64,000 nt of DNA from Candidatus Heimdallarchaeota archaeon. Its GTDB lineage: Archaea > Asgardarchaeota > Heimdallarchaeia > Heimdallarchaeales > Heimdallarchaeaceae. Below are positions 1 to 64,000 of this stretch, piece after piece. The stretch lies in contig JAHLWR010000011.1 in NCBI GenBank assembly GCA_019057815.1, positions 32,001 through 96,000 on the forward strand. The letters are read 5' to 3'. The notes beneath the pieces were generated by a model. That model did not search any database and had not been told where the DNA came from. It worked only from the letters and a program-made list of their open reading frames with translations. The position numbers and the translations under genes are program-made. How positions within the stretch are numbered: the first letter of the stretch is position 1; each line of letters begins with the position of its first letter.

Positions 1-231
1 GTACTAAATTTCATTCAAACTTTAGCTGCAAGAATTAGACAAAGGAATCAAGTAGCTATGATTGTACTTGATTTAGGCGTTATTGATAATCAAGTAGAGA
101 GAACACTTCACACGATAGTTGATATAGTTGCTGAAACAAAAAGATCTGATGAACTTACGGAAGTTAATCAGCTAGTAAGAATAAAATTTGCTAAAAGCAA
201 ATATGAACCTCGTTGGGTCCAAGTAGTATAA
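1..231 (+). CDS. 3' end of a RecA-superfamily (KaiC/RAD55-like) ATPase-domain protein, partial
   Basis: Frame 1 is open from the window edge: VLNFIQTLAARIRQRNQVAMIVLDLGVIDNQVERTLHTIVDIVAETKR...VRIKFAK..., stop TAA at 229-231. Resembles the KaiC/RAD55 C-terminal strands. Confidence 0.55.
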   Translation, partial: VLNFIQTLAARIRQRNQVAMIVLDLGVIDNQVERTLHTIVDIVAETKRSDELTEVNQLVRIKFAKSKYEPRWVQVV

Positions 232-404
232 ACTACCCCTACCTAAAGTAAAAGGGCTTCTGCTATGTTCATTAAATAATACTTAACATTTTAATCTTAG
301 AAATGATTGAAACAGTTTCTGTTTTTTTAAGCTGTAAAGGTCGTTTTAAACAAACACTAAAATTTAAATTGTTAATAATTAGGAAAAGAAAAGGAATCTA
401 CGAA

Positions 405-1424
405 TTACTTTTTCTGATTTCGGATAACTGTAATTCCCATAAAGGTTAAACACAAAATTGACACAACTATTGAGATGGAAACATCTTGAGGTGGATTAAT
501 TGGATTTTGAAGCGAGTATATACAATATTCAATCATAGAAATATAATCTAATACTTCGAAAGTACTATATTTTCCGGGAATAGGGGACATATTTGCAATT
601 TTTGCACCTGTTTCTCGAGCTATAACATTTACATGGTCTGAACTGTGTTGGGGACTAGAAATTATTAAACTACAGTTCTCGCTTTCCATAAGTTTAATGA
701 CATTATCTATATGTGCTTGCCCTGGTTCTCCTCCATCGTGAGATTCTATTACAGCAATACGTTCGATACCTAGTAGATCAAAAAGATAATAGAATGCAGG
801 ATGGTTGACCACAACTTTTAAACCTTGAAATATTGCAGTTTTATTAGCGTAAATATCATCCATGAGGGTATTAATTTTTTCTTCAAATGCATTATAATTC
901 TCAATAAATGAATCGCTATTTAATGGATCAAGCTCTATGAGTTTATCTTTTGTAACATTACCCATCTTCATCGCAACATTTGGATTCATCCAAACATGGG
1001 GGTTAATAGAACCATCAAGCAATGAATCAGCATATCCATCATCAATATTTGTTAAGTTGACGATTTTATCAGCCAAATTTGGATAATCAGCCACTAAAGG
1101 AGCTAACCATGGTTCTGCACCTGAAATCCCCATTGAAAATATTACATCACATTCGATCATATGGTTAATTTGCATTTGTGTGGGACCATCGAATGAATGT
1201 ATATCTGTTGAACTATCAACGATTGATTCAATATCCACATTATCTCCAACAATTTGCATAGCAATATCATATGGAATTGCTATCGTAGTCATTATATCCA
1301 AGGAAGATGTTTCTTGTGTGATTAATTTCTTAATGGGTAGCGAAATAACGTTTTCATTAACTACCATAGGCAAAATAAAGAAGCTTGAGATAATAATCCA
1401 TAATATAACTAATCTTTTCTTCAA
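405..1424 (-). CDS. Zn/Mn ABC transporter substrate-binding protein (ZnuA/TroA family) with C-terminal membrane anchor
   Basis: DIHSF, NPHVW and NHPAFYY metal-ligand motifs; signal peptide; C-terminal TM plus basic tail. Confidence 0.9.
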   Translation of the reverse strand: MKKRLVILWIIISSFFILPMVVNENVISLPIKKLITQETSSLDIMTTIAIPYDIAMQIVGDNVDIESIVDSSTDIHSFDGPTQMQINHMIECDVIFSMGISGAEPWLAPLVADYPNLADKIVNLTNIDDGYADSLLDGSINPHVWMNPNVAMKMGNVTKDKLIELDPLNSDSFIENYNAFEEKINTLMDDIYANKTAIFQGLKVVVNHPAFYYLFDLLGIERIAVIESHDGGEPGQAHIDNVIKLMESENCSLIISSPQHSSDHVNVIARETGAKIANMSPIPGKYSTFEVLDYISMIEYCIYSLQNPINPPQDVSISIVVSILCLTFMGITVIRNQKK

Positions 1425-1498
1425 ACAAAGCTCACCTGTTAATGTTTTTCTTTTAGATAAAGCTGAATACTATCAGTATTTGAGTATAAATATATAAA

Positions 1499-1518
1499 GA
1501 TTACGTTATATCGTAATT
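1499..1518. promoter_or_regulatory. Imperfect palindrome between divergent znuA-like and dtxR-like genes, candidate metal-repressor operator
   Basis: GATTACGTTATATCGTAATT is a near-perfect inverted repeat. A related TTACGCCGTAA lies at about 1585-1595. Confidence 0.5.
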
Positions 1519-1639
1519 TAATATATACTAAAAACTGTTTATTGATAGCAAAAAATGCGTCTTCAAACCGATTACTAAATTATTTTACGCCGTAACATAA
1601 TATTTATAAGTATCATAAATATAAGTTCTTTGAATTCAA

Positions 1640-2065
1640 ATGGATTTACTAGAGCCAGGAACACTAGAATACAGTATTTTACAACAATTTCTTTTTCAAG
1701 AAGGAGGAATCAAACCTGGTAAAATTGCCAAACAGCTATGCAAAGAGCGAAGTACTATAAATAGTGCAATTGAACGAATGGGGAAGAAGGGCATTTTGAG
1801 GTGGGATAAATATAACGAGATTCGGCTTCTAAATAAAGGTAGAAATGAACTCAAGCACATCGAAACTCATCTTCATTTAATCGAGGTATTTCTAGTAGAC
1901 ACTTTGAGCATATCAACAAAGAAAGCATACAAAGAATCTCTTCGATTAGCTCCTCACTTTTCATGTGAATTAATCGAAAAAATATGTAACCAATATAATA
2001 AGCCAGAAGTATGTCCAAACAGAAGAATAATACCCCATCATCCTGCATGTCATTCGCATGATTGA
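1640..2065 (+). CDS. DtxR/MntR-family metal-dependent transcriptional regulator
   Basis: wHTH, HLHLIEVFL, KESLRLAPH and a CP..R.IP C-terminus; His/Cys-rich tail. Confidence 0.85.
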   Translation: MDLLEPGTLEYSILQQFLFQEGGIKPGKIAKQLCKERSTINSAIERMGKKGILRWDKYNEIRLLNKGRNELKHIETHLHLIEVFLVDTLSISTKKAYKESLRLAPHFSCELIEKICNQYNKPEVCPNRRIIPHHPACHSHD

Positions 2066-2147
2066 GATTTAAAGGAGATGATTTAGAATAACTACATTAA
2101 CAGATTTCTTTCAAGCATTAACTAAAAGTTATGTTCTTAGACCATTC

Positions 2148-4028
2148 TTGACAGCAATTATTATCGGTGTTGTCTGTGCAATTATTGGGGTTTTTATCAT
2201 TCTAAGAGGATTAGTTTTCTTTGGGAATGGCATTGCACATTCTGCGTTTGCAGGTGGAGCTTTAGCGATACTATTAAACTTACCTTCACCACTTCAACTA
2301 TTAGTGATTACAGGTTTTACAACTGCAACAGCAATAAGTATTGGATATGTAAATCAGAAAGCGAAAATTACAAATGAAACAGCAATAGGGATATTTTTTG
2401 CTTTTACAATGGCACTTGGAGTCATCTTTGTTAGTCTATATAAAACATATAACATTGCAATAAGCTCATTACTCTTTGGTAGTTTAGCATCAATAAGCAA
2501 TACTGAACTTATAACAAACTTGGTTTTAGCACTAATAATTATTAGTGTCGTTCTCATAATTAGAAGAGGATTATATTTTCTAACATTTGACGAAGAATTA
2601 GCCAAAGCAAATGGTATGGCTGTTAATTTCTTATCATATACATTTCTCATACTTACAGCATTGACAATTGTTATGTGTATTACAACAGTTGGAATTATCC
2701 TAGTAATGGCATATATCGTTACTCCAGCAGCAGCAGCATACCAGTTTACATACAAATTAAAAAGGATGATCATTTATTCAGTAATATTCGCCGTTATTGC
2801 TTCTTTTTTGGGTTTTATGATAGCATATTTACTCGATATTTCCGGAAGTGCAACAATAGCTATTGTTCTAACATTAATGTTTCTTATATCAATGCTAATC
2901 TCACCAAAACGACGATCAAGAAAAATAGGCGCAGATGTAACGCTTTGTATTAAGTGTGAAAAATTAGTAGAAGAGTCCGAGTGTAAATACTGCATTATTA
3001 GTGAAAATACTCGCATAAATGACAATTTAAAAGAACCATTGTTACCTAATCAAATCTTCAAAGATGATGAAAATAGAATAATAAAACAAGAGAAACTACA
3101 AGAAAATAATGTTTCAAATAAGGAGAGTAACCCCATTATAGATTTACGTGATATTTCAGTAGTTTTAGATAAGAATCTCATTATTGATGATATAAACTTA
3201 CAAATCAGAAAGGGGGAGTATATTGGTTTAATCGGTAAAAATGGATCTGGAAAGAGCACATTAATGAAAACAATATTAGGATTGATCAAACCAACAAAAG
3301 GTACTGTGAGAATTTTTGGTTTACCTATAGAAAAAAAACTTAGTAGAAGAATATCAATCAAAAAAATAATTTCTACATATACGAGAAAAAATACAAGGAA
3401 TAACATTTCTTTGAATATTTATGATCGTATTGGTTATGTTTCTCAAATGCATCTAATTCAGAGAGAATTTCCAGCTACAGTTCGCGATGTTGTTGCAATG
3501 GGATTGTACAAGAAGGGTAGCTCTTTAATAGTAAAAATGCTTAGGCTTTTGGTACTTATATTCCATTTTCCATTGGTTTTCTATGATACTGAAGGTTTTG
3601 TAAAGAAATTTAGAGGAAGAATCCAAAGCGTTAAGGATGTTAAAAAACATAGGAAAGATAATAATGAAAAAGTCTTAAACGCATTACATAAAGTCGGAAT
3701 GGGAACATTCCAGAATCGCCCAATAGGTCATCTTTCGGGGGGAGAACAGCAAAAAGTACTTGTAGCTCAATCTCTTGCTAGAAATCCAGAGATTTTACTT
3801 CTAGATGAACCTACAGCAGCTCTGGATTTTGTTATGGTGAAAAATTTCCTAGATCTGCTAAATACACTGAATAAGAAATATGGTCTAACATTGATTGTTA
3901 TCCAACACAACCTTGAGATGTTGCGACCTTTCTGTTCAAGATTGATTATGTTAAAAGGAATAATAGTTTATGATGGTTTACCAAACATTCCTAGAGCAGA
4001 TCAAGTATTAGAAACAGTATTCTCTTGA
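2148..4028 (+). CDS. Fused metal ABC permease (ZnuB-like) and ATPase (ZnuC-like); true start may be ATA at 2088
   Basis: N-half has the ABC-3 permease motifs GIAHSAFAG and TFDEELAKANG. C-half has Walker A GKNGSGKST, LSGGEQQ and LLLDEP. Confidence 0.9.
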   Translation: MTAIIIGVVCAIIGVFIILRGLVFFGNGIAHSAFAGGALAILLNLPSPLQLLVITGFTTATAISIGYVNQKAKITNETAIGIFFAFTMALGVIFVSLYKTYNIAISSLLFGSLASISNTELITNLVLALIIISVVLIIRRGLYFLTFDEELAKANGMAVNFLSYTFLILTALTIVMCITTVGIILVMAYIVTPAAAAYQFTYKLKRMIIYSVIFAVIASFLGFMIAYLLDISGSATIAIVLTLMFLISMLISPKRRSRKIGADVTLCIKCEKLVEESECKYCIISENTRINDNLKEPLLPNQIFKDDENRIIKQEKLQENNVSNKESNPIIDLRDISVVLDKNLIIDDINLQIRKGEYIGLIGKNGSGKSTLMKTILGLIKPTKGTVRIFGLPIEKKLSRRISIKKIISTYTRKNTRNNISLNIYDRIGYVSQMHLIQREFPATVRDVVAMGLYKKGSSLIVKMLRLLVLIFHFPLVFYDTEGFVKKFRGRIQSVKDVKKHRKDNNEKVLNALHKVGMGTFQNRPIGHLSGGEQQKVLVAQSLARNPEILLLDEPTAALDFVMVKNFLDLLNTLNKKYGLTLIVIQHNLEMLRPFCSRLIMLKGIIVYDGLPNIPRADQVLETVFS

Positions 4029-4185
4029 AAAATGCATTGTACATTCCAGTAAGTTTTTCTGTTCATTTATCATCTTTGAACAGAAAAAAAACAAAAATAA
4101 TACTAACTATATGTGTTTTCAAACAAAGTTTATAAGAAAAAACCAAATAGTTACACTAACGGAAATATGCAACTTGTGATTCAAA

Positions 4186-4482
4186 ATGTCAGATAAAAAA
4201 GATTTTCAAAATGACAGATCTACAATCTTCATAAGTAAAAAAGGCACAATGAATTACTGTTTAGTAGCTGTAACTATTTTCAACAAAGGAGCTGAGACAT
4301 GCCAGATTAGAGCAAGAGGAAGGTTGATCAGCAAAGCAGTAGATGTAGCAGAAATCACAACACGAAAATTTTTGCCTGAGATGTTAGAAATTGCAGAAGT
4401 TAAAATTGGTTCAGAAGAAGTAGAAAACGATGGTTTTAAAAAAAGCGTATCAACTATCGATATCACTCTTAAGAAAAAATAG
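4186..4482 (+). CDS. albA: DNA/RNA-binding protein Alba
   Basis: IFISKKGTMNY, IRARGRLISKAVDVAEI and VSTIDITL match the Alba family. Confidence 0.93.
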   Translation: MSDKKDFQNDRSTIFISKKGTMNYCLVAVTIFNKGAETCQIRARGRLISKAVDVAEITTRKFLPEMLEIAEVKIGSEEVENDGFKKSVSTIDITLKKK

Positions 4483-4538
4483 AACAAGTAACTTGCTTCT
4501 TTCTAAGATGAATTTTTTAAGATGAAGTAACATAAACT

Positions 4539-4739
4539 TTAGCTGTATAGGTCAATGTTACGCTTTTTGAACGAATCAAAATACGAATAACTATACATTG
4601 ATTCGTTAAAGTGTTTGGGGTAATAGCTATCTTTAGACACCGCTAAATTAATAGCATTTTCAGTATATTCTAGTGTTACTTTTATCCCGTTTTCATTGAA
4701 TAGTTCTCTCTCTGTTTCCCAACATAGCGGGATTTGCAT
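4539..4739 (-). CDS. Small hypothetical protein
   Basis: 66-aa ORF filling the intergenic space, with a TATA-like upstream region. No family recognised. Confidence 0.4.
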   Translation of the reverse strand: MQIPLCWETERELFNENGIKVTLEYTENAINLAVSKDSYYPKHFNESMYSYSYFDSFKKRNIDLYS

Positions 4740-4869
4740 TCGGGTTGATTATGAAAAAAGGTTTTAAAGACATATATTTGTGCTAAATACTAGCTATTAA
4801 TAATTATTTATGTAAAAAGATTTTACGCTAAATATATTAACTTACATTTTTATATTAGAATACTATTTA

Positions 4870-5241
4870 GTGATAGTGATTACAATGCAATGTCCTCAAT
4901 GCGGTACTGAAAATCCACAAGACGCAGCTTTCTGCCGTAAATGTGGAAGAAATATTGGCACCACTAGTCCTGAATCATCACAGCCCACAACTCTTGGTAC
5001 TCCCCCTCAACAAGAATATGCACAGCAACAATACGCTCCAACTCCAAGTAAAAGATTTGTTAGATGTTCAAATGATAGTACTATCGCTGGAGTGTGTTCT
5101 GGTTTCGCTAGATATGCAAATATCGATGTTTCCTCAACCAGAATAATAACGCTTTTGCTATTACTCTTTACAGCTTCAGGAATATTTTGGGTTTATCTTA
5201 TATTATGGATAATTTTACCAAAAGAACAATGTACAAACTAA
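4870..5241 (+). CDS. Zinc-ribbon + PspC-domain membrane protein
   Basis: CPQCG..N...A.FCRKCG zinc ribbon, then a P/Q-rich linker, then the PspC motif R..ND..IAGVCSGFA.Y...Y.ILWIILP. Confidence 0.85.
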   Translation: MIVITMQCPQCGTENPQDAAFCRKCGRNIGTTSPESSQPTTLGTPPQQEYAQQQYAPTPSKRFVRCSNDSTIAGVCSGFARYANIDVSSTRIITLLLLLFTASGIFWVYLILWIILPKEQCTN

Positions 5242-5261
5242 AAAGTTTTGAAGCATTTTCT

Positions 5262-6071
5262 TTAGGAATTCTTTTCTTCTTTTTTATTTACAAAAAAATC
5301 TTCTAATTTACTTGACTTTGGTCTTTGAATAACAGGAAAAATCTCACTCCAAGGTACTTTTTTTATGCTCATACCATTTTTTTCCAAGTATTCTTGAACA
5401 TTTTTTGGAAAATTAGGTGCAACCATTATTGCTCTAATAATCTTTTTTTCTGTATCTTTAAAATACTCCACATAACGTTTTAACTGATGAGCATCAGCTG
5501 GAGATGCGTTTCTTTTTTTAACTTCAACAATTACTTCTCTCCCCTTTGTATCTCTTCCCTTAATATCGACTGGTCCAACTTTTGTTTGAAATTCCGTTTT
5601 AACGACTTTAAATCCTTCTTCAATTAATTCAGGGTGTGTAACAAGATACTTGACTAGATCAGATTCATCACCATAAATTTCGATTTCTGTTCCATCTAAA
5701 GCGTGCCAAAGTATAGAAGTGAATATTTGTTCAAACACGACTATTAATGTTTCACCCGTTTTTTTTCTACGTGTGAACATTTCTAAAGTTGAATCCTTTT
5801 CTGAAAAATGAATGGGGCCTGCATCAGGTTTTTGCCAATTCAGGGGTTTTACACCTTCAGGTCCGTGCATGATAATTGATAGATCTTTCTTTATCACTAA
5901 TAAGCGATCTCCACTTTCTAGTGTGGATTTTATTCTTCCATCAAAATAAGCTTTACATCTTCCAGCTATTATAATCATTTTATCTCCAACAGCTTTGTTT
6001 AGCCTATCTATGAGATTATTAATAGGTGATACTGGAAGATTTACAATATTACTGAGTTCCATCTGAACCAC
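5262..6071 (-). CDS. nucS: Mismatch-specific endonuclease NucS/EndoMS
   Basis: GRIKSTL..GDRLLVIK.D, KPLNWQ, GPVDI, VVEVK and QLKRY motifs. Confidence 0.93.
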   Translation of the reverse strand: MVQMELSNIVNLPVSPINNLIDRLNKAVGDKMIIIAGRCKAYFDGRIKSTLESGDRLLVIKKDLSIIMHGPEGVKPLNWQKPDAGPIHFSEKDSTLEMFTRRKKTGETLIVVFEQIFTSILWHALDGTEIEIYGDESDLVKYLVTHPELIEEGFKVVKTEFQTKVGPVDIKGRDTKGREVIVEVKKRNASPADAHQLKRYVEYFKDTEKKIIRAIMVAPNFPKNVQEYLEKNGMSIKKVPWSEIFPVIQRPKSSKLEDFFVNKKEEKNS

Positions 6072-6183
6072 GTTTTGAAGTCAACGATTTAAGATCCTTA
6101 ATGAAAGTGAATATACCTGAAATAAGCAGAGCTAGAGCTAACGTAAAAACTATTCCCAATCCTATCCACCCATAAACATCCAA
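6049..6183 (-). CDS. 44-aa single-pass membrane peptide upstream of nucS (not in ORF track)
   Basis: TTG start downstream of GGAG. Translation: MDVYGWIGLGIVFTLALALLISGIFTFIKDLKSLTSKRGSDGTQ*. Its stop overlaps the nucS start region. Confidence 0.6.
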   Translation of the reverse strand: MDVYGWIGLGIVFTLALALLISGIFTFIKDLKSLTSKRGSDGTQ

Positions 6184-6344
6184 ATTAACATCAGTCTCCG
6201 TTTTTCATGTCTTTAACTGTTTATCGTTATCTCATATTTAAAATTGTTCTGTCAGAGAAAAATTTCAATTTACCTTTGTATTAAAACATACAAAAAACTA
6301 TAAACACTAAAATATCTGGTTAAAATATATGATAAAACAAACAA

Positions 6345-7154
6345 GTGAAAATTATGGTACTAATACCTGATATAATGTTGTATATTCAATTGGGAACTGT
6401 AATAGTTTGTCTTCTTTATGCTTCAGTTGTTGATATAATTAAAAGAGAAGTTTCTGATATTCCTTGGATTATAATGGCTTTAGAAGGTTTGATAACTACA
6501 ATTATCTTTCTGGTTTACTCTGAGAATAGGAAGTCAGAGTGGATAACAATTGCAATTAATCTAGGGTTAGGGATAATTATAGGTTTGACTTTATATTACA
6601 CAGGGATAATGGGAGGAGCTGATGCAAAAGCTCTTATGGCACTCTCAATAAACACAGCAATCTATCCTTTTAACTTCGAATTGACAAGTTATAGTGTATA
6701 TTCCTATTTACCTCCTATCTTTAACACGTTCTTCAATTGGTTACTTGTGATGATTATAATCTATCCAATACCTTTGTTAATCTACAATCTAATCCTTAAA
6801 ATCAAAGGTACCAATTTGTTTGAAGAAGTGCATGCTAATATGGCAGATAAAATTCTTATGCTTATATCTGGATATATCCTTCCTGTTGAAAAAGCTACAA
6901 AGAGAGTTGATATAGTCTACTCTGAAATCTACGATGACAAAAACGAAAAATGGAAACTAAAACACTTCATGGCTGTACAAGAAATCGAGGAGGAAGAGGA
7001 GTTTAAAAAACAAATCGAAGAAAAAGTAGAAAAAACAGAAAAGAAAAAGATATGGGTTAAAGTATTACCACCAGGAATTCTTTTTCTATTAATTGGATAT
7101 ATAATCAATATTTTAGTGGGTAACGTCTTCTTTGCGATATTGCTTCAATCCTAA
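6345..7154 (+). CDS. A24 prepilin/preflagellin peptidase (FlaK/PibD-like)
   Basis: ASVVDIIKREV and MGGADAKAL aspartate motifs; C-terminal KIWVK..P. Confidence 0.9.
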   Translation: MKIMVLIPDIMLYIQLGTVIVCLLYASVVDIIKREVSDIPWIIMALEGLITTIIFLVYSENRKSEWITIAINLGLGIIIGLTLYYTGIMGGADAKALMALSINTAIYPFNFELTSYSVYSYLPPIFNTFFNWLLVMIIIYPIPLLIYNLILKIKGTNLFEEVHANMADKILMLISGYILPVEKATKRVDIVYSEIYDDKNEKWKLKHFMAVQEIEEEEEFKKQIEEKVEKTEKKKIWVKVLPPGILFLLIGYIINILVGNVFFAILLQS

Positions 7155-7176
7155 AAAGGAAAAAAATAAAGGAAAT

Positions 7177-8013
7177 TTAAGAAAGCTTGTTGAACTCTGA
7201 ATATGAGCTTTCTGAACAATCTTCCAAAACTTTGTCTATTTTTTTCTTGTAATTTCCAATTATGTAGTTTAAAACTTCATCATAGTCAACACTCAACCTG
7301 TAGCATCTTTTGAAAAAGGGCAATATACTTTTCAGATCTTTATGGAGAATGCGGACAGCTCTAGACAAAGCAATAAGATTGTTACCATAAGGCACAGCAT
7401 CTTTTAATGCAAAGTTTTTTGATTGTAGAAAATCAATTACATATATTTTGTCGTTGTAGAACATTAGATTATGTTCGCTGAAATCTCCATGCACCCACTG
7501 ACCTTGAAACATGTTATGGAGAATGTCAATAACTTGTTCTAGAATTTCATCAGAAGAGATAAGGGAATCTTTCTTAATATCGCTTAATAAGGGAGCAGGT
7601 CCATCAGCATCTCCAATAAGTTCCATTGAAAAACTATATGTCAACCTATTGTAAGGTTGAGGTACGGATAAGCCGAGTTTGAACATATCTAACGTTTTGT
7701 AATATTCAAGTTTAGCAAAATGAGAAATCACTTCATAGGGTGATGAACGAAATGTCTTGTTAATTGTTTCACGATGGGTTGTTCTATGAATTTTGTAACT
7801 TTTTACAGCAACTAGACGATTTTCATAATCTTTACCCCAGAAAACAAAAGCTTCTTTACCTTGCCCAATAACTTGATAAGCTTCTTTAATAAGCCCATTT
7901 TCAATGGCATCCTTGATTGCAATACTAGGAGTAAGTTCACCTATTGCTTCACCAGTTTCTCGATGATACCAATATTTCTCATTGAGCATTACAACACTTC
8001 CTAATAGATACAA
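7177..8013 (-). CDS. RIO-family serine kinase/ATPase
   Basis: IGQGKEAFVF, VAVK, VHGDFSEHN and VIDFLQ motifs. Confidence 0.9.
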   Translation of the reverse strand: MYLLGSVVMLNEKYWYHRETGEAIGELTPSIAIKDAIENGLIKEAYQVIGQGKEAFVFWGKDYENRLVAVKSYKIHRTTHRETINKTFRSSPYEVISHFAKLEYYKTLDMFKLGLSVPQPYNRLTYSFSMELIGDADGPAPLLSDIKKDSLISSDEILEQVIDILHNMFQGQWVHGDFSEHNLMFYNDKIYVIDFLQSKNFALKDAVPYGNNLIALSRAVRILHKDLKSILPFFKRCYRLSVDYDEVLNYIIGNYKKKIDKVLEDCSESSYSEFNKLS

Positions 8014-8360
8014 GATTTAGATTTTTTAATACGAATCGAAATTTTATTTTAATCACATTCCAACTGAAGGAATCAACAAAACAAATGAAATTGGGGCTTT
8101 GTGAGAAAAAATAGATTCTAACTGAATCAATTGATAATGTAATAAGAAATGTTAGCGTTAACAATCAGTAGAACTGTTAAAAATCAACGTTATGTAAAGG
8201 TATCATAGTACAACCCAAATTTTTCCCAACAAATTCAATCGCGTTAACAATGTTACCAATCATTTGTTCTATGACACCTCCTACAGTTCTATTTTACAAT
8301 AAAGAGTGTTTATTATTTAAGATTAACTCTTTTAGTGAATAGGAATAAGTAATAAAAATT

Positions 8361-8436
8361 TGGTAGTCCCCAGGAGATTCGAACTCCTGTCCCGGGATTC
8401 AGAGTCCCAGATGTTTGACCACTACACTAGGGGACT
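8361..8436 (-). tRNA. tRNA-Gln(CTG)
   Basis: AGTCCCC...TGGGA CTCTGAA TCCCG...AGGAG TTCGAAT CTCCT GGGGACT A CCA forms a complete cloverleaf; A1-U72; encoded CCA. Confidence 0.95.
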
Positions 8437-8518
8437 TTATTCGTTACTATATCTCCTCATTATTCATGTGTTTTTTAATTTTTCTTTAAAACAGCGGAAA
8501 ATAATATTTAATCTTAAT

Positions 8519-9865
8519 ACATAGCAGAAATCCCCTAACTTTAGGTGGGGGATGAATGCGATAGAAACATCTATTCATCTATTACTCGTCTTTTTATAGT
8601 GAAAAAAGTACTAAGGAAATAAGGAAATGAACTGATGTTAACCTACAAAGTGCAACTGTACCCGAACAAACAGCAACAAGCAAAACTTGGTGAACAGTTG
8701 GATATTTGTAGAAAACTCTATAATAGACTACTAGAAGAGTGTAAGAAAGAACAAGAGAAGGGAGAAAAACTCACACAAATCAAAACTCAATCGTTTATAG
8801 TAGGGCTAAAAAATACTTCTATGCCCGAATTGAAAGGAGTACATTCTAAAGTTTTACAGATGGTCAACTACACTCTATGGACAAATATCAAGAGTCTATC
8901 CCAATTAAAAAAGAATGGGCATAAAATCGGTCACTTACGTTTTAAAGGAAAAGGATGGTACAAGACTATCAACTATAACCAGAGCGGTTTCAAGATAGAC
9001 GAAAACAAAAACAAACTAACCTTTTCTAAGATTGGGACTATCAATTGTAGAGGACTAAATAATAGAGTAAGAGAAAACAAAATTAAAGGGATAATACTCA
9101 AACGCACTCAAACGGGTAGATGGTTCGCGAATATACAAATAGAAAACTCTCCAGTAGTTCTTCCTAAAACCTCTAAAAGCGTAGGGATAGATGTAGGGAT
9201 AAATTCTTACGCAGTGGATTCGGATGGACGAGAGATAGAGAATCCTAAAAACATAGAAAGACAATTAAAGAAACTTAAAAATAAGCACAAATCTCTTAGT
9301 CGTAAAAAGCAAGGTTCAAAGAATTGGTTAAAAGCCAAATATCAGTTGGCTAAACTCTACACTAAAGCTGTTGACCAGCGTAAAGACTTCTTACATAAAG
9401 TCTCAAACTTTTATGTAGATAATTATGATATTATCTGTGTGGAAAACTTGAATATTAAAGGACTCACACAGAAAGGTAATAAGAAACACAAGCGGTCACG
9501 CACACTCCATCGTAACATTCTCGACGCTTCATGGGGAATATTCTTCAACTATTTATCTTATAAAGCTGTAAACGCTGATAAAGAACTAGTTAAAGTTCCA
9601 CCAAGAGGTACTACTCAAGAATGTTCCAGATGTGGAGAGATAGTTCCTAAGACATTAAATGATAGGACACACTCTTGTCCTTATTGCGACTTAGAGATAG
9701 ACCGCGACTATAACGCTTCAATAAACATTTTGAAGAGGGGTAAGGGATATGCCTCTTTACTTGTGGAGAACAGACCTCTAATCACTATCACTGCTTCTGC
9801 TTTCGTTAGTGGTCAAGTCTTTTCAATGAATCAAGAAACGCCTACCTTTAGGAAGGTGTAGTTCA
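8519..9865 (+). mobile_element. IS200/IS605-family element carrying tnpB only (IS1341-like)
   Basis: Subterminal hairpins ATCCCCTAACTTTAGGTGGGGGAT (8530-8553) and ACGCCTACCTTTAGGAAGGTGT (9838-9859), the latter followed by AGTTCA. No tnpA. The exact left end is uncertain; TTAAT at 8514-8518 is a candidate target motif. Confidence 0.8.
8635..9861 (+). CDS. tnpB: RNA-guided endonuclease TnpB
   Basis: N-terminal HTH (YKVQLYPNKQQ); RuvC residues GIDVG, VENL and DRDYNAS; CSRCG...CPYC zinc finger. Confidence 0.95.
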   Translation: MLTYKVQLYPNKQQQAKLGEQLDICRKLYNRLLEECKKEQEKGEKLTQIKTQSFIVGLKNTSMPELKGVHSKVLQMVNYTLWTNIKSLSQLKKNGHKIGHLRFKGKGWYKTINYNQSGFKIDENKNKLTFSKIGTINCRGLNNRVRENKIKGIILKRTQTGRWFANIQIENSPVVLPKTSKSVGIDVGINSYAVDSDGREIENPKNIERQLKKLKNKHKSLSRKKQGSKNWLKAKYQLAKLYTKAVDQRKDFLHKVSNFYVDNYDIICVENLNIKGLTQKGNKKHKRSRTLHRNILDASWGIFFNYLSYKAVNADKELVKVPPRGTTQECSRCGEIVPKTLNDRTHSCPYCDLEIDRDYNASINILKRGKGYASLLVENRPLITITASAFVSGQVFSMNQETPTFRKV

Positions 9866-10057
9866 TTCTTCATAGATTACTCTTTGCATATAAACCTCAC
9901 AATCCGAGCAAACGAGAAAATCATAGGATTCTTTATCAAGGTAGTAGATAGTAAATTTCATCGGTTTACCACACTTTCCACACTTAATATCGGATGGCTG
10001 TTCCTCTATAAACACCAACTTTGTGACATCAACTGTAGGTTTAACATATCGAGACAT
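9863..10057 (-). CDS. Small Zn-finger protein
   Basis: CGKCG...CSDC in 64 aa; upstream GTGATTAG/TATA-like region. Confidence 0.65.
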   Translation of the reverse strand: MSRYVKPTVDVTKLVFIEEQPSDIKCGKCGKPMKFTIYYLDKESYDFLVCSDCEVYMQRVIYEE

Positions 10058-10242
10058 TACTAATCACACTTTTTTTATGAAAAAAACTAGTTATATAGTA
10101 CAAAAAATTTGTAGTTTTTATAGGTTTCGAATGTTATGCTTTTAAAATTCAAAAGTATCTATCTTGAACATAATAGTTTTTCAAATAATTTTACACAATT
10201 GAGAGCAAAATATATATACATCTTTATTTTTATCCCACAAGA

Positions 10243-10617
10243 ATGAGTGCTGAGAAATATAAACTGAAGTTTATCTTACCTAATATAGGGGAAGCAAGAG
10301 GAGAGTTAATACGAATTAAGGGACCACATCTCACTGAGAAGATCAATAGAGCTTTACCCATCACCTCTAGAGGTTTGAAGCGAGATGACATGTTTATAAT
10401 TCCCGTAAAAGTAATTTATGTTATTGAACGACCTACATATACCGGTAGGAGGGGAGACATATTATTCTCCTCAACTTCCAAAGCTATTATAATTCTATTG
10501 AAAGAAAAACGTTTTGACTTAAAAGTAGCAAATTTAGGTTCTATCACAAAAAACATTAAAATCTTTGATCAGCCTGCTGTCTCTTCTGGTGTAAGAATTG
10601 AGGTAATTAACGAATAG
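10243..10617 (+). CDS. Cyclophilin-like fold protein (DUF369/TM1367-like)
   Basis: GELIRIKGPHLTEKINRALP...RRGDILF...VANLGSI pattern. Confidence 0.6.
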   Translation: MSAEKYKLKFILPNIGEARGELIRIKGPHLTEKINRALPITSRGLKRDDMFIIPVKVIYVIERPTYTGRRGDILFSSTSKAIIILLKEKRFDLKVANLGSITKNIKIFDQPAVSSGVRIEVINE

Positions 10618-10716
10618 TAAATTTTCTAGCTATTACATTTGATGATAAATAAAGCTTACAAAAACTCTTATAAACAGTTCTCATGTCATTAAATCAATAA
10701 CATGTAACGAGGAATC

Positions 10717-11067
10717 TTGATGAGTATTCGTGAAACCATAGGAGAAACTTTCAGTGCAATCAAAAAGGAATACAAGAAAGTCGACTCTGTAGACAAAACT
10801 TTAGATGTTATCTCTTTAACAGGGTTAGTTTTATTCTTCATATCCCTTTTCTCAGTATTTATTGGAAAAGATTTCAATTCTCTAAATATTCCTTTAATTC
10901 TCTATCCTTTAGGAATAGGAGGATTAGCTACTGCCTTGAGGATGAAGAAAAGAGATGATCCTGAAGATATTAGTTCTTTATTCAAAGAATGGTTAATAAT
11001 CACCAGTACATTTACAGCCATGATAATAGTTATATTAATTATTGCTTTAGTTCTTTATTTGAGCTAA
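10717..11067 (+). CDS. Hypothetical membrane protein (about 3 TM)
   Basis: Hydrophobic segments; co-oriented with neighbours. Confidence 0.65.
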   Translation: MMSIRETIGETFSAIKKEYKKVDSVDKTLDVISLTGLVLFFISLFSVFIGKDFNSLNIPLILYPLGIGGLATALRMKKRDDPEDISSLFKEWLIITSTFTAMIIVILIIALVLYLS

Positions 11068-11122
11068 AATCTTTTCTTTGTACCGTAGCAATTTTTTTAT
11101 ATTTCGAAACTAATAGGTAAAG

Positions 11123-12532
11123 ATGATGACCCAAGAAACACATAAAGTTTACACGCGTGTACTTAAATTCGGCTTAAAACTCGGCTTAAAAAGATTTATT
11201 GAAACAATAGCATTTGCTGTAACGATTTTCTCTATAACTTTAATTTATTTTTATTTCATAATATCCTCAGAACTATCACCAATTGGGAAATATGTCTTCT
11301 TTCCTCTCGGAGTGTTTACTGAGATAGTTTTGATATTGAGCTATCTGGATAATCATTACCAGATTAATGTTTTTGGAGAAAACGCTAATAAGCTCTTTTC
11401 GGGAATAGCTATTGCAGCTCTTTCAATAATAATAATGTACTCAACAATTCCAGGTCTATATGAAATCAAAGTAATTGAAGAAGGAAATATATCTTTGATT
11501 GTTCTATTTTTCCTATTAACCACTATTGAAACAGGATATTTTATATTCTCTATTCCGAGAGCAAATTTATCTGAAATGACATTCGGTCTTGAGCATCAAT
11601 TCAAGACGTTAGAAGAGAACCTTCAAAATAAAAAATTGAAAGAACTTCCATTAACAAAAGCAATCACTAAAGGGATAGAAGCGCTGAAAATCAGGATAAC
11701 GGAAGAAGGTCTATGGGGAGAGCTAGATTCTCTATATGAAACTGCAATAGTTTTAGAGCTCTTTCATTCGTTTGGTTATAAAGAAGATATGGAGTGGACT
11801 ATTCCTACAGCAGAAGGTAAAAAACCAATTAAATTGATGAAAGTAATTGACACTCTAAAAACGATAATTGAAACTTCAGAGACAATGGAGCTTTCTTACG
11901 AACAATACAAAATAATTCATTCTATAAGTCTTTATGATACTTCGGTTCTTTTTCCATATAAGCAACAAATTGATGAATTTCACGAAACAATCACAGAGGA
12001 AACAGAATGGGATTTTATAACAAAGTTGAATAGATTTACAGCATATTTACGTTCAAAAACTACTCCCTTGCACTTAATTATGTGTTATGTTGGTGATGAG
12101 ATCGGTAACATTAAGTTACTTGATAAATTAGCAAATATGTTTGCATCTAGTATAGAAATTGTCATCAAAAGAGGATATGCAAGATTTTCAACATCGCAAA
12201 CAGGTAAAACTCCTATTGAGATGTTTTCAAGATTGATGTTAGCATTATATGATATTAGAAGACCTCCTTTAAAAAGGATGCAATTTGTTCAAGCAGTAAG
12301 TGGACAACAGTTCATAGAAGGTTCTTGGGCCGGAAATATAGGAACAACGGGATATGTTATTAAAGCGTTAATACCAGGAGAAAATCCTGATTCATTAGTT
12401 CTTAAGAAAGCAGCTTTATATCTTACAGCTGTTCAAGATAAACAAGGTCTTTGGGGATCAAATATCGAAGAAACAGTGATAGCACTAAACGCCTTAAAAT
12501 CTTTGAAGGAATTAGCTGAACAAGAAGAATAA
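11123..12532 (+). CDS. Membrane protein with C-terminal prenyltransferase/squalene-oxidase-repeat (alpha/alpha barrel) domain
   Basis: Four N-terminal TMs. QW-like repeats EEGLWG, QFIEGSWAGNIGTTGYVIKAL and AALYLTAVQDKQGLWGSNIEETVIALNAL. Confidence 0.6.
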   Translation: MMTQETHKVYTRVLKFGLKLGLKRFIETIAFAVTIFSITLIYFYFIISSELSPIGKYVFFPLGVFTEIVLILSYLDNHYQINVFGENANKLFSGIAIAALSIIIMYSTIPGLYEIKVIEEGNISLIVLFFLLTTIETGYFIFSIPRANLSEMTFGLEHQFKTLEENLQNKKLKELPLTKAITKGIEALKIRITEEGLWGELDSLYETAIVLELFHSFGYKEDMEWTIPTAEGKKPIKLMKVIDTLKTIIETSETMELSYEQYKIIHSISLYDTSVLFPYKQQIDEFHETITEETEWDFITKLNRFTAYLRSKTTPLHLIMCYVGDEIGNIKLLDKLANMFASSIEIVIKRGYARFSTSQTGKTPIEMFSRLMLALYDIRRPPLKRMQFVQAVSGQQFIEGSWAGNIGTTGYVIKALIPGENPDSLVLKKAALYLTAVQDKQGLWGSNIEETVIALNALKSLKELAEQEE

Positions 12533-12565
12533 GTGAACTACTTCTCCGTTTACAAAAAGAAAAGT

Positions 12566-12640
12566 TGGTAGTCCCGTGGAGACTCGAACTCCAGTCGCCG
12601 GGGTCAAAGCCCAGTATGATTGCCGCTACACTACGGGACT
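12566..12640 (-). tRNA. tRNA-Gln(TTG)
   Basis: AGTCCCG...CTGGG CTTTGAC CCCGG...TGGAG TTCGAGT CTCCA CGGGACT A CCA. Confidence 0.95.
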
Positions 12641-12750
12641 ATTGTTGTCGTCAAATTTCTTTGACAACAAATCATTTTACACTTTGGTTTTAAATTTTTC
12701 TTTTAAACTAAGAAGAAATCTATATTGTAACTAGTGATTACAGCACAGCA

Positions 12751-14712
12751 CTAGTATGCAATTTCATCCCGATTTATGACAGATTTTTTTACCCACGAAT
12801 CACGAAGTGTAATTATTCTATTGAAGACCAAGTTATCTTTACTTGAATCTACAATATCTATACAGAAATAGCCTAATCTTTCAAACTGGTAACGTGAACC
12901 GATATCTGCATTTTGTAGGAATGGTTCAACATAAGCACTGACAATTTCGAGGGAGTGAGGGTTCAAATAATCTGTAAAATCTTCTCCTTCTTCCAGTTCC
13001 ATTGGGTTCTCTTTTATGAAAAGACGATCAGACAATCTTACTTCAGCTTTAATTGCATCGATTGCAGAAATCCAATGGATTGTGCCTTTAATTTTTCGCT
13101 CAACAACAGATGAATCACCATTAGTTTCTGAATCGTAGCTACAATGGATTTCAGTAATTTCCCTTGTTTCATCATCCCTTAGAACTTTTTCACATCTGAT
13201 AATATATGCGTATTTTAGGCGAACATCTTTACCGAGAGTAAGTCTATAATAATCTTCTGGAGGATCTTCCATGAAGTCTTCTTGCTCGATGTAAAGTACT
13301 TTAGAGAATTTGATTTTTCTTGTTCCCATCTCCTTATTGCGCGGGTGATTAAGAATAGTAATTTCCTCAAATTCATCCTTTGGATAGTTAGTTATAACGA
13401 CCTTTAAAGGTCGTAGAACACTCATTACACGAGGGCATCTTTCGTCCAAATCTTCTCTAACGCAATTATCAAAAATTGATTGATCAATAATAGCTTCGCG
13501 CTTTGATACACCGATTTCTTTATAGAATTTTCGAATCGCATCTGCAGTAATTCCTCTTCTTCGTATACCCACTATTGTTGGCATCCGAAGATCATCCCAA
13601 CCATTGACATATCCTTCCTTTACTAATCGGATAATATTTCGTTTTCCTAGAACAGTGTAAGTAAAGTTTGATCTTGCAAATTCTATTTGTTGGGGCTTAA
13701 AGATGGGGTTCCCATTTTCATCATCTAATTGTTCCAAAAACCAATCATATATTTGACGATGGATTTCAAATTCCATTGTACAAATTGAATGCGTTATACC
13801 TTCTATTGAGTCTTCTAGACCATGAGCCCAATCATACATTGGATAAATACACCATTTATCACCTGTATTATGATGTTTTTTGTGAAGAATGCGATAAATA
13901 AGAGGATCGCGCATTAAAAGATTGGGAGATGCCATATCAATCTTTGCGCGTAAAACCTTTGAACCATCGGAAAATTCACCGTTTTTCATTCTTTCGAAAA
14001 GGTCTAGATTTTCCTCTATTGTCCTATCTCTAAAAGGGCTTTCTTTTCCTGGTTCGGTTATAGTTCCTCGATACTCTCTGATTTCGTCTACACTTAAGTC
14101 ATCAACATATGCTTTTCCTTTTTCTACTAGTTGTACAGCATATTCATAGAATTGATCAAAATAATCTGATGCATATAATAATCGATCCTCCCAATCTACA
14201 CCTAACCATTTTGCATCTTCAATCTGAGCTTTAACATATTCCACATCTTCAGTGGTAGGATTAGTATCATCAAAACGCCAGTTGAACTTGCCGTTATATT
14301 CTACTGCAATTCCATAGTTCAGAAGAATTGATTTCGCATGACCAATGTGCAAGTATCCGTTAGGTTCAGGAGGAAAACGGGTATGAACACGACCATTATA
14401 CTTGTTTGTCTTCATATCTTCATTGATAATTGCGCGTATAAAATCAGTACCTTCACCCAATTCACTTTCTTGCTTATCTTCTTTTAGCAATTCAGGATAT
14501 TTTTCTCGTGCAATTTGTTGAATTTCAGTGGTTGTTAGTGAACTAATTAAATTAATCGTCTCAACAACTGTCTCTTTTACAGTTTTTGCTTCTTTACGTA
14601 ATTCTGGATGAGCTGACATTATCATTCCCACTACTGGACCAACTTTAGCTGAACCATGGTCTAGAGTGTTCTGAACAACAAATTTTTCGCATATCCTTTC
14701 TACTGAAGTCAT
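12751..14712 (-). CDS. glnS: Glutamine--tRNA ligase with an archaeal GluRS-like N-terminal helical domain
   Basis: [38 protein letters not shown] (GlnRS-type Cys where GluRS has HxxRG), [15 protein letters not shown] and QFERLGYF. Confidence 0.92.
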
Positions 14713-14777
14713 ACTAATGATTCGAAAGAGACAGAATATAATAAATTTTTAGTATTAAGTGAAAAAATGTGAGTGTA

Positions 14778-14960
14778 TTTTCGTCCCGAAAAATTGAATT
14801 GAAACGTATTTTCCAAATACAAGATTATTTAACGTTTCAACGACTAATACACGTAAACAGAAAATCGCCTCTACATTTTTAGTACTTCTCAGATAATATT
14901 GTCTCGGGACAAAAACCTTTTTATACCCAATCACGTAAACTATTTTGTCCCGAGACGAAA
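14778..14960 (+). promoter_or_regulatory. Promoter of the longin/bZIP-like/actin operon with repeated palindromic sites
   Basis: TTGTCTCGGGACAA (14899-14912) and TTTTGTCCCGAGACGAAA (14943-14960) flank a TATA-like TTTTATAC (about 14918-14925). Partial third copy at 14778-14793. CACGTAAAC occurs twice. Confidence 0.6.
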
Positions 14961-14987
14961 TAGTCGAGGAAAACAGAGGAGAAAAAC

Positions 14988-15506
14988 ATGAAAAAGCATG
15001 AAAAACTCAGAATAAATGCGAAAGAAGCCAAAAAACGTTCATTAGATTTAGGTTTAGTGATTGTTTACTTTGATCAAATTAAAGGACCAGTTATTCTAGT
15101 AAACCACTCCTCTTTGGATGAGCGTGAACTCTTTCATTTATCAGTTAATGGAACAAGTTCCATGATGAGTGGTGTGAATTATGGTCCAGAGGATACACAT
15201 CGTTTTCGAGGAATCTTTCCTGTCAATGACAGATCTTTTGCTTACTGCTTCGACTCACTCATAACTGTTGATCAAACAGAAAGGTGTTCTTATACACCAA
15301 TATTGCTATTTGTTGTTTTCCCATCTTCAGAGTTAAATTCTTTCGGATTGAATATTAAATCTGTTGAAATGCTTCTAACTAAGTACACTGTAAACAGAAT
15401 AGAACTTTCTCGATTCACTTCAAAATTTTGCGCTTCTGTATGTTTTTCAATTACGAAGGAATTCCAGAAACAGATTTCCGTACTGGGACAAAATTCAAAA
15501 CTATGA
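14988..15506 (+). CDS. Longin/uDENN-like domain protein (Asgard eukaryotic-signature-like)
   Basis: LVIVYFDQIKGPVI matches the hydrophobic-FDxxxGP start of uDENN/longin folds, followed by a helix, a beta-meander and C-terminal helices. Confidence 0.6.
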   Translation: MKKHEKLRINAKEAKKRSLDLGLVIVYFDQIKGPVILVNHSSLDERELFHLSVNGTSSMMSGVNYGPEDTHRFRGIFPVNDRSFAYCFDSLITVDQTERCSYTPILLFVVFPSSELNSFGLNIKSVEMLLTKYTVNRIELSRFTSKFCASVCFSITKEFQKQISVLGQNSKL

Positions 15507-15522
15507 AAGATAAGGTGACACA

Positions 15523-16263
15523 ATGAATGATGAACACGAAACAAAAGGTCCAGGGAGACCCCGAAAATATGCAACATCAGCAGAGCGAAAACGAGCTTAT
15601 AGGGAGAGAAAAAAGGAGAGACTCGCTCAAATGCAAAAAGGTGTTGCAAGACTAGAGAAGAAGGTGAGTAAATTGGGTATAACTAAAGAAAGATCTGATA
15701 AGTTGGATTCTCTACTAAATGAAATCGAGACACCAATGGCTAAATTTGCACCTTCTGAAATCGCAGAAATGGAAAATGATGAACTCTTGGAATTGCGAGA
15801 CATCTTGAGACACTGGTTGCAGGATCATAGAGGGCTTGGAGGAATAGTGACTCAATTGAGCAATGCTATAATTCCAAGAGCGTATGCTTCCTTTGATCAA
15901 TTGGAGTTATTTGGTCCAAGACAAGAAGAAGAAGAAGGAGAGGTAAAATACATTCCCTCGATGGTCGAAACAGTGATAGACAAAAAACGTCAAAATGCAA
16001 GAGCATATTACTTTTCATCATCAAGTAACAGATATAGCAGTAGTAACCTTGCAGAACTATTCGAACAAATCACCTTGCTCTATCTTGTTGAAGCTGAGAT
16101 CGCTAAGAGACGAAGAGACAAAGTTGAAGATTTTGCTATCGTGCAGCTAGAGACTAGAATCAAGGAACTAGAATCACTGCTAGAGGATAGTGAAGAAGCT
16201 AAAACTGAACCTTACTATAGAGGGGGTGAATCAGGTGGAAAAAGAGGTGATATCAATGAGTAA
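15523..16263 (+). CDS. AT-hook + bZIP-like coiled-coil protein (paralogue 1)
   Basis: GPGRPRK, then AERKRAYRERKKERLAQMQKGVARLEKKV. C-terminal LLYLVEAEIAKRRR...QLETRIKELE. Confidence 0.7.
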   Translation: MNDEHETKGPGRPRKYATSAERKRAYRERKKERLAQMQKGVARLEKKVSKLGITKERSDKLDSLLNEIETPMAKFAPSEIAEMENDELLELRDILRHWLQDHRGLGGIVTQLSNAIIPRAYASFDQLELFGPRQEEEEGEVKYIPSMVETVIDKKRQNARAYYFSSSSNRYSSSNLAELFEQITLLYLVEAEIAKRRRDKVEDFAIVQLETRIKELESLLEDSEEAKTEPYYRGGESGGKRGDINE

Positions 16264-17395
16264 GAAGAATTTAGAGTCAAAAGAAAATAAACTGAGAGGT
16301 AAACCAATCGTTCTTGAATTTGGTTCAGCATTTACAAGAATAGGATTTTCGAGTGAAGATGCACCTCGAATAGTTAAACCAACGATTGTAGGTTATAATG
16401 ATGTAGTATCAAAGAATGACAATCTTACATCGATTTTAACCGAAACTAACAAACAAGCGTTTGTTGGCATTGCAGCTATTGAGAAAAGGAAGGAACTCGA
16501 AATAGTATATCCAATTAAAAACAGAAAAATAAATGACATGCAAGCTCTTAAAGTTATGATCCAATACGCAATTGAGAGAGACTTATCAATTACACCCGAT
16601 TTGCATGCAGCAATCGTTATTCTTCCATATCCAATCAGTGAAGAGGAAAAAGAAGAAATTACTAAAATGCTTTTAGACGATCTAAATTTTCCTGGTGTAT
16701 ATGTTTCATCTAGTGAAAATATGCCCCTATACAGTATAGGAAGAACAACTGGTATAGTTGTTGATTCAGGATACGAAAAAACAGATATTATACCTATTTT
16801 AGATGGTAAAATCATCACTAAAGCTGTTAAAAGCTTAAACATAGGTGGATATCACGTTACAAACAAGCTTAGAGAATCTCTGAGAGAGCAAGATTTCACA
16901 TATACAGATGAGGAAGACAAATTCTTTGGAGCTGCAAGAAACATCAAAGAAAATCTATGCTATGTAGCTTTAAATGCGGATAAGGAAATAGAACTAGCTT
17001 CTAAAGTTTCAGGGATGAGAAAAATACACAAGCTTCCAAATGGGGAAAAATATATTGTTGAACTCCAACGTTTTTTGGCGACTGAGATCTTGTTTCAACC
17101 AGAGATGATTGATTTGAAAGAAAAACCATTGCATGAACAAATTATCGATTCGATTCAGTCTTGTGATACTAAAAACCAATCATCGTTGTGGTCTAATATT
17201 GTTATTGCAGGTGGAAATTCTATATTACCAGGATATCATGCTAGATTAAATCACGAACTAAAATCACTAGCACCTGAAAACGAAGATGTAAGAATATATT
17301 CTACACCATCAAACACTAGCTTTTCTTCATGGATAGGCGCAAGTATCCTTAGTTCTAGAATGGAGTTTAGTAAACATTGGATTACAAAAAAGTAA
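16256..17395 (+). CDS. Actin-family protein (Asgard actin-related protein)
   Basis: PIVLEFGSAFTRIGFSSEDAPR, YPI, GRTTGIVVDSG, RNIKENLCYVA, LPNG, EILFQP, NIVIAGGNS and WIGASILSS. ATG at 16256 follows GAGGTGA and overlaps the upstream gene. Confidence 0.93.
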   Translation: MSKKNLESKENKLRGKPIVLEFGSAFTRIGFSSEDAPRIVKPTIVGYNDVVSKNDNLTSILTETNKQAFVGIAAIEKRKELEIVYPIKNRKINDMQALKVMIQYAIERDLSITPDLHAAIVILPYPISEEEKEEITKMLLDDLNFPGVYVSSSENMPLYSIGRTTGIVVDSGYEKTDIIPILDGKIITKAVKSLNIGGYHVTNKLRESLREQDFTYTDEEDKFFGAARNIKENLCYVALNADKEIELASKVSGMRKIHKLPNGEKYIVELQRFLATEILFQPEMIDLKEKPLHEQIIDSIQSCDTKNQSSLWSNIVIAGGNSILPGYHARLNHELKSLAPENEDVRIYSTPSNTSFSSWIGASILSSRMEFSKHWITKK

Positions 17396-17650
17396 TGTCT
17401 AAAAATGTTCTTTTTTCTTTTTTTTCTTTTTCTCTTATACATTTATCGAAGTACTGCTCTCCTACATATGAGGTTCAAGGGACAGTAGGAGAACATTAAT
17501 TTCCAATAATACCTATACAATCAGATATATATTTTAAACATAAATGAAAAAGATTTTCTTAAGATTTGTAAAAAATCTGACTTTTTAGTTAATAATATAT
17601 AGAAAGAAAATTAATTTCTTTTGGCTTTACTTGGAAAAAAGCTATGTTTT

Positions 17651-20089
17651 TCAAACGGGTTCAGGAAGTGGATAAAAATCATATGATCCACTTGAACCAG
17701 CTATTTCATAGGATCCAACACCAATCCAGTCCACCCAATAGTTACCTTCTAGAGTAATAATGTCGTACCAGATGTTGTTGGTTCCTGCATCAAATGCTTG
17801 ACTATCACCATTCATATAATTATCTATGAAGTTATTATAGGATATTACATTGTTTGAAGAGTATTTATTAATTGAAAGAGCATACATTCTGCTATATAGG
17901 AAAGTGTTTCCTAATAAATTGCTATTAGATGAAAAATTCAGCTGTATCCCTGTTTCACAGTATAGCAATTGATTTTTCGAAATATTAGTTTTGAAACTAT
18001 CTTCTATTAACAAACCTACGAATGAACTATTTAGTATGCTATTGTCTTTTACAACCACATCTACGCAACCATATAGCATTGTTCCTACAACACTGAGTAG
18101 AATAGTATTATTAATAATTTCAATCGGTCCAAGCAGTTCTTCATACTTCTTAATTATCACTGAATTTTCAACTTTTGTTAACCAATAACTTGTATTGATG
18201 ACGATTCCAGAGTAAGTACTATTATAAATTAAGTTTTCAGAAACAGTAAGAAAAAAAGTAAAATAACAACGTATGCCACAACCATTATTATCTAAAGAAT
18301 TATACTTAATTGTCATAAATTTAGATTCTATTGAATGAATTCCAAAATTATTACAGTTGAAGATTTCATTTGTTGTTATATTAACTATCTCACAAAAAAT
18401 AACAAAAATCCCTTTTAAACAATTGAAAAAGTAGTTATCAGAAATAATGATTTGAGAACAAAATACCAAAGATAATCCATTAGAATTGATATTATTTAAA
18501 CTACAATTTGTTATGGTACAATTACAAGAATAATATAGAGCAATTCCGTCCTCAACACTCTCAATTTGCTGATTAAGTATTTTTATATCGGAACAATTAA
18601 AGAAAATTAGTTGACCATATTCATCTACAATTTCTTTATTTCTTACATTCTTGAAAAAACCTAAAGGTTTTTTGTTTACAGTATTATTGATAATTGTTGA
18701 GGTAGAAAATAGCAGCTCACTTTCATGACCAAAAAAACTAAGACCATTATTTATCAATTGGTTACTAATAAGGTTAAAGTTTGAGTTCAAATCAATTTTA
18801 ATCCCACTTCCATGATTATTAGAAACTACATTATCTATTACAGTTGCATTATCGAATCTCCAAAGTGAAATACCACTCCCATTATTTTTTTCAATTAAAT
18901 TATTTCTAATGTTTGTACAAGGGGATTCAATTGCACAAATTCCAAAACAATTTGAAGATATCATGTTATTTTCAATATTAGTTTTTTCAGAATCAAAAAT
19001 ACTAACCCCCTTATAAGTATTTGAAAGAGTGGAGTTTAGGATATCACAATTAGAACATGCTCTGAATTCAATAGCTGTGTAGCTATTATTGATCCTCTGA
19101 TTTACAATAGAAACATTAATACAATCAATTAGAAAAATTTGTCCATATTTATCAGAAAGCACTGAATTTTCGAGTTTAGTGAAGAATCCAAGTTTATACC
19201 CATTGATCCAATTATTATATACATTATAGTGTTCAAATCTACTATCAAAAAAATAATCAAGTTGAATACCTAAACCACAGAGAAGGTTATTAGAAATTGT
19301 TGTATTGGTTGAATCACGTATATATAATTTACCTTTATTATCACTATCTACAACATTTCCGTTTATAATAGAATTGGGTGACCATTCCATTGAAAGAAAG
19401 TATCGAGGGGAATCAACAAAAGTATTATTCTGAATTTCAACTTCTGCACTGAAACTAACACGAATATAGCTTTTACTAAATGAATTGTGAACAATCAAAG
19501 TAAAATCTGAACCCCTTAATTCAATTCCAATCATTAGTTCTCCAATTTTTTCCTCAAAAAAACAATTATTTTGTATTCTTACATTGTTTGAATCTTGGAC
19601 ATATATTCCCTGATATCCACAGTTATAGATTGAATTATTTGTGATATAGGCAGTATTTGGAGCTATATTTTTAATTGAAATACCAGTGGAACTAGCTTTT
19701 AATATACAATTTTGTATCACAAAATATGAAGCTATATCCATAATAAGAATGGCATCTCTTGCAGTTGTTGTAATATTAAAATACTCAATGATATAGGGAG
19801 AGTCTTTTGTACCTTTACCCTTGGATGTATAATTCTTGAAGTCAATTTCTCTTTTTATCACAATTGACTCAGTCGTATTTTCAAAGGATGGTTCAGTCAA
19901 ATCATCAGGATATGAATCGGATTGATCATTAATTAAGAAATAAATTCCTACTATACTTCCGCTAATAATAAATAAAGAAAAAAGTATGGATATCGACTTA
20001 AAAAAAGTTGAATTAATCTTTATTTGTTTCATAATATCACAATTGTGTATCACTTGTTTAGGTGTTGGAACACTTATAGGTATTTTCAT
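17651..20089 (-). CDS. CASH/NosD right-handed beta-helix surface protein
   Basis: Parallel beta-helix repeats, G.GT...PYII motif, C-terminal GNYW.DW...D.YPL. Confidence 0.85.
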   Translation of the reverse strand: MKIPISVPTPKQVIHNCDIMKQIKINSTFFKSISILFSLFIISGSIVGIYFLINDQSDSYPDDLTEPSFENTTESIVIKREIDFKNYTSKGKGTKDSPYIIEYFNITTTARDAILIMDIASYFVIQNCILKASSTGISIKNIAPNTAYITNNSIYNCGYQGIYVQDSNNVRIQNNCFFEEKIGELMIGIELRGSDFTLIVHNSFSKSYIRVSFSAEVEIQNNTFVDSPRYFLSMEWSPNSIINGNVVDSDNKGKLYIRDSTNTTISNNLLCGLGIQLDYFFDSRFEHYNVYNNWINGYKLGFFTKLENSVLSDKYGQIFLIDCINVSIVNQRINNSYTAIEFRACSNCDILNSTLSNTYKGVSIFDSEKTNIENNMISSNCFGICAIESPCTNIRNNLIEKNNGSGISLWRFDNATVIDNVVSNNHGSGIKIDLNSNFNLISNQLINNGLSFFGHESELLFSTSTIINNTVNKKPLGFFKNVRNKEIVDEYGQLIFFNCSDIKILNQQIESVEDGIALYYSCNCTITNCSLNNINSNGLSLVFCSQIIISDNYFFNCLKGIFVIFCEIVNITTNEIFNCNNFGIHSIESKFMTIKYNSLDNNGCGIRCYFTFFLTVSENLIYNSTYSGIVINTSYWLTKVENSVIIKKYEELLGPIEIINNTILLSVVGTMLYGCVDVVVKDNSILNSSFVGLLIEDSFKTNISKNQLLYCETGIQLNFSSNSNLLGNTFLYSRMYALSINKYSSNNVISYNNFIDNYMNGDSQAFDAGTNNIWYDIITLEGNYWVDWIGVGSYEIAGSSGSYDFYPLPEPV

Positions 20090-20300
20090 GTAGATAAGAC
20101 AACTGAATTATTCAAGAGGAAAAACGTTAATACTACTACTACTATGATTTCAGTAATTAACTTACTTTGTTCCGATAATTTGAATAACTGGCTTCTTTTA
20201 AGACGTTTATTTCAGCTTTAATATTGTTCCTTAAAAGAACATCTATTTTATACAATAAGTTTATATATACCTTTTAGTAAATGGTATGATTAGAGTATAG

Positions 20301-22043
20301 TTGAAGTTTCATAATCCGGTGAGAAATTTGAAGATAAAAGAAACCAAGACAAATAAAATCAAGAATAAATATTTGAAAAAACTCTCTTTAGAATTAATTA
20401 AAAGAGGTACTGCAAATGATCAAATAAAATCAATATTAGATGAAGTCTCGATTAGCATCGAAGACTATGTTTCAGAGTTTAAACCAAAAGATTTCAGTGA
20501 AATGATGGAAAAATTTGGTTCTCCTCAGAATTTCTGTGATAATAACTCAATTATTCGTTCACGTGAAGCATTAACAGGTCAAATAGTGTTTTTAGTACTG
20601 ACAACTCTTAGTCTTTTGGTAGTCCCTGTAATTGTGATAACAAGCATTTCGATTCGTATGGTACCTCATTCGCTTATTTTTGAGAGATCAGAGAAATTTT
20701 TTTTGGGAATAGAGGGAGCAAATAATGGTTATGGATTTTTGGGGATTATATTTGGTCTAAGTATTTACATATGGATGCTTTATCAATACTTCAAGGATAA
20801 ATTTTCACCTTACGATATAAGGGAGAATATTAAAATTATCATACTTTTATTATTCTGGTTTTTAGTGGTTTTCTACCTTTATCTAGTTATAAGGAATTAT
20901 ACCTTCTATCATGAAGTAATAGCTGATATGTGGAACCAAGATATGAAACTTATTGTTTTAGAAGGATTAATTAGATGGTTAGCTGCTGGAATTGTATTAC
21001 TTGTTATAACCATGCTTTATACTAACAAATACTATAGGTATTATCGCAAAAAGAATCGCAGAGAACAGAAAAAATTCCTAATAGACCAAGTGGGTGTATT
21101 GGTTATCGTTTTTGTTTTAACTAGTTTTATATCTCCTGGACCAAGTATTGGAGTATTAATTACTGCAATGGCAATTGGAACTATTTTAATAGGAAAAATT
21201 ACAGGAAAAACATGGATTTTAGGCATTCTCGCTTTGTTACTACATTTAGGAGCCTTAATAAATGACTTAGTTGCTATAGAAGATATAGTAAGCAATCGTT
21301 TTGATAGAACACGAATTATTTTTGGAATTAGAACGAGTAATACTGAAAACATCGTTTTTCCAGCTATCATAATATCATTGTGTCTTGTTATTATTTGGAC
21401 AATATTTTGTATTAGGGTTTTAAAGAGGGATAAGAGACAATTTTTACCCCGTTTCAACTTACAAAAAGGAAGGACAATGTTTGTTTCTATTTCTTTAGTC
21501 ACTTTGGCTCTTATTGCTGTTCTTGGTTCACAACCCCATTACACGTTAATTGCAGAGGATTATCATGTAGAAGTTTCAGAAACATATATTACAGCTGACC
21601 TATTTTACAAGATACCAGATAAAGGAAGATTATTCATATCATATTATACATCTATAGAAGACAGCGATCACAAACTAAGTGGTAGTTGGTTTCTTACTTG
21701 GAAGCTAGCTGGCGCCATTTTAACAACATTCAAAAGTGAAGGAAATTTCTCAAGTAAAACTGACCCTAGTTACTCAAATACAATATTCAATTACACTTTT
21801 TCAATTCACTACTTATCATTGAAAATAAATAATTCTGGAACTATTCATTATCAGTATAAGATTAGAATTGATAGTTTGACAGTTTTAATACCAGTTTTTC
21901 AAATTCAGTGGTCACCAATAGTACCATGGTTTAAAACTTGGAATGATGTTACCATATTCATTAGTACAATAGTACTCTTTTTCTTATCCTGGAATAAGAA
22001 GAGGAACATAATTTCACTGAACTCGAAAAAAGGAGATGCTTAA
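20301..22043 (+). CDS. Multi-pass membrane protein with HAAS-like N-terminal domain
   Basis: YLKKLSLEL...ILDEV...IED...EKFGSPQ N-terminus; many TMs; abuts a PadR gene. Confidence 0.65.
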   Translation: MKFHNPVRNLKIKETKTNKIKNKYLKKLSLELIKRGTANDQIKSILDEVSISIEDYVSEFKPKDFSEMMEKFGSPQNFCDNNSIIRSREALTGQIVFLVLTTLSLLVVPVIVITSISIRMVPHSLIFERSEKFFLGIEGANNGYGFLGIIFGLSIYIWMLYQYFKDKFSPYDIRENIKIIILLLFWFLVVFYLYLVIRNYTFYHEVIADMWNQDMKLIVLEGLIRWLAAGIVLLVITMLYTNKYYRYYRKKNRREQKKFLIDQVGVLVIVFVLTSFISPGPSIGVLITAMAIGTILIGKITGKTWILGILALLLHLGALINDLVAIEDIVSNRFDRTRIIFGIRTSNTENIVFPAIIISLCLVIIWTIFCIRVLKRDKRQFLPRFNLQKGRTMFVSISLVTLALIAVLGSQPHYTLIAEDYHVEVSETYITADLFYKIPDKGRLFISYYTSIEDSDHKLSGSWFLTWKLAGAILTTFKSEGNFSSKTDPSYSNTIFNYTFSIHYLSLKINNSGTIHYQYKIRIDSLTVLIPVFQIQWSPIVPWFKTWNDVTIFISTIVLFFLSWNKKRNIISLNSKKGDA

Positions 22044-22412
22044 ATGCCAAGAGATGAGCATGAAGAAGAAGTCTTGTTGAAAAAATGGCGAGCGCAACTA
22101 TCTAGAGGGATCTTAGAATTCCTCGTGCTCATCCTCCTACAGAAAGAAAGACATGGTTGGGATATCTTGCAACTAGTTAGATCTTTATTACCTCCAACTG
22201 AACCCCCATTAGCAGATGGTACAATTTACAATATTCTAACTAGATTAAAAGAAAGAGAATTAGTATCGTCTAGAAGCAAAATCATAGAAGGAAGAATGAG
22301 AAGATATTATAAACTATCAAAAAAAGGTGAGGTATTATTAACTGAAATGATTAAAGATTGGAAGAGTGTGATAATTTCAATTTCTGAAGCTGAAGAAATA
22401 AGTAAAACATAA
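22044..22412 (+). CDS. PadR-family transcriptional regulator
   Basis: QLSRGILEFLVL...RHGW, GTIYNILTRL and RRYYKLS.KG motifs. Confidence 0.92.
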   Translation: MPRDEHEEEVLLKKWRAQLSRGILEFLVLILLQKERHGWDILQLVRSLLPPTEPPLADGTIYNILTRLKERELVSSRSKIIEGRMRRYYKLSKKGEVLLTEMIKDWKSVIISISEAEEISKT

Positions 22413-22664
22413 AATTTTAGGAATAAGTGTACTTCTAATAATAATCAAAGAGTAAAAGAATGCTCTAAACTGCAGAAAAGAGCTAGTAAAAGACTACATT
22501 TGTGGGATATCATTCCAGAGTGAAGACGATATTACTTTACCTCATGAAGGTTTTTCAACTGATTTTCTATATCGTACTAAAGCCACCAACTTTGATGGCA
22601 TTAATAATTTCATTAGCACTTCTAACTCTTTTCCACAACACCATAAGCCAATTATAGAATATAG

Positions 22665-22730
22665 TAACGTTATGGTAATATTTATATATACTGAGGAGAA
22701 ATAATAACGTGACGAAATTAATTTCGTAAC
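22665..22730 (+). promoter_or_regulatory. Promoter of the second bZIP-like/actin operon with palindromes
   Basis: TAACGTTA (22665-22672), TATA box TTTATATA (22681-22688) and the perfect 16-bp palindrome ACGAAATTAATTTCGT (22712-22727). Confidence 0.6.
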
Positions 22731-22749
22731 CAACTAGTGTTGTGATAAT

Positions 22750-23649
22750 ATGACTGATAAGAAGAAGAAAGGACCTGGACGTCCCCGAAAACATGTTTCT
22801 TATGATGTGCCTAAAGACGAACTTGCTGCAGCTAGACAGAAAGCTTATCGTGCTCAGAAGAAAAAAAGAATTGTGGAAATCCAACGCAAGGTTGGACGAC
22901 TTGAACAGGAAGTAATAACTATGTCGAAAACTGATAAAAAAATATCGCCTGAAATGCAAGCAATACATGAAGATATTCAAGCTCCTTGGGTGAAATATAC
23001 AGAATCAGAGCTCATGGAAATGGATGATTCTCAGCTTGAACGAATAAGGGCTGTTTTAATAAATCGCTTAATGAATCCTTTTGGTAATCCGTTAACCCAA
23101 GCTTTAGAAAGGGTAATTATGCCCTCTGTTGATCGCGAATTTGATTCAAGAGGTTTAGACTTGAAGAAACCTCCCAAAGAAATAGCAGAAGAAGGGTTAT
23201 CTAAACCTGCAGAGGATGTGACACCAAAGACTGACATGCAAATAAGTCAGTATCTTGAGAGGCTTGAAGCTGAAGGTGTGGATATTTCATCTATTAAGGA
23301 TCATGTTGTTCCTTCATCAATGGAATATAGGAAAGAAGAATCACCTCTTCACTGGAAAAATGTAACAGTAGGGCACAGAATCCAGCCGCTATTTGATACT
23401 TTTCAACAGATGATTTTGCTGTATAATGTTGAAGCTGAATTATCTAGACGAAAACGAGAAATGGCATTGGATTCAGATGTTGAACAGCTCGAAAAACGTA
23501 TCGAAGAACTTGAGAAATCGCTTGTTGATGAAAGAACAAGAGAAGTAAAGAGAAGTTACGCAAGAAAGATGGAGGATTACGCAAGAAGAACGGAGAAAAA
23601 AGATATAATCAAGAAGTCTCCAAAAAAGAAGACTAAAGGTGGTGAATAA
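22750..23649 (+). CDS. AT-hook + bZIP-like coiled-coil protein (paralogue 2)
   Basis: GPGRPRK...AAARQKAYRAQKKKRIVEIQRKVGRLEQEV and C-terminal LLYNVEAELSRRKR...QLEKRIEELE. Clearly homologous to 15523..16263. Confidence 0.75.
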   Translation: MTDKKKKGPGRPRKHVSYDVPKDELAAARQKAYRAQKKKRIVEIQRKVGRLEQEVITMSKTDKKISPEMQAIHEDIQAPWVKYTESELMEMDDSQLERIRAVLINRLMNPFGNPLTQALERVIMPSVDREFDSRGLDLKKPPKEIAEEGLSKPAEDVTPKTDMQISQYLERLEAEGVDISSIKDHVVPSSMEYRKEESPLHWKNVTVGHRIQPLFDTFQQMILLYNVEAELSRRKREMALDSDVEQLEKRIEELEKSLVDERTREVKRSYARKMEDYARRTEKKDIIKKSPKKKTKGGE

Positions 23650-23786
23650 ATGTCCGACGAAGTATACACCAAACCTATAGTCTTAGATAAACGGTACTGG
23701 CTTCACTAAAAACATTTTCGAAATTGTGGGAGACAAAGAAAGAATACCAAGAAATGGGTCCAAGTTCTGTATATAGGTGTATATAG
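23650..23786 (+). pseudogene. Internally deleted canonical Asgard actin gene (N- and C-termini only)
   Basis: MSDEVYTKPIVLD[+1 A]NGTGFTKN joined to LASLKTFSKLWETKKEYQEMGPSSVYRCI*. ATG abuts the upstream TAA, with a GGTGA SD. Confidence 0.88.
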
Positions 23787-23837
23787 TTTTTTCTTTTTTT
23801 GTTTCTGAAATAAAATAAAAAAATAAAGAGAAAAAGA
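23787..23837. terminator. Bidirectional T-rich/A-rich terminator region between convergent genes
   Basis: TTTTTTCTTTTTTT follows the actin-remnant stop; A-tracts precede the convergent NosD stop. Confidence 0.5.
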
Positions 23838-23838
23838 A

Positions 23839-25734
23839 TTACTTCTTCTTCTTTCGCTTAATTCTTAATCCTACATACATTACAGGCACAGCAAATAGAA
23901 TGTAATTTAATTCTCCATGATATTCAGAGATTATTATGATTAATGGTTCTTCAAGTGGATAAGTATCATTAGATCTTGCTGCACCATCAATTGTGTAATT
24001 TCCTAATTCACTCCAGTCTGACCAATAATTTCCTTCTAGAGTAATTGTGTCGTACCAGATGTTGTTTGTTCCTTCATCATATGCTTGACTTGAAGTTCCA
24101 CCATTTTCAGTGAAAGTGTTATGGTGAATAACGTTATTTGCTGAAGCAGAGTCCACATACAAAGCGTAAGCATAATTTGCATGAAAAATATTGTATGTTA
24201 CGTTTGTATTAGTACAACTATAGAGTATTGTTCCAGTAGCAGAACTACCTCCGGTACCAAAAGCTATTGAATTATTGGTTATGATTCCATAAGAAGTACC
24301 TTGAAATCTGCTATTATACCATGAATTTCCAAACAGAGTGTTATTTATAACTTTAAAATCTGTAACACTGTTGAGCAAATATATTCCAAATTGGTTATTA
24401 CTAGCAAAATTATCCTTAATTATTATATCATTGCTGGAAATTGCATAAATTCCACCGTAGTTTCTATTGTTACTACATGTATTGTTCTGTATGAAAATCG
24501 AAGAAGAATGTGTAAAATAGATACTTCCATAGTTATTCGCATTAAAGTCATTATTAGTTATATTAATCGAATTACAATATCGAAAAATTAAAGCTCTACT
24601 TGTATCCATAATATGAACATTCGATATACTAATGTTTGAACAATAAGCCATGATGATTTGTCCATAGAAGTCTCCAGAGATAGTTGCATCAATAAGATCT
24701 CTGAAAAATCCTAAAGGTTTGTCATTCACCGTGTTATTTTCAACATTTAGTTCATCATACACTGCTAAATCTCCTGGTGCGGAAATATCAAAACCATCTT
24801 TTGTTAATGTGTTGTTGACAATTATTGTTCGTGCAGCTAGTTCGTTGTTAATCCCTTCCCATCTGTTATAGTATAATGTATTATTGATTATGGAATTATC
24901 TGCTCCCCCTTGCAAATAGATTCCTCTACGACTATTATCATGAATGTAATTGAAATTTACAGTTGTATCAACAGAATACTTGATGTAAATTCCGTAATAT
25001 CCATTGCTGTAACATTCATTATCAATTACCTTACAATTATCTGCATTATCAACATAAATACCATATTGTGTATTGCCCCAACACATATTTTCAATCAATG
25101 TAGTATTAGCTGATTTAGTCCATATCCCGTGTTGTGTGTTAGAGTAGAACTTGTTCAAACTGAAAATTGAATGTGCTGACCCTTCAACATAAACCCCATT
25201 AGCTTGATATGCACAAGTGTTGTTTGTTACAATGGTATATGGTGAAAATTCTAAGAAAATCCCATCGGAATTATCGTTGCAGATATTTTCTGTGATATTT
25301 ACATAAGTAGTATCGCTGATTCTAATTCCATGCCCACTACCAGTACAAGTATTATTGTAAATCGTTGCTGTACCATCAGCAACATTGTCTATACAAATAC
25401 CACTGCCAAAAGCTTCTAATGTACAATTACGAATGGTAAAATATTTTGTTGTACCAGTAATATATATCCCATAATATTCAGTAGTCTCAATGTCATAATT
25501 TTCAATTATGTATGGTGATTCTGGTTCTCCTGTCCCCGAAGAACTATTTCCTGCTAAATCGTCATCATTAGTTATGTAAAGACGTTCATCTGAAGACAGA
25601 TTTTTATTTGGATAAAGATTAGCGCTAGAATCTTCAGCGGATATCTCAGTCAGAACTAATGTAATCGACGCAGTGCTAAGAAGAATCAAAATAATAATTA
25701 AAACTTTTAGATTTTTTTTAGTAATGTTTCTCAT
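23839..25734 (-). CDS. CASH/NosD beta-helix surface protein with C-terminal anchor
   Basis: Signal peptide, beta-helix repeats, GNYWSDW, TM plus RKKKK tail. Confidence 0.88.
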   Translation of the reverse strand: MRNITKKNLKVLIIILILLSTASITLVLTEISAEDSSANLYPNKNLSSDERLYITNDDDLAGNSSSGTGEPESPYIIENYDIETTEYYGIYITGTTKYFTIRNCTLEAFGSGICIDNVADGTATIYNNTCTGSGHGIRISDTTYVNITENICNDNSDGIFLEFSPYTIVTNNTCAYQANGVYVEGSAHSIFSLNKFYSNTQHGIWTKSANTTLIENMCWGNTQYGIYVDNADNCKVIDNECYSNGYYGIYIKYSVDTTVNFNYIHDNSRRGIYLQGGADNSIINNTLYYNRWEGINNELAARTIIVNNTLTKDGFDISAPGDLAVYDELNVENNTVNDKPLGFFRDLIDATISGDFYGQIIMAYCSNISISNVHIMDTSRALIFRYCNSINITNNDFNANNYGSIYFTHSSSIFIQNNTCSNNRNYGGIYAISSNDIIIKDNFASNNQFGIYLLNSVTDFKVINNTLFGNSWYNSRFQGTSYGIITNNSIAFGTGGSSATGTILYSCTNTNVTYNIFHANYAYALYVDSASANNVIHHNTFTENGGTSSQAYDEGTNNIWYDTITLEGNYWSDWSELGNYTIDGAARSNDTYPLEEPLIIIISEYHGELNYILFAVPVMYVGLRIKRKKKK

Positions 25735-25823
25735 AAAATCCCTATATAAAGAAAGTTATTTGAATATTTAATATTTTCCCGAGCAATACTCTAATTCTCT
25801 CCATTTACCATCAAGTGTAACCC

Positions 25824-26006
25824 ATGTCTGTTGAGTTAACAAATTTCAGAAAATTCAACAAATCTGAGAAAATGTCTAATTGGTTTACCTTTCACAAATT
25901 TTTCAAGGATTGGAAACCTGAGATAATAATAGAAACAATTTTTGAAGAACTCCCAGAAAATGAGATTAGAAAGAAAATTGATGAATTGGAAATTATCCTT
26001 ATATAG
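25824..26006 (+). CDS. Small hypothetical protein or gene remnant
   Basis: 60-aa ORF co-oriented with the downstream hydrolase. Confidence 0.3.
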   Translation: MSVELTNFRKFNKSEKMSNWFTFHKFFKDWKPEIIIETIFEELPENEIRKKIDELEIILI

Positions 26007-26032
26007 ATGTAACTTCTCTATTTTCTGATAAT

Positions 26033-27583
26033 ATGGTAATTGTGGAATTCTCTGTTCCTGTACATATGCGGGATAATATAAAACTTTCAACAATTGTTAT
26101 AAAACCAGAAAAGAGTGGGCAATATCCTCTTTTTCTTTTACGCACTCCTTATAGCGCAAAGAAAATATTTACAACAGGTAAGATGGTATCAGAGCAGTTT
26201 AACTCTGTAATTGTTTTACAAGACTGCAGGGGGAGATATGATTCAGAAGGGGTATTCAGAGTTTGTGATGAAAAAGAAGATACATTGGATACAATAAGAT
26301 GGATAAAGCAACAAGAGTGGTTTAATGGCGAATTACATATTTTTGGTCCTTCTTATTTGGGGTATGTAGCATTACAAATATTGGATGAAGACATCAATAT
26401 TAAAACAATTTTCGCTCCAACAGTTCTCGGTAGTCTGAAAGATTCTATCTATCGAGGAAATGTCCTTCAATATCATTGGGCTCTCCCTTGGACAATAATG
26501 ACTTCAACAAGAGTCCAATCTTCTCTTACTTTAGTGAACGGAAAATGGCCTGAAGTTTACAAAGATGTTTATAAAAAAGATATTAGTCTTGCTGTTCATG
26601 ATTTAGGTTGGCCTGATCAAATTTGGAAATATTTTCTCACACCCTTAGATAATCCATCATGGGATAAACATGATCTTACATTTAATCAACCTACAGATAC
26701 TAGAATTTGTTTAATTGGGGCTTGGTTCGATTTCTTGCTAAATAGTACACTTAAAACCTACGAAGATTTACTTCAAGCAGGAGGAGAGAAGCCAGATTTG
26801 ATACTCGGACCATGGAGTCATAATGGTTACCTTGCAAGCCAAGCAGGCGTCGAGAGTTGGGAATTTGGGATTGAAGGAAAAAGTAACTTTCTTTTGGATA
26901 TGAAGGAGCTATTGGAAAGAGAAAGAAATAATGATTCACAGATAATTAAAGCGTTTATTCTTCGTGCTAATAAGTGGGTGAATTTAGATTCTTGGCCACC
27001 TAATTCCATAACAGAAAAAAAATTCTATTTAGATGTAAACCAAGAGCTTTCCGAGGAACCATCAAAGAAAGAATTTACTGAGCTTCCAATTGAAGTTGAT
27101 CTTGAGAATCCTGTTCCGACTCTTGGAGGTAATGTTTGGGAATCTTACCCTCCAATTGAACCAGGACCTGTTGACCAAAGTCCTCTGTTGGATAGAACAG
27201 ATATTTTGCAGTTTTACACCGAACCACTTGAACAAAGTTTTACTATTTTGGGGCCAATGTCTGTTGATCTTTGGATAAAAACAGATGTACCTGAAACTCA
27301 TTTCACTGCAAAACTAGTAGTAGTTGATGCTGAAAATGAGCATAAAATTTTTCAGGATGGCATTTTGCAAATAATAGGACCAACTGAAGCTTTTGTAAAA
27401 ATAACTATTGATTTATTAGCAACAGGGATTAAGATTTATAGGAATGAGAGAATAGGTTTAGAAATTAGTTGGTCTAACTTCCCAAAATTCGCTTTGCCCA
27501 ATCTTAACGGAAAAACAACTCAGAAGGTTTTGATATCAAGGAATAAAGAATCTATCTTGAAAATACCAATAATTAATTGGTAG
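26033..27583 (+). CDS. CocE/NonD-family serine hydrolase
   Basis: RTPY, QDCRGRYDSEG, G.SYLG nucleophile, G.WFD, GPWSH and a PepX-like C-domain. Confidence 0.92.
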   Translation: MVIVEFSVPVHMRDNIKLSTIVIKPEKSGQYPLFLLRTPYSAKKIFTTGKMVSEQFNSVIVLQDCRGRYDSEGVFRVCDEKEDTLDTIRWIKQQEWFNGELHIFGPSYLGYVALQILDEDINIKTIFAPTVLGSLKDSIYRGNVLQYHWALPWTIMTSTRVQSSLTLVNGKWPEVYKDVYKKDISLAVHDLGWPDQIWKYFLTPLDNPSWDKHDLTFNQPTDTRICLIGAWFDFLLNSTLKTYEDLLQAGGEKPDLILGPWSHNGYLASQAGVESWEFGIEGKSNFLLDMKELLERERNNDSQIIKAFILRANKWVNLDSWPPNSITEKKFYLDVNQELSEEPSKKEFTELPIEVDLENPVPTLGGNVWESYPPIEPGPVDQSPLLDRTDILQFYTEPLEQSFTILGPMSVDLWIKTDVPETHFTAKLVVVDAENEHKIFQDGILQIIGPTEAFVKITIDLLATGIKIYRNERIGLEISWSNFPKFALPNLNGKTTQKVLISRNKESILKIPIINW

Positions 27584-27772
27584 ATTTACCTTCTTCTCTC
27601 TTACTTCATCAATTCAACAAGAATTCTTGATGATCCACTAAGAGTTTATTGGATAATTCAATAGGATTTTTCCAGTAAATTTTCTCTAGAACTTCTTTTG
27701 GCAAAGAAAAACCCATCGATTTTTGTGCTATATTAATACTCAATTATTATTAATAATAACGTAAAAACAGAT

Positions 27773-28831
27773 TTAATTTTCCTTTTTCTTCTTCATAATT
27801 GGATTTAGTAACCATAGAGCCCATATAAAAACACTGAAAATAAAGGGTGAAGTAGTTATTTCGGAGGTTGAAGATAATGAGAATTCGATTGTGTCCTCTA
27901 TGACTACATGTTCAAGATTGTTATCAAAAACTAATGTTTCAACTTTAATACCGTTCTCTGTCACTGTAATATTACAATAATGATATTCTGCAAAGTATTT
28001 ATCTTCTTCTTCAGCTTGATCTGTTTCAGTAGGAAAGTAAAGTGGGGCTCCTGCTCCTCCAGTTGTTATATGAGTAACTCCTTCTCTTGTTGTTCTGTAG
28101 TAGTAATGATCATGACCCGAGAAAACCAAATCAACTCCATACTCTATTAGAATGGGTTCTAGAACTTTTCTTATCTCTATTGCGTCATTAACTCGTCCTT
28201 CACTCCGAACAGAATAGCATGGACGATGGAACATAGCTACTGTAAAATCTTTGGAGTTAGCTTTTAGGTCATCAACAATCCAGTCTTCTTGCTCTAGAGT
28301 GAGCTCAAGAGAGCCTTCCCAATATTCATCAGTATTTATTATTATAAAATGTATTTGATTAAAATTAAAACTATAATATTTTTCATTTCCTGGCATTTCT
28401 ACGTTAGCTAAATAAGTTGCAAAATCCATCTCTCTTGGGCCATAAGAACCATCTGGAAGATTATAAGTGTACATCTCGTGATTCCCTACAGCATAATAAA
28501 ATTGTATGTTGTTTTGGATTGCTAAGTCTATATCTTCGTAATATTTATTCCAATCATCTTGTTCGCCGCCATTCTGAACCATATCTCCGCTATGTAATAT
28601 GAATTCTAGATTAGGATTGTTTTGAATTACACTTTCGGTTACGTTTCTTCTATAAATGTTTGTAGAATTTGGTTCCCAATTACGAGTATCTCCTAGAGCT
28701 ATGAAATACCAGGGATCAAAAGATTCATCTGCTGCGTTTATTACCCATGAGTTATTTTGGGTTAAAGTAAATAGAGAAGATAGCAAGAATAGGTAAAAAA
28801 GATAGAAAGTCACCATTTTTCTATGCATCAA
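27773..28831 (-). CDS. Secreted, membrane-anchored metallophosphoesterase (purple acid phosphatase-like)
   Basis: GDTR, GDMV, GNHE, FHRP and SGHDH motifs; signal peptide; C-terminal TM. Confidence 0.92.
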   Translation of the reverse strand: MMHRKMVTFYLFYLFLLSSLFTLTQNNSWVINAADESFDPWYFIALGDTRNWEPNSTNIYRRNVTESVIQNNPNLEFILHSGDMVQNGGEQDDWNKYYEDIDLAIQNNIQFYYAVGNHEMYTYNLPDGSYGPREMDFATYLANVEMPGNEKYYSFNFNQIHFIIINTDEYWEGSLELTLEQEDWIVDDLKANSKDFTVAMFHRPCYSVRSEGRVNDAIEIRKVLEPILIEYGVDLVFSGHDHYYYRTTREGVTHITTGGAGAPLYFPTETDQAEEEDKYFAEYHYCNITVTENGIKVETLVFDNNLEHVVIEDTIEFSLSSTSEITTSPFIFSVFIWALWLLNPIMKKKKEN

Positions 28832-28990
28832 TATTTTCTCCTCAATGTTACATTTTACAAGTCAAGCAGTAAGATTTACATCTAAAAAGGTGTTGCTCAC
28901 AAATATAAAAGATATTTTCAACAAAATTTAAATAGCTTTTTTATCATAGAGAATATTTAGTTTAATATCTACAAACAAAGGAGGAATTTT

Positions 28991-29812
28991 ATGCAAAAAA
29001 AATCTATAATTATTATATCACTCTTGGTTATCTCATGTTTTACATCTTCTTACACAAGTGTTACAGCAATTAATGGTGAATTACTTGACTTTACCTTTTC
29101 TGATAAAGTATCAGTTGGGACGGAATTAAGTTGGCAGTTAACCAAATTTGATGTCTCTCCTGTTTCTGAAATAGAAAACTTTGAATGGGAAGTAACGACA
29201 GGTCACGCTTTGCAAGAAGGTGATTTATTCAAGATTGTTATCACTACTAATCCAGATACTCTGAACATAACAGACTTTGCAGAGATATTTTATACTAATT
29301 TAGAATGGGCTGAATTCTATATTAACGATGACTTACTCACCACCAACGCCACAGATGTGTCATGGGGAGGTTTTGGAGAAAGTAACTTAATAATGTTATA
29401 TATACTACCTGTAACCATTGAAAGCTCTATTGGTGGTGTAGAAAATACTTTTGAGGCTTTGAATGAAGAATTTGAAAGTTCTGAGTATAGTGATAGCTCA
29501 GGCAAATATGAAGTAACACTCAACGATAACAGTTTTGTAATCAAAGCTGAAGAACATGCTAGTGGGTCATTTGCTTTTGGTGGATCATTTTCTTATGATT
29601 CATATGTTGAAATTGCTTATGATACCACTTGGGGGATTTTATCCAAATTAGATATTGAATCAAAAATTAAAGAAGGTTCGGTAAGTACAAGAGCTCACTG
29701 GGTTCTCGAAAGCACTGTTGAAGGAGTAATAATACCTGCACCATTTAATTGGTTTTATGGGATGATAGGAATACTGATTCTAGGACTAGCATATGTGGCA
29801 AAAAGGAAGTAA
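28991..29812 (+). CDS. Secreted acidic protein with C-terminal membrane anchor
   Basis: GGAGG SD, signal peptide, APF + TM + KRK tail. Confidence 0.75.
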   Translation: MQKKSIIIISLLVISCFTSSYTSVTAINGELLDFTFSDKVSVGTELSWQLTKFDVSPVSEIENFEWEVTTGHALQEGDLFKIVITTNPDTLNITDFAEIFYTNLEWAEFYINDDLLTTNATDVSWGGFGESNLIMLYILPVTIESSIGGVENTFEALNEEFESSEYSDSSGKYEVTLNDNSFVIKAEEHASGSFAFGGSFSYDSYVEIAYDTTWGILSKLDIESKIKEGSVSTRAHWVLESTVEGVIIPAPFNWFYGMIGILILGLAYVAKRK

Positions 29813-29913
29813 AGTGAAATATTAACAAGCTCTTTTTTCTTTTTTTTTGTTAATATTAAAGGATGCAAGAGTAAAAGTTAAATTCGGTAGCGATATATTT
29901 AGAATGAGATATA

Positions 29914-30090
29914 ATGTCCGTGAAAAGACCAGATTCTTTTGTGTGTAATCAATGTGGTTTGAATTTTAATGATGAAGACAAGAAAGTTTTGAAAGAAATA
30001 GTAGATGGCATTTATGCTTCAAAAACCGTGTGTCCCAAATGTTTTTCAGCTGATATTCGAACTACCATTATTGGATCAAGTGAAGAGTAA
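29914..30090 (+). CDS. 58-aa Zn-ribbon protein (not in ORF track)
   Basis: MSVKRPDSFVCNQCG...VCPKCFSADIRTTIIGSSEE*, with two CxxC pairs. Confidence 0.7.
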   Translation: MSVKRPDSFVCNQCGLNFNDEDKKVLKEIVDGIYASKTVCPKCFSADIRTTIIGSSEE

Positions 30091-30159
30091 CAAATTGTAT
30101 TACTAGGATAGTCTCACCATCTTACAGATTTTCTTTTTCTATAAATCAATCACTAGATT

Positions 30160-30351
30160 ATGCGTATCGGAACATCAGTCGATGAAATGAATATTGTTGA
30201 AGAGATGAATCTTGTTATTTCAAGGATGGATAGTCAGCTTCAAGGTCTAAACAAAGAATTAGATAAGATTCTAAAAGAGTACCCACGTTATTTGAGCAAA
30301 AAAACAAGCAACTTGTCTAAAGAGCTAAGAAAATATAAAAACGCCATATAA
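30160..30351 (+). CDS. Small coiled-coil hypothetical protein
   Basis: 63-aa ORF with a heptad pattern. Confidence 0.5.
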   Translation: MRIGTSVDEMNIVEEMNLVISRMDSQLQGLNKELDKILKEYPRYLSKKTSNLSKELRKYKNAI

Positions 30352-30521
30352 TCCTAATCTAATACTCATTTATATGCTCTCTAACAAAGAATCATTTCGT
30401 AATCTATTTATTTTCTTTAGTTTAGTGGTAAATAGCTATTGACATCATTTTGTTTTGTTTACCTTCAATTCAAAGAAACAAGTTTATATTATCTAATGAA
30501 ATTGTTTTTTAAACCACTCTT

Positions 30522-31523
30522 GTGAATTTTATGAAGGAAGTAAAGATCCAGATTCCAACTGAAAAGATGGATGTTGTAGTAGAACTTTTTGATAAGCTTG
30601 GTATTAGAAGTTCAACTTTGATTCATGAAGAAAATGCGACGATAACTACAGTTGTGGAAACTAATCAAACTGCAACCTTGCTTGAAGAGTTGAAAGGTCT
30701 TGGTATTGGTGCTGTCTTTGGTAGTATTCATCTTTCTCCTGTAGATTTAGAAATTGATTCAACACCTGAAAAACTTGTGATTAAGAGCAGTAGTATAAGT
30801 ATCGATGAAATGGTTTTTACAATCAAGGGATTAGCTATTATTTCACCAACTTTTCTAGTATTATGTATAATAGCCGGAGCTCTAGCTTCTTTCGGACTGA
30901 TTTATGATAATGTAGTTATCATCATTGCAAGTATGATAATTGCTCCTTTACTTGGACCTATAGCTTTAGCTGTTATTGGTACAATGATTACGAAAAACAT
31001 CTATAGTAAACGTGCTTTTCTTGCGGAAGCAGTTGGTCTAGGAACATGTATTTTAATAGGAGCCTTGGTAGGTTTAGTGTTTTCAGGGAAGTTAACATCT
31101 ATACCTGAGGGTAGTCAGATTGGGATAAGAACAACTCCAGGAATAGGGGACATTGTTTTTGCAATTCTAAGCGGTTTGGCTGCTGGAATATTCATAGTTA
31201 GAGGAGAAAGTACGAATATAGTTGGTGTTGCAGTAGCTGCATCATTATGTCCTCCAGCAACAAATGTTGGAGTCCTTTTAAGTAATGAATACTGGACAGA
31301 AGCATTTGGTTCTATTATTCTTCTAGTTTTAAACGTAATAGCCATTTATTCAGCATGTGCGATTATTTTCTGGACATCTCAATCACTTGTACGAGGGGGG
31401 TCTGTATCAAAAAGACAATTCAGACAAATAAGTCGAAAATACATAGTGCGAATAACTTTAGCTGTTTTAAGTCTTGTCGCAATTATACTATTGATAATAT
31501 TTGTATATGAAATACCGGGTTAA
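30522..31523 (+). CDS. TIGR00341/DUF389-family membrane protein
   Basis: IIASMIIAPLLGP and VGVAVAASLCPPA motifs. Confidence 0.88.
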   Translation: MNFMKEVKIQIPTEKMDVVVELFDKLGIRSSTLIHEENATITTVVETNQTATLLEELKGLGIGAVFGSIHLSPVDLEIDSTPEKLVIKSSSISIDEMVFTIKGLAIISPTFLVLCIIAGALASFGLIYDNVVIIIASMIIAPLLGPIALAVIGTMITKNIYSKRAFLAEAVGLGTCILIGALVGLVFSGKLTSIPEGSQIGIRTTPGIGDIVFAILSGLAAGIFIVRGESTNIVGVAVAASLCPPATNVGVLLSNEYWTEAFGSIILLVLNVIAIYSACAIIFWTSQSLVRGGSVSKRQFRQISRKYIVRITLAVLSLVAIILLIIFVYEIPG

Positions 31524-31633
31524 CAATTATTCCAAAGCAAATTTAACTTCTTCAGTTAAATCATTGAGTTCTGATTTTCTTGAATATAGAAGTAAAAAGT
31601 TTTTAAATGATTGTTCTTTTGTTTGCATACATA

Positions 31634-31845
31634 AAGGTGACATAAAGGATGGATCGTGAAATTCCGTTCAGAAAATAGTTTTTACGCTGTTAGTGAATAT
31701 TTGGTTAGTTTTGTCACCCTCCAACGAAGATTAGAAACACTTTTCTGTTATGACTTGAATATAGTATCAGCTTCAAATCTATATTCTCTATTCAAAACAG
31801 AAGGGTGTTCTTACAAAGACTCTAAACATTTAGGAGGAGTATTCC
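31634..31845 (+). ncRNA. Putative structured 5' leader of ileS
   Basis: Several nested stems (see findings) in a ~210-nt leader ending in an AGGAGG SD. Confidence 0.4.
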
Positions 31846-34800
31846 ATGACTAATTCAAGTAAAAGCGAAATGAAGAAGGAGCTTAAGAAAACTTCTCAAG
31901 AGTTACATAAATTCTTGAAGCAACGAGATTTTTCCAGTTTTGAGAAGAAAATAGTAGATTATTGGTCAAAAAATGACATTTTTGCCAAGTTACGTGAGAA
32001 GAATAGAAGTGGTAAAAGATTCAGTTTCTACGATGGACCAATCACTGCAAACAATCCAATGGGAGTACACCATGCTTGGGGTAGAACACTCAAAGATGTC
32101 TTCCAACGTTATCAAGCGATGCAAGGAAAACAACAACGCTACCAGAATGGGTTTGATTGTCAAGGTCTATGGCTTGAAGTCGAAGTGGAAAAAGCTCTTG
32201 GTTTAAACTCTAAGAAGGAAATCATCGATTATGGGCTAGAGAAATTTGCTCAAGCCTGTAAAAAACGTGTTAATCATTTTGCAGCTGTTATTACACAACA
32301 ATCTATTCGATTGGGGCAATGGATGGATTGGCAGAATTCCTACTATACCTATGATGACAATAACATTGAACATATTTGGCATTTTCTTAAAAAATGTCAT
32401 GAAAATGGTTGGTTATATCTAGGTACTCGAGTTCTTCCTTGGTGTTACCGTTGTGGAACATCGTTGTCTTCACATGAACAAAGCGATAGCTACGAAGAGT
32501 TAACACACAAGGCAGTATATATCAAATTACCATTTAAAGATGAAACTCAAACATATTTCTTGGTTTGGACCACAACTCCATGGACTTTGACTGCTAATGT
32601 TGCTTTAGCCGTAAATCCTGAATTAGATTATCTAATAATCCAGAAAGAGCAAGAGAAGTTTGTTCTAGCTAAAGGTACACAAGACGTTTTAGACAGACCA
32701 TGGGATATCCTAGAAGTCATTAAAGGAAAAGAATTATTAGAAAAAAAGTATATTGGACCTTTTGATGATTTGACAGCACAGAAAGATGTAAAATCAAAGA
32801 AAGTTATTCCATGGGATGAAGTTTCGAATTTAGAAGGAACTGGCGTTGTCCATATAGCTCCTGGATGTGGAGAAGAAGACTATGAATTAAGTAAGAAATA
32901 CAATCTAGATGTTATTGCTCCAATAAATGGTGAAGCTAAATATATAGAAGGATTTGATTATCTTACAGGATTCACTATAACAGAAGCTTTTGATTTAATA
33001 CTTGAAAAGCTAAAGAGTAAAGGTTTTTTGTACAAAACAGAATTGTATGAACACCGATATCCAGTTTGCTGGAGATGTAAAACAGAACTTGTATTTAAGC
33101 TAGAAAAAGAATGGTTCATAAATTGTGACGAAATAAGACCAAAGCTCCTCAAAGCTGCTAAAAAAATAAAATGGAATCCAGATTTTACTGCAAAATCGAT
33201 GGAAAGTTGGTTGACATCAATGGATGATTGGTGTATTAGTAGAAAACGATACTGGGGATTACCTCTACCATTCTATGTTTGTGATTGTGGTCATGTTACA
33301 GTAGTTGGATCAAAAGAGGAATTGAAAATGCTTTCTGTAAATCCTCAAAAGGTAGATGACTTAACAGAGCTTCACATACCATGGATAGATGAAGTCAAAG
33401 TAAAATGCCCAAAATGTGGTAAAACTGTCTCTCGTGTTAAAGAAGTAGGAGATTGTTGGTTAGATGCAGGAATAATACCTTTTTCCACACTAAACTATCT
33501 AAAAGAAGAAGAGAAAACCTATTGGAAAAAATGGTTCCCAGCTGAATTAATAGTAGAAATGAAGGAACAAGTTCGTCTATGGTTTTACTCAATGTTATTC
33601 ATGTCAATTACATTAATCAATAAACCTTCATACAAAAATGTGGTCTCCTTTCCAGAAGTAAGAAATGAAGAAGGTAAGAGACTTTCTAAGACATCTAAAA
33701 ATAATATTGTTTTCGATGATGCTGTTAACGTTCTTGGTGCAGATGTTATGAGATGGGTTTACTGCAAATCAAATTTGAGACAAAACTTAAACTTCAGCTA
33801 TGATCTTGGCAAAGATGCAATGCGAAAACTCCTATCCTATTGGAATGTTACTTATTTTCTTTTATCTTCAGCTTCAGCAGAAAACTTCTCTTTAAGTGAA
33901 CTAAAGGAATTGCAGGAAACAAAAAAAACCAATCCTATGGATAGATGGATGTTATCTGAATTAAATAAAACCGTTAAAGAAATACGAAACGCTTATGAGA
34001 ACTTTGATGTCAAAGCTGTTATTGATGAAACAGAGGAATTCTTCGAAAACATATCAAATTGGTATGTTAGACTAAATAGAAGAAGGTTCTGGAAAAGTGA
34101 CCTTGATGTAGATAAAAAACAAGCTTATAACACTCTTTATAGATGCTTGGATACGTTTAACAAATGTTTAGCCCCAATCTTACCTTTCACAACTGAATAT
34201 ATGTATAGAATGTTGACACCTCTTGAAGATTTTGAAAAAGTACCAAGCGTCCACTTATGTTCATTTCCTGAAAATAAGCTGAGTAAGGAAGACGATAGAG
34301 TAAGAGGAACATTCAACAAAGTTAAACAACTTATTTCTATGGTATTAATGCTTAGAAATAATTCTCAAATAAAAGTTAGACAACCACTGAATGCCGTGCA
34401 AGTATGGTCTTCAAATCCCAGCGATTATAACGCTTTCAAGGAATATAAAACTCAAATTCTCACAGAATTAAATATCAAAAAACTAGATATATTGACCGGT
34501 ATAACTGAAAGTGTTGAATTCGTTATAAAGCTGGATTACTCTTTATTAGGACCAAAATACAAAAAGAGACTGAATGAAATAAAGATGAAAGTTGCTGAAA
34601 TAGATCAACAGACTTTAGAAGGATTATTTAGGGAAAAAAGGGTTTTAGCTTTGAAAACAGAGCTAAAAGAAATAACTCTACAACCAGATGAATATGAAAT
34701 TTTGTTACAAGACAAAGAGGGTCACAAAAGCTTGGTGCAGGATGATTTGAGTGTTACTTTGGATGTTACATTAACTGAGAAACTAAGAGTTGAAGGCTGT

Positions 34801-35058
34801 GTAAGAGACATTGTAAGAAATATACAAAGAATGAGGCAAGAACTTGATTTGGAAATAACAGAAACAATAATTGTTGCAATTATAGATAAAACACCTGAAT
34901 CTTCTCTATTATCAAAAATAAAGGCGTTTAGGAATTATTTAAAATCTGAAACATTAGCTAGAGAAGTAGTTTTTGGTGAAGAATTAAGTAATATCTTATT
35001 AACTAAGAGCTTCAACTTTGATGAAAATACTCTTACAGTTCAAATCTCGAAGAGATGA
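31846..35058 (+). CDS. ileS: Isoleucine--tRNA ligase (IleRS2 type, GVHH signature)
   Basis: FYDGPITAN, GFDCQGL, WTTTPWTL, GTGVVHIAP, DWCISRKRYWG, SNWYVRLNRRRFW and the IleRS2-type C-terminus (EGCVRDIVRNIQ.MR). Confidence 0.95.
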   Translation: MTNSSKSEMKKELKKTSQELHKFLKQRDFSSFEKKIVDYWSKNDIFAKLREKNRSGKRFSFYDGPITANNPMGVHHAWGRTLKDVFQRYQAMQGKQQRYQNGFDCQGLWLEVEVEKALGLNSKKEIIDYGLEKFAQACKKRVNHFAAVITQQSIRLGQWMDWQNSYYTYDDNNIEHIWHFLKKCHENGWLYLGTRVLPWCYRCGTSLSSHEQSDSYEELTHKAVYIKLPFKDETQTYFLVWTTTPWTLTANVALAVNPELDYLIIQKEQEKFVLAKGTQDVLDRPWDILEVIKGKELLEKKYIGPFDDLTAQKDVKSKKVIPWDEVSNLEGTGVVHIAPGCGEEDYELSKKYNLDVIAPINGEAKYIEGFDYLTGFTITEAFDLILEKLKSKGFLYKTELYEHRYPVCWRCKTELVFKLEKEWFINCDEIRPKLLKAAKKIKWNPDFTAKSMESWLTSMDDWCISRKRYWGLPLPFYVCDCGHVTVVGSKEELKMLSVNPQKVDDLTELHIPWIDEVKVKCPKCGKTVSRVKEVGDCWLDAGIIPFSTLNYLKEEEKTYWKKWFPAELIVEMKEQVRLWFYSMLFMSITLINKPSYKNVVSFPEVRNEEGKRLSKTSKNNIVFDDAVNVLGADVMRWVYCKSNLRQNLNFSYDLGKDAMRKLLSYWNVTYFLLSSASAENFSLSELKELQETKKTNPMDRWMLSELNKTVKEIRNAYENFDVKAVIDETEEFFENISNWYVRLNRRRFWKSDLDVDKKQAYNTLYRCLDTFNKCLAPILPFTTEYMYRMLTPLEDFEKVPSVHLCSFPENKLSKEDDRVRGTFNKVKQLISMVLMLRNNSQIKVRQPLNAVQVWSSNPSDYNAFKEYKTQILTELNIKKLDILTGITESVEFVIKLDYSLLGPKYKKRLNEIKMKVAEIDQQTLEGLFREKRVLALKTELKEITLQPDEYEILLQDKEGHKSLVQDDLSVTLDVTLTEKLRVEGCVRDIVRNIQRMRQELDLEITETIIVAIIDKTPESSLLSKIKAFRNYLKSETLAREVVFGEELSNILLTKSFNFDENTLTVQISKR

Positions 35059-35584
35059 AGGGAAAAATATACCTTTTCTTCTTCAAGTAGTATTGAAAAA
35101 AAATTCGTATTTTCTTAAAAGTTTACTTTGACTCCTAGATTTCTCATATTCTTGGAAATTTCTTTACTTTCATAACGTTTGAGAGAGATTTACATCATCG
35201 ATTTTCTATTTAAATAATAAACAGTAAAAGTTTATATATAGGTCTTATATTCAAACTTTATACTGTCAATAGTGGAGTATGTCTATGCTAAGGAATGTCT
35301 TTGTGATTTTTCAACGATTTACTCAAATCAATGTTTAGACAACTCACCAAAAGACAGTCAAATGGATGTAGAAAAATATGAATGAACAAACACAAAAAAG
35401 ACCACAACTTCCAGAAACCTCCTTAATTCATTGGAAGTTAAATCCGAGACCATCTTATGTGTCTTTATGAATTGGTATACTCATGAAATACTTTACATCC
35501 TCGAGAAAATCTAAAGTGATTTAAATGACTGAACACCAAGAAAAAAAAGGATTTAAATGGCCTTGGGACTATTTCCATTTTTAA

Positions 35585-36184
35585 GTGAAAGGACGTGGAT
35601 CTCCCTTTGCAAACGCTGAAAAAGGCAAGTTTATGTCTGTTACCTTTTTTGCTGAATGGCTGATATTATGGTTTTCCTTATTGATGGTCATAATCGTTTT
35701 TGCAATACAGCAAGATTGGACTGAAGATGGCGCAGTAGGGAATTACTTCGCAAGTGTAGGATTAGGGCTAGTAGTCGCACTCATCCTTGCGTGGTTCTTC
35801 TTTGTCTTCATTATAGGACCATTAGCAATGAGTATGGTGCAATATGATTTCAGAGCAGATTTCAGAGAGAAGAGTACAAAAGAACTTATGTTTTCAAAGA
35901 AATCGTTGAAGTTCTGGCTTTGGGGTATCATAGTAGATACAATGATCATTATTCCAATAGCCACAGGAATACCATTCGCAATAATGACCATCTTACATAA
36001 CGTACCCGCCGCAGCAGCATGGACCCATGTGTGGACCTGGGTTAATTTCTGGGATGCTTATTGGAAAGCATGGATATTAGCAATAGTAATCATTGTCATT
36101 CTACTAGCGTTCCTAAAATGGCAAAGTGGACCTAACAAGAAATTAATCGCAAGAATGCAAGCACAAGGACCTCCAAAAAAGTAA
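35585..36184 (+). CDS. Hypothetical membrane protein (about 4 TM); may start at ATG 35525 across an in-frame TAA
   Basis: Hydrophobic helices. MTEHQEKKGFKWPWDYFHF* is in frame immediately upstream. Confidence 0.7.
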   Translation: MKGRGSPFANAEKGKFMSVTFFAEWLILWFSLLMVIIVFAIQQDWTEDGAVGNYFASVGLGLVVALILAWFFFVFIIGPLAMSMVQYDFRADFREKSTKELMFSKKSLKFWLWGIIVDTMIIIPIATGIPFAIMTILHNVPAAAAWTHVWTWVNFWDAYWKAWILAIVIIVILLAFLKWQSGPNKKLIARMQAQGPPKK

Positions 36185-36430
36185 ATCCAAACAGATAAGT
36201 GGAAACAACTAAATGTTTCTTGCTTTTTTATTTTTTTTAATTAAAACTGTAAATACACTTAAGATAATAGAATAGATTTATTTTCATTATTCAGCTGTTT
36301 TACTCATAATAAATCTTAATTTTTCAAATAAGAATATAAATCAAGAATGTTGTATACTTCATATCAGAGAATTTTGGTTGTAAAATCATCTTTGAAAAGA
36401 GATTAAGAAATGATGGAACAAAAATAACTG

Positions 36431-37078
36431 GTGGTAGAAAAAGTGGATCTTTACACAAAATCCAAAGAAGCAATTCTTAATGGTAACACGTCATTAGCAG
36501 AAGAGATTGTTAAGAAAGCGATTTTAGAGAACTATGATATTAATGCATTAATTGATACTCTCTCAGAAGCGATTAGAGAAGCTGGTGATCTTTTTGAAGA
36601 AGGAGAATTTTTCCTACCTGAACTTATGCGTAGTGCTGAAGCCATGAAAGCAGCTATGGGAATTTTAACACCAACACTTTCACAAGAAAAGGAATCTAGA
36701 TTTATTGGTAAAGTAGTTATTGGAACAATAGAAGGAGACATTCACGATATTGGTAAAACACTCGTTGCTTCAATGCTTTCTGCTGAAGGATTCGAAGTCT
36801 ATGATCTTGGAGCTGATGTTCCTGTTGCAACTTTTATTGATAAAGCTGTAGAAGTAGATGCTCACCTAATATGTGTTTCAGCATTATTGACAACTACAAT
36901 GGTTGGTCAAAAGAAGTTGATAGATACTCTAAATGAAAGAAACATTCGTGAGAAATTTAAAGTTTTATTGGGTGGAGCACCTGTTTCTAAACGATGGGTT
37001 GAAGAAATTGGAGCTGATGGTACAGCAGATAACGCTATAAGTGCTGTCAAACTCGCAAAAAAATTGATGGTGTTATGA
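36431..37078 (+). CDS. Methyltransferase cognate corrinoid protein (MttC/MtgC-like)
   Basis: Cap domain FFLPEL, GDIHDIGK (DxHxxG), SALLTTT and GGAP. Confidence 0.93.
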   Translation: MVEKVDLYTKSKEAILNGNTSLAEEIVKKAILENYDINALIDTLSEAIREAGDLFEEGEFFLPELMRSAEAMKAAMGILTPTLSQEKESRFIGKVVIGTIEGDIHDIGKTLVASMLSAEGFEVYDLGADVPVATFIDKAVEVDAHLICVSALLTTTMVGQKKLIDTLNERNIREKFKVLLGGAPVSKRWVEEIGADGTADNAISAVKLAKKLMVL

Positions 37079-37091
37079 GGAAGTATTTCCT

Positions 37092-37976
37092 TTGCGAAAC
37101 AAAAAGCACATTCTAGACTTGGTTAAAGAACGCGTTGTTATACTGGATGGAGCCATGGGCTCACTATTAATTAATCAAGGATTGCAAATTGGTATACCTC
37201 CTGAAAGCTGGAACGTTACTAATTCAGAGTTAATACAAAAAATTCATCTTGACTATTATAATGCAGGTTCTGATGTCGTTTTAACCAATACATTTGGTGG
37301 TTCCAGATTAAAGTTGAGTGCACATAACCATGGGGAGAGGGTTGAAGAATATAATACCGAAGCAGTAGAGATAGCGAGAGAGATATGCCCAGAAGAAGGT
37401 TATATTGCAGGAGATATAGGTCCATCTGGAAAATTTTTACCTCCTGTAGGTAAAGTAACTATTGATGATTTTGAAGAAACCTTCCTAGAACAGACTCGAA
37501 TTTTAGCCAATGTTGAGGTTGATTTCTTTTTCATAGAAACAATGGTTGATCTTAAAGAAGCAGAATCTGCTGTCAAGGCGGCTAAAAAAACTTCTAACCT
37601 ACCAATATTTGTTTCTATCACCTATAAAAAGACAAAAAGAGGTTATTTTACAATAATGGGGAACTCTGTAGAGCAATGTGTTGACACACTACATAAAGCT
37701 GGAGCAGATGTAATTGGCGCAAATTGTACATTAAGTAGCAATGAGATGATTGATTTGATACCACAGATAAAACAATTTACAGATTTACCCATTGTAGCAA
37801 AACCGAATGCAGGAAAACCACAACTAGTTGGAGGGAAAACAGTGTATCTGACTTCTCCTAAAGATTTCGCAGAGGACATTTTCCAAATGGTTGAAAAAAA
37901 AGCTGCTATTGTTGGAGGATGTTGTGGAACAAACCCTCAGTTTATTGAAAATATTGTTCAAAGAGCAAAGAGGTAA
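37092..37976 (+). CDS. Homocysteine S-methyltransferase (stand-alone MetH Hcy-binding domain)
   Basis: LDGAMG, TNTFG, IETM, GANC, KPNAG and GGCCGT motifs. Confidence 0.93.
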   Translation: MRNKKHILDLVKERVVILDGAMGSLLINQGLQIGIPPESWNVTNSELIQKIHLDYYNAGSDVVLTNTFGGSRLKLSAHNHGERVEEYNTEAVEIAREICPEEGYIAGDIGPSGKFLPPVGKVTIDDFEETFLEQTRILANVEVDFFFIETMVDLKEAESAVKAAKKTSNLPIFVSITYKKTKRGYFTIMGNSVEQCVDTLHKAGADVIGANCTLSSNEMIDLIPQIKQFTDLPIVAKPNAGKPQLVGGKTVYLTSPKDFAEDIFQMVEKKAAIVGGCCGTNPQFIENIVQRAKR

Positions 37977-37980
37977 TCTT

Positions 37981-38637
37981 GTGTCCATCATTGAAGATTT
38001 TCAAATATATCTAAACGACAAAGAGATTCTTCGATTATTGAGGGGTGGGAATTCAACTAAAGCTAGAAATAGAGAGGTACCACAAGATTTACTTCATGAA
38101 ATCAAAGAAATGAAAGAAATTGCAATAGATCTAATCAAACCTAGGGGAATATATAACATCTTTAACAGCAGAAATTTAGTACCTCGTTTTCTTTTTGAAA
38201 AGTCAGAAAGAACTGTTTTGGCTGTTTGTACTATAGGAGAAAATTTAGAAAAAAGGTGTTCAGAGTTTATTAAAAGAGGAAAACTTTCAAACGGAGTCAT
38301 TTTAGATGCAATTGCATCACATGCAGCAGAAGAAACAGCTGAATATGTAAATCAAAAGATATTAGAAGAGATTGTGCAAGAAACAAAAGGAAAAGAAATA
38401 ACCTACAGATTTAGTCCAGGATATTGCAAATGGTCTTTAGAAGAAGGACAAAAGCTAATTTTTAATTTCTTACAAACAGCATCAATTGAAGTATCCCTGA
38501 CTAAATCTATGATGATGAGGCCTGTTAAATCAGTATCCTTTGCAATTAATACAGGATTAGAAGTAGACAAAGAACTTGGAATAAAAAACTGTGAAACATG
38601 CGACCTGATTAATTGTGCTTATCGAAAAGTAAAGTAA
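37981..38637 (+). CDS. Stand-alone methionine-synthase reactivation (SAM-binding) domain protein
   Basis: VCTIG, LDAIAS.AAE, RFSPGY, M.PVKSVS and C-terminal CETC...C.YR. GTG start follows GAGGT. Confidence 0.85.
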   Translation: MSIIEDFQIYLNDKEILRLLRGGNSTKARNREVPQDLLHEIKEMKEIAIDLIKPRGIYNIFNSRNLVPRFLFEKSERTVLAVCTIGENLEKRCSEFIKRGKLSNGVILDAIASHAAEETAEYVNQKILEEIVQETKGKEITYRFSPGYCKWSLEEGQKLIFNFLQTASIEVSLTKSMMMRPVKSVSFAINTGLEVDKELGIKNCETCDLINCAYRKVK

Positions 38638-38963
38638 TCTACTAAAAGATAGATCAAATATTGATGCAATAATATCAAAACCAAGTAACCTTGATTTAAT
38701 AAAAAAATATTCATCTATTGCATAATACTAAAACGCTTAGTAGTATTTAATCTCAAAATTCAACTCGTCTGATCTTCTTTTGGCTTTCGGTTCAAGTAAA
38801 AGAATTTTGGAGATGTTATAGCTACATTATTTTCATCAACATGTTTTTGTAATATTGTCAGTCTTTTAAGGAACTGGAATTGTTTCCATGCCAAGTTATT
38901 TCCAAGATATTGTTCCACCAGAGGAAAACAGATGAAAAAAAGTATAGAAAAGAGCTATATAGT

Positions 38964-40226
38964 TCATCTTCTTCTTTTGTATACAGAAGAAAGTAAACAA
39001 ACATTAACGATAAGGCTAAAAACCACGAATAATATTGGAAATGAGCTTTTTTCTGTTGTTGAAGATACTGTTTCAGACGAAGTAGTTAGAGTAGTAACTA
39101 TCGGTTCACCAAGAGGCCAAGGATCAATAGAACCAGCAGAACCATCAATCAAATAAGGAATTGTTGAATAATCTGACCAGTAATTACCTTTGTTTGAGGT
39201 TTTATCATACCAAGTGTTATTTGATCCACCATCAAAAGCTTGAGGTCCTTGAGTAATATACAAATTATTATCAACAAATTCATTATGGTGAATAATATTA
39301 TCTACTGAGTATTCATCAATATAAGCTCCGTAATCGTAATTTCGGTTAAACAGATTATGTCTAATAACATTAGAATCAGCATCCATTAGTTTAATGCCGT
39401 TTTTGTTGTTACTACAATCATTGTAAGCAATGGTTGAACAACTATAACCAAGTAGTTTAATACCATAGTAGTTGTTGTTGCTGCACGTGTTGTTCATAAC
39501 AGTAGAGTGATAGTAGAAATGAACGATTGAATAAAGGTAAATTCCAATATCACCTTCGTTAAAAGTGTTATTTATAATAATAGAGGAAGCTTGAAGTAAT
39601 TTTATTCCCCACTTATTATAAAAGCAATCATTGTCAAAAACATAGCAGCTTTCCAAATATAAAAGAGCAATTCCTTCGAAAGTATTACCCCCACAAGTAT
39701 TTTTCTCAATTGAACAATTTTCTGAATTATGAAGTTCAATACCTACATAATTACTGAGGCAGGTGTTGTTAACTATAGTGGAATTGGAACTATCAGAGAG
39801 ATAAATACCTGCATAATTGCTGCTTACACATGTATTGTTATTGATTATTGCGGTTCCTACAGATATTGATTCAATATGAATACCGGAAAAAGCATATTCA
39901 ATGAAACAATGCTGGATAATGAAATGTTTAGTTACATTGTAAACTAGAATACCGTAGTATCCATAAGCTGTAATGGTAATGGTATAGCCTTCAATGACAT
40001 AAGGATCAATTTCTGTGCCTGAACCAGGAAAACCATAATCGGTGAAATTCGCATCACAGATAATCTCTATCCTTTCGTGAGGAGTTAAAGCGGAGAAAAC
40101 ATCAAGGTTTATATCATAAACGCTTATTTTGGAATTTGTTGCTACAGAATTAAGGAGAAGTGAAAGAATCAAGGTGCAACTTATGGAAATTTTCAAAGCT
40201 AATTTTATTGATGATTTTACTTTCAT
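38964..40226 (-). CDS. CASH/NosD beta-helix surface protein with C-terminal anchor
   Basis: GSGT..DPYVI, beta-helix repeats, GNYWSDY, S/T-rich linker, TM plus KRRR. Confidence 0.88.
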   Translation of the reverse strand: MKVKSSIKLALKISISCTLILSLLLNSVATNSKISVYDINLDVFSALTPHERIEIICDANFTDYGFPGSGTEIDPYVIEGYTITITAYGYYGILVYNVTKHFIIQHCFIEYAFSGIHIESISVGTAIINNNTCVSSNYAGIYLSDSSNSTIVNNTCLSNYVGIELHNSENCSIEKNTCGGNTFEGIALLYLESCYVFDNDCFYNKWGIKLLQASSIIINNTFNEGDIGIYLYSIVHFYYHSTVMNNTCSNNNYYGIKLLGYSCSTIAYNDCSNNKNGIKLMDADSNVIRHNLFNRNYDYGAYIDEYSVDNIIHHNEFVDNNLYITQGPQAFDGGSNNTWYDKTSNKGNYWSDYSTIPYLIDGSAGSIDPWPLGEPIVTTLTTSSETVSSTTEKSSFPILFVVFSLIVNVCLLSSVYKRRR

Positions 40227-40298
40227 AAGAGCACATTCCAGTGTACTAAATATATTCTTTTTTCTTGCTAATAAATGATTCTAAATGAAAGTTTAAAA

Positions 40299-40468
40299 GC
40301 ATGTCCCAAAACCTCCTAATCACCTCTAGAGGGTCTGAGCGTACAAAAGAAAGGTGTACCTGAGAAAAGGGCAAAGTAAAGTTCTGAGTTTATTTCTTCC
40401 TTTCTCCGCTAAAAGATCTTTCTCCCTTAGAGACGCTCTAATCATCTTATACTATTTTTAGGACATGC
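40299..40468. mobile_element. 170-bp MITE with GCATGTCCYAAAA terminal inverted repeats
   Basis: GCATGTCCCAAAA...TTTTAGGACATGC. Its two halves match 52408-52503 and 55615-55693. Confidence 0.8.
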
Positions 40469-40588
40469 CTAAATTAGTGAAAATTGTTACAGCATTTTGA
40501 TTAGATAAAAACTTGATTCTCTTAGTCAACAACACACTCCTTGAATATTTGATTATCTTTATAATCGTAATTTAATATCTAATAAATA

Positions 40589-41794
40589 ATGATAAGGAAG
40601 ACAAAAAAAACTAAATATTTAATTGTGGTGCTTGTAATTATTCTCATATTACTAAATTCTAGAAGTTCTTATCAAAGTACTAATTATAAATACTCTGCAA
40701 TCCCTAAACCAATGTCACCAAGCACCTCCCTTTCTGAGTCGCTAATTTTCTATATCCTTTCACCTGAGAATGATTCTGTCTTCTTTGACCAACCTATTTT
40801 TACATATTATATTTCAACTATGGAAGCCGCTTTGTCATTTTGGTTGAATGGATCAATAGTTGCTAATCTTGTAAATAACTCCATCCTTCCTTTGACATAC
40901 AGAGGATGGTACAACTTGACTGGCGTTGCAATCTTTAATAGCAGTATTATTACGCATCAGGTTATTTTTGGATATTTTCCTGATCTATCAGTTAATGTAA
41001 ACTATACTGCTTGTTACCTTAACACATGGCGCCATATTTATGGATATGAAAGCGATTCTATCCCTACCTATGGTATTAATGAAATAATAACCTTATTTGT
41101 TCAACCAAATGAGAAAAAAGAAACATTGAATATCACAATTGAATACGGAAGGGTACAAGATGTCTTACCCTTAGATGAAGGAAATTATACTTGGGTTAAT
41201 AGCACTACACTACAAATAACAATAGAACCTCTAATAAGAAACTATCCAATGCCTAGTTATCTTACCCATAAAATGATCTTTAATATGAGTTCAATACTTC
41301 CTAATAGTTATAATAGCCAAGACTTTTACTTCTATCGAAATGTTGTGCCACCTCAGATAATCCCATTCGAGTACGAAAAATTTCTTATTGCTACCCTCTC
41401 AGGTGCAGCTTACGGTCATTTTTATATTTGGTCAATGATTTCCGAATTGGTTAATATATCTATATATTTAGATGGTTTTCTGATCCTTGAAGAGTACAAT
41501 AAAAACGGTTTCAGAATAGAGTATTTTACGATAATTATTGACACTACTCTGTACTCCAATGGTAATCATACATTAGAGATCCTTGTTACAGATTTCTTCA
41601 ATCTAACTTCGAAAGTAGAATATATTCTTGATTTCTTTAATCATGAATCAACAAATAGTACGACAGAAATAATAACTAATAATGGATCATCATCTTTAAC
41701 ATGGCTTTACTACCTCATAGGTTTCTATTGTTTAAGTGTGTTGGCTATTTTAATATTTCGTCGATATTACATCAGGCGAAAAAAACAAGCCTAA
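40589..41794 (+). CDS. Secreted Ig-like-domain surface protein with C-terminal anchor
   Basis: Signal peptide, IDTTLYSNGNHTLEILVTD Ig-like motif, many NxS/T sequons, TM plus basic tail. Confidence 0.7.
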   Translation: MIRKTKKTKYLIVVLVIILILLNSRSSYQSTNYKYSAIPKPMSPSTSLSESLIFYILSPENDSVFFDQPIFTYYISTMEAALSFWLNGSIVANLVNNSILPLTYRGWYNLTGVAIFNSSIITHQVIFGYFPDLSVNVNYTACYLNTWRHIYGYESDSIPTYGINEIITLFVQPNEKKETLNITIEYGRVQDVLPLDEGNYTWVNSTTLQITIEPLIRNYPMPSYLTHKMIFNMSSILPNSYNSQDFYFYRNVVPPQIIPFEYEKFLIATLSGAAYGHFYIWSMISELVNISIYLDGFLILEEYNKNGFRIEYFTIIIDTTLYSNGNHTLEILVTDFFNLTSKVEYILDFFNHESTNSTTEIITNNGSSSLTWLYYLIGFYCLSVLAILIFRRYYIRRKKQA

Positions 41795-41803
41795 ATATCT
41801 CAA

Positions 41804-42268
41804 TTACTTATTATTAACACAAATAAATGAAACTAAATAGATTGTCCAACATGGTATACTGATCATGTTCCAGAGATGATAGAAGGATAAGAGAAGTTGC
41901 ACCATACTAGCACCCCACATCACTCCGAAAATGAATCCTGTTGTGATATAGTATTTTCGATCAAAGGTAAGCGTCATTTTTACCCACAAAATCCAGTAAA
42001 CGATGAAAATGAAGACAAAACATGATACGCAAAACGTAATCCATTTGGGATTTATCAGTTGTTCTGTAGTAGCAATGGGTTGATTCAACATATGTTCTAA
42101 AGTGCCAGTTATTGCAGAAATAATATTACAAAACGTGAAATAAATAAGCGCTCGAGTCCAAGCTACACTTGGTTTCCAAATGGTTACAGGGAGCTTACGA
42201 TATCTAATGATGTAAAATGAGATTAGAATTAATGCAACAATTGACATAATTATGGTGTAGAGCCGCAT
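41804..42268 (-). CDS. Hypothetical membrane protein, possibly truncated
   Basis: Four to five hydrophobic segments. Confidence 0.55.
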   Translation of the reverse strand: MRLYTIIMSIVALILISFYIIRYRKLPVTIWKPSVAWTRALIYFTFCNIISAITGTLEHMLNQPIATTEQLINPKWITFCVSCFVFIFIVYWILWVKMTLTFDRKYYITTGFIFGVMWGASMVQLLLSFYHLWNMISIPCWTIYLVSFICVNNK

Positions 42269-42375
42269 CCTTTTTCACATTTTAATAAAACCTTATAATT
42301 GTTCTCCAGTAGTAAATAATATTTTTAAGATATAGCACATATGTACATGTAATTCAAATACTGAAGTGAAACCTA

Positions 42376-43818
42376 ATGAGACCAGCTCTTAATGTTTTGG
42401 AAGATGAATTAAAAGAAAAAGTTGTAATAGAAGCAATTGAAATCCTTGAAGAAATAGGTTTCTTTGTTGAAAATCAGGATGCAATTGAAATATTAAAGAA
42501 TGAAGGAGTTAAAGTTGAACAAAATCGAGCCATTATACCACAAGATTTAGTTAAAAAGGCTCTAAAAACTGCTCCTTCTTCTATATCGCTATTTGATCGA
42601 GAAGGGAAAGAAGTATCAAAACTTGAAGGAGATAACATTTGTTTTGACCCTGGATCAGCTGCTTTGAATGTTCTTGACACAGAAACTAACGAAATTCGTC
42701 AAGCAGTTACTAAGGATTTTATTGATTTCACAAAAATTGTTGAGCAATTAGAACATATACATGCTCAAAGTACAGCTATTGTATGTTCTGATGTTCATGA
42801 AGAGGTAGGTGATAGTTATCGTCTTTATCTTGCTCTAATTTATTCGAAAAAACCAATCATTACAGGGACATTTCGAAAAGAATCATTTGAAACAATGAAA
42901 AATATGCTTATCTCAATCCGAGGAGACGAGAAAAGATTAAGAGAAAAACCTTTGGCTATTTTTGATGCATGTCCATCTCCACCGTTAAAATGGAGTGATT
43001 TAACTTGTCAAAGTGTAATTGACTGTGCTAAATATGGAATTCCCTCTGAATTTGTTTCAATGCCCATGACTGGTGCAAATGCTCCTGTTACAATTCTTGG
43101 ATCGATTGTCCAACATGCAGCTGAAACCCTAGCAGGATTAGTGATATCTCAGTTAGTTTCGCCAGGAGCTCCAGTTATTTGGGGAGGATCTCCTGCGGCT
43201 TTTGATATGAGAAAAGGAACAATATATTTAGCTTCTGTTGACACTATTCTTATTGATTTAGGTTATGTAGAAATTGGCAAATACCTCAATCTTCCTACTC
43301 ATACTTATCTTGGTATGTCTGATGCCAAAATACTCGATATGCAATCTGGTTTTGAGACAGGAATGGGAGCTTTATTAGCAGGAATAAAAGGGGTAAATAT
43401 GATCTCTGGAGCAGGAATGATGAATTTTGAATCAACTCAAAGTATTCAAAAAGTAGTAATCGATAATGACATTGCAGGAATGACATATAAATTTGTTAGT
43501 GGCATTACTCAAAGAGATGAACCAATAGCAAAGGATTTACTCAAGGAATTCGATGAAAAAACACATCTATTATCACATGACCATACACTGAAGTGGTTCA
43601 GAGAAGAGCTTTATTTGCCAAGTACAGTTGTTGATCGATCAACAGAAGAAGAATGGATAAGTAAGGGGAGAAAATCTATTGGACAAAGAGCAAAAGAAAG
43701 AGTAGAAAAATTACTTTCTAAATATCCTGGAATATCCATTGAAAAAGATATTATTAATGATTTGACAAATATAATGAAATATAATAAAATGGATTCTATC
43801 CATTTTGTTGATAAATAA
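42376..43818 (+). CDS. MttB-superfamily (non-pyrrolysine) corrinoid methyltransferase, MtgB-like
   Basis: SPPLKW, GANAPVTILG, PGAPVIWG, SDAKILD.QSGFE and GAGM motifs. No in-frame TAG. Confidence 0.92.
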   Translation: MRPALNVLEDELKEKVVIEAIEILEEIGFFVENQDAIEILKNEGVKVEQNRAIIPQDLVKKALKTAPSSISLFDREGKEVSKLEGDNICFDPGSAALNVLDTETNEIRQAVTKDFIDFTKIVEQLEHIHAQSTAIVCSDVHEEVGDSYRLYLALIYSKKPIITGTFRKESFETMKNMLISIRGDEKRLREKPLAIFDACPSPPLKWSDLTCQSVIDCAKYGIPSEFVSMPMTGANAPVTILGSIVQHAAETLAGLVISQLVSPGAPVIWGGSPAAFDMRKGTIYLASVDTILIDLGYVEIGKYLNLPTHTYLGMSDAKILDMQSGFETGMGALLAGIKGVNMISGAGMMNFESTQSIQKVVIDNDIAGMTYKFVSGITQRDEPIAKDLLKEFDEKTHLLSHDHTLKWFREELYLPSTVVDRSTEEEWISKGRKSIGQRAKERVEKLLSKYPGISIEKDIINDLTNIMKYNKMDSIHFVDK

Positions 43819-43860
43819 TTTCTAACTAAAGCAAGAGAAAGCCTTTATTCAAGCAACCAC

Positions 43861-45135
43861 TTAGAACAATAAGCTCTTTAATACTTTGACAAGTTCTCCA
43901 GCCCAACTTAACCAAGGATTTTCAGTTGCATACAAAGCAATTTGCATATATTTACTACATACAGTATGGATAAAATTTTGTATTTCATTACTATTAACTT
44001 CATAGACAGTTCTAGTTCTTCCAGCAAAAGAACCTTTGGGGATAAGACCAAAAGACATGTGTTTATAGAAGTTCTCCTTTGTTAGTTTTCCATATATAGC
44101 TTTATTCCAAATCTGATTACGCAATGTTTCTTCTTCTTGTTTATACCAACAAACAAAGATTTCAAATAAATCATTAAATACCAGATTAATAATCCTTCCA
44201 AGTCTTTCTAATAACCAACCAACTTCAAATTCATTTAGAGAAATCGTAAGTCCAGGATTTTTTTGATTGAGTTTAGCTTTGTTTAACCTATTTACCCAGT
44301 TTTTATGCATACCTATTATTCTAGTTTTTCCTTTCTTATTCAACCAAGGAGCTTCAAGAAGCTTGTCTTTAATAATATCAAGAGATTTCTCATTTCTAGC
44401 CTTTATTTGGAATGTATAATAAGTATAATCACCTTCTTCATTTCTTAAAATAGAAGCAATGTAATTAGCTTGATTTCTCTTAACAATATATTCTAAGTAA
44501 TTACCTTTTTGTTTCAATCTGTAAAGACCTTTTTGATTTTCTATCGTAAAAAGTTTTTTTGATTGCTTACCTTTTGTGAATTTTCTAATTATAGTAATGT
44601 AACATGGAACTTCATCTTTCTTAGCGAAAGTTTTTGTATCAAACCAATCAGCTCTAATAAGATTCTTTCTATCTATTCTCCTATTGCCAGATTCTTTACT
44701 TACTGTGAAAGTTTCATCTACAATTGTGTAAATTCTATTTTTCGCATCACCACTAAATAATTTATATGATTCATTAAAGACATCATTATTTCTCATTAAA
44801 TTAGCAATATCAAACATTGGATCTACCAATTGTTGAAACATTTCTAAATTTTCATCAAATAGTTTTTGTGCAATTTTCTTTTTCCTAAAATTATATGAAC
44901 CATCTGCAAAAAAGGTTCTAGTTGGCATTTCACCATAACCCTCAAAATAACTTCTAGTATATTTATCAGCATCCCCAAATATACCTTCTAAAATAATAGG
45001 TTCATCAGCATTTAATGCTCTACTTGTGAATTTCTCATATGAAGTTTGGAACCATTCAGAATTTTGTATTTCAGCATCTATGGAACTATTTCCAGTTCTA
45101 AATGTGAAATAGAACACTCCATCTAAACCTAACAT
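43861..45135 (-). CDS. Hypothetical protein (island)
   Basis: 424-aa ORF with GAGGTGA SD. No family recognised. Confidence 0.7.
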   Translation of the reverse strand: MLGLDGVFYFTFRTGNSSIDAEIQNSEWFQTSYEKFTSRALNADEPIILEGIFGDADKYTRSYFEGYGEMPTRTFFADGSYNFRKKKIAQKLFDENLEMFQQLVDPMFDIANLMRNNDVFNESYKLFSGDAKNRIYTIVDETFTVSKESGNRRIDRKNLIRADWFDTKTFAKKDEVPCYITIIRKFTKGKQSKKLFTIENQKGLYRLKQKGNYLEYIVKRNQANYIASILRNEEGDYTYYTFQIKARNEKSLDIIKDKLLEAPWLNKKGKTRIIGMHKNWVNRLNKAKLNQKNPGLTISLNEFEVGWLLERLGRIINLVFNDLFEIFVCWYKQEEETLRNQIWNKAIYGKLTKENFYKHMSFGLIPKGSFAGRTRTVYEVNSNEIQNFIHTVCSKYMQIALYATENPWLSWAGELVKVLKSLLF

Positions 45136-45204
45136 ATGAGCTTCACCTCTAGGATTATTCAGATAAGGATGAAATCGATATGTATTATTTGTTTTAGAGA
45201 GTGG

Positions 45205-46932
45205 TTAAGGATTAGCTGTGAAAAAAGCCAAATCAGTTTCATAAACAAAATCCTCTGTTACAATTTCATTCCATTTTGCAAGTTTCTTACCATTTCTAAT
45301 ATCATTAGCAAATCGTGTCTTTATTTCAACAATCAAATCTTGTTTATGCTTGAAATAATATTCTTCTGTACAAACTATTCCATTATCATCTGACAATATT
45401 ATACTTTCAGGAATATCAAAGTCTGTGATGAATATTCTGTAGTACTCTGGTTCAAGACCTAAGGAAACCATGAAATTTGTATCTTCAGATAAAATAAACG
45501 AATAGTATCTATCTACTACTATAGTTTCATTTGGGAATTCTGGTGAATATACATTTGAAGGTTCCATAAACACAGGATTATCGTCTTCAAATATCCTGAA
45601 ATCTCTATCATATATTGTTCTAGAAATAGTACCACTGTGGCAGTTAAATTTGAAAGTATAGCTTCTTTTTGGCAAATATATAACATGTTTATAATTGTTT
45701 AAATCACCAGTATAATCAAGTATGAATCCATTTTCCATTAATCCTTCAAAGAAACATTGTTCTCTGACTGCATCAATAAGTGATTCTTGAAGTGTTTTTC
45801 CACTTGAATCGGGTACAATTTCATGTAAGGGAAATATTTGTCCTTTGTTGCTCTTTTCCCAGCTCTTAGCTAACATATTTAATTGATCATTAAATTGGTT
45901 AAGTTTTGTAATACCATCATTTCCTCTACCAAAAGTTGTATACATACTAAAACCCGTATCCGCTATGAATTCCAATTCACCATTCTTTGAAATTTTGCAT
46001 GCACCAACAGGGAGACCATCGATTGAATATATTTTTTCAATAGATTGTCGAAAACTGGAACTCATTTGCCTTTTGATGTTACATGGTTGCAACCAATCTC
46101 TTGTGTTGCTAGTTCTCCATTTAAGTTCAATAGGATTATATCTACTAAGCTTCTTAAATCCAGTACCTTCTTCTACCGTTATAATAAGAAGATCATATCC
46201 TTGACCACTACCAATAGATACATGATTTAAACCACATGCTAAATTATTAGTATCCAAATATTCGCTAATTTTGGCCAAACTAGGATGTTCTAGATCTGAA
46301 GACATTTCTGCAGAACTTGCTAGAAATATAATCAATTCAGATAGATGTTCTTTTTCATTGGTTGTTAAAACACTATTATTTCTAAAATTGCTGAGAAGTT
46401 TTAAGAAATATGATTCTGATACTTCATTTAATACTTTATTTGGCAACATATCTTCTTTTATAGCAGCTTTCAAAGAATGAACGAATTCATCGAAAGGATT
46501 TTTAACATTTATGTCCAACATGCTTAGAAGTTTAGTTGAGAAAATGTTAAATCCCGTTCCATCTTCAGTCCCTTTCTTTGCATAGGAAATTAGTTTTTTA
46601 GAAAAATCGATTTCTACATTGTTGTCATGTCCATCATCCTTAAACGGCTCTATTTCGTGTTCTAATGTTTTATGTTGTTTGTAGTGGAGAGACTGTTCAT
46701 ATGAAAATTCTAACTCATTTAATTGTGACCATGTTAAATGTGAAAGGTCGGGTAATTTGAATCGTTTTCTCATCCATGTAATTTGTTTCTTTACTTGTTC
46801 TATGATTGTTAGCTCTTCTTGTATTTCATTTATTATCTCTTCATAGAATTCATCAATTACTTTTTTTGTAATGCTTTTTATTTCGTTTCTCGTCCTTTCT
46901 AAGTTAACCATCTTCATACTATTATCCGACAA
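45205..46932 (-). CDS. Hypothetical protein with possible PD-(D/E)xK nuclease motif
   Basis: 575-aa ORF with GYDLLII...NPIELKW. Confidence 0.55.
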   Translation of the reverse strand: MSDNSMKMVNLERTRNEIKSITKKVIDEFYEEIINEIQEELTIIEQVKKQITWMRKRFKLPDLSHLTWSQLNELEFSYEQSLHYKQHKTLEHEIEPFKDDGHDNNVEIDFSKKLISYAKKGTEDGTGFNIFSTKLLSMLDINVKNPFDEFVHSLKAAIKEDMLPNKVLNEVSESYFLKLLSNFRNNSVLTTNEKEHLSELIIFLASSAEMSSDLEHPSLAKISEYLDTNNLACGLNHVSIGSGQGYDLLIITVEEGTGFKKLSRYNPIELKWRTSNTRDWLQPCNIKRQMSSSFRQSIEKIYSIDGLPVGACKISKNGELEFIADTGFSMYTTFGRGNDGITKLNQFNDQLNMLAKSWEKSNKGQIFPLHEIVPDSSGKTLQESLIDAVREQCFFEGLMENGFILDYTGDLNNYKHVIYLPKRSYTFKFNCHSGTISRTIYDRDFRIFEDDNPVFMEPSNVYSPEFPNETIVVDRYYSFILSEDTNFMVSLGLEPEYYRIFITDFDIPESIILSDDNGIVCTEEYYFKHKQDLIVEIKTRFANDIRNGKKLAKWNEIVTEDFVYETDLAFFTANP

Positions 46933-47060
46933 ATGCTATTTAAAGTAAGGAAAAAAAGAAAGAAAGCAGTAGTCAATTGATACTCTAATCCTTATTCATT
47001 GTGGTGTTACCATATAATCCCGTTTAGATGAGTTTTATGTTTTATTAGTGTAATTCTGCA

Positions 47061-49436
47061 TTATATTGTTCTGTTTATTATTTGATTCATTTTTTCTACT
47101 AACTCCTGCAATAGTGAATAATTGGAAATTCTACTGGTCAAATTTTCTACCACATCATATATGATCTCTGGTTTCTTAATCTTCTCAATGTCAAGCTTTT
47201 CATTGGTTATTTTTTCAATAACATCTTCCAATTTTCCTACTTTCCAAACAAAAATATTCTCTTTAAGTAGTAGTTGAAAGATTTCTTCAAACAATTGCTC
47301 ATCTTGTTCAATATCTAAAAGTGTTTTATCATAAAATTGTTCTAAATCATTGTTGATATTAAATTCACTTGCAATATGTCCTATAGTGGATGATGTGAAT
47401 TTAGGATATTTCTTATCTTCAAGCACTTCATCTCCATGTTTAAAGAAAGCTGAATCACGATCTAGAACAGCTAAAAATTCTGTTTTCAACTGCTTCATTA
47501 ATTTCCAAACAATTGGGAACTGATCTTTACCTCCTAAAATGATAAAATCCCAATTATATTTCTCTAAACCAAAACTTTCACCATATTTTCTATCTAGTTC
47601 TTTGATAAATAGTCTGTCATAGTAACCTTCTACTACTAAAACTCGTTCTGCAAATAACAAAACTGTCACACTATCAATACGTTCAAGGAATTTTGCTGCA
47701 TTTATTTCATTTTTATGGCTTTTTGAAGACAATTTTAATTCTTCAAGTAGAGTTATGTCAAAAGGCAATATTTCTCCCCTGATACACTTCCAAATACTTG
47801 TTTTTTGGAAATCTGTAATGAAATAGGGAGAATGAGTAATTAAAATGAATGTTGGAGTTTCATCTCCTTTAATATTTCCAAATACCTTGTAACTGATTTT
47901 TCTTTGTAGTTGAGGATGTAAAGCACGTGCAGGTTCATCAATAATTATAGTTTTGTCTCCAATTTCGTACAGTGATGTTAGAATCATAAGGGTTTCATAC
48001 GCTCCACTTGGAGCATCTTGTATTTCAATTGGGACGTTTTCCTTTGTGACAAATTGTATAAATGGTTCGCTTTTTATCCAATTACTTCTTATTTTGTCCC
48101 ATTGAACTACACCTTTCGTTTCATTGCCTAATCTTTGAGAACTATAATCTGAATCTTTGACTGTTTCTAAGGTAAGAAATGGTTTTTCATTTTCAATAGT
48201 TGTCTCTGTTTCTTTAACATAAATATCAAATTTCATCTTAAATATATCATTAAAGCTCTTTTGTAAGTAATAAAATCTCTTTCTTACACTTTGCATATGT
48301 GCATTTTTCCAACTATAAAGCAACTTCGAAAGTTTGGGTAATGTGAGATAACTAACACCTAATGAATCTTCTTCAATCAATCCCCTGTGTTCTGGTATAA
48401 TAATTGTTTTAGTTTTGAAGATTTGCTTGATAATATCAAAAAGACTTAATAATTTATCTGAGGAAAACTTATCTTCATATATCTCTTTCAGTTGAGGAAG
48501 TATTTTATGTAATAAATTCTTTGTTTCTCCTATTCCAAATTTTATATCCAATCTAGGAATAGAAATATTCGGAGGATTGGCTAAAGAAAAATGCTCGATT
48601 AATGCTTTTCTTAGAAAATCTGATGATATTATGACATCTTCGTGCTGTAAATAATTGTGGACAAATTTGGGAAAATTGTCAGTTTCTGATCTGTCATTTC
48701 CAATTTTGAGATATTCAGAGTCTAATTTGATGTTCTTTTTTTGCCATTTTAATAAAACACATGTATTAATTCTTGTTACATCTGCCGATAATTTAAATTC
48801 AATATCTTTAAAAATCTCTCCAATAATTTTGTGTGTTTCCTCAAGATGTAAGTAATTCTTGATATTGTTGTAATAATCTTTTCTTAAAATCCCCAAATCA
48901 GGTTCAAAATCTGTTCTTTTGAGTATTTCTTTAACTTCTGAAAAATTATATTGATTAATGTGAGATACTAATAAATTCTTTTTTTCTTCCATTTTTCTAT
49001 CAGAAAACTTTTCATTTTCTGGAATTGCTATTTTTAGAATTGGTTGAAGTTTTTGAAAAATTGTATAGAGCTGATTCTCATCAAATTTATCTATCAAGTT
49101 TTTATAAGTCATATCTCTTAAAGTACCAAATTTATCAGGATTGAAAAGCTCTTTAATCTCTCTATAGATGTTTATGCAGAGGATAGAACCCAGTAATTTT
49201 TGTTCTGCTTTTGAGAGGGTTATTTCCAAAGAAATCTCTATTTCAGGGTCATAAGAGGCTAAATCCAAGGAATAATTATGTAGGCAATTCGCAACTAGTT
49301 GAATTGCCCTTAATACATTAGTTTTTCCTGAACCATTAGGTCCTACAATAAAGCTTAATCCTTTGGAGAAACGAATTGTTTGCACAGTTTCACCATAAGA
49401 TCTGAAATTTTTGATTTTTAGAGAGACAATCCGCAT
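47061..49436 (-). CDS. OLD-family ATP-dependent nuclease (ABC ATPase + TOPRIM)
   Basis: IKNFRS, GPNGSGKT, APSG, IIIDEP and ITHSP; TOPRIM motifs VLVVEGYYD, GGK and LDRD. Confidence 0.9.
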   Translation of the reverse strand: MRIVSLKIKNFRSYGETVQTIRFSKGLSFIVGPNGSGKTNVLRAIQLVANCLHNYSLDLASYDPEIEISLEITLSKAEQKLLGSILCINIYREIKELFNPDKFGTLRDMTYKNLIDKFDENQLYTIFQKLQPILKIAIPENEKFSDRKMEEKKNLLVSHINQYNFSEVKEILKRTDFEPDLGILRKDYYNNIKNYLHLEETHKIIGEIFKDIEFKLSADVTRINTCVLLKWQKKNIKLDSEYLKIGNDRSETDNFPKFVHNYLQHEDVIISSDFLRKALIEHFSLANPPNISIPRLDIKFGIGETKNLLHKILPQLKEIYEDKFSSDKLLSLFDIIKQIFKTKTIIIPEHRGLIEEDSLGVSYLTLPKLSKLLYSWKNAHMQSVRKRFYYLQKSFNDIFKMKFDIYVKETETTIENEKPFLTLETVKDSDYSSQRLGNETKGVVQWDKIRSNWIKSEPFIQFVTKENVPIEIQDAPSGAYETLMILTSLYEIGDKTIIIDEPARALHPQLQRKISYKVFGNIKGDETPTFILITHSPYFITDFQKTSIWKCIRGEILPFDITLLEELKLSSKSHKNEINAAKFLERIDSVTVLLFAERVLVVEGYYDRLFIKELDRKYGESFGLEKYNWDFIILGGKDQFPIVWKLMKQLKTEFLAVLDRDSAFFKHGDEVLEDKKYPKFTSSTIGHIASEFNINNDLEQFYDKTLLDIEQDEQLFEEIFQLLLKENIFVWKVGKLEDVIEKITNEKLDIEKIKKPEIIYDVVENLTSRISNYSLLQELVEKMNQIINRTI

Positions 49437-49691
49437 ATTTTATTAATTCACATTTTATTTTAAAAACTCATTGATTTAAATAAGAAATAAATTTAGAGCT
49501 AAAATAGAATCAGATATTATGTAAAAAAATCTGCATTTTACTAGAGATTTGATTAGTAAATTGTTTTTTCTATAGTATGATCGAAACTGTTTTTTTTCGT
49601 AGATGAATCTTAAATAATATTATAGAAAAATTGTTATCAAACACAAGTTTGTCTTTCCTGATTATTATACTTCTTAAATTAATAAAGCAGC

Positions 49692-51674
49692 TCATACATC
49701 ATAACAGTATTTATGCAATTCTTTCTGAAAATATCTCATTTTCTTTAATAAATTTTTATTTCCAAATTTTTTTTGATATAGTATTTCAAAATCTTGAAAA
49801 TTTAGAATAGATATTTCACCACTAATTTCCTGTCTCTTTAATATTTTTTTTATTTCACTACTTATTTTCACATAATTGTCAGTTCCAAGTTCTTTATCTT
49901 CTCCTTTAAAATCTAGGTCTAAATAATGAGCTTCAAACTTTAAATGACTGTTCTTATTTAATCCAAATTTTTTCTTTAACATATTTCTCTTTCTTTTCAA
50001 TTTCTTATATCTATCAATGAATGCTGCAAAATCTTCTAGTGATAAATTTTCTCGTTTTAAGTTTAGTTTTGCTTCTACATAAATCACTCCATAGTAATTA
50101 TCATTTTCTTCTATGATGATAGAGTCGAATTCATTATTAGCAATCTCACAATTCGGGTATACTGTTCTATTTTTTGAGGAATAATAAGAAAATACAATAG
50201 TTTCATTGAGCGTGGGTAGAATATGTAAAGATAATTTTGATAGATTTTTTAATTCATTTTCTAAATTTATTATCTTCTTATCCCTTAAAAATTCCCGGTA
50301 TTTAGATTCTGGTATATGAAATATCTTAACTGTGTTTGTATCATCAATAGTACTTACTATTTTTTGTATTTCCCAGAATGGTTCCAAACTTGATATCCCG
50401 TCTCCTAACCAATTACAGCCTATATAGCTGGTTACTGCATAGTGAGAAGCGTCAGTAAAGAAAGAACCATATCCTGAAATGAAAAATCCAAATGAAATTA
50501 GATAAGAATCCTCTGGATTTGTTTCATCCTTTAATTTCACAAGAAACTTTTTTGAAACTTCACGTATTTCATTTTTTCTAGAATTCATTGAAGAAAGAAT
50601 AACTATCATTTGAGGATTAGGAGGAAGGTCGATTCCATTTTTTATCAACCACATTAAATTATTACTAAATATTCGTAAATATGACAGTGCTGTAAATGGG
50701 TGTTTTGTTAAAAGTCTTGACTCATAGAGATAAAAGAGTTGAGAAACATCTCTATTTGTTTTATGATCGGGAATATGCCTAATTTCCTCAGATAAATTTA
50801 CAATGGGAAGATCCTGTATTTCACAATTAATAACACCTTTGTACCCTGTAGTGCATTGATTTCTTTTGAGACCATCTGATATTTTATTAAAAAAACTATC
50901 AAGAGTTCTTTCATAAATACAATCAAAATCAAATATCTCTCTATCCCAAGAATTTACATTTTGTATTTTTGTTAAAATCTCATTTGATACAAATATTTTA
51001 TGAAAGAATTTCTTTCCTAATGTGCATTCCCAAAAATATAACATCGAAAGAACATATCCTTTTAATGGATTTGAATTTCTAATTTCTTCTTTTGGTAAAG
51101 GACGATTTTCTTCAAACATCGTCCCATAACAGTTTCTTACATTTCTGATATCATTGAAATATGCTAGAACTAAATTTGAGTAGTAGTGGTTATTATTATT
51201 AAAATTGAAGTTTTTTATTGAACTGAAATAAATTTTCTCCAACGCATAGTGAACTTCTTCAAAAACAAGGTATAGTTCTTTACAGATAACACCAATTTGA
51301 TTTAATTTGTTTGATTTCCTTATATCTCTTGCATAGTTCAAAACTAACGTAATGAGTTTATTATGCTCAGAATTAGAAAATTCTTTTAGTTTCTCCAAAG
51401 AATAACCTGCAGATAAAGCTCTATGAATTAAAAAATCATCCTTAACACCGAATATATCAGGATAGACAAGAATGAAATCAATTATTTTTTTCAAAATAAT
51501 AAGTAATATAATCTTATGACCTAGTAGAAGTTTATTCTGACTAAAATCTGGAAATAAATCATAACGATTTCTAAATTTCTGCATTTCATCAATATTAACA
51601 GACCATTTTAATGCTATTAAATACCACAAATTAAAGGGTAATTGAATTTCACATGTAATTGTTTTTCTAACCAT
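49692..51674 (-). CDS. Hypothetical protein with C-terminal PD-(D/E)xK restriction-endonuclease-like domain
   Basis: LNETIV...NEFDSIII...IYVEAK. Confidence 0.6.
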   Translation of the reverse strand: MVRKTITCEIQLPFNLWYLIALKWSVNIDEMQKFRNRYDLFPDFSQNKLLLGHKIILLIILKKIIDFILVYPDIFGVKDDFLIHRALSAGYSLEKLKEFSNSEHNKLITLVLNYARDIRKSNKLNQIGVICKELYLVFEEVHYALEKIYFSSIKNFNFNNNNHYYSNLVLAYFNDIRNVRNCYGTMFEENRPLPKEEIRNSNPLKGYVLSMLYFWECTLGKKFFHKIFVSNEILTKIQNVNSWDREIFDFDCIYERTLDSFFNKISDGLKRNQCTTGYKGVINCEIQDLPIVNLSEEIRHIPDHKTNRDVSQLFYLYESRLLTKHPFTALSYLRIFSNNLMWLIKNGIDLPPNPQMIVILSSMNSRKNEIREVSKKFLVKLKDETNPEDSYLISFGFFISGYGSFFTDASHYAVTSYIGCNWLGDGISSLEPFWEIQKIVSTIDDTNTVKIFHIPESKYREFLRDKKIINLENELKNLSKLSLHILPTLNETIVFSYYSSKNRTVYPNCEIANNEFDSIIIEENDNYYGVIYVEAKLNLKRENLSLEDFAAFIDRYKKLKRKRNMLKKKFGLNKNSHLKFEAHYLDLDFKGEDKELGTDNYVKISSEIKKILKRQEISGEISILNFQDFEILYQKKFGNKNLLKKMRYFQKELHKYCYDV

Positions 51675-51789
51675 AAAAACACTTCTACTGCTTTTACTTT
51701 TTTTTAATATTTAATAGATTTTTCTTTTCTTTTATTAAGAATGAATGGTTGTTAAAGAAAAAATTATTTCAACGATAATTTAGTGTAAG

Positions 51790-52383
51790 TATTTAGGTTC
51801 CATTGACACTATGCTTCTAGATCTAGGGTATGTTGAAATTGGTAAATATCTAAATCTACCAACTCATGCATATCTAGGACTTTCTGATGCTAAAATTCTA
51901 GACACTCAAACAGGTTTTGAGACAGGAATGGGAGCACTGTTAGCGGGTATTAAAGGAGTGAACATGATTTCTGGTGCAGGAATGATAGATTTTGAAACAA
52001 CGCAAAGTATTCAGAAAGTAATCATAGATGATGAAATATGTGGAATGGTTTACAAGTTTATCGGAGGTATTACTCAAAGAGATGAACCAATAGCCAAAAA
52101 CTTACTAAAAGAATTAACAGAAACCACAACTCATCTATTATCACATGACCATACTCTTAAGTGGTTTAGAAAAGAATTGCACATTCCTAGTTCAATTATC
52201 GATCGTTCTACGAAAGAAGAATGGGCTAATAAAGGTAGAAAAACTACAGCAGAAAGAGCAAAAGAACAAGTAGAAAAATTGCTCAAAAAGTACTCTAGTA
52301 CAAAGTTAGATAAGGATGTTATTGATGATTTATCAGAAATAATGGAATACAAAAACTATAATTTCAAAAACCTTTTGCTTTAA
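51790..52383 (+). pseudogene. 5'-truncated second copy of the mttB-family gene (C-terminal ~195 codons, frame open)
   Basis: YLGSIDTMLLDLGYVEIGKYLNLPTH... aligns with 43225-43818. An in-frame TAG lies just upstream. Confidence 0.88.
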
Positions 52384-52691
52384 TTGAATTGAAATTAATA
52401 AAGAAAAACATGACCTAAAACCTTGTAATCACCTCTAGAGGGTATGGGCGTACAAAAGAAAGGTGTATCAGAGGAAAAGGCAGAGTAAAGTCGTGAGTTT
52501 ATTGGTCAACTTGCGGTCATAAATAGTGAGGGGAGGGAGCTGGATTAAAACAAACTAGAGAAAATAGTTGAACCAAGTTGTAGCTTTATTGAATATATGA
52601 ATTGCTATTTGCTTTTATCATTATCACATATGCTTGAATCTCACTCTTTAGAAGAACCAATGATAAATCCTCAGGCATGGAAATTTCAGTT

Positions 52692-53735
52692 TTAATATAG
52701 TATTTTCCTCCTTACTACATACTTATCTTTGTTAGAATGTTTTACTTTTCTTCTAGAACTCTTGAATACTAAAAGAATTACAAAAGAAAAGATTAACGTA
52801 GATAATTGCCAAGAAGAATCCACAGGACCTTCACTTATAACATGACAAATGCTTTCCACATACCATAAACGTTCCATCATACTATAAAGAATGAAATAGT
52901 TCTTAAATTGCTGATTTCTGTCTATATTTTGAGTGTAATTTATATGTATATTATAGTGTATACAAGCATCATAAAAAGTATCTTCAGGACTACCATAATC
53001 ATCGAAGTATGCATATGCTTCAATTTCTATTGTTCTATCTACAAAACCAGTTAAATCATTAATAACTAGTTCTCTGAATTGAGTGTTTTTGACCCATGAG
53101 GAATCATTCCTTATCCATGGAGAAGCTATTAAACCATCCAATTCCTTGCAGACATAATTATTAGTATTGTTAAATGTATGACCAGTGTGTATTCCCATAA
53201 AAATAATAGCGTTATAAATTAAGGTATTTTCAAAAGCCATTGCAGAAATATCAAAAACAGGGAAGGAAACATTTTCTACATACCAGAAAGTCGCATTATT
53301 CAGAGAAATGAAAGAGAAAAGGCTTTGAATTGCATTTTCACTGTTCTTAATTTCTGTATTTAGAAGAAAATAAATTTCCCCTGGTAGAAAGGATCTATTA
53401 ATGGAATAGAAGTAGATTTCATCAAGGTTATCTATTGAATCTACTGCAGGTTGAAGATCATTTTGTATCATCTCAAGAAGAGCGAAATTCACTTCCCAAT
53501 TATCTGTAGTAGCATTAAAAACTAGAACTTGCGCACTTATATTTCCATTTGTCTTATTGTTTAGCGCTAAATCCAGCAAATTATACACGGGATAGCATTG
53601 ATTACTAGGATCGATTTTTTCACTGAAAGAGCTACCAAATACGCTATTTGGATGTACATTCAGTATAAGAATTGAAATGAAAGTTACAAGGAGTATTTTC
53701 TTGTTTTTATGGAACAACATATATTTACCACCCAA
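52692..53735 (-). CDS. Secreted protein with C-terminal membrane anchor
   Basis: Signal peptide, SSW + TM + basic tail. Its start overlaps the upstream peptidase stop. Confidence 0.7.
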   Translation of the reverse strand: MGGKYMLFHKNKKILLVTFISILILNVHPNSVFGSSFSEKIDPSNQCYPVYNLLDLALNNKTNGNISAQVLVFNATTDNWEVNFALLEMIQNDLQPAVDSIDNLDEIYFYSINRSFLPGEIYFLLNTEIKNSENAIQSLFSFISLNNATFWYVENVSFPVFDISAMAFENTLIYNAIIFMGIHTGHTFNNTNNYVCKELDGLIASPWIRNDSSWVKNTQFRELVINDLTGFVDRTIEIEAYAYFDDYGSPEDTFYDACIHYNIHINYTQNIDRNQQFKNYFILYSMMERLWYVESICHVISEGPVDSSWQLSTLIFSFVILLVFKSSRRKVKHSNKDKYVVRRKILY

Positions 53736-54819
53736 CTAGATAAAGACTTTGAGCTAAATTATAGTGATATTGAGGATTTTGATAACCTTGAGTTTTAGCT
53801 ATAGTATCTATATATGCGTACAAATAAGCATCGTAAGTTGATTTTACTCCTAAAAGTTCGGTATAAAGATATAAAAGGAAATATGAACTAACTTCACGAA
53901 TTTTTGTTTCAATTGACCAGTAAGACCGATAACCACCGGTCTCACCAAGGGAATTCTCATCATCTTGACAGGATGTCATAATGTGATGATTATTTGAAAG
54001 CTGAGATAATTCATCAATGAAAATACCGCTATGGCAAGCACTAACAATAACAATGAGATTATTGCTCTCAAAGACACTTAACGGGCTTGCTAGTTCGCTT
54101 GGAGAAAGCCAATGATTACCAAACCATCCATAAGTACATTTTATTCCATTCCAAATAGAGGATCCGTGACTAGAAATTAAGATCACTACAATATCATCAG
54201 ATGTTTCGTATGCAGCAAGTTCGCGGATTTTATCATCAACATCATCATCATCCCAATGAAATGAATGATAACTATATCCGGGGATATATTTCGCATATCC
54301 TGGTTCTTGGAGAAGATCTTCTAATGGTAGAACATTACTCTGCCAGTATTCCAAGCTTGGATCATCATCATATCCGAAACCAACAAAGTGACACAACACA
54401 GGATTTACCGTGAATTCTACACTTTCAATTATGGTACTACCCCTCCCACCCTTCATCATGCCTAGAGGTACTAATCCACTAGCTTTCGCTGTCACAGTAA
54501 AAGTATGCACTCCTCGACCATATCTACTGATGAAAAGATTAACATCATAAAATATATTTACCCCTACAAGCTTTAAACCTGGGTCAGATTGTCCATCTAT
54601 GAATGTTGAATACGATTGATACCCACCTAATATTCTGAAATAAAATTCAATACACTCATGATTTAGTAAATGATCAAAATCTTGTCCTTGCTGTGGTTTG
54701 TATATCACAATAGTAGTTACTGCGAATACTTCTGTGATTAAGATTGAATTAAACACTAAACAGGCTATAATTAATGAAAAAAACACATTTTGCTTTCTGT
54801 TCTTCATATTATTTTTCAA
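53725..54819 (-). CDS. Secreted clan CD (C13 legumain-like/caspase-like) cysteine peptidase
   Basis: Signal peptide; ILISSHGS (His), IVSACHSG (Cys) and IMTSC..DENS; C-terminal QNPQ. Confidence 0.8.
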   Translation of the reverse strand: MKNNMKNRKQNVFFSLIIACLVFNSILITEVFAVTTIVIYKPQQGQDFDHLLNHECIEFYFRILGGYQSYSTFIDGQSDPGLKLVGVNIFYDVNLFISRYGRGVHTFTVTAKASGLVPLGMMKGGRGSTIIESVEFTVNPVLCHFVGFGYDDDPSLEYWQSNVLPLEDLLQEPGYAKYIPGYSYHSFHWDDDDVDDKIRELAAYETSDDIVVILISSHGSSIWNGIKCTYGWFGNHWLSPSELASPLSVFESNNLIVIVSACHSGIFIDELSQLSNNHHIMTSCQDDENSLGETGGYRSYWSIETKIREVSSYFLLYLYTELLGVKSTYDAYLYAYIDTIAKTQGYQNPQYHYNLAQSLYLVGW

Positions 54820-54973
54820 CTAACCTTTTGTTTAAACGTATCGTTTTGCATTTATAAATACTGTGCTTTTTCTCCCAATTGTTACCTCCACCTACATTGG
54901 TGACAGTTAGATAAGAGAGTTTACCATGGGTATGTGAACAAACATTAACCCAACTAGTAACCCAATACTTATA

Positions 54974-55297
54974 ATGAAACGAATAGTTAAGAAGACTTTG
55001 AAACGAACACCTATCACTCACTTTGCTAGACAGTACATGGTCTCAAGGAAGTTCATCTACAAATGGCTCAGGCGACATCATGAGTGTTCTAATAGGATAT
55101 GGTGGGAAAAAAGCTCGAGACGACCAAGAGGAATAAAGAGGAAGATCACCCCTACTATAAGAGAGAAGATCATCAACTTAAGAAGAGCGTACTGTTTGAA
55201 CATTATGCAGAGTGAGCAGTGGTTCAAGAGGAAGGGGTTGGTGCTCTCACATATAACCATCTGGAAAACCCTTCAGCAAGAAGGAGAACAAGCCTAG
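54974..55297 (+). pseudogene. Transposase N-terminal HTH fragment (IS481-like)
   Basis: ARQYMVSRKFIYKWLRR...SSRRP...IINLRR...LSHITIWKTL; stops before any DDE domain. Confidence 0.7.
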
Positions 55298-55344
55298 AGA
55301 AAGAAGTCTTATAAGAAGAACGCTTGGAAAAGGTTCAAGCGACT

Positions 55345-55587
55345 CTATAACGACAAGGGAAGTTTTGCTGGTAAGTTCCTCCATACTATCTCCTCCAGTC
55401 GATCAATAACAAATAAAATAACAATTACCCATCCTTGACCACATAGTGTTGCTCCTCCCCTTGATTTGTCTGGTAGAGATGGTTCAGGGAATCTAAGTCT
55501 AACATAATCCATATTTAGTTTAATAAACTCTTTAACATTCTGAGGGGCGAGTTTTTGTAACAACATACTTTCTAATTTGATACTCAC
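55345..55587 (-). pseudogene. Probable N-terminal fragment of the element's own transposase
   Basis: Starts just inside the right terminal repeat and is truncated by the IS481-like fragment. Family not recognised. Confidence 0.4.
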
Positions 55588-55758
55588 TTCTTAGTCTCTT
55601 CAGTCTTTACGTTAATTTCCCCTTTTCTCCGACAAAACGCTCTTTCTCCCTTAGAGAAGCTATAAGTCTACTCGGACTAGTTTTGGGACATTCTTAAAGA
55701 AAAGAAAGGAAAAATATCTAAAGAAAGTCAGTTATAAAAAGGATAGGAATTGAAGAGT

Positions 55759-57576
55759 TTATATCAGCTTTGCAGCCTTTTCTACATATTCTAGTGATTG
55801 ATGTCTGAAATACATATCATATAACTGCCAATATTTTCCTTTCATTTCCATCAATTGTTTATGACTTCCTTCTTCCACAACTTTAGCATCATCTATGACT
55901 ATTATCCTATCAGCATTTTCAACAGTAGTTAATCTGTGGGCAATGATTATGGATGTTCGGTTTTCTAAAAGAACTTTCAACGCTTCCTGTATCAATGATT
56001 CTGTATATGCATCTATTGCTGCAGTTGCTTCATCAAGAATCAGAATCTTTGGATCAGAAAGTAAAGCTCTTGCAAAAGCTATTAGTTGCTTCTGTCCTGC
56101 TGATAATTTAGTACCTTGTTCTCCTACTTCCGTATCCAAACCTTTTGGAAGACTTTGGATAAACTCCCATGCATAAACGTTTTTTGCTGATTGAATAATT
56201 TCTTCTTTTGTCGCATCTAACTTCCCATATCGAATATTTTCCTCAATAGTTCCACTAAATAGAATATTATCTTGTAAAACAACCCCAATTTGGTTTCTAT
56301 ATTCAAGCATCTTATACTCCTTGATATCAACATTATCAACTAGTATTCTACCACTTTGAACATCATAGAATCGTGTCAGAAGAGAAACTAAAGTACTTTT
56401 TCCAGCACCTGTTCTACCCACAACAGCAACAACTTCCCCTGCAGGTATATCAAGTTTAAAGTTATCATACAGAGGTTCATTTGGGTTATAGTAAAATGTC
56501 ATGTTGTCGAATATTATTTCCCCTCTCAATTCTTTTACTGCAACGGGATTATCAGCTTCTACAACAGTAGGATTACTATCCATCAGACTGAAGATTCTTT
56601 CTACTGCAGCTAGACCTGCTTCAAATTGATTAAAGAATCTTGTAATTTCCAGCAAAGGCATGAAGAAGCGGTTTAGCATCAGGACAAAGAAGTAAAGAGT
56701 AGCAACATCCATAGCACCTAGAGTAAATGTCATTTTACCTCCAAAATAGAGGACTAGAAATGTTCCAACACCGAAAATTGTTTCGATTACTGGAAAGAAA
56801 ATACTCATACCCCAAGCTCTTACATAAGCTGCTCTATAATTATTAGTGTTAATTTCTTGAAATCTTTCATACGCTTCTTTTTCTTGATTGAAGCTCTTTG
56901 TTACTTCAATTCCTGAAATTGATTCAGCAACATTTGCATTAAGAATAGCTATTGTTTTGCGCCAGTTTTTTGAAGTTCTACGTGAGAATAAACGAATACC
57001 AATACCTATACCAAAAAGGAAAGGAACCACAGCTATTGTTATCAAAGATAATTTTACATTTGTTACAAATAGAAGTATAATCACTACAACCATTACTAAA
57101 ATATTAATTAAGAAAGATGTTGTCAACTGAACCATTTGAGAAACAGTATCTGTATCGCTTGTTACTCTACTAACGAGCTTACCACTTTTGTTTTCATCAT
57201 AAAACTTCATGTCATTACGCAGGAGAGTTTCAAAACTATCTTTACGAATCTGGAGAAGCATTTCTCCCATAAGAATTGAACTCCTGTAAAGAGCTCTATA
57301 CTGTGCAAACCAAGCTAAACCATAAAGCAGAGCAATAGATGTAGCTTCAATATAGAAAACAGCATTGAAAGCACTTTCTTGCACACCTTGGATTACAATC
57401 TTGATAACATAAGGAATAGAAATACTGGCACTTGTTTGAATTATCATCCATGTGACAATAATCGTGAAAGATTTCATATCATGCTTCCCGATATACCCAA
57501 ACAGTCTTTTGAATAGGTAAATATCACCATATTTACGGTCGTACTTCTCATCAGGTAGCTCACTAATAAAACCCAT
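55759..57576 (-). CDS. ABC exporter, TMD+NBD (heterodimer subunit B)
   Basis: GRTGAGKST, LSAGQKQ and ILDEATA motifs. Confidence 0.93.
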   Translation of the reverse strand: MGFISELPDEKYDRKYGDIYLFKRLFGYIGKHDMKSFTIIVTWMIIQTSASISIPYVIKIVIQGVQESAFNAVFYIEATSIALLYGLAWFAQYRALYRSSILMGEMLLQIRKDSFETLLRNDMKFYDENKSGKLVSRVTSDTDTVSQMVQLTTSFLINILVMVVVIILLFVTNVKLSLITIAVVPFLFGIGIGIRLFSRRTSKNWRKTIAILNANVAESISGIEVTKSFNQEKEAYERFQEINTNNYRAAYVRAWGMSIFFPVIETIFGVGTFLVLYFGGKMTFTLGAMDVATLYFFVLMLNRFFMPLLEITRFFNQFEAGLAAVERIFSLMDSNPTVVEADNPVAVKELRGEIIFDNMTFYYNPNEPLYDNFKLDIPAGEVVAVVGRTGAGKSTLVSLLTRFYDVQSGRILVDNVDIKEYKMLEYRNQIGVVLQDNILFSGTIEENIRYGKLDATKEEIIQSAKNVYAWEFIQSLPKGLDTEVGEQGTKLSAGQKQLIAFARALLSDPKILILDEATAAIDAYTESLIQEALKVLLENRTSIIIAHRLTTVENADRIIVIDDAKVVEEGSHKQLMEMKGKYWQLYDMYFRHQSLEYVEKAAKLI

Positions 57577-57580
57577 TTTA

Positions 57581-59446
57581 TCACTCTCCAGATTTCATCT
57601 CCGATAACATTTGCTCAGGCATCATTTTACGTATCTCTGAGAAACGAGCAAAAACACGCCAGTAATCGACCGATTCTTTCAAAAGCTGGTCATGAATTCC
57701 GATAGCTTTGATAGTTCCTTGTTTTAAAACAATAATAATATCAGAATGCCGAATGGTAGACAATCTATGTGTAATGATGAAACTTGTTCTATCCTTAAGA
57801 ACTCGATTAATAGCAGTATTTATCTTATCTTCAGTTTCAGAATCGACAGCTGAACTAGCATCGTCGAAAACTAGAACTGTGGGATCAGCTAAAAGCATGC
57901 GAGCAATAGCTATCCTTTGTTTTTGACCACCGCTTAAAGTAGTTCCTCTTTCACCTACAATGGTCTTGTAACCTTTATCGAATTTAACAACAAATTCATG
58001 AGCTTGAGCCATTTTAGAAGCTTCAATGATTTCTTCTTCCTTTGCATCAGGTTTTCCATATGAAATATTATCTTTGACAGAAGCTGAAAACAATACTATT
58101 TCTTGTTCAATAACTCCGATATTTCGACGTATAGTATCGAGTGAAAGATTACGAATATCAACACCATCAATAGTAATACTACCAGAGCTAACATCATAAA
58201 GTCTGGTTAATAGTTTCATTAATGTTGTTTTCCCACAACCAGCAGGACCTACTATAGCAACACGGCTTCCAGAAGGAATGGAGAAAGAAACATCTTTGAT
58301 AACAAAAACGTTTCCATCATAGGAAAAAGAAACATTATTGAAATCTATATCACCCTTGACAGTATAAAGATTAGTAGGATTTACAGGCGCAGGAATAATA
58401 GTTTTTTTAGTAAGAATATCAGTGATTCTGCTAGCACCAGCAAAACCCATTTGAATTAAAACAAGCATCCACGACATAACCCAGATAGGGAAAAACAGGT
58501 TCCCAGCTAGTAATGAGTATGCAACTAGTTCACCTATTCCGAATTGTCCTGCGCCTACTCCCCAGTCTATTAGAAGACTTCCCCATACTATTGTTGCTCC
58601 CACGCCTATTCCTACAAACAGAGCTGGATAGTATTTTGATCTTAGCTTCCCTCTTTTGATTATTTCTTTGGATAATTTAGTATTCTTTTCTCTGAATGAT
58701 ACTCTTTCAAAAGGCTCTCGAGCGAATGTTTTGATTACACTTATTCCTAGTAGTTTTTCTTGTAGATACGAAGATAGTGTTGAATAAGATTCTTGAATCT
58801 GCATTGATATAGGTCCTACTGACTTGTAGAATCTTCTTGCAAAGAATACTATGGGAAAAGTAATCAATAAAGGCATTAGTAAAAGCACTGGCATATTGTT
58901 CCAATATGGAGTTATGATGAACATCCCAATAATTGCGAATAAAACCCCGAATATTGCTGCATAAATCAGATGTATCACTGGGTTGACGAAGAAATTGACC
59001 ATTCTTGTGTCAAAAGTTGCTCTCGCCATAACATCTCCTTGTTTAACCTCATCATGAAAAGTCATACTTTTTGATAACATTGAAGCATAATACTCATTTC
59101 TAATATCTCTCTCCACTCTTTGTGATGTTACTTCTATTAACAGACTCGAACCGAAACTTGCAATCCCACCAGTTATAGTGAGCATTAAAATTATGTATGC
59201 TAATCTTTTAATTACCTCCCATGAACTATTATCAGCTATAATTTCATTAATTAAATCACCCATTAATAGAGGTGTAATAGTCCCAACTGCAGCGCTTATT
59301 GTTGCTGCTAGAAAGAACAACAACAGCATTTTTTTATGTGCTAGTACATGACTAAAAACCCATTTTAGATGGCTTTTTTTACTATATTTATCCATAACAG
59401 AATCGTAAAATTCTCCTGTTGGAAGTACACTTTCACTAGCAGTCAT
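57581..59446 (-). CDS. ABC exporter, TMD+NBD (heterodimer subunit A, degenerate Walker B)
   Basis: GPAGCGKTT, LSGGQKQR and VFDDASSA motifs. Confidence 0.93.
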   Translation of the reverse strand: MTASESVLPTGEFYDSVMDKYSKKSHLKWVFSHVLAHKKMLLLFFLAATISAAVGTITPLLMGDLINEIIADNSSWEVIKRLAYIILMLTITGGIASFGSSLLIEVTSQRVERDIRNEYYASMLSKSMTFHDEVKQGDVMARATFDTRMVNFFVNPVIHLIYAAIFGVLFAIIGMFIITPYWNNMPVLLLMPLLITFPIVFFARRFYKSVGPISMQIQESYSTLSSYLQEKLLGISVIKTFAREPFERVSFREKNTKLSKEIIKRGKLRSKYYPALFVGIGVGATIVWGSLLIDWGVGAGQFGIGELVAYSLLAGNLFFPIWVMSWMLVLIQMGFAGASRITDILTKKTIIPAPVNPTNLYTVKGDIDFNNVSFSYDGNVFVIKDVSFSIPSGSRVAIVGPAGCGKTTLMKLLTRLYDVSSGSITIDGVDIRNLSLDTIRRNIGVIEQEIVLFSASVKDNISYGKPDAKEEEIIEASKMAQAHEFVVKFDKGYKTIVGERGTTLSGGQKQRIAIARMLLADPTVLVFDDASSAVDSETEDKINTAINRVLKDRTSFIITHRLSTIRHSDIIIVLKQGTIKAIGIHDQLLKESVDYWRVFARFSEIRKMMPEQMLSEMKSGE

Positions 59447-59612
59447 TGCTTCTGTCTCCTTCTAAAGCTTAATTTTTGTCTGATTTAAAGATTTATTTTG
59501 AAAACTTCTTTGTTACAGCTTTCTTTTAAAAGATATTTTAAACCTACCTTTTTCGCACAAAATGGTTTTAATATAAAAAGAATTGATTTTCAGCGAAAAA
59601 AGAGAGTGGATT

Positions 59613-60616
59613 TTATTGTATTAGCCATATTTCTATTATACCTTCAATCATTTGCAGAATATCTACCCCAGAACCTACCAATTTTAATGGGGCAACTGTT
59701 TCTTTCAGAAATGCTGAGTCCCTTTTCGCAACAAGTATATAGGAGTTACTCCTTGCTATGTCATCAAAGTTTAAGGTTACATTCAATCCATCTTTGTTTT
59801 TCAGAACTATTTTGTATCCTTGTCCTATTAAGTCATCATTAATTATATAATGTGGATCATCAACAGGTTCTCCTCCATCTATTATTGAAATAAAAATCCA
59901 TAATCCCACTCCTTCGTAGATGTGAGTTCTATCACCATCAACTATCTCGTATGTTTGTCTATGAAGATACGTTCCACAGTACATAGATGCTTCAAAAATA
60001 GGTAGATTTATACACTACTATTAGTTAAACCGTAAAGATTTACACTCCAGATGCTACTTGATATGTTCATTTCAATTTTGATTACTTCCTTCACCCATAG
60101 TTGTCCATCAGATACATAACCGTCATCTGATAGAAAACCTATTCTTAGCGGACCTCCTCCTAGTATTACTTCATCTATTTCTTCAAAGATCAGCATCATC
60201 TCAAAGCTTTGAACCCCCAGTTCTACACCTGTTACATTGTCATAAGCTGTAACAAGCCCATTAACCATTGAATAAGAATAGGTCATTTTATACCCATCAT
60301 CTGCTATAACTGTAAGTTCCTGTGTTTCATTCAATCCTCCTAAGCTTTCTAGAAGTTCTCTAACAGGTACTCCCTTATAATCATTAGGACCAACAATTAT
60401 TCCTGATGTCTTCTTGTATCCTCCAGAAGAGATAATGCTTTTTGAGTGTGTTTTTATGTCATCCATTGTGAAAGTAATTGTATCGCTTCCATTAGTAATG
60501 GTTAATACTATCTCTTCTTGTTGTGGAGGTTTTAATCCAAAGTATAATCCAAATCCTACGCCTGTAACAATAACAGCTGATAATAGAGAGACTATAATTA
60601 TCCTCTTATTCAACAT
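59613..60616 (-). pseudogene. Membrane-anchored protein with tandem molybdopterin-oxidoreductase-like domains, split by a frameshift near 60011
   Basis: Both ORFs share YxGV...GY...PL(R/K)...(V/I)..(V/I)..I motifs. Removing 2 nt at AGTAGT[GT]ATAAAT joins them as ...TNSSINLPIFEASMYC.... Confidence 0.65.
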
Positions 60617-60732
60617 TATGTAGGTGTTAGAATAAAGATTATATAAAGATTGTACAATTTGTTATAACAGAGCAAAACAATTAATATAGTAAGTGAATAG
60701 TCCGTAACTCTCAATTTGAATTGTAACACGAA

Positions 60733-61998
60733 GTGAAAAAAATGGAAAAAAAGAGGTTAGTGATGTCTTTAGCTATTACTGTGCTCATTCTTAGTACTAT
60801 TGCCACAATAGCTTATTTCAGCGTAAAGAACTACAGTACTTCCCCAATTGAACTTGAAGTCTGGTTTACTTATGAAGGAGGAGATATAATTAAAGAAAAA
60901 GTAGCAAACTTTGAGAATCTTCATCCTGACATCTCCATAAAATTCCATGAACAACCATCATCTGGATGGGTTGACAAGTTTGTTAGTGTAGCGCAAACTG
61001 GTGAATCACCAGATGTCTTTCTAGCAAAAGGATCATGGTTTGGTGAACTAGCTACTCTAGGGTACATCTACTCATTAACCGATTTTATATCTCCTACTTT
61101 GGAATCTTCCTTTCTTCCTTTTTCAATAACAAGTTTAACTTATGAGAATGAATTATGGGGGTTGCCTTTATGGTTAGATTCGATATTACTGTTTTATAAT
61201 AAAGACCTCTTCAATCAGAATGGTTTGGAATATCCTACAGCTAATTGGACTGAAATTGATATGATTTTTGCAGCTAAAAACCTTACTGATTTATCAGAGA
61301 CTCAAAGATACGGATTGGCGTGGAGCACGCTGTCTCCTTATATGTGGCCAGCTTTTCAATATGGATATGGACACGGTCCTCTTTATCAGAATCAGACAAT
61401 TATCGTAAATGACACAGCTTCTGTTAGCGCAATGGAGTTTATTTTCAATCTTAAGTATGATAATATCTGTGTAGGTTATGATGATTGCAGTAGTGCTGCT
61501 ACCCAAGCTTTTCTTGAAAACAAAGCTTCAATGCTAATCTATGGAGGTTGGTTTGTTCCTGTTCTCAAGGATGTTGGGTTTAACTATGGTATTGAAATAC
61601 TCCCAAAAATATCTTCTACAGGTGAATTCATCTCCCCAATGGCTGAAGTAAAGGGATTTGGGATATCAAAAGACACTTTATATCCAGAAACATGTTTTGA
61701 ACTTATTTCCTATCTAACTTCAACAGAAACTCAACAAGAACTTGTTAATGAAGAATATAAAATTCCAACAAAAAATAATTTAATACTCTCTTCTACAGTG
61801 CAAAATAATCAAGACATCAAAAAACAAATTGAACAGATTTCACATAGCCAAAATTTTCCGCTCGACCCTATTTATGCAATTTACTCAGATTATATTAGAG
61901 CAGCTTTGCAATTTATATTGATAGATTTTCACGATATTCAAGAAACATTAAATGCAGCACAACAAAACATTGATGCTAATAGAGGTGTTGATGGCTGA
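60733..61998 (+). CDS. Sugar ABC transporter substrate-binding protein
   Basis: F...HPDI, PDVF, LWGLP, LFYNKDLF and KASM..G.W motifs. Confidence 0.9.
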   Translation: MKKMEKKRLVMSLAITVLILSTIATIAYFSVKNYSTSPIELEVWFTYEGGDIIKEKVANFENLHPDISIKFHEQPSSGWVDKFVSVAQTGESPDVFLAKGSWFGELATLGYIYSLTDFISPTLESSFLPFSITSLTYENELWGLPLWLDSILLFYNKDLFNQNGLEYPTANWTEIDMIFAAKNLTDLSETQRYGLAWSTLSPYMWPAFQYGYGHGPLYQNQTIIVNDTASVSAMEFIFNLKYDNICVGYDDCSSAATQAFLENKASMLIYGGWFVPVLKDVGFNYGIEILPKISSTGEFISPMAEVKGFGISKDTLYPETCFELISYLTSTETQQELVNEEYKIPTKNNLILSSTVQNNQDIKKQIEQISHSQNFPLDPIYAIYSDYIRAALQFILIDFHDIQETLNAAQQNIDANRGVDG

Positions 61999-64000
61999 AA
62001 TTACAAAAAAAAAAGAAACTATTTGTATTTTCTTTAACTTTTCTAACACTTTTCTTGGTTTCTACGCTACTCACAACCGCTAATCCTCTAGAAGGGGATA
62101 GAGTAAACTTCTTTCCAGATCTTGATTTTTCAATTGTTGAAATCAAAGATAGGTATGTAATTTTGAATTGGAGTTTACAAACTGAGGTAAATTATAATTC
62201 ATTTCAAATAGACCTTTATTCAGATAAAACTAATCAAACAACAATTTGGTCTTTTATTTCTTTAAATCACTTTTCTGCAAATTTTGAAGAAGATTTTTCT
62301 ATAGTGAATTATACTCTTTCATCAGAAATTTTCAGAGCAGAAAAAATATCAACATCAAACTTCACAGTATATTCAGTTCCTTATAATGCAGAAAGTGTCC
62401 AAGTAAAAGTAACAGGATTAATTCCAGAAGAGAGTTATCTTCTAAAAATATCAATATCAAACATTACTTTTGTTGAAGGGATGGTTCCTTCAGTAATTGT
62501 TAGTTCTAGCTCTATTATATGGTCATCTTTTTTATTTCAAACTCTTTCAAGTATTCAACAAGCTTCTGTGCATTCTAGAACTGCAACTGTTGTATCACTT
62601 CTGATAATTATTCTAGTTTTTCTCATCTTATTTGCTTTTATTGCTAAAAAGGACATTCCATTTAATAAGATAGCATACATCTTTATTTTTCCAGCACTTT
62701 TTGCTTTAGCGTTACTTGAAGTGTACCCTATACTCTATGGGTTTGTTTTGTCTTTTACTTCATATAGCCTAGAAAGAGGAGAGACTCCAATTTTCAACGC
62801 TTTTGAAAATTATGCATATATCTCACAAAACCCTCATCTTTCAATAACTCTTACAACTACTTTAGTTTGGAGTACAGTTATTATTTTCTTCAAATTACTT
62901 TCTGGTTTTTTAATCGCATACTTTATACAATACAAAGTAAAAAGAAAGAAATTGTGGTACCTATCTATCTATATTCCGTGGGCAATACCTGCTTACATTA
63001 AAATATTATCTTGGCGTAGTTTCTTTCATGGAAATGCAGGTTATTCGCTTTTTAATTTGTTATTTGGAACAAGTGTTAATTTTGTATCTCAACCGTATGT
63101 GACATTTTTTATAGCATCTTTTGTGGAAGTGATAGACTCTATTCCTTTAATTACAACGCTATTTTTAGGTGCTATGAGCAGTATACCTAAAGAATTAATG
63201 GATATTGCTGAAGTTGATCAGATTAATGAAAGATCAAGAATTAGGCATATTGTGCTACCTTTGATAAAACCCGTAATGTTACCTGTACTAATACTTGAAA
63301 TAATAAAGGCTTTTGGGAGTTTTAACGTGTCTTTCCTGCTGACAAGAGGATATCCCTTGCTTCCTTATGGCACAAATGAGGCAGGAGTTGTCGGAGCAAC
63401 AGATCTTTTTAGCACATTCACTTTTTACATGTTTTATCAGAGAAGAGAAGTAGGAATCTCTGCTGCTTACTCAACTATTATGAGCCTTTTAACACTTTTT
63501 TTTGTTTTAATCTGGATTAAAATGTCGAAGGGGACACAAAGTACTTTCCGTCCAACAAAAATCAAACAGAAAAAGAAAAATCAATTTATTATAGCTTTTG
63601 TATTATTTAGTCAGAGCATTGGATACTTCCTTGCAACAACCTTTAATTTTCGTTATTTTGGTATTTATTGGAATAAAACAATTAGCTACACAATTGCAGC
63701 TTCATTGTTAATATGTGCAATTCTTATAGTCTCAAAGAAGGATAGAAGCTGGAAAATTTTCTCGATCATTATTGCACTTGATTTAATTTTATCATTATCA
63801 CAATTCTTCTTTTATCAAATGTGGTTTGCTTTTAACTGGAATATATTTATTTCTGGAGTGATTTTCTACGTTATCAAAAATAACAATGTTTTGAACGATA
63901 CTAAAATTGGCTCCAAAAGTATTTCTAAAATAAAAGTGGGGATAATTAAAGTAAAAAGGCAAATATTGTCTTCATTAAATCGTTTAGATGAAAAATTCGT
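61995..64000 (+). CDS. Sugar ABC permease (MalF-like) with large extracellular N-domain; runs off the window
   Basis: Open frame from CTG 61995, or from ATG 61991 if the A10 run has one extra base. Contains AYIFIFPALFALALLEVYPILYGFVLSFT, PWAIP and the EAA-like loop SIPKELMDIAEVD. Confidence 0.85.
   Translation, partial: MKLQKKKKLFVFSLTFLTLFLVSTLLTTANPLEGDRVNFFPDLDFSIVEIKDRYVILNWSLQTEVNYNSFQIDLYSDKTNQTTIWSFISLNHFSANFEEDFSIVNYTLSSEIFRAEKISTSNFTVYSVPYNAESVQVKVTGLIPEESYLLKISISNITFVEGMVPSVIVSSSSIIWSSFLFQTLSSIQQASVHSRTATVVSLLIIILVFLILFAFIAKKDIPFNKIAYIFIFPALFALALLEVYPILYGFVLSFTSYSLERGETPIFNAFENYAYISQNPHLSITLTTTLVWSTVIIFFKLLSGFLIAYFIQYKVKRKKLWYLSIYIPWAIPAYIKILSWRSFFHGNAGYSLFNLLFGTSVNFVSQPYVTFFIASFVEVIDSIPLITTLFLGAMSSIPKELMDIAEVDQINERSRIRHIVLPLIKPVMLPVLILEIIKAFGSFNVSFLLTRGYPLLPYGTNEAGVVGATDLFSTFTFYMFYQRREVGISAAYSTIMSLLTLFFVLIWIKMSKGTQSTFRPTKIKQKKKNQFIIAFVLFSQSIGYFLATTFNFRYFGIYWNKTISYTIAASLLICAILIVSKKDRSWKIFSIIIALDLILSLSQFFFYQMWFAFNWNIFISGVIFYVIKNNNVLNDTKIGSKSISKIKVGIIKVKRQILSSLNRLDEKF

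Follow-up and report, generated by a model that had tools for sequence, protein, structure and literature searches.

Does an archaeon of the Heimdallarchaeia possess a true glutaminyl-tRNA synthetase (GlnRS), and, if so, from what parts was this enzyme assembled? To our knowledge, textbooks hold that no archaeon has a GlnRS. A 2022 review likewise describes all known archaea as lacking the enzyme, and explains its absence by the incompatibility of archaeal tRNA-Gln with a foreign GlnRS (PMC9499178). The question is raised by a 64,000-nucleotide stretch of DNA from a Candidatus Heimdallarchaeota archaeon (the whole of which we call the window), in which a chimeric glutaminyl-tRNA synthetase gene, uninterrupted over 653 codons and followed by a stop codon, occupies positions 12751..14712 on the reverse strand. 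The original prediction held that this gene encodes a bacterial-type GlnRS preceded by a domain of archaeal glutamyl-tRNA synthetase (GluRS), and that it is clustered with both tRNA-Gln genes. In a 2024 preprint, GlnRS is mentioned as a neighbour of cox genes in Hodarchaeales and Kariarchaeaceae (10.1101/2024.07.04.601786); within the searchable literature Heimdall GlnRS is mentioned in passing only, and the N-terminal chimera is described in no paper that we found.

Identity and distribution of the synthetase core

We first consider the bulk of the protein (residues 89-653; 12754..14448, reverse strand), which begins at a DFIRxII helix that corresponds to the N-terminus of bacterial GlnRS (TNFIRQII in E. 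coli). The protein scores 702.6 bits with TIGR00440, the NCBIfam glnS equivalog model (cut-off 425.8; model positions 1-524 of 524), and stays under the cut-offs of the archaeal GluRS models TIGR00463 (382.6 vs 401.75 bits) and NF003169 (367.8 vs 516 bits). Pfam recognizes both the class I Glu/Gln catalytic domain (tRNA-synt_1c, residues 109-423) and the two beta-barrel anticodon-binding domains. By BLASTP, residues 89-642 align to residues 9-551 of E. coli GlnS with 53% identity and small gaps only, and in a PDB sequence search with the whole protein the scores were 667 bits for E. coli GlnRS, 399 for human GlnRS, 371 for yeast GlnRS and 206 for the GluRS of M. thermautotrophicus.

The motifs quoted in the original prediction are all present in the translation (27 residues in addition to PQQIEFAR), as are the predicted anticodon-binding beta-barrels, and 26 residues plus PQQIEF are conserved in the alignment with E. 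coli GlnS; at the KMSKS-type motif, E. coli GlnS has VMSKR and the Heimdall protein VLGKR. From the same alignment, we read as conserved the equivalents of E. coli R30, Y211, C229 and Q255, which we take to be the glutamine-pocket residues. Moreover, the acceptor "unpairing loop" and the G36-recognition loop, which are found in GlnRS and are absent from archaeal GluRS (Nureki et al. 2010, PMC2978374), both align to E. coli GlnS free of gaps. On the strength of the sequence, in particular the TIGR00440 score and the identity to E. coli GlnRS, we conclude that this archaeal gene encodes a genuine GlnRS-type enzyme, as had been proposed.

GlnRS is found above the cut-off in 41 of 400 Asgard genomes, all of them Heimdallarchaeia and belonging to 3 of the 33 Asgard families. 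Open frames are ~620-690 aa long in the family of the window (f1) and ~653-664 aa in family f7, both with the N-terminal domain, and are 578-602 aa long in family f5, too short for such a domain. GluRS alone is present in three sister families from the same order, and in all other Asgard classes. The premise that archaea generally lack GlnRS therefore has to be qualified, and the enzyme had already been annotated by NCBI. The NCBI name of these proteins, "glutamine--tRNA ligase/YqeY domain fusion protein", is taken from NF011291, the model of a GlnRS/YqeY fusion. This name is misleading, since the protein in the window matches the 769-position model at positions 9-560 only and extends no more than 11 residues past the match, and nothing in it corresponds to the C-terminal YqeY part (positions 560-769).

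The N-terminal domain and its junction with the core

The core is preceded by a domain of archaeal GluRS N-terminal ("YqeY") type, predicted to consist of four helices (residues 1-75; 14488..14712, reverse strand), and by an acidic linker predicted to be disordered (residues 76-88; 14449..14487, reverse strand). Taken alone, residues 1-105 matched NF003169 (E 1.2e-14, model positions 4-85), TIGR00463 (E 1.5e-8) and residues 2-83 of the M. thermautotrophicus GluRS 3AII (E 1.4e-6), and an hhalign comparison of 20 Heimdall GlnRS N-termini with 30 archaeal GluRS N-termini gave a probability of 99.9% (E 1.4e-32) over 78 columns. With a profile of the N-domain, an exhaustive search of 1.84 billion representatives yielded 503 proteins; the full-length proteins that we checked among these were all GluRS of the archaeal type, in which the domain is located at the catalytic domain or shortly ahead of it. 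A word-indexed search with residues 1-95 returned 12 close relatives only. Judged by these profile comparisons, residues 1-75 are homologous to the N-domain of archaeal GluRS, and the likeness first suggested for about 80 amino acids is upheld.

The fold of this domain was approached by modelling. The AlphaFold2 model contains helices at residues 3-19, 24-34, 36-57 and 61-71, with pLDDT > 90 over residues 1-75, followed by a disordered acidic stretch at residues 76-91 (pLDDT < 50 at 80-91); among relatives, the linker is of variable length, and E, D and K are abundant in it. The N-terminus of archaeal GluRS (residues 1-85) has been labelled a YqeY domain and is structurally disordered in 3AII (Nureki et al. 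2010, PMC2978374), which accounts for the lack of any Foldseek match between the N-domain and solved structures in the PDB. A Pfam search of 30 GluRS N-domains at E 10 gave no match to YqeY or to the GatB tail (PF09424, PF02637), and when the N-domains of GlnRS and GluRS were compared by hhalign with the N-terminal regions of eukaryotic GlnRS, the probability was < 1%. With VIA-align, the top 50 of 48,161 chains, all at noise-level Z (5-6.5), include human GlnRS 119-182 (Z 6.1 for the human N-terminal domain), yeast GlnRS 119-184 (Z 5.0) and B. subtilis YqeY 97-148; the match to YqeY 1NG6 has Z 5.0 (rmsd 1.8, 47 residues), and many unrelated helical proteins reach the same Z as these YqeY and GlnRS matches. 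Given these weak structural scores and the published label, a YqeY-like fold of the modelled domain is plausible.

If the two parts were joined by a later fusion, we expected the N-domain to be ordinary within the GluRS N-domain family and the core not to be, and this is what we found in LG+G4 trees from which distances between GlnRS and GluRS, and among GluRS, were taken for each part. For the N-domain, the mean GlnRS-GluRS distance (1.72) is close to the mean GluRS-GluRS distance (1.67; ratio 1.03), and the former is exceeded by 43% of GluRS pairs. In contrast, for the core the mean GlnRS-GluRS distance is 3.02, compared to 2.35 among GluRS (ratio 1.29), and only 4% of GluRS pairs exceed it. 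In the N-domain tree, which is poorly resolved, the GlnRS copies lie inside the cloud of GluRS N-domains without a long stem, and raw identities are saturated (30% for GlnRS vs GluRS, 31% for GluRS vs GluRS). Furthermore, the junction lies exactly at the point where bacterial GlnRS begins. Thus, separate phylogenies of the kind originally called for place the N-domain within GluRS diversity and the core apart from it in a bacterial-type GlnRS clade, a pattern in the sequences that favours a chimera.

We also considered where the N-domain came from. The best profile score among GluRS N-domains belongs to family f5 (75 bits), whose own GlnRS is without an N-domain, while the GluRS N-domains of the families that do carry the fused form reach 36-58 bits. 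Recruitment of a native host domain, as had been proposed, is likely, but neither the N-domain tree nor the profile scores nor the identities single out a donor GluRS.

An apparent fusion could also arise from a chimeric contig, from a bacterial contaminant in the bin or from an over-extended start codon, since the assembly is a metagenome-assembled genome (3.74 Mb, 95% complete) with an estimated contamination of 2%. However, the fused open frame is present in ~30 genomes of two families, two of these genomes being single-contig, and contigs from other studies' metagenomes carry copies 90-97% identical that run straight through the N-domain/core junction. The N-domain is conserved among relatives and confidently folded in the model. 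Finally, the contig is archaeal throughout: the flanking genes (actin, RIO kinase and an archaeal peptidase A24) are typical of archaea or Asgards, and GC content is even across the region. We consider the chance that the fusion is an artefact to be negligible, and the concern about a chimeric contig, raised with the prediction itself, is contradicted by the fused genomes and the independent contigs.

Descent of the bacterial-type core

To place the core, we built trees from the Heimdall sequences, bacterial GlnRS of > 20 phyla, E. coli GlnRS, eukaryotic GlnRS (Acanthamoeba, Anaeramoeba, Histomonas, land plants and others) and giant-virus sequences, with Asgard GluRS as the outgroup; for the bacteria we took the 80 loci that came closest to the query, a choice that biases the sampling, and these best 80 are 56-64% identical to it and span > 20 phyla. 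A FastTree analysis (108 rows) and an IQ-TREE analysis under LG+C20 PMSF (82 rows) agree that eukaryotic GlnRS form one clade and that everything else falls in a bacterial-type clade (SH-aLRT 98). Within the bacterial-type clade, the f1 and f7 sequences with the N-domain form one clade (100); the f5 sequences make up another (100), which groups with a Thermodesulfobacteriota sequence (99). The E. coli-type, Opitutales and gut-type GlnRS branch before the node that holds both Heimdall forms (SH-aLRT 88).

We assessed alternative placements with AU tests (LG+F+G4, 52 taxa, with reasonably optimised constrained trees). None of four alternatives was rejected: a sister position of the N-domain clade to the remaining bacterial-type GlnRS (p 0.57, delta lnL 3.7), one clade for all Heimdall GlnRS (p 0.21), a grouping of the N-domain clade with eukaryotes (p 0.16) and monophyly of bacteria alone (p 0.12). 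Two alternatives had seemed to be rejected when fast-search trees were used, but the better-optimised trees rejected none, and we rely on the latter. The narrow distribution of GlnRS among archaea and its broad distribution among bacteria favour import. Thus, on the basis of moderate branch support and this distribution, we think it likely that the core was imported from bacteria, perhaps twice.

The direction could be the reverse. If GlnRS first arose when an archaeal GluRS made up of YqeY domain and core was duplicated, and the Heimdall enzyme with the N-domain is a descendant that has kept the domain ever since, bacterial, and possibly eukaryotic, GlnRS would derive from such an archaeal GlnRS. 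The AU tests accommodate this through the basal position and the grouping with eukaryotes, the N-domain and the core are each ~29-31% identical to GluRS, there is a weak match of the fold model to residues 119-184 of the eukaryotic GlnRS N-domain, and Heimdallarchaeia are reported, in the same preprint, as the closest relatives of eukaryotes (10.1101/2024.07.04.601786). Nevertheless, the clade lies within bacterial-type GlnRS in three tree analyses; the core is far closer by score to the E. coli than to the human enzyme and starts with the bacterial NFIRxII helix; the GlnRS N-domains, unlike the core, sit within GluRS diversity without a long stem; and the profile comparison with the eukaryotic N-terminal domain gave nothing. 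Moreover, retention would imply many losses, as no more than 3 of the 33 Asgard families carry GlnRS. We therefore regard descent by retention as quite unlikely. Slightly more doubtful still is a stronger version, in which the N-domain form is the oldest surviving GlnRS, born in Heimdall archaea by duplication of a YqeY-bearing GluRS, and bacteria afterwards acquired the core but not the domain; the eukaryotic N-terminal domain would, on such an account, be an elaborated descendant of the Heimdall N-domain.

The suggestion that the locus bears on the origin of GlnRS finds no support in the best trees, where the core belongs to the bacterial-type clade and is separate from eukaryotes, although the AU tests do not formally reject it. 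The enzyme is probably not an ancestor of eukaryotic GlnRS.

tRNA-Gln, the indirect route and known systems

We also examined the tRNA-Gln genes. With ARAGORN, introns allowed, the 95%-complete assembly contains only two: tRNA-Gln(UUG) (12566..12640, reverse strand), which lies 110 bp downstream of the GlnRS stop codon on the same strand, and tRNA-Gln(CUG) (8361..8436, reverse strand), another 4.1 kb beyond, which adjoins an IS605-type TnpB gene (8635-9861). The claimed clustering with both genes is therefore confirmed. Both tRNAs have A1:U72, A73, A37 and an encoded CCA. A1:U72 and A73 are listed as hallmarks of archaeal tRNA-Gln, while E. coli tRNA-Gln has U1:A72 and G73 (PMC9499178); the identity elements of E. 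coli GlnRS are summarised elsewhere (PMC9976931). Because of these hallmarks, we take both genes to be native rather than bacterial genes that were transferred along with the synthetase.

Across the class, tRNA-Gln genes were found with a covariance model, as BLAST was too insensitive, and they flank GlnRS in all three families that bear it. In f1, tRNA-Gln(UUG) lies ~80-110 bp downstream of GlnRS; in f7, the UUG tRNA gene has an intron and lies ~100 bp downstream; and in f5, a tandem CUG+UUG pair is convergent with the GlnRS gene. In some relatives the two tRNA-Gln genes are ~1 kb apart.

Position 37 varies among these tRNAs. The GlnRS-bearing families of Heimdallarchaeia have A37 on the GlnRS-linked isoacceptor, and in several f1 relatives the CUG isoacceptor has G37 and the GlnRS-adjacent UUG isoacceptor A37; four Heimdallarchaeia families that lack GlnRS have G37 in ~21 of 23 tRNA-Gln genes, as counted from the sequences. 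We considered that A37 might be a co-adaptation to GlnRS, but rejected this, since a GlnRS-free family of another Asgard class (f20) has A37 throughout; A37 is at most permissive. Likewise, G73 occurs in the family without the N-domain, yet also in GlnRS-free genomes. The weak A1:U72 pair and A37 are both compatible with the features on which a bacterial-type GlnRS relies. Since A73 differs from the bacterial G73, however, extra affinity for tRNA from an appended domain could matter.

The indirect route to Gln-tRNA is still encoded beside GlnRS: a check of the genome for gatD, gatE and gltX, as had been advised, showed that all three are retained. The bona fide archaeal GluRS is on contig C26 (427.2 bits, above the cut-off) and is 29% identical to GlnRS over the full length, N-domain included, and gatD and gatE are adjacent to one another. 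GlnRS could be real but a minor route, used for one isoacceptor, under certain conditions or in a non-translational role, with non-discriminating GluRS and GatDE supplying most Gln-tRNA; intact GluRS, GatD and GatE genes here, GatE in 80 of 83 genomes of the class, and the split between G37 and A37 isoacceptors in several f1 relatives would all agree with this. However, the catalytic and tRNA-recognition residues of GlnRS are conserved, and the enzyme is 65-95% identical across many genomes and linked to tRNA-Gln in three families. Furthermore, GatE scores are low in f1 (~375-410 bits, compared to 540-650 in the sister and most other families), and the GluRS of the window's own genome is on a very long branch (IQ-TREE LG+C20), which fits relaxed or shifted constraint on the old route and not on the new enzyme. 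We consider a minor role unlikely.

The explanation that we favour as a whole, and which on sequence grounds is probably correct, is that a working bacterial-type GlnRS core was refitted with an archaeal N-domain and charges the cell's own tRNA-Gln directly with glutamine. A bacterial-type core would have entered a Heimdallarchaeia lineage by horizontal transfer, and the "YqeY" domain of archaeal GluRS would then have been attached to it by way of the acidic, flexible linker. From the analogy with the C-terminal YqeY domain of Deinococcus GlnRS and with the N-terminal domain of the eukaryotic enzyme, the appended domain most likely adds unspecific affinity for tRNA, which would help a foreign enzyme on an archaeal tRNA-Gln whose position 73 is A, where bacteria have G. 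The gene has stayed beside tRNA-Gln genes, and the older GluRS/GatDE route has been preserved as well.

A metatranscriptome contained one 285-nt contig that corresponds to a 96% identical relative and covers residues 79-174, across the junction; it comes from one library and is no more than a hint of transcription.

An imported-looking GlnRS, established beside unmistakably archaeal tRNA-Gln in an archaeal class reported as closest to eukaryotes, would make the fitting of a foreign synthetase to its host tRNA directly testable. The coexistence of two routes to one aminoacyl-tRNA in a single cell likewise becomes testable, as does the switch from the indirect pathway to the direct one, which eukaryotes underwent too. 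As a synthetase/tRNA pair that has diverged in nature, the locus may also be useful in genetic-code engineering.

Compared to known systems, the enzyme resembles bacterial GlnRS (E. coli GlnS, 1GTS/1QTQ/1O0B) in domain order, pocket residues, both loops and the NFIRxII start, and differs from it in the additional 75-residue N-terminal helical domain and acidic linker, in its archaeal host, and in a presumed substrate with A1:U72 and A73 in place of the U1:A72 and G73 of E. coli tRNA-Gln. With the archaeal non-discriminating GluRS (M. thermautotrophicus, 3AII) it shares the overall fold and an N-terminal domain that precedes the Rossmann fold, but its core is only ~30% identical, falls under the GluRS cut-offs and has the loops and pocket residues specific to GlnRS. 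Like Deinococcus radiodurans GlnRS (2HZ7), it combines a bacterial-type core with an appended helper domain, here putatively of YqeY type, although the extra domain is N-terminal in our case and of archaeal GluRS origin.

The C-terminal YqeY domain of the Deinococcus enzyme reportedly improves binding of tRNA-Gln; with the Heimdall enzyme, helper domains appended to GlnRS are known from at least three cases. In eukaryotic GlnRS, the N-terminal domain is GatB/YqeY-like. This eukaryotic domain differs from ours in having two subdomains and ~200 residues, it is attached to a core of another clade, and the profile comparison showed no similarity between the two domains. The eukaryotic and Heimdall enzymes have in common the N-terminal position of the helper and the linker to the core, and the fold model weakly matches residues 119-184 of the yeast and human enzymes (Z 5.0-6.1; yeast 3TL4/4H3S, human 4YE6). 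The claim of convergence on a eukaryote-like architecture is reasonable.

GatE and GluRS of the indirect pathway

In a scan of the whole class with the gatE model, we found that GatE proteins of the window's family scored only ~375-410 bits, compared to 540-650 bits in most sister families; the locus concerned lies on contig C9 of genome G000 (5407-8650; loci L004 and L005). The GluRS of the window genome (locus L001, 1474-3216) sits on a very long branch. Together, the low GatE scores and the long GluRS branch may indicate that constraint on the indirect pathway has been relaxed or has shifted in the presence of GlnRS. Genomes of family f7 carry another, divergent GatE-like gene (~430 bits) in addition to canonical GatE (~640 bits), examples of which are found at 4177-6132 on contig C4 of G082 and at 9324-11279 on contig C427 of G085.

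We also noted a metagenomic protein of 793 aa (P0190), a GluRS of archaeal type that has a zinc ribbon at its N-terminus and in which ~200 additional residues precede the YqeY-type N-domain (matched at residues 221-285).

Neighborhood of the tRNA-Gln genes

Immediately upstream of tRNA-Gln(UUG), between this gene and GlnRS, we observed an imperfect 11-bp inverted repeat (ttgttgtcaaa / tttgacgacaa; 12641-12700, minus strand), itself preceded by an A/T-rich TTTAAAA stretch; this repeat could act as a promoter or processing element. The 4.1 kb separating the two tRNA-Gln genes of the window is occupied by an IS605-family OrfB/TnpB gene (8635-9861, plus strand) with HTH, OrfB_IS605 and Cas12f1-like TNB domains, 200 bp from tRNA-Gln(CUG), and by three unannotated ORFs (10243-12532) between the TnpB gene and tRNA-Gln(UUG). 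The two tRNA-Gln genes are only ~1 kb apart in some relatives.

In several relatives, ARAGORN reported a tRNA-like gene (L022:1168-1242, L028:1132-1206 and L032:1165-1239) whose anticodon was returned as undetermined, with two bases, "(ta)". This gene is flanked by GlnRS/tRNA-Gln(UUG) on one side and tRNA-Gln(CUG) on the other, and may represent a tRNA that is degenerate or contains an intron.

Elsewhere in the window, an actin homologue (E 7e-78 to Pfam Actin) and two ORFs without any Pfam match form a tight three-gene group on the plus strand (16190-17395 and 15523-16263).

GlnRS on viral contigs

Two kinds of GlnRS are encoded on large viral contigs (loci L158-L182 and L183-L187) of up to ~500 kb, which are likely those of giant viruses. 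One is a short form, beginning MNFIEE, that branches within the bacterial-type clade. The other (L183) is eukaryote-type, has an N-terminal domain, and groups with the enzymes of Klosneuvirus and Fadolivirus.

Follow-up and report, generated by a model that had tools for sequence, protein, structure and literature searches.

Two genes in a stretch of Heimdallarchaeota DNA encode proteins that begin with an AT-hook-like arm and lie directly upstream of actin sequence. This arrangement raises the question of whether they are eukaryote-like transcription factors that control actin expression, adaptors that hold actin filaments on DNA, or regulators of another kind. The first-pass annotation of the window, by which we mean the whole stretch of 64,000 nucleotides that was analysed, had claimed two paralogues, each coupled to an actin gene. 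Both open reading frames exist, and their products, designated X1 and X2, are 31% identical over the full length (E = 4e-27). The genes concerned are as follows.

15523-16263, plus strand: X1, open reading frame of 246 aa
16256-17395, plus strand: actin C, an intact, divergent actin-family gene (Pfam Actin, 7e-78, 262 bits)
22750-23649, plus strand: X2, the long-form paralogue, open reading frame of 299 aa
23650-23786, plus strand: remnant of an actin B-type (canonical) actin gene, 137 nt, abutting X2, with two frame changes

Inspection of the actin sequences gave a different result for each gene. Actin C matches Pfam Actin (PF00022) over its full length above the cut-off, contains no stops, and has a dN/dS of 0.23. 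It is 38% identical to the main actin of the genome and sits on a long branch in the actin tree. The stop codon of X1 overlaps the actin C ATG (16256) by 8 nt (ATGAGTAA), and a GAGGTGA Shine-Dalgarno sequence is present upstream of that ATG. Behind X2, frame 1 reads MSDEVYTKPIVLD, frame 2 NGTGFTKN, and frame 3 KTFSKLWETKKEYQEMGPSSVYRCI followed by a stop. This sequence consists of about 20 N-terminal codons fused to about 25 C-terminal codons of actin, shares 74% identity with the main actin across 31 residues, and matches Pfam Actin as a C-terminal fragment at 22 bits. The proposal that each gene ends on or against the start of an actin gene therefore holds for X1, but X2 is followed by a dead remnant only, and the pair is not present twice as had been claimed. 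The same remnant follows X in a related metagenome-assembled genome (locus L008). A search for remnants behind X in the actin-lacking loci L014, L020, L021, L029, L016 and L026 found none, leaving L008 as the sole exception. The dN/dS values of X1 (0.26, against the close relative L013) and X2 (0.30, against L008) indicate purifying selection on both.

The N-terminal architecture of the two proteins agrees with the earlier description of an AT-hook, a basic region and a zipper. Both start with K-G-P-G-R-P-R-K, continue with AERKRAYRERKK (X1) or AARQKAYRAQKKK (X2), and run on into heptad hydrophobics; the zipper is a short heptad repeat. In X1 the AT-hook-like arm is GPGRPRKY (residues 9-16) and the basic helix is SAERKRAYRERKK, followed by the heptads, a middle domain that is small and helical, and a long, conserved helix at the C-terminus. 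In X2 an insertion of 8 residues separates the GRPRKH arm from the basic helix (AAARQKAYRAQKKK). The second shared segment that had been noticed, LLYxVEAE..RR.R...LE.RI.ELE, is the C-terminal helix common to both. AlphaFold monomer models of moderate confidence (pLDDT 71-72, pTM 0.44-0.48) predict a single helix over residues 19-69 of X1 and 22-61 of X2, an 83-residue C-terminal helix in X2, and no beta strands in either protein. Structural searches yielded nothing beyond generic helical hairpins: Foldseek with the X1 model against PDB gave no match at E <= 0.001, a wide VIA-align search with the X2 model reached a best Z of 7.6, and in the ESM Atlas the shape search stayed at TM <= 0.33 and the feature search at 0.81, the noise level. 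No named family in Pfam, NCBIfam or PHROGs covers X; its Pfam matches include generic coiled coils.

A logo was built from 122 unique N-termini of the X family, with the invariant Tyr numbered 0. The best-conserved part is the GRP arm plus the basic helix: G-R-P-R-K is conserved at 95-98% (G-15, R-14 and P-13 at 98%), R-4 at 99%, A-1 and Y0 at 100%, and R+3, K+4 and K+5 at 98-99%. The basic helix passes into heptads with hydrophobics at +8, +11 (99%), +15 (93%) and +18 (98%), the range being 68-99%. Conservation fades past +18 to +22, that is, after about two to three heptads. The arm resembles the AT-hook of HMGA type (PF02178) in its G-R-P core with basic flanks (GPGRPRK, 98% conserved), but in X it occurs only once and is joined to a helix, and the Pfam AT_hook model gave one weak match among 30 members (E = 0.023, below cut-off).

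The ungapped likeness to Yap/Pap1-type bZIP proteins reported before is reproducible. A search of PDB with the family's N-terminal profile returned the Yap-type bZIP chain 7aw7_D first (E = 0.0016) and Pap1, 1gd2, third (E = 0.058), with CREB and AP-1 following. The likeness lies in a predicted unbroken passage from basic helix to heptads, in the spacing from A-(F/Y)-R to the core positions +8, +11, +15 and +18, and in residues along the basic helix (N at -7 in 49%, E or D at -5, Q at -3 in 53%, A at -1, an aromatic at 0, R at +1 in 49%), which is the register of GCN4 and Pap1. Membership of the bZIP family, however, was not supported. Against Pfam gathering cut-offs of 27.6 bits for bZIP_1 (PF00170) and 22.3 bits for bZIP_2 (PF07716), X1 scored 15.6 bits (bZIP_2), X2 15.0 bits, and the best family member 21.0 bits (bZIP_1, E = 3.7e-4); weak matches recurred in 13 of 30 members scanned, none of them at cut-off. 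These scores are no better than those of other coiled coils in the genome, among which X2 ranked second and X1 sixth, and bZIP matches at E <= 10 were found in all 14 control prokaryote genomes. The invariant Asn of the N-x7-R/K signature is absent from both proteins, position -7 being Ser in X1 and Ala in X2, as had been noted; in the family this position is N in 49%, R in 22% and D in 16%. Position -4 is Arg, where bZIPs generally carry Ala, and the predicted helix begins at -8/-7 with a T-x-x-E capping pattern and does not run through the Asn position. Yap1 and Pap1 further differ from X in that X has an arm and a helix cap before the basic helix, only about two to three heptads with two further helical regions after them, and an archaeal distribution confined to a few genera.

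A counterpart of the contiguous 20-25-residue motif GRPRKY-AER-AYR-RK was found outside archaea. A near-identical module (GRPRKY-x-T/S-x-AER-x-RAYR-x-RK) is common to high-GC bacterial ORFs (L061-L072), for example VGRPRRYATDAERQRAYRERKA in L070, and to an ORF on a Conchiformibius contig (L045; RKYASNAERQRAYRERKK). It also occurs in five PHROGs, all of unknown function (9651, 28252, 6334, 10506 and 23279; E from 4e-4 to 3e-2). In these bacterial proteins, however, the module stands at the N- or C-terminus of unrelated architectures, often with Pro at +11 or without heptads in register, and they lack counterparts of the middle and C-terminal domains found in X.

The family itself is unannotated, and its proteins are 190-300 aa long. 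It was detected in 36 of 400 Asgard genomes, all in a few Heimdallarchaeia genera, and comprises about 30 clusters at 50% identity and at least 296 at 90% identity; among the matches listed, all were labelled as Heimdall or Asgard, and no Pfam family was assigned to any of them. A long-form clade (support 98/95) holds all 12 actin-adjacent genes together with the 2 remnant cases, and is ancestrally actin-linked. Ten same-family genomes carry a second canonical actin, actin B, and in every one of them it is found directly behind a long-form X in the same orientation. Gaps between X and actin in relatives are 0-80 nt, against the 8-nt overlap at X1. A conserved insertion of about 90 residues (MPSVDREFDSR, TPKT, HWK) is restricted to this clade. 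The main actin is never linked to X, and the divergent actins of sister genera (G018, G019) have no X-like gene preceding them. The linkage to actin is thus kept in related genomes, but it concerns the second actin paralogue and a few genera, not the main actin or Heimdallarchaeia at large. X and actin appear to have been duplicated as a pair, to judge from the clade of X1 and actin C and from L048, where an X1-like gene stands between an actin fragment and an actin.

The palindromes reported upstream of X do exist and are highly specific. The elements in the window are listed below; the TATA-like boxes are read from the sequence and would serve as promoter elements.

14899-14912, unstranded: operator 1 of the putative ORF172-X1-actin operon, 14-bp palindrome TTGTCTCGGGACAA, directly 5' of the BRE/TATA region
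14918-14925, plus strand: TATA-like box TTTTTATA, between the operators
14945-14958, unstranded: operator 2, TTGTCCCGAGACGA, 20 nt past the TATA box, at the expected transcription start
14988-15506, plus strand: ORF172, no Pfam family, in the about 540 nt between the operators and X1
22662-22675, unstranded: X2 operator a, TAGTAACGTTATGG (core GTAACGTTAT), directly 5' of a TATA-like box
22677-22690, plus strand: X2 TATA-like box AATATTTATATATA
22703-22726, unstranded: X2 operator b region, ATAACGTGAC, which departs from the core at one position and overlaps the perfect palindrome CGAAATTAATTTCG

The sequence GTCYCGRGAC was found at just two places in the 3.7-Mb genome. They are separated by 46 nt and enclose the TATA-like box of the putative X1 operon; the number expected in the window is 0.03. 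The arrangement GACAAAAAyyTTTTTATA at this box recurs in related loci. At L008, which is orthologous to the X2 locus, TTGTAACGTTATGA and TCGTAACGTTACTT occupy both operator positions. A wider regulon was sought but none emerged; the other near-matches to either operator type in the genome fell in intragenic or uninformative places. ORF172 has paralogues on contigs C21 (39%) and C1 (33%) and is missing from the equivalent position in L013, as seen by DNA alignment with the window; its present place between the operators and X1 counts against an autoregulator.

Across the family the operator layout is constant. In all subfamilies, 14-bp palindromes of the form TTGT-N6-ACAA flank the TATA box of X's own promoter. 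Their half-sites abut, and the centre is CG or ACGT. The pattern GTCYCDRGAC occurs 32 times in the 4.5 kb within 150 nt upstream of X, whereas the remaining 242 kb of these loci contain it 3 times. The sites keep fixed positions at about -74 and -28 from the X start codon (the -74 site was seen in 14 related loci), with a spacing of 40-47 nt, two palindromes per promoter and no further genomic copies. In five other genomes the 12-mer is restricted to the X promoter, and the reversed control gave no sites. Actin-unlinked paralogues share this layout, but each has an inner 6 bp of its own. These inner bases differ among subfamilies and track basic-helix residues -3 and +1: K,R goes with CYCGRG at 22 of 29 loci in 4 subfamilies, Q,Y with A/T-rich inner bases in 2 subfamilies, and Q,R with AACGTT in X2, a co-variation that is seen over no more than about 7 subfamilies and breaks down in part at +1. 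A simpler rule, Arg at +1 for a CG centre and Tyr at +1 for an AT centre, was dropped, as AACGAT sites occur with Tyr at +1.

On the basis of these sequence comparisons, we propose, with a probability of roughly 60%, that X1 and X2 are lineage-specific, dimeric, operon-specific autoregulators of a small helical DNA-binding family. The extended AT-hook-like arm (GRPRKY) would lead into a basic alpha-helix, T/S-x-A-E-R-K/Q-K-A-Y-R-E-R-K-K, which passes straight into the short heptad repeat through which two chains would pair. The paired chains would place two basic helices on the palindrome TTGT-N6-ACAA. Since the palindromes bracket the TATA box of X's own promoter, one over the BRE position and the other over the expected transcription start, their occupancy would block TFB/TBP and RNA polymerase and yield negative autoregulation. 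X1 and actin C would be co-transcribed, and a long-form X would act as a dedicated on-site regulator of the level of an extra actin, actin B in relatives and actin C behind X1. Of the earlier suggestion of a eukaryote-like transcription factor controlling actin, the control of actin expression thus fits best, whereas the eukaryotic family assignment is not supported. The actin-unlinked members with the same operator layout argue for DNA binding and autoregulation as the core function of the family. A pure self-regulator that has no cargo does not explain X2, which is under purifying selection without an actin while its motif occurs at no other promoter.

The retention of X2 under selection after the loss of its own actin speaks for the other function first suggested, a ParR-like DNA-to-actin adaptor. 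Long forms would then bind the palindromes and, via the insertion of about 90 residues, hold on to filaments of the neighbouring actin paralogue or nucleate them, so that a chromosomal site is tethered to actin and autoregulation is a side effect, as for ParR at parC. The tight coupling of X to actin, the apparent paired duplication, and the confinement of the insertion to the actin-linked clade all agree with such a role. Like ParR-parC-ParM, the locus joins a putative small DNA-binding protein to an actin-fold ATPase and has sites that flank the operon's promoter; on plasmid R1 the par promoter likewise lies between parC iterons. There are differences, too. The actin is of eukaryote type (Pfam Actin, not ParM), X lies upstream and not downstream of it, and there are two palindromes per promoter instead of an array of iterons or direct repeats. 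The predicted fold, from moderate-confidence monomer models, is all-helical and not ribbon-helix-helix, and the locus lies on the chromosome among conserved housekeeping genes. Short-form paralogues share the operator layout beside TPR, SDR and kinase genes, and Pfam matches of 30 members include no actin-binding family. We consider an adaptor unlikely.

Long forms might also combine both activities, with a prokaryotic DNA-binding module of basic-zipper type, either related to Yap-type bZIPs or convergent with them, joined to the clade-specific domain, which would contact the co-encoded actin paralogue. Such a bifunctional protein seems to us improbable. If it existed, it would provide a link between chromosomal DNA and actin in Heimdallarchaeia, or a feedback of actin state on actin transcription loosely comparable to eukaryotic actin-sensing transcription control.

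The palindromes could be bound by a factor other than X. In that case X might be a coiled-coil protein with an actin-regulatory or structural role, or an arginine-rich protein that binds RNA at a hairpin within its own 5' leader. The long predicted helices and the generic coiled-coil matches are compatible with this, and the downstream palindrome, which probably lies within the transcript or at its start, could form a short hairpin. However, the upstream palindrome has the same sequence and lies 5' of the TATA box, which makes DNA recognition the simpler account. Moreover, palindromes accompany X in all subfamilies, whichever gene lies downstream, and change along with the basic helix, the region that is conserved best together with the GRP arm. 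We regard an X that does not bind DNA as quite improbable.

True homology with Yap/Pap1-type factors, under which the N-terminal region would grip TTGTCTCGAGACAA as a parallel two-helix scissor, is favoured by the profile match, the register and the abutting half-sites but is very unlikely given scores at coiled-coil noise level, the residues at -7 and -4, the helix start, and a bacterial and phage module without a zipper in register. With X present in so few genera, a recent local origin is more plausible than its inheritance by eukaryotes, and this narrow distribution together with the sub-threshold scores argues against X as the origin of eukaryotic bZIPs. The likeness is architectural; common ancestry is not shown.

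Comparable DNA recognition has been described in other archaea. GvpE, the gas-vesicle activator of Halobacteria, is described as basic-leucine-zipper-like and acts on other promoters; X is likened to it, by description, as an archaeal regulator of basic-zipper appearance, but is a proposed autoregulator. AmzR (MA2561) of methanogens is a large PAS/GAF ligand sensor, with these domains behind its basic N-terminal helices, and is reported to bind promoters as an oligomer via those helices, which are paired and likened to bZIP/bHLH (bioRxiv 10.1101/2025.05.05.652248). The DNA-binding mode proposed for X is the same, again by description, but Pfam scans found no PAS or GAF domain in X1, X2 or their relatives.

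The focus of Asgard actin biology has until now been actin itself together with the eukaryote-like proteins that bind it. To our knowledge, the regulation of actin gene expression in these archaea is undescribed, and a search of the literature found nothing on this X-actin gene pair. The locus therefore offers a concrete case, in relatives of the eukaryotic ancestor, of an extra actin paralogue with a dedicated predicted regulator and an operator pair unique in the genome. X would be the third apparent archaeal case of DNA recognition by a basic helix with a coiled coil, beside GvpE and AmzR. The operators and basic helices that vary together across subfamilies could serve as a natural recognition-code series, and the widespread, unnamed bacterial and phage motif GRPRKY-AER-AYR-RK would be tied to a likely role in DNA binding.

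The first-pass annotation had described X1 and X2, two genes of an unannotated protein family designated X, as paralogues, and comparison of their products bore this out (31% identity across the full length, E 4e-27). Both proteins carry the claimed motifs: K-G-P-G-R-P-R-K at the start, then a stretch of basic residues and hydrophobics in heptad spacing. A conserved C-terminal helix is common to them as well. The whole genome has two copies of X, both inside the window. Their loci contain the following features, in which operators are 14-bp palindromes, TTGT-N6-ACAA, near X promoters.

Features of the two X loci in the window
14899-14912 and 14945-14958: X1 operators, around the TATA-like TTTTTATA at 14918-14925
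14988-15506, plus strand: ORF172, between the operator/TATA region and X1
15523-16263, plus strand: X1, ORF of 246 aa
22664-22673: X2 operator core GTAACGTTAY, with a one-mismatch copy at 22704-22713
22750-23649, plus strand: X2, ORF of 299 aa

The X1 stop overlaps by 8 nt the start of an intact divergent actin gene, actin C (ATG at 16256; Pfam Actin 262 bits, E 7e-78), whose ribosome-binding site is GAGGTGA. Directly after the X2 stop comes an ATG at 23650, which opens no more than a 137-nt relic of an actin gene (23650-23786); about 1 kb has been lost. Therefore the X-actin pairing, initially said to be present twice, holds once, plus one fossil. Translation of the remnant gives MSDEVYTKPIVLD, then, after a one-base shift, NGTGFTKN, and finally KTFSKLWETKKEYQEMGPSSVYRCI up to a stop in the third frame. 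Three complete genes of the actin family are present in the genome: in one and the same scan the main actin, on contig C38, scores 446 bits, the divergent X1-linked one 257 bits, and a 490-aa Arp-like gene 194 bits.

The remnant behind X2 is also present in the related MAG locus L008 (3984-4125), so the deletion is old. In L008 its N-terminal part is still in a single frame (MSDEVYTKPIVLDNGTGFTKNIFEIVVDKERIPRNGFKVCI, then a stop), and the two copies differ at about 7 positions and by one indel, which is less divergence than in X2 itself. Between X2 and its L008 counterpart (3109-3960), dS is 0.39, above that of the neighbouring PadR (0.07) and S15 peptidase (0.19) genes. The dN/dS of 0.30, within a range of 0.23-0.30 at X loci, indicates that X2 is under purifying selection despite having no visible cargo to regulate; a search for its operator motif across the genome marked no other promoter. 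The PadR-family regulator gene (22044-22412, E 4.6e-11) ends 337 nt upstream of X2, an order also kept in L008. Large right-handed beta-helix (NosD-like) proteins, encoded at 17651-20089 and 23839-25734 (minus strand), flank both X loci, and similar genes adjoin X again in related loci (L010, L037, and L042).

We examined the linkage to actin by combining a phylum scan for X with an actin scan of the window's own family. In a tree of 33 members, short forms of about 190-215 aa made up 12 rows and a long-form clade (support 98/95) 21 rows. The long-form clade contains X1, X2, and every actin-adjacent X gene: 12 directly adjacent, plus 2 with an actin remnant. Neighbours of short-form X encode TPR proteins, a short-chain dehydrogenase or kinases. 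The first-pass annotation had suggested checking whether a homologue precedes the main actin; this gene (actin A), the highest-scoring and very conserved one, is never X-linked, and X precedes a second paralogue instead. Ten genomes of genus g5 have a second canonical actin (430-443 bits); in 10/10 it comes immediately after long-form X, with both genes on one strand. The X-linked actins group together in a separate clade, actin B (support 91/87), and the fast-evolving actin C follows X1-type genes in the window, in the close relative L013, and in the metagenome contig L048. What is conserved is linkage to that paralogue, and this only within a single genus-level group and the window's genus. 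In L048 (1-2532), actins stand in tandem around X, with a divergent actin C-terminal fragment, an X1-like gene 58% identical to X1, and an actin of 385 aa in that order. In one genome (L021, 6226-8433), a 735-aa ORF carrying a Cas12f1-like TNB domain (TnpB/Cas12f-like) stands behind X where actin B would otherwise be, which suggests insertion or replacement by a mobile element.

An exhaustive HMMER search placed the X family at about 30 clusters at 50% identity, and the N-terminal profile alone matched at least 296 clusters at 90% identity. Among the matches listed for this profile, all but a few bins labelled otherwise bore Asgard or Heimdall labels, and none had a Pfam family. In the phylum scan X was present in 36/400 genomes: 23/30 in the family to which the window belongs (restricted to genera g1 and g5), 9/12 in a second family (one genus, short forms only), and 3/22 in a third, as N-terminal fragments. 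It was absent from the other families of the scan, including one of 135 genomes. X is therefore a family restricted to particular lineages and does not characterise Asgard archaea in general. A second Heimdallarchaeia family has contigs on which several short-form paralogues or N-terminal fragments lie within a few kb of one another (G092:C13 12356-18930; G089:C96 31540-34011; G090:C345 134-3689).

Nearly all long-form loci have two copies of TTGTCYCGRGACAA ahead of X. The first directly precedes an A/T-rich TATA-like box and the second is 35-47 nt further downstream, 15-25 nt before the ribosome-binding site, their positions being fixed near -74 and -28 across X loci. The operator core occurs 32 times in 4.5 kb of X-upstream sequence, versus 3 times in the remaining 242 kb of the same loci. 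The expected operator count in the window is 0.03; GTCYCGRGAC occurs at only the two X1 operators in the 3.7 Mb genome. In five other genomes the operator 12-mer is found at the X promoter only, and a reversed-motif control there gave no matches. A 540-nt segment bearing ORF172 separates the X1 operators from their gene, and is missing at that place in L013. ORF172 matches no Pfam family; paralogues of it are encoded on contigs C21 (39%) and C1 (33%).

X2 and its orthologue have a core different from the X1 type, but at the same two positions, and short-form subfamilies have their own palindromes (e.g. TTGTAATATTACAA, TTGTAACGATACAA, and CTGTATTAATACAA). Across subfamilies the outer TTGT/ACAA is constant and the inner six bases vary. 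Numbering the basic helix from its invariant Tyr (0), K,R at -3,+1 pairs with CYCGRG (22/29 loci, four subfamilies), Q,Y with A/T-rich cores, and Q,R with AACGTT. This co-variation, over about seven subfamilies and unclean at +1, is suggestive only.

We propose that X chains pair through a short zipper, possibly assisted by the C-terminal helix, and that each basic helix would read half of the palindrome (e.g. TTGTCTCGAGACAA), with the GRPRKY arm placed along its A/T-rich flank. The first operator would overlap the BRE position and the second the expected start site. In archaeal promoters, occupancy at the BRE or start site represses. Occupancy by X should therefore repress, and if X is co-transcribed with its actin, the two would form an operon that limits its own output and so sets the dose of an accessory actin. 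That X might instead be a ParR-like adaptor between DNA and actin could account for an insertion found only in the long-form clade, for the seemingly joint duplication of X and actin, and for the retention of X2 after loss of its actin. We consider this improbable, since each promoter has just two sites, the structure models show no ribbon-helix-helix, and paralogues unlinked to actin have an identical operator layout.

The reading head proposed for this autoregulator resembles bZIP. Its logo shows G-15, R-14, P-13, R-12, K-11, Y-10, T-8, N/R/D at -7, A at -6, E/D/A at -5, R-4, Q/K at -3, K-2, A-1, Y0, R/Y/H at +1, E+2, R+3, K+4, K+5, and hydrophobic positions at +8, +11, +15, and +18, a register that we take to be that of GCN4 and Pap1. 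Against PDB, the N-terminal profile matched the Yap-type bZIP 7aw7_D (E 0.0016) and Pap1 (E 0.058). Outright bZIP membership, as first proposed, is not supported: Pfam bZIP scores were all below cut-off (best 21 bits), X2 and X1 ranked amid ordinary coiled coils in a six-frame genome scan, and bZIP matches at E<=10 occurred in 14/14 control prokaryotes. In place of the bZIP Asn, X1 has Ser and X2 has Ala; the predicted helix begins at this position with a T-x-x-E pattern, probably a helix cap, and only two to three heptads are conserved. AlphaFold models were entirely helical for both X1 (27 sequences, pLDDT 72.5; helices 19-69, 77-126, and 171-228) and X2 (30 sequences, pLDDT 71.1; helix 22-61, a helical middle region, and helix 207-289), and fold searches with them returned only generic helical hairpins.

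The module GRPRKY..AER..AYR.RK is also found in bacterial ORFs of high GC content, on a Conchiformibius contig, and in five PHROG families, where, unlike in X, it has a proline at +11 or a C-terminal location and lacks a zipper in the X register. On the Conchiformibius sp. contig (L045, 2735-5411), an ORF ending ...RKYASNAERQRAYRERKKARNR, the same basic module at the C-terminus in a bacterium, overlaps the start of a 593-aa ORF. Given the low Pfam scores, the missing Asn, the few heptads, and the bacterial module, we interpret the resemblance as one of architecture, built upon a DNA-binding module of prokaryotes, rather than as demonstrated homology; true common ancestry with bZIP is less likely. 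Less likely, too, is a role for X that does not involve DNA binding.

Basic coiled-coil regulators are known from archaea, GvpE being one. AmzR is also of this kind (bioRxiv 10.1101/2025.05.05.652248). The literature searched yielded no work on the X-actin gene pair and none connecting bZIP-like factors with Asgard or Heimdall archaea. We regard X as an unannotated family of putative regulators whose reading head is bZIP-like and of which one clade would be dedicated to an actin paralogue.

Follow-up and report, generated by a model that had tools for sequence, protein, structure and literature searches.

Does a Heimdallarchaeaceae archaeon lack its canonical actin, or has an assembly only hidden the gene? 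The question is raised by positions 23650–23786 of the window (the whole stretch of DNA that was analysed, 64,000 nucleotides long), which belongs to contig C35 of a 3.7-Mb, 48-contig Heimdallarchaeaceae MAG that is 95% complete (hereafter G000). These 137 nt hold the first 21 and the last 24–31 codons of a Lokiactin-type actin; the two pieces stand in different frames, and one extra A is present. A relic of this size will escape annotation pipelines. The original prediction had read three frames here as the start of an actin, the motif NGTGFTKN and an actin C-terminus, and our analysis recovered the same frames. The frame from the ATG at 23650 gave MSDEVYTKPIVLD, then KRYWLH and a stop after 19 codons; the +1 frame gave NGTGFTKN starting at 23690; and the third frame gave VLASLKTFSKLWETKKEYQEMGPSSVYRCI, ending in the stop codon at 23784–23786.

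We compared the locus with that of G001, a congeneric but distinct species whose contig C36 is colinear with window 20075–44473 at ~92% nucleotide identity over 24 kb, and with L080, a Logan contig (SRR29278615). The features of the locus, with the pieces assigned to a paralogue that we call actin-2, are as follows.

22750–23649, plus strand: up299, an intact gene of 299 aa that opens with an AT-hook-like motif, GPGRPRK, and otherwise consists of coiled coils; actin-2 is its syntenic partner.
23633–23649, plus strand: ribosome-binding-like GGTGGTGA, identical in G001 and L080; the up299 stop TAA abuts the relic ATG.
23650–23713, plus strand: N-terminal piece assigned to actin-2, codons 1–21, MSDEVYTKPIVLD-NGTGFTKN (phosphate-1 loop); 1-nt insertion at 23689–23691, and 0 substitutions relative to G001.
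23694–23713, plus strand: junction zone of 20 nt, GTACTGGCTTCACTAAAAAC, in which both actin frames can be read; identical junction in G001.
23703–23713, plus strand: candidate microhomology core TCACTAAAAAC; intact orthologue L021 has one copy at each site, with a spacing of 1001 nt.
23714–23786, plus strand: C-terminal piece assigned to actin-2, (VLASLKT)FSKLWETKKEYQEMGPSSVYRCI and stop, in the third frame; Val to Glu at 23730–23732.
23787–23838, no strand assigned: T-rich 3' flank that separates the relic from the convergent beta-helix gene, probably as a terminator region common to both; relative to G001, 51 positions match, 1 is substituted and 2 are gapped.
23839–25734, minus strand: convergent NosD-like right-handed beta-helix gene of 631 aa, the downstream border (Pfam PF13229, 4.8e-50; PF05048, 1.9e-44).

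In a profile search of the whole genome, the C-terminal piece alone matched positions 379–407 of the 410 in the Pfam Actin family (PF00022; E 1.1e-4). Its score of 22.3 bits fell below the family cut-off of 27 bits, as that of a fragment would; the relic gave no above-cut-off PF00022 match over the whole fold, as a functional actin would have done. The phosphate-1 loop (DxGxG) was present as DNGTG once the extra A was ignored, and was intact in G001. The relic had no phosphate-2 loop (DSGDG), no adenosine motif and no open frame of ~375 aa; codons ~22–355 were gone. The extra A lay within the AAA run at 23689–23691 and was an insertion relative to both G001 and L080, which read GATAACGG. The Glu of W-E-T (GAG, 23730–23732) was aberrant as well, for 18 of 18 listed intact Lokiactin-type actins have W-V-T/S at this site and the G001 relic has W-S-T. 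Both changes were unique to G000 in the comparison with G001, whose relic had five altered codons of its own, and the earlier view of them as further lesions was borne out.

The original prediction had also taken the relic for the organism's canonical actin. This part did not survive the check that it had itself proposed, a search of the genome for another intact copy. A PF00022 search of the whole of G000 found three intact actin genes: one on contig C38, a divergent one within the window (16190–17395; 257–262 bits) and a 488-aa actin-like gene on contig C27. The gene on C38 (239311–240420) is a Lokiactin-type actin of 378 aa that scored 446 bits against PF00022, and we refer to it as the main actin. 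It was 95–96% identical to one actin in each genome of a sister genus (g3), 90–92% identical to actins in two other genera of the family and 77–81% identical to those in the order's other families. Relative to G001, it had a dN of 0.001 and a dS of 0.163. The divergent actin of the window was only 39% identical to it. Lokiactin is conserved across all Asgard classes (PMC9834061, Rodrigues-Oliveira et al. 2022), and the N-terminus of the C38 protein includes the peptide that was used in the same work to raise Lokiactin antibodies. A loss of this canonical, broadly conserved Asgard actin had in its favour that the relic is of Lokiactin type and that both of its termini match closely; with the main actin intact on C38, scarcely changed in protein between the two species and 95–96% identical in the sister genus, such a loss has practically no chance of being correct. 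Because the main actin is kept elsewhere, no essential function would have been lost with the relic. A false alarm is removed: this Asgard genome has not lost Lokiactin.

Which gene, then, left the relic? Orthologues of up299 (~40% identity) were found in 15 of the 19 g3 genomes searched, and an intact actin lay directly 3' of up299 in nine g3 loci, namely those where the retrieved stretch extends to an actin. These up299-linked actins were 80–84% identical to the main actin, which was also present at a separate locus in the same g3 genomes. In the tree, read as an unrooted grouping and with rooting by families f3 and f4 (a root on the divergent window actin being unreliable owing to its long branch), they formed one clade (SH-aLRT 100) with a long stem, near the main actins of the family, and the L080 actin fragment was sister to this clade (support 93). 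On L080, an up299 orthologue 93% identical in nucleotides to that of G000 was followed, in the same stop–ATG arrangement, by an actin-2 that begins MSDEVYTKPIVLDNGTGFTKNGFAGEDQPR and stays open for 178 codons up to the contig end. The relic occupies the position and orientation 3' of up299 in which the nine g3 loci and L080 carry actin-2.

The relic's own residues agreed with this placement. With one A removed, its 21 N-terminal residues were identical to the start of the up299-adjacent actin of L080 (21/21); they matched the g3 up299-linked actins at 17 of 20 positions versus 12 of 20 for the main actin. The C-terminal piece did not discriminate, matching 20–23 of 30 residues in both actin-2 and the main actin. 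Because the syntenic arrangement and the actin start on L080 settle the orthology, we concluded from sequence and gene order that the relic derives from actin-2 and not from the main actin. By the same comparisons, actin-2 is a second, faster-evolving Lokiactin-type paralogue confined to two genera of Heimdallarchaeaceae, and it would have arisen inside this family directly 3' of the AT-hook/coiled-coil gene. Further searches around these sequences were negative: neither the up299 protein nor a degenerate pattern of the relic N-terminus gave a match in metagenome scans, no longer protein matched the 178-aa L080 fragment at more than 85% identity, and an exact cluster look-up of that fragment gave no match.

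The reduction of a lineage-specific Lokiactin duplicate to a pseudogene relic is a known kind of event. The parent gene resembled described Lokiactin (PMC9834061) in its 378 aa, in its DNGTGFTKNGFAGEDQPRSVF N-terminus (seen in L080) and in a C-terminus of the form ...KEY.E.GP..VYRCI, and its identity to the family's main actin is 81–85%; it differs in that only 137 nt of this second copy are left here, without the ATPase core. One Lokiactin plus ARP-like homologues per genome have been described, rather than two Lokiactin-type copies (PMC9834061). As in an ordinary prokaryotic pseudogene after duplication, the redundant copy was lost and the conserved one kept, and the relic then took up a frameshift and replacements. 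In contrast to the ordinary case, the relic has diverged less than the non-coding DNA around it, and it is common to two species while a third lineage retains the gene. Actin-2 is dispensable, being gone from two species and retained in a close relative. The locus also offers a natural experiment on the AT-hook gene as an actin partner, as up299 has stayed intact (dN/dS of 0.31 relative to G001) after its actin neighbour died. No Pfam family was found for up299; all of its coiled-coil matches were sub-threshold. Upstream of the up299 promoter region, positions 1–236 of L080 had no sequence alignable with window 22429–22664, and similarity began abruptly at 22665.

We then asked whether the deletion is real, the original prediction having offered both biological loss and an assembly collapse that hides the gene. 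The junction evidence consists of two assemblies, not reads. In G001 the junction was the same, ...GATAACGGTACTGGCTTCACTAAAAACATTTTCGAAATTGTGG..., but lacked the extra A. Between the two relics there were six substitutions, every one of which fell in the C-terminal piece and altered an amino acid when read in the actin frame: WET/WST, YQE/YPE and MGPSS/MVSRS (G000/G001). The Met and Ser of EMGPSS are shared by the two relics. They hit conserved positions, including the GP pair that is kept in nearly all listed intact actins. We concluded that the deletion is real, because an intact gene would not tolerate these six changes, nor would an assembler invent them. The reading in which a full-length gene is present and the assembler jumped a short internal repeat draws on the location of the junction in a possible repeat stretch. 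It would have to yield the same junction a second time, in a separately assembled species whose contig is ~92% identical, and to accommodate radical replacements that differ between the genomes as well as the frameshift in G000. Neither assembly contained unplaced sequence from the interior of actin-2, and a repeat of 11–20 nt is shorter than the usual assembly k-mers. A collapse is thus very unlikely, and the biological-loss branch was supported: a second species has the same junction, and decay is visible in the C-terminal piece.

The size of the deletion could be stated exactly. The original prediction had put the missing part of the actin at about 1 kb; the codon spacing from F-T-K-N of the phosphate-1 loop to the C-terminal S-L-K-T was 1001 nt in all 14 intact genes compared. 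Without the extra A the relic is 136 nt long, and 136 + 1001 = 1137 nt, or 378 codons plus a stop. Because this sum is the exact length of the parent, a single clean deletion accounts for everything. This event would have removed codons ~22–355 and joined the codons of the phosphate-1 loop to the C-terminal SLKTF codons with a shift of frame. Later decay would then have given G000 its 1-nt insertion and its Val-to-Glu change, and the sister species its five codon changes. Overall, we put a probability of roughly 85% on the reading that the locus is a dead actin-2 relic left by a 1001-nt deletion, with the main actin elsewhere.

How the deletion came about is less certain. The claim that it ran between two near-identical short repeats had rested on the 20 nt that can be read as actin in two frames, and as a 20-nt repeat this stretch was rejected; the double reading is largely a coincidence of coding. 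TTC ACT AAA AAC (F-T-K-N) shifted by one base is TCA CTA AAA AC (S-L-K-T), and GGT ACT GGC shifted by one base reads V-L-A, so that the codons for G-T-G-F-T-K-N yield V-L-(A/V)-S-L-K-T; the intact main actin itself reads VLVSLKT in the shifted frame. Since this two-frame reading is built into every actin of the clade, a 20-nt repeat does not follow from it. The same property is what makes a short repeat possible, the F-T-K-N codons spelling S-L-K-T when shifted by one base.

The original prediction had suggested looking for the repeat in intact orthologues, and at least one of them has a short repeat at both breakpoints. In L021 (genome G021) the 11-nt TCACTAAAAAC occurred at gene positions 55 and 1056, which are the two breakpoints. 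The bases shared between the breakpoints numbered 7 in L017 and 4–5 in the remaining 12 of the 14 intact genes; among the nine intact g3 orthologues, one had the 11-nt repeat and the others shared 4–7 nt. The repeat comparison covers these 14 genes; for the closest intact gene, that of the L080 lineage, the sequence extends over the first 178 codons. A close orthologue of the downstream beta-helix gene was sought as a route to the C-terminal half of the g1 actin-2, and the best match had 44% identity.

Deletion between short direct repeats, by replication slippage or a microhomology-mediated route, is known in bacteria and archaea. The present case resembles it in having one clean internal deletion that restores the parent length exactly, a junction that can be assigned to either breakpoint, and an 11-nt repeat at both breakpoints of one intact orthologue. 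It differs in that most orthologues share only 4–7 nt and in that the repeat is known from L021, not from the parent. The most likely route would be slippage or recombination between a short direct repeat with the candidate core TCACTAAAAAC. We infer that the deletion used such a repeat; this is supported, not proven.

Did the deletion happen once? A single origin of the deletion allele is the reading that we favour, as the more probable one. On the other reading, the same repeat-mediated event took place independently in the lineages of G000 and G001. Such recurrence would leave no trace at the junction, as a deletion between the same two repeat copies always yields the same product, and it agrees with the up299 genealogy, in which the gene-bearing L080 is closer to G000 than G001 is (93% vs 83% nucleotide identity; dS 0.19 vs 0.38). 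The G001 relic also has more changes than that of G000. However, the 45 retained codons had 0 synonymous differences between the two relics, and the 52 nt of 3' flank had a single substitution. With a dS of 0.163 for the main actin and ~0.11 in non-coding DNA, independent recent deletions should preserve ~5 synonymous differences. Both relics read ACT at 23696–23698, where L080 has ACA. Moreover, dS ranges from 0.11 to 0.44 along the block, and the genealogy of up299 need not be the species tree. Two separate deletions are therefore the unlikely account, though one that keeps appreciable weight against a single origin. As an observation in its own right, the gene-bearing L080 is nearer to G000 at up299, yet G000 shares the deletion with G001.

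The relic was less diverged than expected of dead DNA. Relic and 3' flank together had 7 substitutions in 189 nt between G000 and G001 (0.037), the lowest value among 12 aligned non-coding stretches, the other 11 of which ranged from 0.053 to 0.209 (pooled, ~0.11). It was also below the dS of every neighbouring gene (0.11–0.44). The relic stands apart only when set beside non-coding stretches and synonymous sites; in a plain sliding-window comparison of identity it was unremarkable, 26% of 190-nt windows being as similar. In the 24 kb compared, 23617–23838 was the least diverged non-coding segment between the two genomes, with far more diverged DNA on both sides. Across window 20075–44473 dS varied four-fold between neighbouring genes (0.11 to 0.44), which suggests a recombination mosaic in Heimdallarchaeaceae populations.

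A simple model in which an old deletion was left to decay neutrally does not account for 0.037, because neutral DNA should diverge more. Function would explain it, if the relic had been retained as a translationally coupled micro-ORF or as a 3' or terminator element of the upstream gene. Besides the low divergence itself, three lineages have the same ribosome-binding-like site, ATG and first 13 codons, and a z of −2.2 was obtained for the plus-strand RNA fold. On the other hand, the open frame is not conserved (the longest has 19 aa in G000 but 41 aa in G001), and the upstream gene ends earlier in G001, so coupling is not conserved either. The predicted helix is a low-complexity purine/pyrimidine pairing, and an Rfam scan of 23400–24000 gave only a chance-level match (E 0.44). 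Retention for function thus appears improbable. A deletion allele that coalesced later than the genomes, for example through short-tract recombination, remains an equally good explanation of the low divergence. Taking the two together, the broader proposition that the relic is not neutral junk, and was either kept by selection (as an AT-hook-coupled start site or RNA element) or moved between species as a deletion allele by short-tract homologous recombination, is tentative and on balance doubtful. If the allele did move, the presence or absence of the second Lokiactin would be a polymorphism exchanged among Heimdallarchaeaceae populations.

The border of the relic locus has a history of its own. 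G001 lacks the sequence corresponding to window 23883–25793, so that all it has of the beta-helix gene is the final 44 nt. On C36, at ~17627–17634, a 6-nt filler (ACGATG) links this remnant to the sequence that precedes the next gene. The relic locus in G001 has thereby lost a second gene, in an independent event. This deletion lends no support to a general habit of repeat-mediated deletion, since it shows the filler and lacks clean microhomology.

Window 14988–20089 is occupied by a paralogous cassette arranged like the relic locus.

14988–20089: the cassette, including a 172-aa gene.
15523–16263: AT-hook/coiled-coil gene.
16190–17395: the divergent actin (PF00022).
17651–20089, minus strand: convergent NosD-like beta-helix gene.

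The cassette pair was also found in G001, on contig C173. Two actin sequences of other genomes stood apart. In one g3 genome (G046:C391:14–1141, L078), a 1.6-kb contig carried a third actin that was 66% identical to the main one and sat on a long branch; either contamination or a further paralogue could account for it. In a closed genome from a different genus of the family (G004:C1:970493–970822, L037), an actin fragment matched PF00022 positions 270–394 (E 7e-25) and contained two TAA stops, and it may be another actin pseudogene.
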